34,928 nt of DNA, taken from contig JBLRXB010000003.1 of the NCBI GenBank assembly GCA_047920915.1, forward strand, positions 1 through 34,928. Direction: 5' to 3'. Numbering within the stretch: position 1 is the first letter of the stretch; every line of letters starts with the position of its first letter. The notes under the pieces are model-generated. The model ran no database searches. It was given only the letters and a program-made list of their open reading frames with translations, and had not been told where the DNA came from. Position numbers and translations under genes: made by a program. This DNA is from Kiritimatiellia bacterium (GTDB lineage: Bacteria > Verrucomicrobiota > Kiritimatiellia > UBA8416). Of the stretch, positions 1 to 34,928 are shown in pieces.

Positions 1-1
1 T

Positions 2-367
2 GCCAAGGAACGACGGTTGCTGGAATTGTTGCGGTTTGATGCGTTGAGCGATTCGCCGACGTGGTACCTGGATGGGTGTGGCCGACAGCCGCGTGAGCAG
101 GGCGGTTGTCTGCTTCTAAGCGGGTATTGTCTCGGATTTTCGATCGATACCCCAGCCTACCAGCCCAATCTGGATTTCGGGCGGCGCGAGGATCATTTGT
201 TTGCCGGACACGAGATGGGGGAGGATGTGGATCGCAGTCTACGTATTTACCGCGAGCAGGCCAGGAAGCTCTGTTCGCGGATCTCGAATGAAATTCCGGT
301 TTTGCGCAATGCGCTGTATTGGGGCGAGCGCTATTTCGAGCCGGTGGCTGTCTATGTGAATGGGTAA
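2..367 (+). CDS. Hypothetical protein, C-terminal part (runs off the left edge)
   Basis: Frame is open from base 2 to TAA at 365-367; its 3' end overlaps the convergent gene by 16 nt; no family motif recognised. Confidence 0.6.
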   Translation, partial: AKERRLLELLRFDALSDSPTWYLDGCGRQPREQGGCLLLSGYCLGFSIDTPAYQPNLDFGRREDHLFAGHEMGEDVDRSLRIYREQARKLCSRISNEIPVLRNALYWGERYFEPVAVYVNG

Positions 368-2067
368 TGCCAGGTGTGGCCGGGCAGTTCTTTGGTGGTG
401 GTGAAGCGGTAGGTTTCGTTTGCGGCTTGCAGTGTGACGGTATCTGTTTCGATTTCGATCGTTAGCGGGCATTGGGTGCGGTTGTGCAGCAGGTTGGCGA
501 GGAGCAAGGCTTTTTCCAGGCCATCACCGCGTTGGAAGTTCCAGGCCTCATCGGGCTGCGACAGGCGTGTACTTCCATCATAGATGGATTCCGAGGCGAG
601 CGCATCGACAAGCCCGAATAATGCTTCGGTTGGTTGCGCGGTGGTTGCGGCAAGGCAGACGGGGTTGCGCTCGAAACAGGCTTTCAAGAATGGGGCGGGT
701 TCGATGGTGGCCAGATCGCGATAGGCATAAAAGGCGAGATCTACCGTGGTGTTTTGGGTGCGCACGGCCTGTAGGTGTGCAACAATCGCTTCGCGGCTCA
801 TTTGTGGCGTGATTTGGATTTCTGCCTGCGGGCGCCGGATGGTTTTGGTGGCGGCTTCCGGTAATCGTGGTTGCACGTTGCAAAAGCGGATGAGTGCTTT
901 AAGAGCGAGACGGGCATCGAGGCAATCGCAATCGAATTGTTTTTCCAGTAGGCTGATATCTCCGGCATTGTCGAGATCAATATTTTTTTCGGCTATGAAC
1001 GTTTCGAGATCGTTGAGCACGATTCGTTTCGCGATGGGGGTGCATTCGAATTCCTCGCGTTCGATTTCACGCAAGAGTTTGGGGCGCGTATTGTCGGTGA
1101 CTTTGTAAGAGCTTCCGTTTTCGTAGGCGAAGGCTTTTTCGAGCGGAATATAGCATGGGCTGCCGCAGTGCGCGCTGCGCAGCTGGAAGCATTTCTGGTC
1201 TTGGGGTGCTTGGCGGATGAAATTGCCAAGAATCTCCTTGTTCAGGGGCGTATGCAGGAATGCGCGTATTTCTTTGGCAAAGTGTTCATAGGCCGTCAGG
1301 TCGATCGAGGCCTCTTCGTAGATGGCATGGATGGTGCCGGACACATGGGAGACAATTGTCACGCGTTCGTTTTCGAGTGCGCGGCGTGCCTGGGCGGAGA
1401 GAGCGGTGCCGTTGAACCACATATTCTTGGTGACTAGGCGGCGGTTGTTGGTGAGAATGCCATCATTTACCAGGACAAAGTTCTGGGAGTGCAATGGTGT
1501 CGCGAGCAGAAAAATATCGGCGAGGGGGATTTCTGCGATCAGAAACAGGGCGGCGGCATAGAGCGCGGCCAGTGATACGCATTCGCCTGCGCCGGCGTGG
1601 TATCCGGGGCGGTGGCAGAAGGCATCCATGGCTTCGACGGTTTCCGTTTTCCAGTAGGGAATGATATGGCCTTCGTATTTATCGAGTCCGAAGTGGGTGC
1701 GGATATCGATGTCGAAGTAGTATTTGTCGCCCTCGTAGCCGAAGAGGGCATTGGATTGGCTAAGGGTATCGCGATCGATGAAGTCGCTGAAACGCGCCAA
1801 TTCGGTTTCGGCGTTGGTGAGGCCCCAGGTGTCGAGATCCAGGTTGAAGTCGTAGTGGTCCATGATGAATTGCTTGAGGCGTGTGATACGCTTGTAGGGT
1901 TTCATCTTCTCGATGCCGTCGAACCAAGGGTCTGCGCGCCATTTCCAGATCCGGGGGGACATGATATTGGCCAGCACGAGGCTGAACATGAGTTCCGGAA
2001 AGATAAAGATTTCCATATCTGACAAGGTGATGGCTGAAGAGGCTTTTTCGCGTTGGCGGTTATCCAT
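352..2067 (-). CDS. Hypothetical protein (571 aa) with transglutaminase/papain-like motifs
   Basis: Long ORF. ATG at 2067 (MDNRQREK) follows an AAGGAG Shine-Dalgarno, so it is preferred over 2160. Contains GAGECVSLAALYAAAL...PLHSQNF...TNN and a second RGDGLEKALLLANLL motif. Confidence 0.8.
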   Translation of the reverse strand: MDNRQREKASSAITLSDMEIFIFPELMFSLVLANIMSPRIWKWRADPWFDGIEKMKPYKRITRLKQFIMDHYDFNLDLDTWGLTNAETELARFSDFIDRDTLSQSNALFGYEGDKYYFDIDIRTHFGLDKYEGHIIPYWKTETVEAMDAFCHRPGYHAGAGECVSLAALYAAALFLIAEIPLADIFLLATPLHSQNFVLVNDGILTNNRRLVTKNMWFNGTALSAQARRALENERVTIVSHVSGTIHAIYEEASIDLTAYEHFAKEIRAFLHTPLNKEILGNFIRQAPQDQKCFQLRSAHCGSPCYIPLEKAFAYENGSSYKVTDNTRPKLLREIEREEFECTPIAKRIVLNDLETFIAEKNIDLDNAGDISLLEKQFDCDCLDARLALKALIRFCNVQPRLPEAATKTIRRPQAEIQITPQMSREAIVAHLQAVRTQNTTVDLAFYAYRDLATIEPAPFLKACFERNPVCLAATTAQPTEALFGLVDALASESIYDGSTRLSQPDEAWNFQRGDGLEKALLLANLLHNRTQCPLTIEIETDTVTLQAANETYRFTTTKELPGHTWHYPFT

Positions 2068-2144
2068 GGTGGTTCTCCTTTTGGGGGGCATTGTAATGGC
2101 AGGGGATGCATAACCCAAGCGCGAAAGTTGAGGTATGGCCGCGG

Positions 2145-2163
2145 GGAGCCGTGTGAACACGGC
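2145..2163 (+). repeat. Palindromic repeat copy 1: GGAG-CCGTGTGAACACGGC (REP-like)
   Basis: The 17-mer AGCCGTGTGAACACGGC (2147-2163) is identical to 5347-5363; internal inverted repeat GCCGTGT-GA-ACACGGC; intergenic. Confidence 0.7.
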
Positions 2164-2274
2164 CAGCAGGACGGGGACGGCGTGCGAATGGTTTCGTGAG
2201 CAGGCCGAGAACCCCGATGATGCGGTTTCGATTGGCGGTTGCGGGGAAAGGCGGTATCGGTTAGGTTATCGGCC

Positions 2275-2889
2275 ATGGATGTCAAGATTTGTGGGTTAAC
2301 GAATTTGGATGATGCGCGTTGTGCCGTGGATGCAGGCGCGGATTATCTGGGGTTTGTGCTGTATGCGGGGTCGCCGCGGGGTATTCGCATTGCGGATATG
2401 GCGCGTATCCGAGAGGGGCTGGGCGGCGCGGTTCGGATGGTGGCGGTGATGGTGAATCCTTCTTATGACGAGGCGCTGGCGGCGATTGAGAGCAGTGGTG
2501 CCGATGTGGTGCAGGTGCATGGTGCGGTGGCGTACGATGATTTTGTGACATTTCCGTATCCTTTGTGGCGGGCGGTAGCGGCTTCGGCTTTGCACAGTGT
2601 GCCGGAGCCGCAGGATTGGCCGGCGGCGCGCTATGTGGTGGATGCCGCGGTACCGGGGCAGCATGGGGGAACGGGGGTACATGCGGACTGGGAAGTGGCC
2701 GCCGCTTTAGCAGCGGTATACCCCGTTATGCTGGCGGGTGGTTTGAAGCCGGATATGGTTGCGAAGGCGATTCGCGCTGTGCGCCCGCTTGGTGTTGATG
2801 TGTCCAGTGGCGTTGAAATGGTGCCCGGCAAAAAGGATCCTGCCTTGGTGCGATCTTTCATTGCGAAAGCAAGGATGGTTGCCGCGTAA
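2275..2889 (+). CDS. trpF: Phosphoribosylanthranilate isomerase
   Basis: VKICGLT, GADYLGFV, SPR, VQVHG, GGTG, LAGGL and GVDVSSGVE...GKKD motifs; ATG at 2275; lies upstream of trpB. Confidence 0.95.
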   Translation: MDVKICGLTNLDDARCAVDAGADYLGFVLYAGSPRGIRIADMARIREGLGGAVRMVAVMVNPSYDEALAAIESSGADVVQVHGAVAYDDFVTFPYPLWRAVAASALHSVPEPQDWPAARYVVDAAVPGQHGGTGVHADWEVAAALAAVYPVMLAGGLKPDMVAKAIRAVRPLGVDVSSGVEMVPGKKDPALVRSFIAKARMVAA

Positions 2890-2926
2890 GGAATGGTTGC
2901 GGGAACCTGATTGATGCAGTAGGTTA

Positions 2927-2937
2927 TGTGTTAATAT
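2927..2937 (+). promoter_or_regulatory. Possible extended -10 promoter inside the operon, upstream of trpB
   Basis: TGTG-T-TAATAT in the relatively AT-rich 98-nt trpF-trpB gap; no well-spaced -35 found. Confidence 0.3.
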
Positions 2938-2987
2938 ATAGGAACAGACGGCCGGTTCAGTCTGCTGCTTCTGATTGAGGGTAATGT

Positions 2988-4187
2988 ATGAGCGTAATTC
3001 AGGATGGCCATTTTGGTGTATTTGGCGGGCGTTATGTGGCAGAGACGTTGATGCCCATACTCAAGGAAATCGAGCAAGCGTACAGCGAGGCATCGAAAGA
3101 TCCGGTTTTTCAGGCGGAGTTTGCCGATTTGCTGGAGCATTATGTGGGTCGTCCTTCGCCGCTGTATTTTGCGAAGCGGTTGACCGAGGCTTGGGGTGGG
3201 GCGAAGATCTATCTGAAGCGCGAGGATTTGAATCATACGGGGGCGCACAAGATCAACAACACGATCGGTCAAGCTTTGCTGGCCAAGCGTATGGGGTGCC
3301 GTAAGCTCATGGCGGAGACGGGGGCGGGTCAGCATGGGGTGGCAACGGCCACTGCTGCGGCGCTTTTTGGTATGGAGTGCAAGGTGTATATGGGGGCCGA
3401 GGATATTGTGCGACAAGCACCGAATGTGAAGCGAATGGAGCTGCTGGGGGCGCAGATTCACGCGGTTGAGAGTGGCACACGAACGCTCAAGGATGCCATG
3501 AGTGAGGCCTTGCGGGCATGGGTTGCCGAGGTAGCGGATACGTTTTATGTGATTGGATCGGCGGCCGGGCCGCATCCTTATCCGACGATGGTGCGTGATT
3601 TTCAGCGCATGGTTGGTGAAGAGTCGCGGCGTCAGTTTATCGCGCTTAGTGGCGGGAAATTACCAGATGCGGTACTGGCCTGTGTGGGCGGGGGCAGCAA
3701 TGCAGCGGGTATGTTCGCTGCTTTTGAGCATGACGCGGATGTTGCGCTGATTGGAGTGGAGGCGGCTGGTTATGGTGTTGCCACGGGCAAGCATGCGGCC
3801 AGTATTTCCGGCGGGCAGATCGGGATTCTGCATGGCAGCAAATCGTATGTGCTGCAGAGTGACGAGGGGCAGATCCAGAATGCACATTCTGTGAGTGCGG
3901 GTTTGGATTATCCTGGTGTAGGGCCCGAGCATGCTCATTGGGCCCAGACCGGGCGTGTCGCCTATCATGCGGTGACGGATGCAGAGGCCTTGGATGCATT
4001 TTTCGCGGTGACGCGTCTCGAAGGGATTATACCCGCGTTGGAAAGTTCGCATGCCGTGGCGGAAGCGCAGAAGCTTGCCAAGGATTATGGTTCGGACAAG
4101 TCGATCGTGATCAATCTATCCGGTCGGGGCGATAAGGACATGGAAACGGTTTTACGTATCATGAAGGAGCGGCATGAATCGCATTGA
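2988..4187 (+). CDS. trpB: Tryptophan synthase beta chain
   Basis: [16 protein letters not shown] (PLP lysine), [28 protein letters not shown] and NLSGRGDKD. Confidence 0.98.
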
Positions 4188-4956
4188 CAGCAAAATGAAA
4201 GCCTTGCGTGCGGCTGGACGCAAGGGTTTTGTGGCTTTTTTGACAGCCGGAGATCCGGATCGGGCGCAGTCGGAGGCGGATATTCGGGCGGCATTAGACA
4301 ACGGGGTTGATATCCTGGAGCTTGGGGTGCCCTTTTCGGACCCGACCGCGGATGGTCCGGTGATTCAGGCGGCATCGCTACGGGCACTGGAGCATGGGAT
4401 GAATCTGGAGCATGTGCTGGATCTCGTGCGTCGGCTGCGGGCGGACTACGATCAGCCGATTGTCTTGTTTGGTTATGTGAATCTGTTCTTTCGTTACGGG
4501 TATGAGCGTCTGGCCAAGCATGCGGCCGAGGCGGGAGTCGATGGGGTTCTCGTGGTGGATTTGCCCTATGAAGAGTGCGGTGAGATGGCCGGGTACTTGC
4601 AGCAGTATGGTTTGCATCGCATTCCGTTGGCAGCACCTACCACGGGGCTGGATCGGTTACGCATGATTCTGTCGGATGCCGGTGGCTTTGTATATTATAT
4701 CATGGTTACGGGGGTGACGGGGGCGCGTCAGTCTGTTCGTGGTGATCTGGCGGAGCGTTTGGTTGCGTTGCGTTCGGTGACCGAATTGCCTGTGGCGGTA
4801 GGTTTTGGCGTCAGTAATGGCGAGCAGGCGGCAGCCGTTGCCGCCTCAGCGGATGCGGTCGTTGTCGGCAGTGCGTTGATTGCGGCCGCGCGCGCGGGGC
4901 GGCTCGCGGAGCTTGTCAGGGAAATCCGGGCAGGTATCGACAAGGTGGTTTGTTGA
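4174..4956 (+). CDS. trpA: Tryptophan synthase alpha chain
   Basis: [33 protein letters not shown] and VVGSA; overlaps the end of trpB. Confidence 0.98.
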
Positions 4957-4957
4957 T

Positions 4958-5356
4958 ATGGCGAAGGTATACCGATGTGATGTGCGGGTCCCGTATGCTG
5001 ATGTAGATCAAATGGGGGTGGTCTATTATGCCAATTATCTGGTTTATTTCGAGATGGCACGCAATGCCCTGTTGCGGGAAGCGGGGATGCCGTATACCCA
5101 GATGGAGCAGGATGGGGTGATGTTGCCGGTCGTCGAGGCACATTGCGAATATCATCTACCGGCAAAATATGATGATCTCATAACCGTTTGCTCCGCGTGT
5201 CTCCCGTTTGATGGTGTCAGGCTTCGGATTCAGTACGAAGTGTATCGTGAAGATACGCGCTTGATGACGGGGTACACGCATCATGTGTGCATGAGTCCGC
5301 AAGGGAAGGTGCTGCGTCCAACGGCGGCATTACAGCAGCTGGCGGTAGCCGTGTGA
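4958..5356 (+). CDS. Acyl-CoA thioesterase, YbgC/FadM (4HBT) hot-dog family
   Basis: RVPYADVDQMGVVYYANYLVYFEMAR motif and PAKYDD; ATG at 4958, 1 nt after the trpA stop. Confidence 0.9.
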   Translation: MAKVYRCDVRVPYADVDQMGVVYYANYLVYFEMARNALLREAGMPYTQMEQDGVMLPVVEAHCEYHLPAKYDDLITVCSACLPFDGVRLRIQYEVYREDTRLMTGYTHHVCMSPQGKVLRPTAALQQLAVAV

Positions 5357-5364
5357 ACACGGCT
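5345..5364 (+). repeat. Palindromic repeat copy 2: GTAG-CCGTGTGAACACGGCT (REP-like)
   Basis: Same 17-mer as 2147-2163; here the arms are 8 bp (AGCCGTGT-GA-ACACGGCT) and it contains the thioesterase TGA stop. Confidence 0.7.
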
Positions 5365-5400
5365 CGTGGGACTGAATGCCGTTCTGGTTGGTTGTGTGAG

Positions 5401-5429
5401 TTGACTTTTGTGGTTTGCATGCGTATTTT
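5401..5429 (+). promoter_or_regulatory. Putative sigma70 promoter of the FmdB-family gene
   Basis: TTGACT (5401-5406), 17-nt spacer, TATTTT (5424-5429), about 40 nt before the ATG at 5468. Confidence 0.5.
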
Positions 5430-5467
5430 TCCTGCACTTTTATGAAATAAGAATGTTGAGGTGTTGC

Positions 5468-5761
5468 ATGCCGACCTATGAATATGAGTGTACCAAGTGT
5501 GATCATCGTTTCGAGGCTTTCCAGAGTATGAAAGATGAGCCGCTGAAACGCTGTCCAAAGTGTCGTTGCAAGATTCGTCGTGTGCTGGGTAGTGGTGCGG
5601 GCATCATCTTCAAGGGCAGTGGATTTTATCAGACCGATTATCGCAGCAAGGATTATCACGATGCTGCGAAGAAGGACAAGAGTGCGGCTTCCAGTGCGCC
5701 AAAGGACAGTGCGAAAAAGTCCGAAAAATCATCGAAGCCGGAAAAGTCCAAGGATTCTTAG
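5468..5761 (+). CDS. FmdB-family zinc-ribbon protein (CxxC_CxxC_SSSS type)
   Basis: MPTYEYECTKC...CPKC...FKGSGFYQTDY with a Lys/Ser low-complexity tail; GAGGTG Shine-Dalgarno. Confidence 0.92.
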   Translation: MPTYEYECTKCDHRFEAFQSMKDEPLKRCPKCRCKIRRVLGSGAGIIFKGSGFYQTDYRSKDYHDAAKKDKSAASSAPKDSAKKSEKSSKPEKSKDS

Positions 5762-5762
5762 C

Positions 5763-6590
5763 TTAAGACTGGTACGTGCGGTGGCTGGGAAAGCTGCCGC
5801 AGATGCGCAGGCTGGTTGCCTCGATGCTCGCGGCCTGCAGTGCGCGTTTGACCGGCGTGCTTTCGGCATCGGCATCCAAATCCACTAAAAAGGCGTATTC
5901 CTGGCGTCGGCCGCGAATGGGCCGGGATACCAAGCGCGACAGGTTGATGTTTTCGGTCTGCAGGGTGCCCAGGAACCGGTACAGGCTGCCCGGGGTGTTA
6001 GGAAGGCATAGGGCCAATGTCGTCTTGCGTATACGTGGTAACCGTGCGGGGCGGTGGGCGATCACGATGAATGTGGTGACATTCGGTGTGCTGGATTCGA
6101 CCGGAAATTCGAGCAGTTCAAGGTTGAAACGTTTGGCGAGGAACCGGGAGCAGAGTGCTGCGCCATCGGGGTCGGCTGCCGTCCGGGCCGCTGCTGCCGC
6201 CGTGCTGTCGCATTCCTGCTTGTGAACGCCCGGAAGGTTGCTGTTAATCCAAGGGGCACAATGCTCCAGGGGCACAAAATGCGAGTATAATCTTTTGATG
6301 GTCTTGCCCTTGTGTCCCAGAAGTGCCAGTTTTACATGCAGGGCAATTTCCTCGTGAATATGGATCGCCTGGGTTTCGTCCAGCAATACGTCAACGGTCT
6401 CATTGATCGTTCCCCCGGAAGAATTCTCGATGGGAACAATGCCATAGGCCTTGGGGTGTCTGGCAATATAGGCGCACACGTCCAGGATGCCATCTTGCGG
6501 CAGCATGCGGCAGCCGGCAAATCGTTTTTGGGCCACCAGGTGCGAGTAGGTGCCGCTGGGGCCCAGAAAGGTAACGGTTGTATTTTTCAT
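5763..6590 (-). CDS. pheA: Prephenate dehydratase (PDT + ACT domains, no chorismate mutase domain)
   Basis: FLGPSGTYSH, GIVPIENSSGGTI, YSH, STAAAA, NVTTF, then the ACT domain PGSL...INLSRLVSRP...Y.FLVD and GSFP. Confidence 0.9.
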   Translation of the reverse strand: MKNTTVTFLGPSGTYSHLVAQKRFAGCRMLPQDGILDVCAYIARHPKAYGIVPIENSSGGTINETVDVLLDETQAIHIHEEIALHVKLALLGHKGKTIKRLYSHFVPLEHCAPWINSNLPGVHKQECDSTAAAAARTAADPDGAALCSRFLAKRFNLELLEFPVESSTPNVTTFIVIAHRPARLPRIRKTTLALCLPNTPGSLYRFLGTLQTENINLSRLVSRPIRGRRQEYAFLVDLDADAESTPVKRALQAASIEATSLRICGSFPSHRTYQS

Positions 6591-6742
6591 AATTGGATCA
6601 TTCTGAGTGGAATCGACGAAAGCAGGCTAGCAAAGCTCATGATTGCTTTTAAAGGAAATTCGGCATTATTTGTACTTGCTATCCGGCTTATCCTGGGGCA
6701 TATTGCCGCCTTACCTTTTTTTGAACAAGACAGGAGAGAGCC

Positions 6743-6937
6743 ATGGGAACAGGCCGTACATTCAACAAGAAACCAATTTCGCGCCCCAAGAAGGGTGTCA
6801 GTGAGCGCACACGTCGTATTGCCACGCATCGCAAGCGTTTAGTGGCGTTGGGTTTACCTGAAGAGCAATTACGTACGATGAATCCGGACGAGATGCGCAC
6901 GCTTCTACAGCGTCCGAAGCTGCTCGTGGCCAAATAA
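6743..6937 (+). CDS. Small basic hypothetical protein (64 aa)
   Basis: AGGAG Shine-Dalgarno before the ATG; Arg/Lys-rich; followed by a strong terminator. Confidence 0.8.
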   Translation: MGTGRTFNKKPISRPKKGVSERTRRIATHRKRLVALGLPEEQLRTMNPDEMRTLLQRPKLLVAK

Positions 6938-6965
6938 GGCGCGTTGCGGGTTGGTGCAGCATTTT

Positions 6966-7001
6966 GGGTGACACTTGCCCCGGCAGGTGTCACCCTTTTT
7001 T
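6966..7001 (+). terminator. Rho-independent terminator
   Basis: Stem GGGTGACACTTGC / GCAGGTGTCACCC (one G-U pair), loop CCCG, followed by TTTTTT. Confidence 0.85.
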
Positions 7002-7029
7002 GTTTGTGCAGCAATCGGGAGATTCCGTA

Positions 7030-8769
7030 TTGAAAGCTGGAACCATATTAGCGCAGGCATCCGGGGGCGATTGGTTACAGTTTCGTGATCCGCAGGCCGT
7101 TTTTTGCGCGTATGCATGCCGTGATGTGCGGGATGTCCTGTTGGCCGTTGATGCGGCGCTTGCATCGGGCAAGTATGTAGCCGGCTTCCTGGCATATGAA
7201 GCGGCAGGGGCATGCGATGCTGCTTTGGAGACGCATCCGCCTGATGGTGTTCCGCTGGCCTGGTTTGGCGTTTATGCGGGGGCAGAGCGTTTGGTTACGT
7301 TGCCGGAGGCGGCCTGTGCAGACGCGGGGCGGATGGATTGGCAGCCCGATACGGATCGGGCTGCCTATGGGGCTGCCATTCGCAAAATTCGATCCTGGAT
7401 TCAGGAAGGCGATACCTATCAGGTCAATTATACCTTGCGGTTGCGTTCTGCATTTACGGGGGATCCCTATGCCTTGTTCGTGCGGCTATGCCGGGCGCAA
7501 GCAGGGCGCTATGCTGTTTATGGCGATTTGGGTGATTGGGCGGTTTGCTCTGCTTCGCCGGAGTTATTTTTCGAGAAGACGGGTGCGGAAATACGGGTGC
7601 GCCCGATGAAGGGGACCGCTCCACGCGGTTTGACGGAGGCGGAAGATACGCGGATTCGTAATGGTCTGGCAATGTGCACCAAGAACCGTTCCGAGAATGT
7701 GATGATCGTGGATATGATCCGTAATGATCTCGGGCGCATTGCGGAGTCCGGGATGGTTGTGCCGGAGTCATTGTTCGAGGTAGAGCGTTATCCGACCTTG
7801 TTCCAGATGGTTTCGACTGTGCGAGCGCGTTCGCAGGCTTCCTTTGCTGAGATTGTGCGTGCGTTGTTTCCATGTGCCTCGATAACGGGGGCACCGAAGG
7901 TTCGAACGATGCAGATCATTCGCGCGCTGGAGACGAGTCCGCGTCATTTCTATACGGGTATGGGCGGGTATTGTACGCCGGATGGTGACGCGCGTTTCAC
8001 TGTGATGATTCGGACGGTCGTGGTGGATAAGCGGGCGGGCATGGCCGAGTATGGCGTTGGTGGTGGCATTGTCTGGGACTCGGTTGAGCAGCAGGAGTAC
8101 GATGAATGTTTAACCAAGGCGGCTGTGCTGACGCATGTACGCCCGGCTTTCGCGCTGTTGGAAACCCTGCGCTATGATCCGGATACCGGCTTCCGGTATC
8201 TGGCGGAACATTGCGAACGGGCGGCATCTTCGGCGCGCTATTGGGGGTATGCCTTTGATGGCGACAAGATGCTGGGCGTGTTGCTAGATGCGGTTGCCGG
8301 CAAAGCCATAACGCAGCGGGTGCGGTGGTTGCTAGCGAAAGATGGTGCGATGGAAGTGGCGTCTGTGGATTTGCAGCCTTTGGCGGATAAGCCGATCGGT
8401 GTTGCCGCTGAAGGGACATGTCGTAAGCATGATGTTTTCCTGTATCATAAAACGACGTGTCGTCAAGCCTATGAGCAGGCCCTGGCGCAATTTCCTGCTT
8501 GCGGGGATGTGATTCTCGTGAATGAGGATGGTGCTGTGACCGAATCCTGTCTGGCCAATGTTGTATTCGAGCGCGCTGGCAAAACGTACACGCCGCCGGT
8601 TGCCTGCGGATTGCTGGATGGTGCGATGCGCCGCGCACTTGTCCGTTCAGGCGCGCTGGAAGAGGCGCACATAACACGTGCGGAGTTGCTGCAGAGTGAT
8701 CAGGTCTGGCTGATCAACTCGGTGCGCGGTTGGATGCCCGTGCCACGGGAGCGGTTGGTTTGCGGCTAG
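7030..8769 (+). CDS. pabB: Fused aminodeoxychorismate synthase component I / class IV aminotransferase-like ADC lyase (PabB-PabC)
   Basis: GDTYQVNYT, SASPELF, RPMKGT, ENVMIVDMIRNDLG, FPCASITGAPK, GVGGGIVWDS, then LLETL, YHKTT, TESCLAN and GLLDG. TTG at 7030 follows GGGAG; the 6964 start would lie inside the terminator. Confidence 0.9.
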   Translation: MKAGTILAQASGGDWLQFRDPQAVFCAYACRDVRDVLLAVDAALASGKYVAGFLAYEAAGACDAALETHPPDGVPLAWFGVYAGAERLVTLPEAACADAGRMDWQPDTDRAAYGAAIRKIRSWIQEGDTYQVNYTLRLRSAFTGDPYALFVRLCRAQAGRYAVYGDLGDWAVCSASPELFFEKTGAEIRVRPMKGTAPRGLTEAEDTRIRNGLAMCTKNRSENVMIVDMIRNDLGRIAESGMVVPESLFEVERYPTLFQMVSTVRARSQASFAEIVRALFPCASITGAPKVRTMQIIRALETSPRHFYTGMGGYCTPDGDARFTVMIRTVVVDKRAGMAEYGVGGGIVWDSVEQQEYDECLTKAAVLTHVRPAFALLETLRYDPDTGFRYLAEHCERAASSARYWGYAFDGDKMLGVLLDAVAGKAITQRVRWLLAKDGAMEVASVDLQPLADKPIGVAAEGTCRKHDVFLYHKTTCRQAYEQALAQFPACGDVILVNEDGAVTESCLANVVFERAGKTYTPPVACGLLDGAMRRALVRSGALEEAHITRAELLQSDQVWLINSVRGWMPVPRERLVCG

Positions 8770-9026
8770 TGTGTGAAGGTGAGTAGCTTGGCCTCAATGC
8801 CTGCGATCTGGTTTAGTTTTTCCAGTAACTGCTGGCAGGGAGAGGCACCGCCAATCATCTCGAGAATCAGGATGCCATTGGGGCCCGTTGCATCGGGTTC
8901 AAATTCGTGCAGGCCGAGACGTGTTTTGATGTGGTTGCCGAATTCTGTCAGGAGCGCTTGCACGGTCTGTGCCTTGGATAGGCGATCGGTTACATGAATG
9001 GCTACGATTTGATGATCTTCCTTCAT
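8766..9026 (-). CDS. Small ACT/NikR-C-like protein resembling the TM1266 'iron-only hydrogenase system regulator' family
   Basis: IHVTDR...VQALLTEFG..IKTRLGLHE...GILILE...L..IAGIEAK pattern; AAGGAG Shine-Dalgarno before the ATG at 9026. Confidence 0.75.
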   Translation of the reverse strand: MKEDHQIVAIHVTDRLSKAQTVQALLTEFGNHIKTRLGLHEFEPDATGPNGILILEMIGGASPCQQLLEKLNQIAGIEAKLLTFTH

Positions 9027-9152
9027 GATGGCTCCTTTTTTGCCGGGGCTGTAATGTTGTGTAACGTGCCAGACTTTACGATTATGGTTTGCGCCCGTCA
9101 AGTCGGCAGTCGCATATGGGCGCGCAAAGCGTTGCGCATGGCATGCCTCCAG

Positions 9153-10274
9153 CTAGTGCTGGTCGAGGCAGGTGCGAATTGCGTTTTGCATGGCGCTGAT
9201 GAAGGCGGCATTGCTAAAGGTGAGGGCATGGCGGCGGATAGCTGCGGGATCCCAGATTCTTTTGCCGGCGACATTAATGGCATTGGCCAGTTCGGTGGGT
9301 GTTTGGTGATCGAAGAAGATGCCGGTTTGATTGGCGCGGACGGTTTCGCAGGCCCCGCCGCGATTATAGGCTACGACGGGTTTGCCGCAGGCTTGGGCTT
9401 CGAGGGGGACGATGCCGAAATCTTCCTCGCCGGGGAAGATGAGCAAGCGACAGTTACGGTAGCGCTCCAGCACGACATCATCGGGTTGCCAGCCCTCGAA
9501 GATAATGTTAGGGCGTGCGATCGTCTGGAGTTTTTCGCGGGATCCACCGATGCCGACGATGCGTAATGGATATCCGGATTGATTGTAGGCATGAATGGCA
9601 AGATCCAGGCGCTTATAGGGGACGAGTGCAGACACAATTAAATCGTAGTCCTGTGTGCCGGCATCGGTTCCCGGGGTGCAGCGCTCGGTATCGACGGGTG
9701 GATAGATGACCGCAGCCTCCCGCTGATAGTAATTCTCGATGCGCTGCCTGACGTGGTTGCTGATGGCGATGAATGTATCAACGCGATCAGCGGTGCGAGC
9801 ATCCCATTGTCGCAGCGCTGCAAGTAAGGGTGTGGCGATGGCTTTGCGAGCGGCACTGCCGAGATATTCCTCCTGAAAGGTCCAGGCGTAGCGCATGGGC
9901 GTAAAGCAGTAGCAAAGATGGTGGCAGCCGGCGGGCTTGCGGATGCTTTTGGCTACGCAATGACTGGTGCTGATGATAATGTCGGCCGACTTGGGCTTGA
10001 GCGATCGGATGGCCGCCGGGAAAAGCGGTAGGAACATGCGGTAGTTACTGGTGATATTGGGTATGCGTTGCAGCCAGGAGGTGTGGATGGGACGATTGCG
10101 GATGGCTTCGGATACGGCGGCAGGATTGGCGAGCAGGGTGTAGAGGGGTGCTTCTGGATAGGCTGCGCAGAGAATTTCGAGTACGCGTTCGCCGCCCCGC
10201 ATACCACTGAGCCAATCATGACAGAGTGCCACATTTGCCTGCGGCCATTGATCTGAAGAAAATGCCTGTTTCAT
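9153..10274 (-). CDS. Glycosyltransferase family 4
   Basis: HDWL..MRGGERVL, YCFTPMRYAW and EDFGIVPLEAQACGKPVVA. Confidence 0.93.
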   Translation of the reverse strand: MKQAFSSDQWPQANVALCHDWLSGMRGGERVLEILCAAYPEAPLYTLLANPAAVSEAIRNRPIHTSWLQRIPNITSNYRMFLPLFPAAIRSLKPKSADIIISTSHCVAKSIRKPAGCHHLCYCFTPMRYAWTFQEEYLGSAARKAIATPLLAALRQWDARTADRVDTFIAISNHVRQRIENYYQREAAVIYPPVDTERCTPGTDAGTQDYDLIVSALVPYKRLDLAIHAYNQSGYPLRIVGIGGSREKLQTIARPNIIFEGWQPDDVVLERYRNCRLLIFPGEEDFGIVPLEAQACGKPVVAYNRGGACETVRANQTGIFFDHQTPTELANAINVAGKRIWDPAAIRRHALTFSNAAFISAMQNAIRTCLDQH

Positions 10275-11434
10275 TGGTGCTTCTCCGCGGCGGCCATTTC
10301 GTAGCAGCTAAGCGTGGCGAGGGCCGTCTTTTGCCACGAAAAGCGCTTGGCATTCCGGATGCCAAGATTGATACGGCGCTTGCGATCGGTTTCATCATCG
10401 CGCAGGTGCAAGACCGCGTGCGTGAAGGCTTGGGTATCGTCGGGGTCTACCAGCATGGCGGCATCGCCAGCGACTTCCGGCAAGGATCCGGTATTGGAGC
10501 AAACAACGGGTATACCGCAGGCCATTGCTTCGATGATTTGCAGTCCGAAGCCCTCGTAGCGCGATGCATGCAGCATTACATCCGCGTTATGGATATGCTC
10601 GATTAACTGTTTGTCGGCCACAAATCCGGTCCAGCGTACGGCCTGCTGTAGGCCCAATCGTTCGATACAGTTCTGAAGCCCGGGGTAACGCGGGTCGGGT
10701 TTTCCCACGAGTGTGAGGCGTGTCTTGCAGCCGTGCTTCTTTTGCAGGTCGTCGACGACATAAACCAGCCGTTCAATGTTCTTATACGGATCGGCACGCC
10801 CGACATATAACAGTTCCAGTTGGTCGCGACGGGACAGGAATGCACCCGTTGGGGTGGTGGCCGGAGAGAAGTCCGAAGATACCCCGTTATGAATCACGTC
10901 AATTTTGGTTTTGGGTACCTGCAAGAGGTCGGCAATGTCGGTTGCGGACACTTCACTGACGGTCGCGATTCTGGTGGATCGCCGGGCCGCTTCGCGCAAG
11001 ACGGCGCGGAAGATTGGCATAAGCCGCGATTTGCGAGATTGGGGTGCATGGTCGGGAAACCGCAGGGGAATCAGGTCGTGAATCGTGGTGACGGCGCGGA
11101 TTGGTCCGGTTGCCTTGCGGTTGAACGCTGTAAGCGGAATCATGTAGTTCGGGCTGTGAAAGACTTGGATATTCATGTTGCGCAACATGCGTGGTAGGCG
11201 CAGTTGCGACTGTAGCGCGAAAACATCCCATGGCAGCATGACCATTTCCATATGGGGTGCGTTTGGCAGGTCGATTTCCCTGCTCGTCTGTGCGGCGATT
11301 GCCGCGTCGTAAAACAGAACTTTAAAGGTGTGTGCGCCCGGTTGTTGGGCAAAGACGCGCAGGAGTTGGCGGGTGTAATTGCCAATGCCGGAAATATTCG
11401 GAAAAATCCATCGGGCATCGATCGCGATATTCAT
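10271..11434 (-). CDS. Glycosyltransferase family 4 (MtfB/WbaZ-like)
   Basis: IAIDAR, SGIGNY, TIHDLIP and YEGFGLQIIEAMACGIPVV; ATGA overlap with the next gene. Confidence 0.93.
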   Translation of the reverse strand: MNIAIDARWIFPNISGIGNYTRQLLRVFAQQPGAHTFKVLFYDAAIAAQTSREIDLPNAPHMEMVMLPWDVFALQSQLRLPRMLRNMNIQVFHSPNYMIPLTAFNRKATGPIRAVTTIHDLIPLRFPDHAPQSRKSRLMPIFRAVLREAARRSTRIATVSEVSATDIADLLQVPKTKIDVIHNGVSSDFSPATTPTGAFLSRRDQLELLYVGRADPYKNIERLVYVVDDLQKKHGCKTRLTLVGKPDPRYPGLQNCIERLGLQQAVRWTGFVADKQLIEHIHNADVMLHASRYEGFGLQIIEAMACGIPVVCSNTGSLPEVAGDAAMLVDPDDTQAFTHAVLHLRDDETDRKRRINLGIRNAKRFSWQKTALATLSCYEMAAAEKHQ

Positions 11435-12555
11435 GAGAGGAGTTTCCGGTAAACGGCCAAGGTTTCGGCGGCGGTTTTTTGCCAGGTGTATTGGTTGGCA
11501 ACGGTTTTTCCGCGTCTGATGCGTTCCTGGCGTGCAGGTTGATCTGCGATAACGGATAGGATGCTTTGGCCCCAGGCGTCTAGTTCGTAGTGGTTATGCA
11601 GGATGGCACCATCTTGAAGGACTTCGGCGAGCGATCCACCGGTGCTGGCGACAACGGGGGTTTCGCAGGCCATTGCTTCAATGGGCGGGAAGCCGAAGCC
11701 TTCGTAGAACGAGGGCAGCAGGAAGGCATCTGCGCCCGCATACAGGGCTGGTAGATCGGCGTCTGGCACGAACCCGATTCGGCGTATTTGCTTGGTGCGC
11801 GGGGATTGCTGGATTTGTTCCAGAATGGATTCGTAGTGCCAGCCGAGTCCACCCGCAAGGAGTAAATCACCATCGTAGTCCTTGAGGTGCTCAAAGAGAT
11901 GAATAAGAAATTTCAAATTTTTGCGTGGTTCAAGGGTTCCGACGGTCAGAAGGTAGGGGCGCTCGATGCCGTTGCGGGAACGGAACTTCTGGATTTCCGC
12001 GTCGTCTGGACGTTTAAATGCGGTGGAAATGCCCAAATGAATGGGGTGTATTTTTGCAGGTGGTATGTCTAGAAAGGTTGCAATTTCGGAGGCTGAAAAG
12101 CGTGATATGGTGATGACTGCATCGGCGCGTTTGGCGGTTTGCAGGATGCCGCGTTTGAGGTTACGCAGGTTGCGGGCCTCGGTATATTGCGGAAAGCGCA
12201 TGAAGGATAGGTCGTGAATGGAGACAACGGCCTTGCCTTTTCGTTGGGGTGCTGCAAGGAAATTGGTATAATGCACAAGGTCGGCTGTGCCATGGATGCA
12301 GTCGTATGGCGGGAACGATATATGATTCCATAATTTTTCGATGACATTGCCTGGAATCCAGCGGACGGGATGGAGACCGTTGTGTGTTTGTAGCGCTTCG
12401 GGCACCATTGCCTTGCGCCGAAAATCGAAAAAATCCAATCGTAGTTGGGTGTCGGGATCGAGAATAGGCAAAAGGTGGGCTGCCAGCTCACGGGTATAGC
12501 GGCCAATTCCGGCTTGCTGGGTCACAGCGGGTTGTAGCGTCAAAGCAATTTTCAT
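11431..12555 (-). CDS. Glycosyltransferase family 4 (MtfB/WbaZ-like)
   Basis: AGIGRY, IHDL, VGTLEPRKN and YEGFGFPPIEAMAC; start set at MKIALT. Confidence 0.93.
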   Translation of the reverse strand: MKIALTLQPAVTQQAGIGRYTRELAAHLLPILDPDTQLRLDFFDFRRKAMVPEALQTHNGLHPVRWIPGNVIEKLWNHISFPPYDCIHGTADLVHYTNFLAAPQRKGKAVVSIHDLSFMRFPQYTEARNLRNLKRGILQTAKRADAVITISRFSASEIATFLDIPPAKIHPIHLGISTAFKRPDDAEIQKFRSRNGIERPYLLTVGTLEPRKNLKFLIHLFEHLKDYDGDLLLAGGLGWHYESILEQIQQSPRTKQIRRIGFVPDADLPALYAGADAFLLPSFYEGFGFPPIEAMACETPVVASTGGSLAEVLQDGAILHNHYELDAWGQSILSVIADQPARQERIRRGKTVANQYTWQKTAAETLAVYRKLLS

Positions 12556-12612
12556 GGGGGGGAGCATAGCTGGAGCATGGCACAGGGGCAAGCGGGATTT
12601 GGCGCTTTTAGA

Positions 12613-12640
12613 TTGTAAGCAGAATCAGGCCTGCTACAGT
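12613..12640 (+). promoter_or_regulatory. Putative sigma70 promoter of the superoxide reductase gene
   Basis: TTGTAA (12613-12618), 16-nt spacer ending in TG-C, TACAGT (12635-12640), i.e. an extended -10. Confidence 0.35.
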
Positions 12641-12696
12641 AACGGTAAATCATGAGCTTGCACCATCGTGCAACAACAAGGAAACGGGAGGCAGAG

Positions 12697-13131
12697 ATGA
12701 CGATTTACGAGTGTCGTACATGTGGGCATATCGAGTTCAATGAGGTGCCGGAAAAGTGTCTGGTTTGCCGGTCGCCGCAGACGGTTTTTCATGAAAATCC
12801 GGATGCCATCAAAAAGCCGGCAGATCCTGCCGGTTTAACGGATGGCGACAAGAAGCATGTGCCGGTCTTGCATGTGACCGATTGTGGGTTGCTTACAGGG
12901 TGCAAGGATGTGCATGTTACGGTGGGGGATATCGAGCATGTGATGGATCCCAAGCACTACATTTTGTATGTCGATTTTTATCTGGATTATCGGTTTATTT
13001 CGCGCGTTTGGCTGGCGCCCAGTGTTTGTAAGCCGGCCGCTTCCATCCATCTGGCGGTACAGAGTGGCACGGTGACCGCGATCGAGAGTTGCAATGTGCA
13101 CGGCAATTGGATGGGCGAAATCCAGCTTTGA
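12697..13131 (+). CDS. Superoxide reductase (desulfoferrodoxin-like) with N-terminal rubredoxin-like domain
   Basis: CRTC-x11-CLVC followed by the SOR ligand motifs KHVP, HVMDPKHYI and CNVHG; GGAGG Shine-Dalgarno before the ATG at 12697. Confidence 0.88.
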   Translation: MTIYECRTCGHIEFNEVPEKCLVCRSPQTVFHENPDAIKKPADPAGLTDGDKKHVPVLHVTDCGLLTGCKDVHVTVGDIEHVMDPKHYILYVDFYLDYRFISRVWLAPSVCKPAASIHLAVQSGTVTAIESCNVHGNWMGEIQL

Positions 13132-13219
13132 TGCGTGCGGGATCTACACCATCTCTAGCCACCTTCGGATCGTGCTAGATGTGGTGATTCGCAGGGAAAA
13201 GCAGGATACGCAAGTACGC

Positions 13220-13257
13220 AAAACACCCGGTTTGGTGCCAAACCGGGTGTTTTTTTT
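13220..13257. terminator. Bidirectional rho-independent terminator between convergent genes
   Basis: Perfect inverted repeat AAAACACCCGGTTTGG-TG-CCAAACCGGGTGTTTT with a T8 run on + and an A4 run on the other side. Confidence 0.9.
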
Positions 13258-13271
13258 GTGCGAATGGCTTC

Positions 13272-14171
13272 TTATGCGGCGGCGGTGCCAATCGAGATTT
13301 CGAGGTTGTCTGCAATCACATTGCGTTGCTCCAGCAGTTTTTTGCGCAGTGTTTGAATGCCTTGCGCACAGATCTGCCGGCATCTTTCACTGGATACCCC
13401 GAAGAGTGTCGACAAGTCCTTGAGGGTGGGGGTGTTCTCGTTGAAGTAGAGCATGGAGAGCATTTTGCCCGTCCGAGGCGGCAATGTGTCGATAGCGGTA
13501 AATAGATATTGGCGCAAATCTTCGTGTTCAATCGTTTCAAATGGCGTAGCGGCTTTTTCATCGGCGATGTGTTCGCTCCACTGCAAGCCATCTTCCTGGC
13601 GATTGCCAAAATCCTCGAGATGGCAAATGCCGCTTTCAGCGCTGTGCTTGAAGAGGGTAAATGCCTCTTCAGACACATTGAGTTGCTTGCGGATTGCTTC
13701 ATCCGAAATACTGCCGGCAGCCGCTTTGCGTACGGCCTCAATCTCGGCCCAGTACGTGAAGTGATGTTCAGGGATATGAATGAAGCGCGACTTTTTGATG
13801 GCCCGAATCATGTGGCTTTTAATGCATTTACAAGCGTATGTACTGAAGCGTACCGGTTTTGTTTCGTCGCCGAATTGGGCCTTGTAAGAGCGAGCCGCTT
13901 TTACGAGTCCGATGTTGCCCTCGGCGATCAGGTCGAGATTGGACAGGCGCGCCGTGGCGCGATTCAAGTGGCGGTCAAACTCTTTCAGACAATGGATTAC
14001 GAGACGCAGGTTTGCCTCGACAAGCTCTTGTATGGCGGCTTCGCGCGAGGTCTCGTCGATATCCGCGGTTTGAATTGTGACGGAAAGCTGCTGCTCGCGT
14101 TTGATTGTGATACGCGGGAAAGCCGATATATCGCGCAGGTACGCTTCAAAAGAATCTACATTACGAATCAT
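13272..14171 (-). CDS. Alternative sigma-70-family RNA polymerase sigma factor (regions 1.2, 2, 3, 4)
   Basis: DSFEAYLRDI (1.2), LVEANLRLV and DLIAEGNIGLVKAA..RFSTYA (2), IHIPEH (3.0), TLKDLS..FGVSSERCRQI (4.2). Start is 14171 (GAGG SD) or 14183. Confidence 0.92.
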   Translation of the reverse strand: MIRNVDSFEAYLRDISAFPRITIKREQQLSVTIQTADIDETSREAAIQELVEANLRLVIHCLKEFDRHLNRATARLSNLDLIAEGNIGLVKAARSYKAQFGDETKPVRFSTYACKCIKSHMIRAIKKSRFIHIPEHHFTYWAEIEAVRKAAAGSISDEAIRKQLNVSEEAFTLFKHSAESGICHLEDFGNRQEDGLQWSEHIADEKAATPFETIEHEDLRQYLFTAIDTLPPRTGKMLSMLYFNENTPTLKDLSTLFGVSSERCRQICAQGIQTLRKKLLEQRNVIADNLEISIGTAAA

Positions 14172-14226
14172 ATTCACCCTCATGATTTACTCGTTGTACA
14201 GTAAAACGGTACGTGCCCTTGTATAT

Positions 14227-14243
14227 AGCGAGGATCGTGCCAA
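14227..14243 (-). promoter_or_regulatory. Sigma54 (RpoN) -24/-12 promoter of the sigma-factor gene
   Basis: Minus strand reads TTGGCACG-ATCC-TCGCT against the consensus TGGCACG-N4-TTGCW; exact GG-N10-GC spacing; 44-56 nt before the candidate starts. Confidence 0.8.
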
Positions 14244-14252
14244 AAAAGCCTG

Positions 14253-14272
14253 TAAATGATTGATATATTTTT
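14253..14272 (-). promoter_or_regulatory. IHF-binding site
   Basis: Minus strand reads AAAAATA-TATCAA-TCAT-TTA, an exact WATCAA-N4-TTR with a 5' A-tract, just upstream of the -24 element. Confidence 0.7.
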
Positions 14273-14350
14273 AAGTGGCTATCTAGCAATGGTTTGTGTC
14301 TATTATGATTTGTTTGTCCTCGTCTCGCATGGCCTGCCAATGGGTGTATG

Positions 14351-14387
14351 TGTGTATTTTGTGACACATCTGTATAAACAAGTGTGT
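14351..14387. promoter_or_regulatory. Candidate upstream activator (bEBP) binding sites
   Basis: TGT-N10-ACA at 14351-14366 and an imperfect dyad ACACATCTGT-ATAA-ACAAGTGTGT at 14364-14387, about 110-145 nt upstream of the -24 element. Confidence 0.4.
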
Positions 14388-14513
14388 TCTTTAGTATGCA
14401 GCATGGATGTTGTGGTGCAGGGGAAATCTGGGCGTAGGGTGTTGCGTGTCGTACGCGCATTGTGTATGATGGTGGCCCTTATTGGGTGAGGATCGTGGCA
14501 GGAGGCTTCAGAC

Positions 14514-15269
14514 ATGGCAGAACCAGTGATTTCGGTATCGGATTTATGCGTTTCGTATGGCAAGCGTGGACGATTGGTCAAGGCTGTTGATGGTATTTCG
14601 TTCCGTGTTTCCGCGGGTGAGTGCGTTGGGTTCATTGGCGTTAATGGTGCGGGTAAATCGACGACGATCAAGACGTTGATGGGCTTTTTGTTTGCATCAT
14701 CTGGTGAAGCACGCGTATTCGATCAACCTGCCGGCACGCCTGAAAGTCGCTTGCGGATCGGGTATTTGCCGGAAGTTGCCTTGTATTATCCCTTCATGAA
14801 AGCGCGTGAGCTGCTGGAGCTGTACGGGGGATTGAGTGGTCTCGACAAGGCCGCCCTCCGGCAGCGCATTCCTGTGGTGCTGGAATCTGTCGGACTTTCG
14901 GGCAAGGCAGAGGTTTTGTTGAAGCAGTTTTCGAAAGGGATGCAACAACGTCTGGGTATTGCGCAATCGATCATTGCCGAGCCGGATGTGTTTATTTTTG
15001 ATGAATTGACATCTGGTTTAGATCCATTGGGGCGTCACACCTTGCGCAGGTTGTTGCTGGATCTGAAGGCCCATGGTAAGACCATTTTCTTTAGTTCCCA
15101 CGAGCTGGTAGAGGTGGAAACATTGTGTGATCGTGTGTTAATGATCCACCAGGGGCGTATTTTGCGTGATGCAACGCTATCGGAGTTACAGGCCGAAAGC
15201 GGTGCAAAAGGGCTGGAATCCTTTTTTATCGAACTGATTCATGCGCAGGCGCAAGGGGTCGTGGTATGA
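14514..15269 (+). CDS. ABC transporter ATP-binding protein (ABC-2/PilH-like)
   Basis: GVNGAGKST, FSKGMQQR, FIFDELTSGLDP and SSH. Confidence 0.95.
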   Translation: MAEPVISVSDLCVSYGKRGRLVKAVDGISFRVSAGECVGFIGVNGAGKSTTIKTLMGFLFASSGEARVFDQPAGTPESRLRIGYLPEVALYYPFMKARELLELYGGLSGLDKAALRQRIPVVLESVGLSGKAEVLLKQFSKGMQQRLGIAQSIIAEPDVFIFDELTSGLDPLGRHTLRRLLLDLKAHGKTIFFSSHELVEVETLCDRVLMIHQGRILRDATLSELQAESGAKGLESFFIELIHAQAQGVVV

Positions 15270-16048
15270 ATGGCCGGGCGGTGCGACTGATCGCGGGCAG
15301 CGTGCTACGGGAGTCCGTCCGCCGCCGCGAGATTTATGTTCTTGTGCTTGTGGCTTACGGTCTGATCGGGGTGATCTTGAGTCTCGATTTTTTCGGTGTC
15401 GGCGGTCTGACGAAATTTTATCGTGAGGCTTCACTGAAGGTAATGGGTTGGACGACGGCATTTGCGGTGATTGTGCTCGCGGCCCGGCAGTTGCCGCGTG
15501 AAATCGAAAACCGGACGATTTATCCGCTGCTGGCGCGTCCGTTGCGGCGGGTTGATTTCCTATTCGGGAAATTGCTCGGGGTTTTGCTGGCCGGGCTATT
15601 TTGTTTTGCCCTTTTTATGGCGATTTTCCTGCTTGGTTCGTTGCGGATACAAGCGGCGGTGCCCTGGGGGCTCTTTCTGCAGCACATTTATTTGCAGATA
15701 TGGATGCTCGCTGTGGTCGCAACGCTAGGTTTTTGGTTGTCCTTGCTTGTGCATACGGATGCTGCCATCACGATCTGTGTATTGCTGTACGCACTTTCGG
15801 CGGTATCATCCATGGTGCTGGTGAATCTGTATGCGTTTCTGGGAACGATGGGGCGGCATCTGCTCTTGATCCTCACATATATGTTGCCGCAGCTCACGCT
15901 TTTGGATTTATCTGAAAAAGCGGTGCATGCCGAAGTTTGGCCGCCTCTATCCTGGCCGGTCATGCTGGCATTGAGCGGATATGCAGCGATTTATGTGCTG
16001 GCATATTTCACGGGAGCTTTGGTTGCTTTCAGAAGGAGGGCATTATGA
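15266..16048 (+). CDS. ABC-2-type permease (PilI-like) 1
   Basis: About 6 hydrophobic segments; EIENRTIYPLLARPLRR..FLFGK motif; ATGA overlap. Confidence 0.88.
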   Translation: MNGRAVRLIAGSVLRESVRRREIYVLVLVAYGLIGVILSLDFFGVGGLTKFYREASLKVMGWTTAFAVIVLAARQLPREIENRTIYPLLARPLRRVDFLFGKLLGVLLAGLFCFALFMAIFLLGSLRIQAAVPWGLFLQHIYLQIWMLAVVATLGFWLSLLVHTDAAITICVLLYALSAVSSMVLVNLYAFLGTMGRHLLLILTYMLPQLTLLDLSEKAVHAEVWPPLSWPVMLALSGYAAIYVLAYFTGALVAFRRRAL

Positions 16049-16818
16049 ATCAGGGAATGCTTCCGCGCGTGACTGCGATACGCCTGATCGGTCGTGGTGT
16101 CTGGTTGGAGCTTTTGCGTCGGCAGGATTTGTATGTGTGCGGCATGGTGATGCTGGTATTTTTGTTGGGTGTGTTGGTTATGCGAATTGTTGGTATTGAG
16201 AATCCGGCAACGGGCACCTTCATGTTGAATATGGGGATGGGGTTGGCCACGATATGCGCGCATGTATTGTTGCTTTTGCTTGCGATTCGGCAGTTTCCGT
16301 CCGAGATTGAGAACCGCACGTTATATCCTTTGCTTGCACGCCCTGTGCGGCGTGCTGATCTTGTCCTGGCAAAATGGCTGGCCGTGGCTGGATGTGGTAT
16401 GGTGGTTTATGGTATTTTGGCAGGTCTGGCCTGGGTGAGTGTGCCCAAGCTCGAAACGTATCATCCCGTGATGTTGAGCCAGATGTTGCTCTTGCAATTG
16501 CTCTCACTGGGCTTGCTGGCTGCATTGGGTATACTGTTTTCGCTGATCATGCCCCGGGGGATGGCGCTGCTCGTTGGTGGGGGGCTGTACTTTACGGGTG
16601 CCGGCTTGCGTCGCCTTGCGGGGCAGGCAGGTGGCTGGCGGCGTTTTTTTGCCGGGTATGTGCCTGACTTCGGAACGCTTGATTTGACGACCCGTTACAC
16701 CGACGGGATTGCTCCACTTGGTGGCGGGGATCTGATTGCTTTGCTGGGCTATGCCGTGGTCCTGCTGCTGGTGTGTGTTGCCGTTGCGATGTTTGTGTTT
16801 GAGAGGAGGCGTCTATGA
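16045..16818 (+). CDS. ABC-2-type permease (PilI-like) 2
   Basis: Paralogous motif EIENRTLYPLLARPVRR..LVLAK; AAGGAGG SD and ATGA overlap at 16045. Confidence 0.88.
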   Translation: MNQGMLPRVTAIRLIGRGVWLELLRRQDLYVCGMVMLVFLLGVLVMRIVGIENPATGTFMLNMGMGLATICAHVLLLLLAIRQFPSEIENRTLYPLLARPVRRADLVLAKWLAVAGCGMVVYGILAGLAWVSVPKLETYHPVMLSQMLLLQLLSLGLLAALGILFSLIMPRGMALLVGGGLYFTGAGLRRLAGQAGGWRRFFAGYVPDFGTLDLTTRYTDGIAPLGGGDLIALLGYAVVLLLVCVAVAMFVFERRRL

Positions 16819-17771
16819 ATGGATGGCGGCACAAGGATCTGGTCGCGGCTATTGTTCTGCTGGTGCTGCTGGGTGTCGTTCCGCTGCTGGCCTTGCGTGT
16901 GGATCCACGGGGCTATGATGGTGGCCGATCGCGTGACATGGTTGCCCGTTCGCAACGGAATGCGAGTGCCATCGCGACATTGCTCGGCGAGTTGCGAACC
17001 TCGATGAGTGATTTGTTGTTTGTGAAGACGGAACGTTATTTGCACAGTGGTGTCGGGTATGTTGCGCATCATGAAGAACAGTTGCTAACGGTAGAGGCCA
17101 TGGAGACAGATGTTGCTGAGCACCAATCTCAGGTAGGTGAGGATTTGTATGTTGATCGTGCTGCTTCCCATGCTGGTACGCAGACTCTCATACCTGCCGG
17201 GGAGCGTGATTATCGGGGGTTCATCGGGCGCATGCATCGGCATGTCAAACCATGGCGCGATCCGTCCAAGGCGCATTTACACACGGATGGCACGCAGTTG
17301 CTGCCGTGGTTCCGGATTATGACACGCAATGATCCAAACTATGTTCCAGGCTACAGCATAGGGGGCTGGTGGGTTTCCCTTCATGACGAAGAAGCATCCC
17401 TTGCCTTTATGAACGAGGGGGTTCGCAATAATCCTGCGGCATTTCAAATCCGGTTGGCACGCGGATTCCTGTTAATGCGGAGACTGCGTCAACAAGGCGA
17501 GCCGGATCCGGTTTTGCTGGAGAATGTATGGACAGATTTTCGGGAGGCCGTTCGATTAGGGCTGGCACAACGGCCCGATTCTGCATTAGGGTCACCCGAG
17601 GAGCAACCTGGTTGGTCTGCATTTCAGGAGCAGGATTTATGGTCGGCTTGCCAGGCGCTGGTGATTGTGGAGATGCGCTATGGGGATGCGGCATCAGCCC
17701 GGCAGCTTGCAGAGGCCTATTTTGCCTTGTTTCCTGAAAATCAGGCCTTGGCGAATTTGTTGCATGAGTAA
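16815..17771 (+). CDS. Membrane-anchored His-rich/TPR-like hypothetical protein (PilG-like position)
   Basis: N-terminal hydrophobic helix; His-containing segment; helical LLPWFRIMTRNDP..GGWW..EGVRNNP repeats; ATGA overlap. Confidence 0.75.
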   Translation: MNGWRHKDLVAAIVLLVLLGVVPLLALRVDPRGYDGGRSRDMVARSQRNASAIATLLGELRTSMSDLLFVKTERYLHSGVGYVAHHEEQLLTVEAMETDVAEHQSQVGEDLYVDRAASHAGTQTLIPAGERDYRGFIGRMHRHVKPWRDPSKAHLHTDGTQLLPWFRIMTRNDPNYVPGYSIGGWWVSLHDEEASLAFMNEGVRNNPAAFQIRLARGFLLMRRLRQQGEPDPVLLENVWTDFREAVRLGLAQRPDSALGSPEEQPGWSAFQEQDLWSACQALVIVEMRYGDAASARQLAEAYFALFPENQALANLLHE

Positions 17772-17837
17772 GCGTTATGCGTCGGGTTCGAGCCTGGCCC
17801 GTTGGGTGTTTTGCAAGCAAGATATGAAAGGAGAAGT

Positions 17838-18632
17838 GTGCGTTTACGTGATAGAATGGTTGGGTTCGTTTTGCTTGTAGTGCTACTGCCATGGATAAGG
17901 AATGTTGCGGTCGCCTCTGATGCGAAAGTGGATTTGGCTGCACTGGAGGCTCTGACGGGGCGCTGGATCGCGCTACGATCCGAGCTTGCTGGAGAGCAGC
18001 AAGCCTGGCAGCGCCAGGAAGGACAGTGGCAGCGGGAAATCGGTTTGTTGCGGCGTGAGGTGGCAGAGCGGCGCGCGGCGCTGGAAGCGGATACTGCCTT
18101 CTTATCGGGGGTGGAGGAGGCGCAGTCGGATCTTCAGGTGGAAAAGGAAAAGATCGAAGCGAGTTTGCAATTGCTGGATGCGGTTATCGGTCGTCATGAA
18201 GCATTGTTGCGGGGTTGGCAAATGCGTGTGCCGCCGAGTCTGCAGCCGGAAGGCGGGGTAGGTTTTCGTGCATTGCCGGCAAACGATGCGATCGCGATGC
18301 AAACGGGCGTGTTGCGTCGGTTGCAAACTGTGCTGGTGCTGTACACCCAGATTGAAACATTGCAGAACAACATCCATCTTGTGCGGGAGCTGATCGATCT
18401 TGCTGGTGTCCAGCGGGAGGCTGCGGTGCTGTATATCGGATTGGCGCGTGGCTTTGCGGTTTCGGCTTCCGGTGACTGGGCTGCGATTGGTGTGCCCGGG
18501 GATCATGGCTGGGTGTGGCAGGACATGCATGCCGAAGCCCCGCGGATACGATTAGCAATCCGCACGCTGGAGCGTGAGGCCGAGGCCCAGCTGGTTCCCT
18601 TGTTGTGGGCACTCGCAGGGGAGGGGCAATGA
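17838..18632 (+). CDS. DUF3450-like coiled-coil periplasmic protein (TtpB-like)
   Basis: GTG after AAAGGAG; signal-like N-terminus, long coiled coil, LYIGLARGF motif; sits directly before a long ExbB. Confidence 0.75.
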   Translation: MRLRDRMVGFVLLVVLLPWIRNVAVASDAKVDLAALEALTGRWIALRSELAGEQQAWQRQEGQWQREIGLLRREVAERRAALEADTAFLSGVEEAQSDLQVEKEKIEASLQLLDAVIGRHEALLRGWQMRVPPSLQPEGGVGFRALPANDAIAMQTGVLRRLQTVLVLYTQIETLQNNIHLVRELIDLAGVQREAAVLYIGLARGFAVSASGDWAAIGVPGDHGWVWQDMHAEAPRIRLAIRTLEREAEAQLVPLLWALAGEGQ

Positions 18633-20038
18633 TGCGCAGGCACGGCATGATGGTGGTATTGGGGATGATCGGATGGATGGTGTGCGCGTCTGGGCATGCC
18701 GGATCCAGCACGGATGCGGTCGCACGTGCCATCGCGTCCTTGCAGGCAGATATCCAGCGCGATACGGCGGCATTGCTTGCCTTGCGCGCTGAGATCGGGG
18801 CCGCGCGCGAGCCCTTGGCGCAAGAGCTGGCTGCCTTGCAGGAGGAGGCCGCCGGCTTGCGAGCCGAAATGGAGCGGTTGCAGCGTATGCGTCAGCAGGG
18901 GGAGCAGGACCAGGCGCGTTTACAACAGCGGGCTGCGATTGCCCGGGAATCATACCAGTATGCCGAAACGTTGGTAACGGAGTATGCGCGTTCGCTCGAT
19001 ACACGTGTTGGTGTTACAGAGGCGGTTGTACTGGTTGATCATTTGACGCCAATCAGGGATCAGTTTGCTGATGTGGGGGTAGAAGAATTTCCTGTGCTTG
19101 TTGCGCAATTGCTGGCGTTGGCAGAGGAATGGAACACGAAACGACTGGGTGGGCATGTTGTAGCGGGCGTGGCGTTGGATGCCGAGGGGTTAGCCCGTGC
19201 GGGAAGCTTCGCTGTTTTTGGCCCGGTTGCGTTCTTTGCGGCCGATGCGGCTGATACTGCTGGTATTGCCCTGCCGCGTTTAGGGCGCTTGGAGCCTGGT
19301 ATGCATCCTTTGGAGCGCGCTGGCGCCCGTGCGGTGCATGGCTTGCTGGCGGGTGCGGCGGCGCACATACCGACAGATGTAACGGGTGGCGATGCGATCC
19401 GAATAGAACAAAGTCGGGTGACGATTGTCGCGCGTTTGCGCAAAGGTGGTTTTGTGATGATTCCATTATTGCTGACGGGGTTAGTCGCGCTGTTGTTGGC
19501 GGTTTGGAAAGCGGTTGCACTCGGGTGCCTGCATCACGCTGTCAATGCAGACCTTGGGGAATTACCACTGCTGCTGCAGCGCGGTGACATTGCGCAGGTG
19601 CAAGCTTTATTGTCCGGGGTCAAAGCGCCGCTGGCGGATATTGTACAGGAGGCGGTTGCGCATCGGGATACGCAGCGCGAGCACTTGGAAGAGATTCTGC
19701 ATGAGCATGTTGTTGGCGTCCTGCCGCAGGCAGAGCGCCATCTAGGGACACTCGCCGTGCTGGGTGGTGTTGCGCCCTTGCTGGGGTTGCTGGGGACCGT
19801 AACGGGTATGATACATACCTTCCAACTGGTTACCTTGTTTGGTTCCGGTGATGCCCGGATGCTGTCGGGAGGCATATCCGAGGCATTGATTACGACGGAA
19901 ACGGGATTGGTGATTGCGGTGCCGGTTCTGCTTGTACAAGCCTTTCTTGCCAGAGGTGCACGATCGGCCGTCGCCACGCTGGAGCGCCAGGCCTTGACAC
20001 TGGTGAATCATTTGCATGCCAGAGGGAATGTGCGATGA
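18629..20038 (+). CDS. Long MotA/TolQ/ExbB proton-channel protein with periplasmic coiled coil (TtpC-like)
   Basis: Signal peptide, coiled coil, then GGFVMIPL and APLLGLLGTVTGMIHTF...GGISEALITTETGL. Confidence 0.9.
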   Translation: MMRRHGMMVVLGMIGWMVCASGHAGSSTDAVARAIASLQADIQRDTAALLALRAEIGAAREPLAQELAALQEEAAGLRAEMERLQRMRQQGEQDQARLQQRAAIARESYQYAETLVTEYARSLDTRVGVTEAVVLVDHLTPIRDQFADVGVEEFPVLVAQLLALAEEWNTKRLGGHVVAGVALDAEGLARAGSFAVFGPVAFFAADAADTAGIALPRLGRLEPGMHPLERAGARAVHGLLAGAAAHIPTDVTGGDAIRIEQSRVTIVARLRKGGFVMIPLLLTGLVALLLAVWKAVALGCLHHAVNADLGELPLLLQRGDIAQVQALLSGVKAPLADIVQEAVAHRDTQREHLEEILHEHVVGVLPQAERHLGTLAVLGGVAPLLGLLGTVTGMIHTFQLVTLFGSGDARMLSGGISEALITTETGLVIAVPVLLVQAFLARGARSAVATLERQALTLVNHLHARGNVR

Positions 20039-20679
20039 TGGGAACGATGCAGATGTGGCACTATTGGGCGTCCGGCGGTGCATTGCTGGTTCCCTTAGCG
20101 GCCGTCAGCTTTGCGATTCTGTTTCTGGTGACACGTGCGCAGTTGACAGCGCGCAGGCTCGTGCGGGAGGGTACGTATTTGCAGCGCTGGCTGGCACAGC
20201 AGACGTCCGTGCGGGATGTCACGAGTTTGCAGCGCGTTCTTCCCGCGAGCTCATTTGCCTCCGTTTTCCAGTGTGCTTTAACGCAAATTGCAGAGGGGGC
20301 GCATTCGCCACTTGAGGCCATGTCAGCATCCGAGGATTTAGCGCTGCAACATCTGCGTCGGGATTTCCTGTTGATTACAGCGCTGACGGCGGCGGCTCCC
20401 TTGCTGGGGTTGCTGGGTACGGTGGGCGGTATGATAACGACATTCGAGGCGGTCGCAATGGTTTCGGGGCAGACGGGAACCCGCGTAGCGGGGGGAATCA
20501 GCCAGGCTTTGATTACAACACAGTTCGGTCTGGTTATTGCCATGCCCGGCGTTTTTGGTTTGGCGCAGATCCGGCAGACGACGCGCGATGTGCAATTTCT
20601 GCTGGGGGATTGCCGTGCCCATCTGGTTGCGATGCTTGGGGTTCGCCCGCAGGCTGTTAAAGGGAGGCGGGGCGGATGA
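20035..20679 (+). CDS. exbB: MotA/TolQ/ExbB proton-channel protein
   Basis: APLLGLLGTVGGMITTF...GGISQALITTQFGL. Confidence 0.9.
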   Translation: MMGTMQMWHYWASGGALLVPLAAVSFAILFLVTRAQLTARRLVREGTYLQRWLAQQTSVRDVTSLQRVLPASSFASVFQCALTQIAEGAHSPLEAMSASEDLALQHLRRDFLLITALTAAAPLLGLLGTVGGMITTFEAVAMVSGQTGTRVAGGISQALITTQFGLVIAMPGVFGLAQIRQTTRDVQFLLGDCRAHLVAMLGVRPQAVKGRRGG

Positions 20680-21080
20680 AACGGGTACAGTGGGATGTCG
20701 AATTGGCGCGCGGGGTAGAAATTAACATGTCGCCACTGATCGACTGTGTGTTTCTCTTGTTGATCTTTTTTATCGTAACCACGGTCTTTGTCGAGGAGGT
20801 GGGGGTTGACATACAAAAGCCCCAGGCTACGAGTGCCGTCGATTTGGACCGCAACAGTATCCAGATCGCCGTTACGGCAGATGGCCGGGTGCTTTATGGT
20901 GGTCGTGATATCGGGGTGGGCGGTGTGCGTGGCGTGGTGGCGCGGCAGCTACGAGAGCGCGAGGTTCCGGTTATTATTCTGGCGGATGCAGATGCGCGGA
21001 CGGCTCCCGTTGTTGATGTGATTGATGAATGCCGCCTGGCTGGAGCGCGTCAGGTGAGCATTGCAGCTACCCGGGAATAA
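20676..21080 (+). CDS. exbD: Biopolymer transport protein ExbD/TolR
   Basis: INMSPLIDCVFLLLIFFIVT with the conserved Asp; ADA...VVDVID..RLAG. Confidence 0.93.
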   Translation: MKRVQWDVELARGVEINMSPLIDCVFLLLIFFIVTTVFVEEVGVDIQKPQATSAVDLDRNSIQIAVTADGRVLYGGRDIGVGGVRGVVARQLREREVPVIILADADARTAPVVDVIDECRLAGARQVSIAATRE

Positions 21081-21086
21081 CGTGAC

Positions 21087-21761
21087 ATGACGCGAAAGAC
21101 ACAAGTTATCAGCATGGAAAAAGGATTTGCGCCGCGCTGGAGTTGGCGTGCGGTGTGGTTGGCATTGGTGCTGACGATCATGCTATATATGGGGTTGCCT
21201 TATCTGGAGAGGCTTTCGGCTCCCGTCCGGCCTGTGTTAGAGATACGGCCCGTATCAACGATTGCGCCGCCTGTCCCGCTGCAGCCACCGCCCGAACCAA
21301 TTCCGTCCGAGGTTGTGGAGCGTCCGCGGGCACCGGAGCTTCCGCGCATGACGCAAGCGCTTGCTTTGCCGCCGGCAAATCTCAGTTTACGGATGGGAAT
21401 TGGCGATGTGGGTGGTGATTTTGATTGGGGTTTTGCGTTGGCGACGCTGGATGGTGAGCTTGATGACATGGTGTTCGAGCTTGGTGCGTTGGACGAGCCT
21501 CCGCGCGCGATTGTGCAATTGCGGCCGCAGTATCCACCTCAGGCGCGCCTGCGGCAACAAGAGGGGTATGTGACGGTGGCGTTTATTGTAAATGCAGAGG
21601 GTGCCGTAGAGGCACCCGTTGTTGTGGAGGGCCAGCCCGCCGATCTTTTTGATCAGGCGGCCTTACGGGCGGTGGCGCGCTGGCGTTTTTCGCCCGGCAT
21701 GCGCGAGGGGGCTGCCGTGGCGGTGCGTGTGCGCCAGCGCGTGGAGTTCCGGTTGCAGTAA
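21087..21761 (+). CDS. tonB: Energy transducer TonB
   Basis: N-terminal TM helix, Pro-rich linker, C-domain P.YP..A....EG.V.V.FIV...G...FDQAALRAV.RWRFSP. The start could be 21114. Confidence 0.9.
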   Translation: MTRKTQVISMEKGFAPRWSWRAVWLALVLTIMLYMGLPYLERLSAPVRPVLEIRPVSTIAPPVPLQPPPEPIPSEVVERPRAPELPRMTQALALPPANLSLRMGIGDVGGDFDWGFALATLDGELDDMVFELGALDEPPRAIVQLRPQYPPQARLRQQEGYVTVAFIVNAEGAVEAPVVVEGQPADLFDQAALRAVARWRFSPGMREGAAVAVRVRQRVEFRLQ

Positions 21762-21785
21762 CGTTTTAGAAGGGAGCATAGGCCG

Positions 21786-23102
21786 ATGATTGCATTACAC
21801 GAAAAAGCGGGTAGTAGGGTTGCGATGCGATCCAGGGATCGACTGCTATGGTTTACCGGTATGCTAGTGATGCTGGTTGGGGGTGGCGTTGGTGTTGATG
21901 GCGCAGGTCTACCCTTTGAACCGGAGGTGAGCACAGCCGATCGTCGGTTGTTGCAGGCCGCCCTTGCGGTAGGGCAGACAAACTTGGTGGCGGCTGCGGA
22001 GATGTTGGATAGCGCTCCGCGACGCGGAGCTGCAATTGCATTTGCAGCCGGGAATTTTTATTTTCAGGCCGAAGCGTACGGTGCTGCGCAGCGTGCGTAT
22101 GAAGAGGCCCTTGAGAAGTTACCCCGTTTTCGGGCGGCCAAGGCAAATTTGGGGCGGATTTATCTATTACGGGAACTGCCGCAGGAGGCGATGCGGTTGT
22201 ACCGTGAGTTGGCGGCAGATGGTCAGGCCGATGCTGATATTTACCTGCTGCTGGGGCATGCCTTGCAGCTCATCGGACGCCCGGTTTCTGCGGAGAGTGC
22301 TTTCCGCAATGCGTTGTTGCTTGATCCGGAAAAAAGAGAGGCATTGGTTGGGCTGGTGCAGACCTTGTTTGAGCAGCAGCGCTTTCAGGAGGCTCTATCG
22401 TTAACGGCTGAAATTCTTGCCATGGCGCCCGGCAACCGGGATGTGTGGCGCTTGCGAGCCAATGCCTTCCTGTTGCTGGAACAACATCCGCAGGCGATCC
22501 GTGCGATTGAGGTTGCCAGACGCCTTGGACTTGCGGATGAGGGGTTGCTGGCGTTGCAAGGTGATTTATTGATTAATGCCGGCCAGCCTGCTGATGCAAG
22601 AGAGGCTTATCGTGCAGCCTTTGCCCAGCGCGCACCGTCAGCCGAGCGGGTATTGCGTGCCATTGAAGGGTTTCTGATGCTGGATGACACCGATGGGGCG
22701 CGTTCACTGATGGTATCTGTCGAGTCGACAGATTGGTCCGCTGCGGACCGGGCTACCTGGCTGCGCATGCAGGCGCAATTGGCGTGGCAGGAGCAGGATG
22801 CGGATGCGGCAATTGATCTGGCGCGGGAAGCCCTCACGTTGAATCCGTTGGATGGACGTGGTTTGTTGTTGCTGGCATCGATAGCCGAGGCTGGCGGACA
22901 AGCAGAACAAGCCATCTTGTACTGCGAGCGGGCGGCTCGTATTTCGGCCTACGAGGTGGCGGCCTTGATTCAGCAGGCGCAGATCGAGGTGGGGCGTAAT
23001 CGCTATGCACGCGCAATCAGCTTGCTCGAAACCGCGCAGATTCGGCGGGCACAGCCACATGTGGAGCGCTACCTGGAGCAGTTGCGCCGCATGCAGATGT
23101 AA
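21786..23102 (+). CDS. Tetratricopeptide-repeat protein (TtpD-like)
   Basis: Hydrophobic N-terminus followed by many TPR-like units (A...LG..Y, ALLLDP, ALTLNP). Start uncertain (21786-21825). Confidence 0.85.
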   Translation: MIALHEKAGSRVAMRSRDRLLWFTGMLVMLVGGGVGVDGAGLPFEPEVSTADRRLLQAALAVGQTNLVAAAEMLDSAPRRGAAIAFAAGNFYFQAEAYGAAQRAYEEALEKLPRFRAAKANLGRIYLLRELPQEAMRLYRELAADGQADADIYLLLGHALQLIGRPVSAESAFRNALLLDPEKREALVGLVQTLFEQQRFQEALSLTAEILAMAPGNRDVWRLRANAFLLLEQHPQAIRAIEVARRLGLADEGLLALQGDLLINAGQPADAREAYRAAFAQRAPSAERVLRAIEGFLMLDDTDGARSLMVSVESTDWSAADRATWLRMQAQLAWQEQDADAAIDLAREALTLNPLDGRGLLLLASIAEAGGQAEQAILYCERAARISAYEVAALIQQAQIEVGRNRYARAISLLETAQIRRAQPHVERYLEQLRRMQM

Positions 23103-23232
23103 GCGATGTCGCATTTCGAAATCCCCATTCGCTAGAACGCTGGCTGCGATGGCTTGGAACAAGGTTTGACATATTTTGTGTGCTGTAGGAATGTAAAGTG
23201 TGGTTTGTGTAATGTGTAAAACAGGGGGCGCG

Positions 23233-24861
23233 ATGAAGCGGATAGGACTGGTTGTATTGCTAGCGTTGGGAGTTGCATGTGAATCGGCAATCGGAAGTGT
23301 GCGGGTTGCTTCCGTGTATTTGGAAAGTTTTGCTGCCTTGCAGACGCAGGCCGAGCAAGCAGCGCAGATCTTTGAGTCGCCAGAGATAGGAACGCTTCCG
23401 ATGATGATGCAGATGATGGTGCCTGGCCTGTCCCAGATAGACAGGGATGCGCCGGTCGCTTTGCATATCTATTCGGATGGTGCAGAGAAATATTCGGTTG
23501 TACTGGATATCAAGCCCGCTGTTTCGGCAGAAAATTTTCTGGCGGCGTTAGTGGCGGCGCAGGGGGGTCATGTTCCCGATGCTGTGGACGGTCGGTTTGT
23601 CACAGAGCAGGGTGCGGCACAGGTGCATGGCGATCGTCTGTTACTGGGGCAGCAAGCGGCCGATCTTGATGTTTCCGTGGTAATTGGTATACCGGCGGAG
23701 ATGCCGGGGATTGCCGGATTGCTGCGTTTGGATGCCGCGCCTGCCACGCTGGCGAAGATGCTGGATGGTTTTGCGGAGATGCTGATGCAGACGTTGCCTG
23801 CCGACGATGAGCACCGTGCCATGTTTCGGAATATGATCAAGTTTTATCGGGCCGGGCTGGAGCAGGTTGCGATCTACCAGAGCGGTATCGGGGTTACAGG
23901 CAGCGGGCTTGAAATTCGCGGCAAGATTGTTCCTCAGGCAGGTCGTGCGCTTGCGGGCATTGTGCAGTCGTTGCAGGGGGTTGATGCGGCCTGGCTATCG
24001 CAACTGAACCGTGGCAATCTTTTCGGTGCCGTGAGTGGTGCATATACCATTCCGGAGGGCGTGTTGGCCTCTTTTGTGGATCTATACATTGATATGCTGC
24101 GGTCTGTGCCGGATGGTGCCGAATTAGATCCGGAACTGATGCGTGCGATGTTTGAACCATCGATTGCATCGGCAGGGGCACCTTCCTTCCTGTTCGCCGG
24201 ATTGCGCGAGGGGTCGGGAAAATTGGATTTATCTGGAGGGATGCTGGTAGCGGATGCAGCGTCCGTTTTAAAGCGGATGATGGCGTTGGTTGGGAGTGAT
24301 GCATATCAGCAGCTGATGGCGAAGTCAGGGATGGCGGTATCAGGCCCGGTTGAGCGTCTGGTGAATGGTCATACGGTTTACCGTTGGTCCATGACGTGGG
24401 ATGGTGAAAGCCTCCGGGATCAAATGGGGCATACAGGCGCGCCGGGCATGGGGGCAGACGAGATGGCTACCTTTACGCGTGTTCTTGAAGCGCTGTTGGG
24501 TGGATACGATTATGCCGCCACGGATAAGGGGATGGTTTTTGGTATTACAGATGATGCGGGAATCATCCAGGCGATGCAATTATTGGATGCCGGTGGGCAG
24601 CGCATGGCAGCACCGAATCCGGTTCTTGCGCGTATGGGGGTCTCAACGGCCCCCTATGCCGTTGCACGCCTTGATTTGCTTGGCATGTTGAAACTCGTTT
24701 CCCGCCTCACACCCTCCGGCGCGGCCTTTGCGCAGATCGAGTCACACTCTGTAGGTATCCAGTTTACGGGCTGGCGCAGTGGCGACGCGATTGAGCAGAT
24801 GATCACGATTCCCGCATCTGATATCCGTGCGATGCGCAAGACCGTGCAGGCGATGCAATAG
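23233..24861 (+). CDS. Large exported hypothetical protein (542 aa)
   Basis: MKRIGLVVLLALGVA signal peptide after an AGGGGG SD; no catalytic motif recognised. Confidence 0.8.
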   Translation: MKRIGLVVLLALGVACESAIGSVRVASVYLESFAALQTQAEQAAQIFESPEIGTLPMMMQMMVPGLSQIDRDAPVALHIYSDGAEKYSVVLDIKPAVSAENFLAALVAAQGGHVPDAVDGRFVTEQGAAQVHGDRLLLGQQAADLDVSVVIGIPAEMPGIAGLLRLDAAPATLAKMLDGFAEMLMQTLPADDEHRAMFRNMIKFYRAGLEQVAIYQSGIGVTGSGLEIRGKIVPQAGRALAGIVQSLQGVDAAWLSQLNRGNLFGAVSGAYTIPEGVLASFVDLYIDMLRSVPDGAELDPELMRAMFEPSIASAGAPSFLFAGLREGSGKLDLSGGMLVADAASVLKRMMALVGSDAYQQLMAKSGMAVSGPVERLVNGHTVYRWSMTWDGESLRDQMGHTGAPGMGADEMATFTRVLEALLGGYDYAATDKGMVFGITDDAGIIQAMQLLDAGGQRMAAPNPVLARMGVSTAPYAVARLDLLGMLKLVSRLTPSGAAFAQIESHSVGIQFTGWRSGDAIEQMITIPASDIRAMRKTVQAMQ

Positions 24862-24871
24862 CTGGTATGGC

Positions 24872-25732
24872 TTAGCGCTGGTTTTGGTGGCGGGGATCCA
24901 TGGCATCGCGCAAGGCATCCCCGATGCTATTGAGAGCAAAGAGCGTCAGGCAGAGGGTGGTGCCCGGCACGATCAGGAGCCAAGGGTAGCTTTCCATGGC
25001 GCGCGCGCCGTCGCGAATCAGCAGTCCCCATGAACTCATGGGGGGTTGCACACCGAGTCCGAGAAAGCTCAGGAATGACTCCAGTAGCATGACTCTGGGG
25101 ATGGTCAGTGTGGTGTAGACAATTACTGGTCCGATCATATTTGGTAGCATGTGTCGAATCATGATGCGCAGGTGCGAGAATCCGAGCGATCGTGCGGCGC
25201 GGATATAGGTTTGTTCCTTGAGTGCGAGGACTTGCCCGCGCACGATCCGCGCCATGGTGAGCCATTCGACGGCACCGATTGCCACAAAAAGCAGCAGGAT
25301 GTTGCGTCCGAAGACGACCATGAGAATGATCACGAAGACGGTAAAGGGTAGTGCGTAGAGTGCATCGACGATGCGCATCATGATCTGATCTGTGCGTCCC
25401 CCTGCATAGCCGGATATGGTGCCGTAGCTAACGCCGATGCCGAGGGCCACGAGTGTTGCGGCAATGCCTACGGCCAGTGAGACACGTCCGCCGTAGAGCA
25501 ATCGAGTCAGCAGATCGCGTCCCAGATCATCGGTTCCCAGCCAATGCCCTGCTTGTGGCGGTACGGGTCCCAGTTCCAGATTCTGTAGGTCATAAGGAAA
25601 GGGTGCCAGTAGGGGGGCTGCGATGGCGGCGAGGGAGAGAAGCAGCACAATCACGAGCGAAAATCTGGCCATGCGATTCTGGAAGAAGCGCCGGGCAATA
25701 TTACGGGCAGGATCTGACAAGCGGATTTTCAT
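24872..25732 (-). CDS. oppC: Oligopeptide ABC transporter permease OppC/DppC
   Basis: HWLGTDDLGRD, ARIVRGQVL..KE..YI.AARSLG, LSFLGLG and GDALRDAMDP. Confidence 0.93.
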   Translation of the reverse strand: MKIRLSDPARNIARRFFQNRMARFSLVIVLLLSLAAIAAPLLAPFPYDLQNLELGPVPPQAGHWLGTDDLGRDLLTRLLYGGRVSLAVGIAATLVALGIGVSYGTISGYAGGRTDQIMMRIVDALYALPFTVFVIILMVVFGRNILLLFVAIGAVEWLTMARIVRGQVLALKEQTYIRAARSLGFSHLRIMIRHMLPNMIGPVIVYTTLTIPRVMLLESFLSFLGLGVQPPMSSWGLLIRDGARAMESYPWLLIVPGTTLCLTLFALNSIGDALRDAMDPRHQNQR

Positions 25733-26649
25733 GATTGGATTTTGATACGGGGGTTAAGGGCGGCAAGCAGAAGATCCACGATGGTATTGCAGGCGATGAC
25801 AAGGGCGGCATAGAAGGAAACGAGTCCCAGTACCAAGGTATAGTCGCGGTTAAAAGCGGCCGACACGAAGACGCGTCCGAGTCCGGGGATATGGAAAAGG
25901 GTTTCGATGACAAAGGATCCGGAAATGAGACCGGCGATGGCGGGGCCAAGAAAAGAGACGACGGGCAGAATCCCTGGTTTGAGTGCGTGTATGGCAATGA
26001 CGCGGATGGGGTGGAGTCCTTTGGCATGGGCGGTGCGAATGTAATCCATTGGCAAGACTTCGAGCAGTCCGGCCCGTGCGAGCCTTGCAATATAGGCGGC
26101 ATAGACAATTCCGAGCGTAATGGCTGGTAGGATGCGGTCGGACGCCGTATTCCATCCCGACGCGTTGACCCATCCAAGCTGCAGGGCAAAAAACAGCACG
26201 AGCAGCGGTCCCAGGACGAACGGGGGGATGCAGATGCCAATGAGGGCCGAAGCCATGGTGGCATGATCGAGCATGGAGCCGGGGCGCAGGGCGGAGGCTA
26301 ACCCGGCGGGTAGCCCGATAAGAATGGCCACCAGTAGTGCCCATGCTCCCAGTTCGAGTGAGACGGGAAATGCCGTGGCAATGATTTCGTTAACGCTGCG
26401 GCCGCCCTGTGTCAGGGATGGGCCGAGGTCACCGCGCAGAAGTCCTGCCAGATACCGCACATACTGAACCGGGAGCGCTGCATCGAGCCCGTAATGGCGT
26501 TGCAGTTGTTCCAAGGTATGCGGCGGGTAGGCGCGTTCATCCGTGAATGGACCACCCGGAGCCAGACGCACCAGGATAAAGGCAATGGTCACGGCTGCCC
26601 AGAGCACGGGGATCGCAGTCAATAAGCGTTTCAGCAGAAATTTCAACAT
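25729..26649 (-). CDS. oppB: Oligopeptide ABC transporter permease OppB/DppB
   Basis: APGGPF, GDLGPS, DYIRTAHAKGL, GSFVIETLF.IPGLG and NRDY. Confidence 0.93.
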   Translation of the reverse strand: MLKFLLKRLLTAIPVLWAAVTIAFILVRLAPGGPFTDERAYPPHTLEQLQRHYGLDAALPVQYVRYLAGLLRGDLGPSLTQGGRSVNEIIATAFPVSLELGAWALLVAILIGLPAGLASALRPGSMLDHATMASALIGICIPPFVLGPLLVLFFALQLGWVNASGWNTASDRILPAITLGIVYAAYIARLARAGLLEVLPMDYIRTAHAKGLHPIRVIAIHALKPGILPVVSFLGPAIAGLISGSFVIETLFHIPGLGRVFVSAAFNRDYTLVLGLVSFYAALVIACNTIVDLLLAALNPRIKIQS

Positions 26650-26679
26650 GGGGTCATAGTGTGTGCGGCAACCGGAAAG

Positions 26680-27342
26680 TCAAGTCGCATCGTTGAGATA
26701 GGGTATAAGTGCCAAGGGGGTATCAATCAGGATCTCGGCGCCGTTCTCCCATAACTCCTTGCGGTCGCGAAATCCCCAGGTTACGCCAACCGCTTTTATG
26801 CCTGCGTTCCGTGCGGTCTGCATATCGGTGTTGGTATCTCCCAGATAGAGCCATTCCGCCGCCGGAATCGCCATGATCTGCAGGATGTGTCTGACAGCGG
26901 CGGGATCTGGTTTGAGCGGGAAGGCTGGTGATGCCCCCATAACGCTATCGAAGTGCTGCGAACCGAAATAATGGTCGACACAGATGCGTGTTTTCGCATC
27001 AGGCTTGTTGGATAAAACGGCGGTACGGATCTGACGATTCTGCAATGTTTCCAGCAATGCGGGGATCTGATGATAGGGGCGCGTTTTGTTCATCCATGCT
27101 GAGCTGTAGATCTTTTGCATTTCAGCAACGAGATCGCGAATCGTTTCGGGGGTTCGATGTTGGAGGGGGAGTACGCGTTCGGCGAGCAGATGCACGCCGT
27201 CGCCGACAGCCGTTTTATAGGTATTGCGCTCGTGGGGAGGAAATCCCAAATTGCGCAGGGCAAGGTTCATGGAGTCGGCCAGGTCATCGAGTGTATCCAG
27301 CAGGGTTCCATCTAAATCGAATAATACCGCCTTTACAGCCAT
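26680..27342 (-). CDS. HAD-family hydrolase (phosphoglycolate phosphatase-like)
   Basis: FDLDGTLLDT, SNK, KPDP, YLGDTNTD and GVTWGFR; GAGGA SD before MAVKAV. Confidence 0.92.
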   Translation of the reverse strand: MAVKAVLFDLDGTLLDTLDDLADSMNLALRNLGFPPHERNTYKTAVGDGVHLLAERVLPLQHRTPETIRDLVAEMQKIYSSAWMNKTRPYHQIPALLETLQNRQIRTAVLSNKPDAKTRICVDHYFGSQHFDSVMGASPAFPLKPDPAAVRHILQIMAIPAAEWLYLGDTNTDMQTARNAGIKAVGVTWGFRDRKELWENGAEILIDTPLALIPYLNDAT

Positions 27343-27349
27343 TTGTTCC

Positions 27350-28723
27350 TCATGTTTGGGCGGCGGCATTGCGTACCGCATCCCGGGCGACTTCCGCGAG
27401 AGCCGGATGTATGAAGATCATATCCATGAGGTCATCAAGTGTGCCGTTTTTCTTGATCATGGCGATAAAGAGATGGATCATGGAGGCGGCTTCCTCTCCA
27501 ATGATGTGTGCCCCGATTACTTTGCGGGTGCCGGCATCAAAAATGACTTTTGCAAAACCATGATCGGATGCCCGCGCCATGCCGGGTGTGCTGTCGGCAT
27601 AGCTTGCCTTACCGATGATAACGGGCAGATTCAGTATGCTTGCCTGTTCCTCCGTCAGGCCTACGCCGGCGATTTGTGGCACGGTGAACACGGCATAGGG
27701 CACGGGACCGTAGTCGATTGGAGGCACCGCATCCGTCCGGAAAGCGGTTTTCATCAGGTATTCGCCTTCGTAGTTTACGGTGTGTCGAAACAGGTAATTG
27801 CCAATGCAATCGCCGAGTGCGTAGACACCGTGAACATCTGTTTCGAGATGTGCATTAACGATGATAAAGCCATCTTCCGAGCGCTTGATGCCCGTATTTT
27901 CCAATCCGAGTTTGTCCGTATTGGGTGTTACGCCGGTGGCCACGAGAAGGGTGTCGCCTTCGATTGTCGAGGCTGGTTCTCCATTCCGGGAGCCTTCAAT
28001 GGTGAATTGTTGGCCGTCGTGCTTGATGCGGCTGATGGCAAAAGTACGATGAACATGACAGTTGCGGCGGAAAACGCGTTCAAACTCGTCGCTGATATCG
28101 ATATCGAGTCCGCGCAGGAAGCGGCTGCGCACCAGAAAGTGTACGTCTGATCCATAGATGGCATATGCGCCGCCGAGTTCGGTGGCGATATAGCCGGCAC
28201 CGATAACGAGCATGCGCTTGGGGGCGTCTGGCAACTGCAAAGCTTCTTTGCTGGTGATGAACGGCGTTTCGGCTAAACCGGGCAGGTCAGGGATCTGCGG
28301 GCGACTACCGGTTGCTACAAAGATTTTGGGAGCGGTTATTGTGTCCTCGCCGACCTGTAGCACGTGGTTTCTGGTGAAGCGGGCATGTTCCGCATAAAAG
28401 GTGATGCCCGGAAAGGTTTTGTGCTTATCGCGATTTGCGAGAGACGTCTGCGTTACGTCGCGCTTGATGCGCGCGATTACATCGTGGAAGCGCAATTGCA
28501 CTTCGCCGGCAATGTCGAGTCCAATGGCTTGGCTGTGGCGAGCCTGATCGGCCACCTCAGCGGGGTGGATCAACATTTTTGATGGTATACACCCCCGGTT
28601 GAGGCAGGTTCCGCCGAAATCATCTTCTTCGATCAGGGCGACACGCATCCCCTGGCGTGCGCAGGGTAGCGCGATTTTGGTGCCCCCACCGCTCCCGATT
28701 ACAATGACATCGTATTCTTTCAT
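27350..28723 (-). CDS. Class I pyridine nucleotide-disulfide oxidoreductase (dihydrolipoamide dehydrogenase/mycothione reductase-like)
   Basis: IGSGGG, GGTCLNRGCIPSK, ATGS, GAGYIA, YALGD and IHPALAE; ATGA overlap with the PPIase stop. Confidence 0.9.
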   Translation of the reverse strand: MKEYDVIVIGSGGGTKIALPCARQGMRVALIEEDDFGGTCLNRGCIPSKMLIHPAEVADQARHSQAIGLDIAGEVQLRFHDVIARIKRDVTQTSLANRDKHKTFPGITFYAEHARFTRNHVLQVGEDTITAPKIFVATGSRPQIPDLPGLAETPFITSKEALQLPDAPKRMLVIGAGYIATELGGAYAIYGSDVHFLVRSRFLRGLDIDISDEFERVFRRNCHVHRTFAISRIKHDGQQFTIEGSRNGEPASTIEGDTLLVATGVTPNTDKLGLENTGIKRSEDGFIIVNAHLETDVHGVYALGDCIGNYLFRHTVNYEGEYLMKTAFRTDAVPPIDYGPVPYAVFTVPQIAGVGLTEEQASILNLPVIIGKASYADSTPGMARASDHGFAKVIFDAGTRKVIGAHIIGEEAASMIHLFIAMIKKNGTLDDLMDMIFIHPALAEVARDAVRNAAAQT

Positions 28724-29601
28724 GCGGAGGTATCGTGGATTTCGGCTTTTCCTTTCAAATCTGCGACATACGCCGCGACGCATTTACCGCGCTGGTCGTG
28801 CCGGATTACATCCCTGATTTTATCGCGGGCCTCATCAAAGGCGGCCTGTCCACCTTCGTCCTCGGCCGTTTTCATGATGATATGGAAGCCAAATTGCGTC
28901 TCGATGATCTCGCTGATTTCGCCGACGGCCATGCTGAAGGCGGCCTCCTCGAATTCCGGCACCATCATGCCGCGGCTGAACCATCCGAGGCTGCCGCCAT
29001 TTTGCTTGCCGCTGGGGCATTGTGAATGTTGGGCAGCCAGTTCGCCGAAATCCTTACCATCGCGGATTTCTTGGGCGATACTTTCCAGGCGCGATTCGGC
29101 CACCACGCGGTCATCGTCGCGGTCGGAGTCAGGCCGGATGAGAATATGGGAGGCATTCACGCGTTCTGGTTGCTGGTAGTGCTCTTTGTTGTTCTCGAAA
29201 AAGGCTTTCATTTCCTCTTCTGATGGATCGGACAGACCTTCGCAAATGTGTTCGATTAACAAATCGACCTTGCAGCCTTCGGCAATATTGGCGCGAAATT
29301 CTTTCTCGCTAATTCCGTTATCCTGCAGGCGCTGCAGAAAAACGTCCTTGCCGCCCGTCTGTTCGATGATCGGTTGTACTTTCCGATCAATGAGATCCTC
29401 GGGTACAAGTATATCGAGACGGCCGGCCTCATTGAGCAGAAGCTTGGCGCCGATGGCCTGTTCAACGGCCTGGTTGCGCAGTTTTTCGTCGTGTGTCTTG
29501 AGTTGCTCAGGCGGCATGTGATTGGCATAATACTGGCGAATGCGGCGATACTCAAAATCGATGGCTTCTTGTGGCAATGGTTCTCCGTTAATCGTAATCA
29601 T
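28720..29601 (-). CDS. Parvulin/PpiC-type peptidyl-prolyl isomerase with SurA/PrsA-like N-domain
   Basis: ASHILI, FGELA..HSQCPS...GGSLGWF.RGMMVPEFE.AAF and TQFGFHII; no signal peptide visible. Confidence 0.92.
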   Translation of the reverse strand: MITINGEPLPQEAIDFEYRRIRQYYANHMPPEQLKTHDEKLRNQAVEQAIGAKLLLNEAGRLDILVPEDLIDRKVQPIIEQTGGKDVFLQRLQDNGISEKEFRANIAEGCKVDLLIEHICEGLSDPSEEEMKAFFENNKEHYQQPERVNASHILIRPDSDRDDDRVVAESRLESIAQEIRDGKDFGELAAQHSQCPSGKQNGGSLGWFSRGMMVPEFEEAAFSMAVGEISEIIETQFGFHIIMKTAEDEGGQAAFDEARDKIRDVIRHDQRGKCVAAYVADLKGKAEIHDTSA

Positions 29602-29788
29602 AATCCTATCTTTCGACTTGTTTTTAGTAGGTTTCCTGCACTTGAATGTGGCATTATCAGGTCTATGCCTTATTCGTGCAAGGTTTTATCGCGTTTGCGT
29701 TGGAATCTCGCGGGAAAGATCGACGCCTTTGTAAATCTGCGATATGGTCGGGTGATTGTTCCTGTAAGTCGGATGTAAGCGGGAGTGG

Positions 29789-30067
29789 ATGATCATGATA
29801 AATGTAAAGAGACGGCGTGTTGCCTGGCGGAGTCATCGTCGCATGTGCCAAGTGTTATTTGCCTTTGCGTCTGCCGCAATTGGGTTGGGGGTCATTCTTC
29901 TGGCCTTATATGTGCATCAACGTCAGATCGTGATGCTTGGTCTGGGATTGTTCTATTTGATGCTGGCGGCCTTTCTGTTCGGCGTTCGTGCAATTCTCTT
30001 GCATATTGACCAGTTACGGCACAGGAAGCGCTATCATGGGGCTGATCGGGGTATGCAGGTGTTATGA
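29789..30067 (+). CDS. Small membrane protein (2 TM helices)
   Basis: Two hydrophobic segments flanked by basic residues; GGGAG SD; ATGA overlap with the next gene. Confidence 0.7.
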   Translation: MIMINVKRRRVAWRSHRRMCQVLFAFASAAIGLGVILLALYVHQRQIVMLGLGLFYLMLAAFLFGVRAILLHIDQLRHRKRYHGADRGMQVL

Positions 30068-31428
30068 ATGTATCGAGAGGAAGCATCGCGTGGCGTAAAC
30101 GCGTAGTTGCAGTCGATTATAATGATGGGCATCCGATCGCTTTGCGTGCAGAGCGTCGGGGCGCGCGACTTTCATGGGAGCCCGTCGCAATTGCGGACGT
30201 TCAGAAATTGCATGTGGCGGGTGATGTCGTGGTTGCAGGCATGGACGTAGGTACGGGCATGACGCCCTGGTTAGCGGTGCCACTCAAGGATGTCCGCAAA
30301 GCACGCCGGATATGGCCTGCGGTGCTCGACACCAAGCTACCATTTGCGCTGGAAGAATCAAAGTATGCGATTGGGGCCGCCATTTCCGGAGAGCTGCCGG
30401 GCTTGCCGGTCTTGTCTGCGGGCACGGTGGCCCTATCTACTGTTGTGCGCAGAAACGATCTTGAAAGGGTGGCGCGTTCTTACGGTACCTGGGGCTTTGT
30501 GCCACATACGTTTGATCATGAGGGGCTGGCGCTATGGTCGATGCTGGATCCTGCGCTTACAGAGAGTATCCGTGTCGTTGTCTGGTGTCGCCCGAGCTCG
30601 ATGTTGATGGTACTCGGTATGGGGAATGTCTACTGGAGCAGTCATCCGATTGCGGGACATGATGTAGAGCGCGTCATGCGGTTGCTGCATCTGCAAAAAC
30701 AGACTGTTGCCAAGGGCATGTACAAGGATCTGGCGATTGAATGGTATGTGGGTGGCGATGAAGAACGCTATCATCTTTTTTTGGCAGATCTGGAGGGTGT
30801 TCCATCTGAAAAGAAACAAATTCTGGGATCGGGTCCGTATGGTCTGGCAAAATCGCTTGCGGCGCGGGCCTTGTTGCCCGGGGTATGGCGTATGCCAGCC
30901 ATCTGGAGTGATATCGGCGCGAATTATCGATCATCGATACTACAGAGACGGTATTTGCGTGACAGTGCTTATCTGGCATTGTTGGGTGCTTTATTGATCG
31001 CTGGCGTTGGGGGTCGGAGGGTCTATGTCGGTATGCAGATGGCACAGCAGGATCGTGCCATCGCGCGAGTTGTCGATGAGATTGCAGGCTATCGCGTTGT
31101 TGCGCGCGGAAGGGATGCGGTACGTGTTGCCGCAGGCGAACTTGAATCGCGTCGCTTGGCACTGGACGTATTTCTCGAAGGAGAGGACCTTTCTGTTATT
31201 GCCGGGCGGCTGGTCGCACTGGTTTCTGGTACAGGTGGTCAGGTACAGGAAATGGCACTCGATTCGCAGTCCGTCCGTTTGCGCGTATTGCTGCCTGCGG
31301 AAAACACGATTGATGCGGTGGTACAATCGCTGCTGGCCAGCGGATACAGGGTGGTGCCTTTGGAGGCGGGTGATGCTGTTGACGGGAAGGTGCTGTACAC
31401 CGTTCGTGGAGAAAGGGGCCAGCTATGA
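30064..31428 (+). CDS. GspL/PilM-PilN-like alignment-complex protein
   Basis: Cytoplasmic domain with LDTKLPFALEE (resembles the GspL/PilM LPF motif), one TM helix about 70% along, then a coiled region and a short alpha/beta C-domain. Confidence 0.55.
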   Translation: MNVSRGSIAWRKRVVAVDYNDGHPIALRAERRGARLSWEPVAIADVQKLHVAGDVVVAGMDVGTGMTPWLAVPLKDVRKARRIWPAVLDTKLPFALEESKYAIGAAISGELPGLPVLSAGTVALSTVVRRNDLERVARSYGTWGFVPHTFDHEGLALWSMLDPALTESIRVVVWCRPSSMLMVLGMGNVYWSSHPIAGHDVERVMRLLHLQKQTVAKGMYKDLAIEWYVGGDEERYHLFLADLEGVPSEKKQILGSGPYGLAKSLAARALLPGVWRMPAIWSDIGANYRSSILQRRYLRDSAYLALLGALLIAGVGGRRVYVGMQMAQQDRAIARVVDEIAGYRVVARGRDAVRVAAGELESRRLALDVFLEGEDLSVIAGRLVALVSGTGGQVQEMALDSQSVRLRVLLPAENTIDAVVQSLLASGYRVVPLEAGDAVDGKVLYTVRGERGQL

Positions 31429-31892
31429 AATGGCAGGTTTCGCATTATCGGAACATGATGTATGTTGTCGCCGGTTGCTTTGTTCTGGTTTGCCTGTGGT
31501 CTCTGCGGGATGTGCTGCGGTCGAATCAGATGCGTGCGGCGGTAGATGCCCGTCAAGCGGATCAGCACGTGCTTCGATTGTTGCAGCAGCAGGCACACGC
31601 ACTTGATGCGGATGCGCACGCTTGGTCAGTCGATGGATCCCTGTCGCTGGAAATGCGTGAAAAGATTACACGGGCATCCGCGCGCGTGACCTTTGCCGAT
31701 CCCCAGGTTGTTGGACGGTTTCGTTTACATAAGGCCGAGATTGTGATGGGGCAGGAGAGTCTCGATGCGTTTTTGGCGCGGTTGGGGGATGTACAAGGAT
31801 TACTCGTCCGGATGGTGCAGATGACATTTTCGGTTGATGATCGGAACCGGGCAACCGGATCGGTCGAACTGGCATGGCTGGAAAGGTTTTAA
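31425..31892 (+). CDS. GspM/PilO-like bitopic membrane protein
   Basis: N-terminal TM helix, coiled coil, short alpha/beta C-domain; ATGA-coupled to the GspL-like gene. Confidence 0.5.
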   Translation: MKWQVSHYRNMMYVVAGCFVLVCLWSLRDVLRSNQMRAAVDARQADQHVLRLLQQQAHALDADAHAWSVDGSLSLEMREKITRASARVTFADPQVVGRFRLHKAEIVMGQESLDAFLARLGDVQGLLVRMVQMTFSVDDRNRATGSVELAWLERF

Positions 31893-31898
31893 TTGTCG

Positions 31899-32768
31899 AT
31901 GGATACGGAGCAAAAAACGGTAGCTGAGGTTGCCAGTCTGGGGCAGAGCTTCCTGGAGGCGCGCGCCATTCCGGATGCGCGCCTCAAGTGCGAGATGCTG
32001 TTGTCGCGTTTACTTTCCGTGCCCCGGCTTGCGTTAGGATTGCATAGCCGGACCGTGCTGCGTCCCGCGCAGTTGGAGGCCATGCGACGAGGGCTCAAGC
32101 GCTTGCGGGAAGGCGAGCCGGTGCAGCATGTAATCGGTGAGACCGGATTCATGCAGCATATATTCAAGAGCGATCGCCGGGCATTGATTCCGCGGCCGGA
32201 GACCGAGATGCTGGTGCAGCGCGTATTAGCTGATGAGGCTCTATGGGCGCGTGAGTGCCCCTCGATTGTAGATGTGGGAACGGGGAGTGGTTGCATCGTG
32301 TTGAGTTTGGCTGCCGAGCATCGCGATGCGCGTTATCTGGCGCTGGATATCAGTGCAGATGCCTTGTCGCTGGCGCGTGAAAATGCCCAGCGCTTGCATT
32401 TGGATGATGCGGTCATTTTTTTTGAGGGGTGTCTTGGTGACGTGGCCGAACCGGAGATGCTGGATGCCATTGTTGCAAACCTGCCGTATATTCCGGCAGC
32501 AGATATCGAGCATTTAGAGAAGTGCGTGCGCGATTTCGAACCCCGCTTAGCGCTGGATGGGGGTGCTTCGGGGCTCGATATTATCGAAGATTTGATTGCG
32601 GATGCAGCTATCGTACTGAAGTGTGAAGGTCGTATATTCCTTGAAATTGGCGATAAACAAGGGTTTGCCGTGCGCCGCATGCTTGAGGAAGGTGGTTTTG
32701 AGCATGTTGAAGTCTTGCCGGATCTAAATGGTCGCGAACGCGTGGTTTGCGGTGTGCTTGCCGGTTAG
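31899..32768 (+). CDS. prmC: Release factor glutamine methyltransferase
   Basis: GEPVQHVIG, ALIPRPETE, DVGTGSGCI, ANLPY, FEP..ALDGG and DLNGRER. Confidence 0.95.
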   Translation: MDTEQKTVAEVASLGQSFLEARAIPDARLKCEMLLSRLLSVPRLALGLHSRTVLRPAQLEAMRRGLKRLREGEPVQHVIGETGFMQHIFKSDRRALIPRPETEMLVQRVLADEALWARECPSIVDVGTGSGCIVLSLAAEHRDARYLALDISADALSLARENAQRLHLDDAVIFFEGCLGDVAEPEMLDAIVANLPYIPAADIEHLEKCVRDFEPRLALDGGASGLDIIEDLIADAAIVLKCEGRIFLEIGDKQGFAVRRMLEEGGFEHVEVLPDLNGRERVVCGVLAG

Positions 32769-33763
32769 GCCTGAACGAGCTTCTGCAGTTTGGTTTTAAC
32801 TTGATTCAGGCCCGTTCCGGCGAGGGCCGATATCCGGATCGGTGTTAGCTTGGTTTCTTTTTTGAAGGTGTCCAAATGCTCTTTGGCCTCAGGGACATCC
32901 ATCTTGTTGGCCACGACGATGCGGGGGCGTTCGAGTAGCTCTGCATTGTATTGGCCTAATTCCTGCAGAAGATCCCGGTAATCGTCGGCAGGGCTGCGGC
33001 CATCCGATCCGGCCATATCCAGAACAATGACGATCAATTTGGCGCGTTCAATGTGGCGTAGAAACGTATCGCCAAGTCCAACACCATTGTGGGCACCGTG
33101 GATAATACCGGGGATGTCGATCACTTTGATCCGGGTGTAGTCGTCAAAAAGGATCGTCCCTGGAACCGGATTAATCGTTGTGAAAGGGTAGGAGGCAATT
33201 TTGGGGTGGGCATCGCTGATGGCAGTCAACAGCGAGGATTTTCCAGCATTGGGAAACCCTACCAGGCCTGCGTCAGCAACCATCTTGAGTTCAACATCCA
33301 AGGTGATGATTTGGCCGTCTTCGCCTGGTGTTGTTTCCTGTGGAGCCTGATGCGTCGATGACTTGAAGTGGACATTACCGAGGCCACCATTGCCGCCTTG
33401 GGCAACCGTAAGTTCCTGGCCGTCTTCGGTTAATTCGCCGATAAAATCTTCGGTGTCGCGGTCACGGACAACGGTTCCGAGTGGCACATCGATAATACAA
33501 TCGGTACCGTTTTTGCCGTGCATCTTCTGGCCGCGGCCCGCTCCGCCGTGACCCGCCCGGCGATGGGGCTCGAAATACAGGCTAATGAGCGTGTCGATAT
33601 TTGCATTGGCGCGAAAAATGACATGTCCGCCCCGCCCGCCATCCCCGCCATCGGGACCGCCCTTTGGAACGTATTTTTCGCGACGAAAAGAGGCTGAGCC
33701 ATTGCCACCGTTTCCGGCTGAGGCATAGACGACGGCATGGTCTACAAATTTACGAGTCTTCAC
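32765..33763 (-). CDS. obgE: GTPase ObgE/CgtA
   Basis: FVD, GNGGNG..SFRREKYVPKGGPDGGDGG, GFPNAGKS, YPFTT, DIPG and NKMD; GTG start; follows rpmA. Confidence 0.97.
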   Translation of the reverse strand: MKTRKFVDHAVVYASAGNGGNGSASFRREKYVPKGGPDGGDGGRGGHVIFRANANIDTLISLYFEPHRRAGHGGAGRGQKMHGKNGTDCIIDVPLGTVVRDRDTEDFIGELTEDGQELTVAQGGNGGLGNVHFKSSTHQAPQETTPGEDGQIITLDVELKMVADAGLVGFPNAGKSSLLTAISDAHPKIASYPFTTINPVPGTILFDDYTRIKVIDIPGIIHGAHNGVGLGDTFLRHIERAKLIVIVLDMAGSDGRSPADDYRDLLQELGQYNAELLERPRIVVANKMDVPEAKEHLDTFKKETKLTPIRISALAGTGLNQVKTKLQKLVQA

Positions 33764-33777
33764 GCTAACAACCGGCC

Positions 33778-34032
33778 TCAGGCAACTTCGGCGGGTGCGA
33801 TGCTGACGACTTTGCCATCTTTTTCAAAGAATACCGAGCCGCTTTTGAGGGCAAACAAGGTGTCGTCCTTGCCACGCCCGACGTGCTTGCCGGGGGCAAA
33901 ACGCGTCCCGCGCTGACGAACAAGGATGGATCCGGCAGAAACGACTTGTCCCGCAAAACGCTTGACGCCAAGCATCTTGGGGTTGCTGTCGCGACCGTTT
34001 TTAGCTGAGCCACCGCTCTTTTTATGTGCCAT
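33778..34032 (-). CDS. rpmA: 50S ribosomal protein L27
   Basis: [16 protein letters not shown]...LGVK...[10 protein letters not shown]...GKDDTLFAL. Confidence 0.98.
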
Positions 34033-34057
34033 GATAATCTCCCGGCTATCGCCAAAA

Positions 34058-34372
34058 TCAGGCGATGGATTCTACTTTCAACACGGTAAGAGACTGGCGA
34101 TGCCCGATTTTGCGGGTGTAGCCCTTACGGCGTTTCTTTTTGAAATTAATGATTTTTTCTCCGCGGATCTGGTCTTCTACAACGGCCTGAACGGTGGCAC
34201 CTGCCACAACGGGCTGACCGATTTTCAGGGTTGCTCCATCGGAGAGGGCGAGAACTTGATCTAACGAAACTTTGGCACCGACTTCGATTTCCAGTTTTTC
34301 CACTTTGAGAGTGTCACCGGTCTGAACGAGGTACTGTTTGCCGCCGGTCTCCACTACGGCATATGCTTCCAT
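34058..34372 (-). CDS. rplU: 50S ribosomal protein L21
   Basis: [12 protein letters not shown]...[15 protein letters not shown]. Confidence 0.98.
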
Positions 34373-34424
34373 AGCTGCACTTCCTTACTCGATATGTTAT
34401 GTACTGTTGGGAACAAGGCACGGG

Positions 34425-34453
34425 ACACTACAGGGGAAGGGCCGGCATGTCAA
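34425..34453 (-). promoter_or_regulatory. Sigma70 promoter of rplU-rpmA-obgE
   Basis: Minus strand TTGACA (34453-34448), 17-nt spacer, TAGTGT (34430-34425), about 52 nt before the rplU ATG. Confidence 0.75.
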
Positions 34454-34478
34454 TGGTAAAAACGATGTGCAATTGGTA

Positions 34479-34928
34479 CAGACTGCTATGTTGTTCTTTC
34501 ATCGGCAAATGCCGGTGCTTCTGGTACCATTGCCCGAGACCGCGAACCGTTCGTGCAACTCGGTCTTTCGCGGTCTTGTGCTTGATCGTATCGTAGCCTT
34601 TGCGGCTCTTGCCCCAGTAGTGGGTAAAGCCGAGGAAATCGAATGTCCCCGGTTTTCCGCTCTGGCACTTTCCCGCTGGTCTGAACTCGACAAGACGCGT
34701 CTTGTCCGGGTGAACCGTTAGGCCGTACTTGCGAATCGCTTCGGCAGCACGTCCATGACGCGACGCGCATCGCGATCATTGCTGAACCCGATCACAAAGT
34801 CATCCGCAAACCGAACCAGGAACGCCTTGCCATCAAGCAATGGCTTTATCTGGTTTTCAAACCACTCATCCAGAACGGTGTGCAAGTAGATGTTGCTCAG
34901 CAGGGGGCTGATACATCCGCCTTGCGGT
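34479..34928 (-). pseudogene. ltrA: Group II intron reverse transcriptase/maturase remnant (frameshifted, 3'-truncated; 5' part lies beyond the window)
   Basis: Manual translation gives [23 protein letters not shown]...[12 protein letters not shown]...VLPKRF, a frame break at 34731-34732, then [16 protein letters not shown]...TFDFLGFTHYWGKSRKG...HRHLPMKEQHSSL, after which similarity is lost. Confidence 0.9.

Follow-up and report, generated by a model that had tools for sequence, protein, structure and literature searches.

A conserved sigma-54 promoter and tandem-dyad enhancer upstream of a lineage-specific sigma-70-family gene in Kiritimatiellae-like bacteria: a candidate FHA-gated sigma cascade

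The stretch of DNA analysed here (the window, 34,928 nt), from an uncultured Kiritimatiellae-like bacterium, contains an intergenic region, positions 14172–14513, which on direct reading separates two divergent genes, one encoding a sigma-70-family protein and the other the ATPase of an ABC transporter (Table 1). The start codon of the sigma gene at 14171 matches the starts of its orthologues, and these have GGAG-type sites at the place equivalent to the Shine-Dalgarno-like sequence of the window. At its other end the sigma gene is followed by a GC-rich hairpin that probably acts as a two-way terminator, serving both this gene and the desulfoferrodoxin gene that converges on it; because the hairpin and then the convergent gene come directly after it, the sigma gene is taken to be a single-gene unit. 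A sigma-70 consensus promoter was sought between 13100 and 14600 and none was found, against 1.7 expected, and an Rfam scan returned no family in the promoter or leader of the sigma gene. Of two sub-threshold Rfam matches, the first falls on the terminator hairpin, and the second adjoins it, where the sigma gene has its 3′ end.

Table 1. Features of the sigma locus and of the gene for its candidate activator (positions in the window unless a contig is named)
Feature	Position	Strand	Remarks
Desulfoferrodoxin gene	12652–13131	+	convergent with the sigma gene
GC-rich hairpin	13220–13253		15 pairs, A/T runs on either side; directly 3′ of the sigma gene; probable terminator
Sigma-70-family gene (299 aa)	13272–14171	-	Pfam Sigma70_r2 and Sigma70_r4; lineage-specific family
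Shine-Dalgarno-like GAGGGTG	14175–14181	-	3 nt ahead of the sigma ATG; direct reading
Predicted transcription start	14216	-	12 nt beyond the C of the GC in the -12 element; general sigma-54 rule
Sigma-54 -24/-12 promoter TGGCACGATCCTCGCT	14227–14242	-	GG 14241–14240, GC 14229–14228; conserved in orthologues
IHF consensus match TATCAATCATTTA	14253–14265	-	exact WATCAANNNNTTR; ends 10 nt from the -24 element
Enhancer site 2 TGTGTCACAAAATACACA	14351–14368		degenerate dyad with 3 mismatches; begins 32 nt from the start of site 1
Enhancer site 1 TGCATACTAAAGAACACA	14383–14400		1 mismatch to TGYRYAC-N4-GTRYRCA; starts 158 nt upstream of TGGC
ABC-transporter ATPase gene	14514–15269	+	divergent neighbour of the sigma gene
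FHA-AAA+-HTH_8 bEBP gene	contig C86 of the same genome, 4445–5818		PF00498 at residues 51–113, PF00158 at 140–306, PF02954 at 409–448

The product of the sigma gene had been called an alternative sigma-70 factor in a preliminary description made from the letters of the window, and Pfam regions 2 and 4 were indeed recognized in it. The protein extends over regions 1.2 to 4, with a PDB profile aligning residues 8–284 to SigA and the alignment to SigA chains covering residues 7–278, and a Sigma70 r1_2 match is precomputed for some of its relatives; with regions 2 and 4 accompanied by 1.2 and 3, it belongs among groups 1 to 3 of the sigma-70 family. Besides RpoD and four ECF-like proteins, it is the only sigma-70-family gene found in its own genome. 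None of the NCBIfam equivalog cut-offs was reached (RpoS, 98.7 vs. 378.7; RpoH, 92.5 vs. 323.1; FliA_WhiG, 82 vs. 189.6), and a ranking of PDB entries by the family profile put SigA/RpoD (110–127 bits) and RpoS (105) above SigB, RpoH (80) and FliA (59). The tryptophan pair of region 2.3 in SigA is aligned with K115 and C116, of which K115 is nearly invariant in the family, and the missing pair suggests that the -10 element may be read in a different way.

Upstream of this gene, on the minus strand, lies TTGGCACGATCCTCGCT (14243–14227), with the start of its TGGC 71 nt ahead of the ATG. In the promoter proper, TGGCACGATCCTCGCT, the GG and GC doublets are exactly 10 nt apart, as an element of the TGGCAC-N5-TTGC type requires, and the sole deviation from that sequence is a C for a T two bases before the GC. 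Within the window, matches to TGGCACGNNNNTTGCW with up to two mismatches number 10 against a shuffle mean of 8.5, which is not above chance; only two of them have a single mismatch, the one at the sigma promoter and one at 17455, inside the span of a long ORF. Orthologous loci were therefore decisive for the element, which is considered real because it is conserved across them, though it stands at chance level within the window alone. A search of 40 relatives gave clear sigma orthologues in 21 (37–78% identity), and a scan of one genome per species gave 32 sigma loci that contain these 21; one of the 32 is a 3′ fragment, and the promoter set consists of the window locus and 31 others with upstream DNA.

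The sequence TGGC-N9-GC was found upstream of the sigma gene in all 32 loci of this set, with the spacing from GG to GC kept; this loose pattern is weak alone, as 0.16 matches are expected per 260 nt. The more demanding TGGCA[CT]-N7-GC is present in 27 of the 32, its expected number per 260 nt being 0.0068 from control DNA of the same loci (6 matches in 228,392 nt), and TGGCA[CT]G-N6-GC[AT] is present in 22 of the 32, with no match at all in the control. Among the 22 loci with examined starts, the TGGC-N9-GC element lies 53–102 nt ahead of the chosen start codon, and for the other ten, where the distance was taken from the start of the protein match, it lies up to 154 nt away. Conservation follows the columns of the element (A in 27 of 32 loci, C or T in 31, G in 29 and TT in 28) and is not seen in the flanking columns, and the lineage consensus reads tTGGCACGcTTCyrGCTAt. 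The -12 part is non-canonical, as the base before GC, a T in the general consensus, is A or G in 25 of the 32 loci; the dnaK promoters of the same genomes have T at this place. A single locus, L067, lacks both a good promoter and the dyads described below. Comparison thus places a -24/-12 element where the preliminary description had put it and finds its GG-N10-GC core conserved upstream of orthologues throughout an order-level group.

Farther upstream, 110–160 nt from the -24 element, stand two 18-nt sites related to TGCATAC-N4-GTATGCA. The words GCATAC and GTATGC are common to the upstream regions of 24 of 31 loci, and a tandem pair with no more than five summed mismatches to TGYRYAC-N4-GTRYRCA (the degenerate dyad) occurs in 29 of 31 loci and in no shuffle out of 620; the count leaves out a locus whose upstream DNA is just 58 nt long. 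The two sites start 29–35 nt apart and hold fixed positions of about -148 and -116 relative to the T of TGGC, those of the window lying 9 nt farther from the promoter than in most relatives. An upstream activating sequence is expected at such a distance if an enhancer-binding protein (bEBP) is to act on the promoter. In the genus of the window the sigma enhancer has drifted, so that site 2 has three mismatches even to the degenerate dyad, and it is because the right half-sites have drifted to ACACAC in this genus that an ACACA...TGTGT repeat can be read at 14351–14387. It was this repeat that had been taken at first for the activator dyads; it does fall inside the conserved enhancer, and the units of the latter are the two 18-nt sites instead.

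With promoter and enhancer both read from comparison, it can be asked how probable it is that the motif is a chance match or some non-promoter element, the sigma gene being read from an unrecognised sigma-70 promoter. The chance-level count within the window and the non-canonical -12 part would agree with this, but the conservation statistics, the clean footprint of the element, the conserved enhancer at a fixed distance from it and the lack of a sigma-70 consensus or an Rfam family in the scans mentioned above all speak against it, and we regard this explanation as extremely improbable.

The third element of the architecture as first described was a site for IHF, which was thought to assist the looping of DNA between activator and promoter. 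An exact match to the consensus does exist, TATCAATCATTTA, and it stands between runs of A and T. Its frequency is that of chance, however, with one match to WATCAANNNNTTR in the window against 0.83 expected and at least one in 57 of 100 shuffles, and only 2 of the 32 orthologous loci have it. The site ends so close to the -24 element that the sigma-54 holoenzyme itself would sit there. Four matches to the HU/IHF family (PF00216) were found in the genome, which is 84.7% complete; the best of them, a protein of 99 aa, scores best against the IHF models and reaches 62–70 bits, below their cut-offs of 111–120. The match is probably fortuitous, and that IHF bends the DNA at 14265–14253, bringing the activator to the promoter, is very unlikely. 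All three elements first described do lie where they had been placed, then, with the dyad units redefined and with the IHF site, abutting the -24 element and absent from 30 of the 32 loci, lending no support to IHF-assisted looping.

The proteins that such a promoter calls for are encoded in the same genome (an assembly of 2.26 Mb in 325 contigs), as the preliminary description would have them. There is one RpoN, full-length at 476 aa, with AID, CBD and DBD domains and a score of 441 bits against TIGR02395 (cut-off 277), and there are four complete bEBPs. Two of these have the order REC-AAA+-HTH, one adjoining a histidine kinase and the other a T2SS-F gene; one is a GAF-AAA+-HTH protein; and one has an N-terminal FHA domain, followed by an AAA+ domain with the motifs GETGTGK (Walker A), GAFTGA and DEI (Walker B), and by an HTH_8 domain (FHA-bEBP; Table 1). 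FHA domains recognise a phospho-threonine partner. Five Pkinase genes are found in the genome.

It is the gene for the FHA-bEBP that is linked to the sigma promoter by the dyads. In the genome of the window, the perfect palindrome TGCATACagatGTATGCA stands 85 nt, and a second site 51 nt, before the ATG of the FHA-bEBP gene, i.e., the two are 34 nt apart. Among 23 FHA-bEBP loci, the strict palindrome is matched with four or fewer mismatches in 17 and with two or fewer in 11, whereas the degenerate dyad with up to two mismatches occurs within 160 nt upstream of the gene in 18 (vs. 18 of 1150 shuffles), leaving five without a good dyad. When five relatives were searched genome-wide with at most one mismatch, 10 places were found; they precede the sigma gene in four cases and the FHA-bEBP gene in five, and no sigma-54 motif lies within 200 nt of the tenth. 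Two genomes among these relatives have the FHA-bEBP gene directly 3′ of the sigma gene. The same search with the degenerate dyad in the genome of the window gave 18 matches, four of which fall in intergenic DNA (the sigma gene has one, the FHA-bEBP gene two, and one lies at C1:20509), and none at any other bEBP gene. Near the match at C1:20509 there is no sigma-54 motif. Loose sigma-54 motifs number 2642 in this genome, and among them the sigma promoter alone is preceded by a dyad pair with four or fewer summed mismatches; pairs with five or six summed mismatches precede five of the motifs, about as many as chance predicts. Since the genome is incomplete, more targets of the dyad may exist.

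Because the dyads are shared, the genes are adjacent in some genomes and the dyad is specific in the genome, the FHA-bEBP is assigned as the cognate activator of the sigma promoter, and on comparison of the sequences it is most likely this. An alternative would accept the sigma-54 promoter as real and have it driven by an NtrC-type response regulator or by the GAF-bEBP, or would have the dyads bound by some other factor, for example a repressor that acts on the FHA-bEBP gene as well. The three further complete bEBPs provide candidates for this, and the two genes do not always occur together: of 41 genomes, 16 have both, 6 have the sigma gene and no detected FHA-bEBP, 7 have the FHA-bEBP only and 12 have neither. 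Against it stand the dyads found before the FHA-bEBP gene and, with at most one mismatch, before no other bEBP gene of the genome, the adjacency of the sigma and FHA-bEBP genes in two genomes, and the layout of the tandem sites, whose spacing of about 32 nt and fixed enhancer distance are usual for bEBPs; the upstream dyad at the sigma-54 promoters of dnaK in these genomes, moreover, is a different one. A driver other than the FHA-bEBP is therefore held to be unlikely.

The imperfect co-occurrence can be explained in part, not wholly, by the incompleteness of the metagenome-assembled genomes (MAGs), which are 63–95% complete. Those sigma-only genomes that could be matched to dyad loci (e.g., L045, L047 and L054) still have the dyads, which points to gaps in the MAGs. 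The class with only the FHA-bEBP, by contrast, is real: in five of its genomes the same dyad and a sigma-54 promoter precede other genes, encoding a MoxR-type ATPase, a DUF6785 protein, a secretin-like protein, small signal-peptide proteins and a protein with an FGE-sulfatase domain. Since these genomes place the dyads before other genes, the FHA-bEBP predates its link with the sigma gene and does not serve that gene in every case. The surroundings of both genes were compared by clustering the ORFs that flank 32 sigma loci and 26 FHA-bEBP loci, and no neighbour conserved beyond the level of the genus was found; this clustering gave no candidate for an operon partner, a kinase or an anti-sigma factor, nor any kinase or phosphatase gene linked to either gene. 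Because the flanking genes differ from genus to genus, the upstream module travels with the sigma gene.

The sigma factor might also correspond in function to a known one, in which case the circuit would be an ordinary heat-shock (RpoH) or flagellar (FliA) circuit. Relatives of the protein are named “sigma-32 factor” in some sources, it obtains partial scores from the RpoH and FliA models, and sigma-54-type promoters stand before dnaK, hsp20 and fliW in the genome of the window. In opposition to this are the equivalog cut-offs, none of which is reached, and the PDB ranking, in which SigA/RpoD and RpoS precede RpoH and FliA. A heat-shock sigma is unlikely, as a sigma-54 promoter precedes dnaK as well (28 of 31 loci), so that the central heat-shock gene would be independent of this sigma factor. 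An identity with FliA was considered and rejected: the sigma gene was detected in 22 of 41 genomes, whereas a search for FlhA (PF00771) succeeded in 5 of the 41 and failed in all five genomes of the genus, and on this ground the factor is not flagellar. Taken as a whole, equivalence to RpoH or FliA is quite unlikely.

The regulon was sought in the genome of the window by way of the genes that have the dyad and a sigma-54 promoter in relatives without the sigma gene. Homologues of the MoxR, DUF6785 and secretin-like genes are present in it, and their upstream regions contained neither a sigma-54 motif nor a usable shared promoter. A loose pattern for the dnaK enhancer, run separately over the genome, gave noise only, missed the dnaK sites themselves and was set aside.

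The reading that we consider likely is that of a cascade in which an FHA-bEBP, reading phospho-threonine, acts through sigma-54 on the gene of a lineage-specific sigma-70-family factor. A sequence of bEBP, sigma-54 and alternative sigma had been put forward in the preliminary description, and the RpoN, the bEBPs, the conserved GG-N10-GC and the conserved enhancer now give it comparative support. The sigma gene, as a single-gene unit, would be read from the sigma-54 promoter, with transcription predicted to start near 14216, and opening of this promoter would require an enhancer-binding ATPase. The FHA-bEBP would bind as dimers to the two tandem dyads and, by looping of the intervening DNA, would contact the sigma-54 holoenzyme and bring about formation of the open complex. 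It probably regulates its own gene as well, because the same dyads precede its start codon, at 30–100 nt. Because of the N-terminal FHA domain, the input may be a phospho-threonine mark made by one of the Hanks-type kinases of the genome, and not a histidine-kinase phosphorelay. At the output, the sigma factor would redirect RNA polymerase to its regulon.

In a bolder version, which on the whole we hold to be doubtful, a Ser/Thr-kinase signal received by the FHA-bEBP would be the master control over the one alternative sigma factor outside the ECF group that these small-genome Kiritimatiellae-like bacteria have. In related families that lack the sigma gene, the genes directly preceded by the dyads and a sigma-54 promoter encode secreted and envelope proteins. 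The sigma factor would then be an extra tier inserted into an older circuit, and it would recognise a new kind of -10 element, which might be expected because the tryptophan pair of region 2.3 is lacking. If this were true, the cascade would represent a bEBP regulon that has been rewired through a new sigma factor.

Several known systems resemble the likely cascade, i.e., that from the FHA-bEBP through sigma-54 to the sigma gene. In Pseudomonas syringae and Erwinia, dedicated bEBPs (HrpR/HrpS) and a sigma-54 promoter drive hrpL, a gene of the sigma-70 family. HrpL is an ECF (group 4) factor, unlike the present protein of 299 aa with regions 1.2 to 4, and HrpR and HrpS differ from the candidate activator in having no FHA domain. 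In the flagellar hierarchies of Vibrio, Pseudomonas and Campylobacter, sigma-54 likewise stands upstream of another sigma gene, that of FliA, which the present sigma factor is not. For E. coli, a sigma-54-dependent promoter is reportedly known before rpoH; the passage found in the literature concerns rpoE. The layout of the dyads recalls NtrC-type enhancers, where two adjacent dyads lie more than 100 nt upstream of a -24/-12 promoter and occur also before the regulator's own gene, and self-regulation is suggested here too; the sequence of the site and the sensory domain are different, and no nitrogen genes are involved at this locus. FHA-domain enhancer-binding proteins have reportedly been described in Myxococcus xanthus by Jelsbak, Givskov and Kaiser in 2005. 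The order FHA-AAA+-HTH is common to these and to the present protein, implying an input from Ser/Thr kinases to sigma-54 transcription, while the lineage is another one, the target proposed here is a sigma gene and comparative data reveal the putative binding site.

Another close parallel is the Rrp2-RpoN-RpoS pathway of Borrelia burgdorferi, in which a bEBP is reported to activate sigma-54, which directly transcribes a second sigma gene (PMC2940757, PMC3037356, PMC11109971). Like that pathway, the proposed cascade would lead from a bEBP via sigma-54 to a sigma-70-family gene of about the length of RpoS, which in Borrelia is, and here would be, the chief or sole target of the bEBP; Rrp2 is an NtrC-like protein with a receiver domain, unlike the FHA-domain activator proposed here. 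The present cascade differs further in its clear tandem-dyad enhancer at a fixed distance, in a sigma factor that is not an RpoS equivalog and in its host, a member of the PVC group and not a spirochaete. A computational survey of 2025 (PMC12316311) reports sigma-54 promoters predicted before sigma genes of COG1191 and COG0568, and before chaperone genes in Planctomycetota and Bacteroidota; names beginning with Kiritimatiell or Lentisphaer do not occur in it. A literature search by title and abstract on transcription control in Kiritimatiellae-like bacteria found no publication on such a system.

The logic of the circuit is thus familiar, and what is new, as judged from comparison of sequences, is an activator that would be gated by an FHA domain, an enhancer read from comparison and the sigma family. 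From comparison the locus yields a testable module, with a promoter, a two-site enhancer with its exact placement and consensus, a candidate dedicated activator whose input domain would read phospho-threonine, and a new sigma family. The dyads, the bEBP and the promoter could be reconstituted in E. coli, which is useful since the lineage has few cultures. To the short list of cascades from sigma-54 to sigma-70, an FHA-gated case would be added, and not a new category of regulation.

The TGCATAC-N4-GTATGCA dyads that lie upstream of the sigma gene are also found in relatives that lack this gene, where they stand, together with a sigma-54 promoter, in front of other genes (L161, L163, L166, L167 and L168, from genomes G038, G028, G033 and G032). 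These genes encode a MoxR AAA_3 ATPase, a DUF6785 protein, a secretin-like protein, duplicated 176-aa signal-peptide proteins and a protein with an FGE-sulfatase domain; at L167, a single dyad pair is shared between two divergent sigma-54 promoters. The genome that contains the window carries an intergenic match to the degenerate form of the dyad, TGCGCGCCATCGTACACA, surrounded by about 1.3 kb without a called gene, and a sigma-54 motif was not found nearby. In the genome search for orthologues of the FHA-bEBP, the enhancer-binding protein proposed to act at these dyads, a single stop codon was flagged within 10 of the hits (among loci L105-L110 and L113-L117); this may come from alignments that run beyond the true gene ends, or from another cause.

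In the sigma factor itself (encoded at window 13272-14171), a C-K-C is aligned in region 2.3 (residues 112-117) opposite the T-W-W of SigA chains, and the usual tryptophan pair is therefore absent; C114 and K115 are conserved at 90% or more across the family. Downstream, a perfect hairpin with an A run and a T run at its flanks separates the sigma gene from the convergent desulfoferrodoxin gene and looks like a two-way terminator. An Rfam scan at the hairpin returned nothing beyond one sub-threshold sRNA match.

Further intergenic sigma-54-type promoters of the same genome are oriented toward the genes for Hsp20, a type III glutamine synthetase (GSIII) and FliW. FliW is encoded, yet FlhA was not found anywhere in the genomes of the genus that were searched.

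Coordinates of the predicted promoters and other features
Feature	Locus coordinates	Window or contig coordinates
Hairpin, 15 pairs		window 13220-13253
Degenerate dyad		C1:20509-20526
Predicted sigma-54-type promoter, hsp20	L078:805-820	
Predicted sigma-54-type promoter, GSIII gene	L075:628-643	
Predicted sigma-54-type promoter, fliW	L079:629-644	
Predicted dnaK sigma-54 promoter, copy 1	L076:638-653	C38:3237-3252
Predicted dnaK sigma-54 promoter, copy 2	L077:610-625	C184:1009-1024
dnaK copies		C38:3326-5242; C184:1096-3021

Across the order, a near-canonical sigma-54 promoter, TTGGCAYG-N4-TTGCT, lies upstream of dnaK in 28 of the 31 loci, at 52-109 nt from the start codon (the loci of this genome and L131-L160 of its relatives). 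The relatives show a single dnaK. In this MAG there are two, whose proteins share 92% identity, and a separate sigma-54 promoter precedes each of them; the second could be a true duplication or could stem from another strain binned into the MAG. The tandem dyad upstream of the dnaK promoter is of the GnGACAT-N3-TGnCnC type and differs from that of the sigma gene, which implies that a different bEBP would act on dnaK. In Planctomycetota and Bacteroidota, too, chaperone genes are predicted to follow this sigma-54 trend, according to a 2025 survey (PMC12316311).
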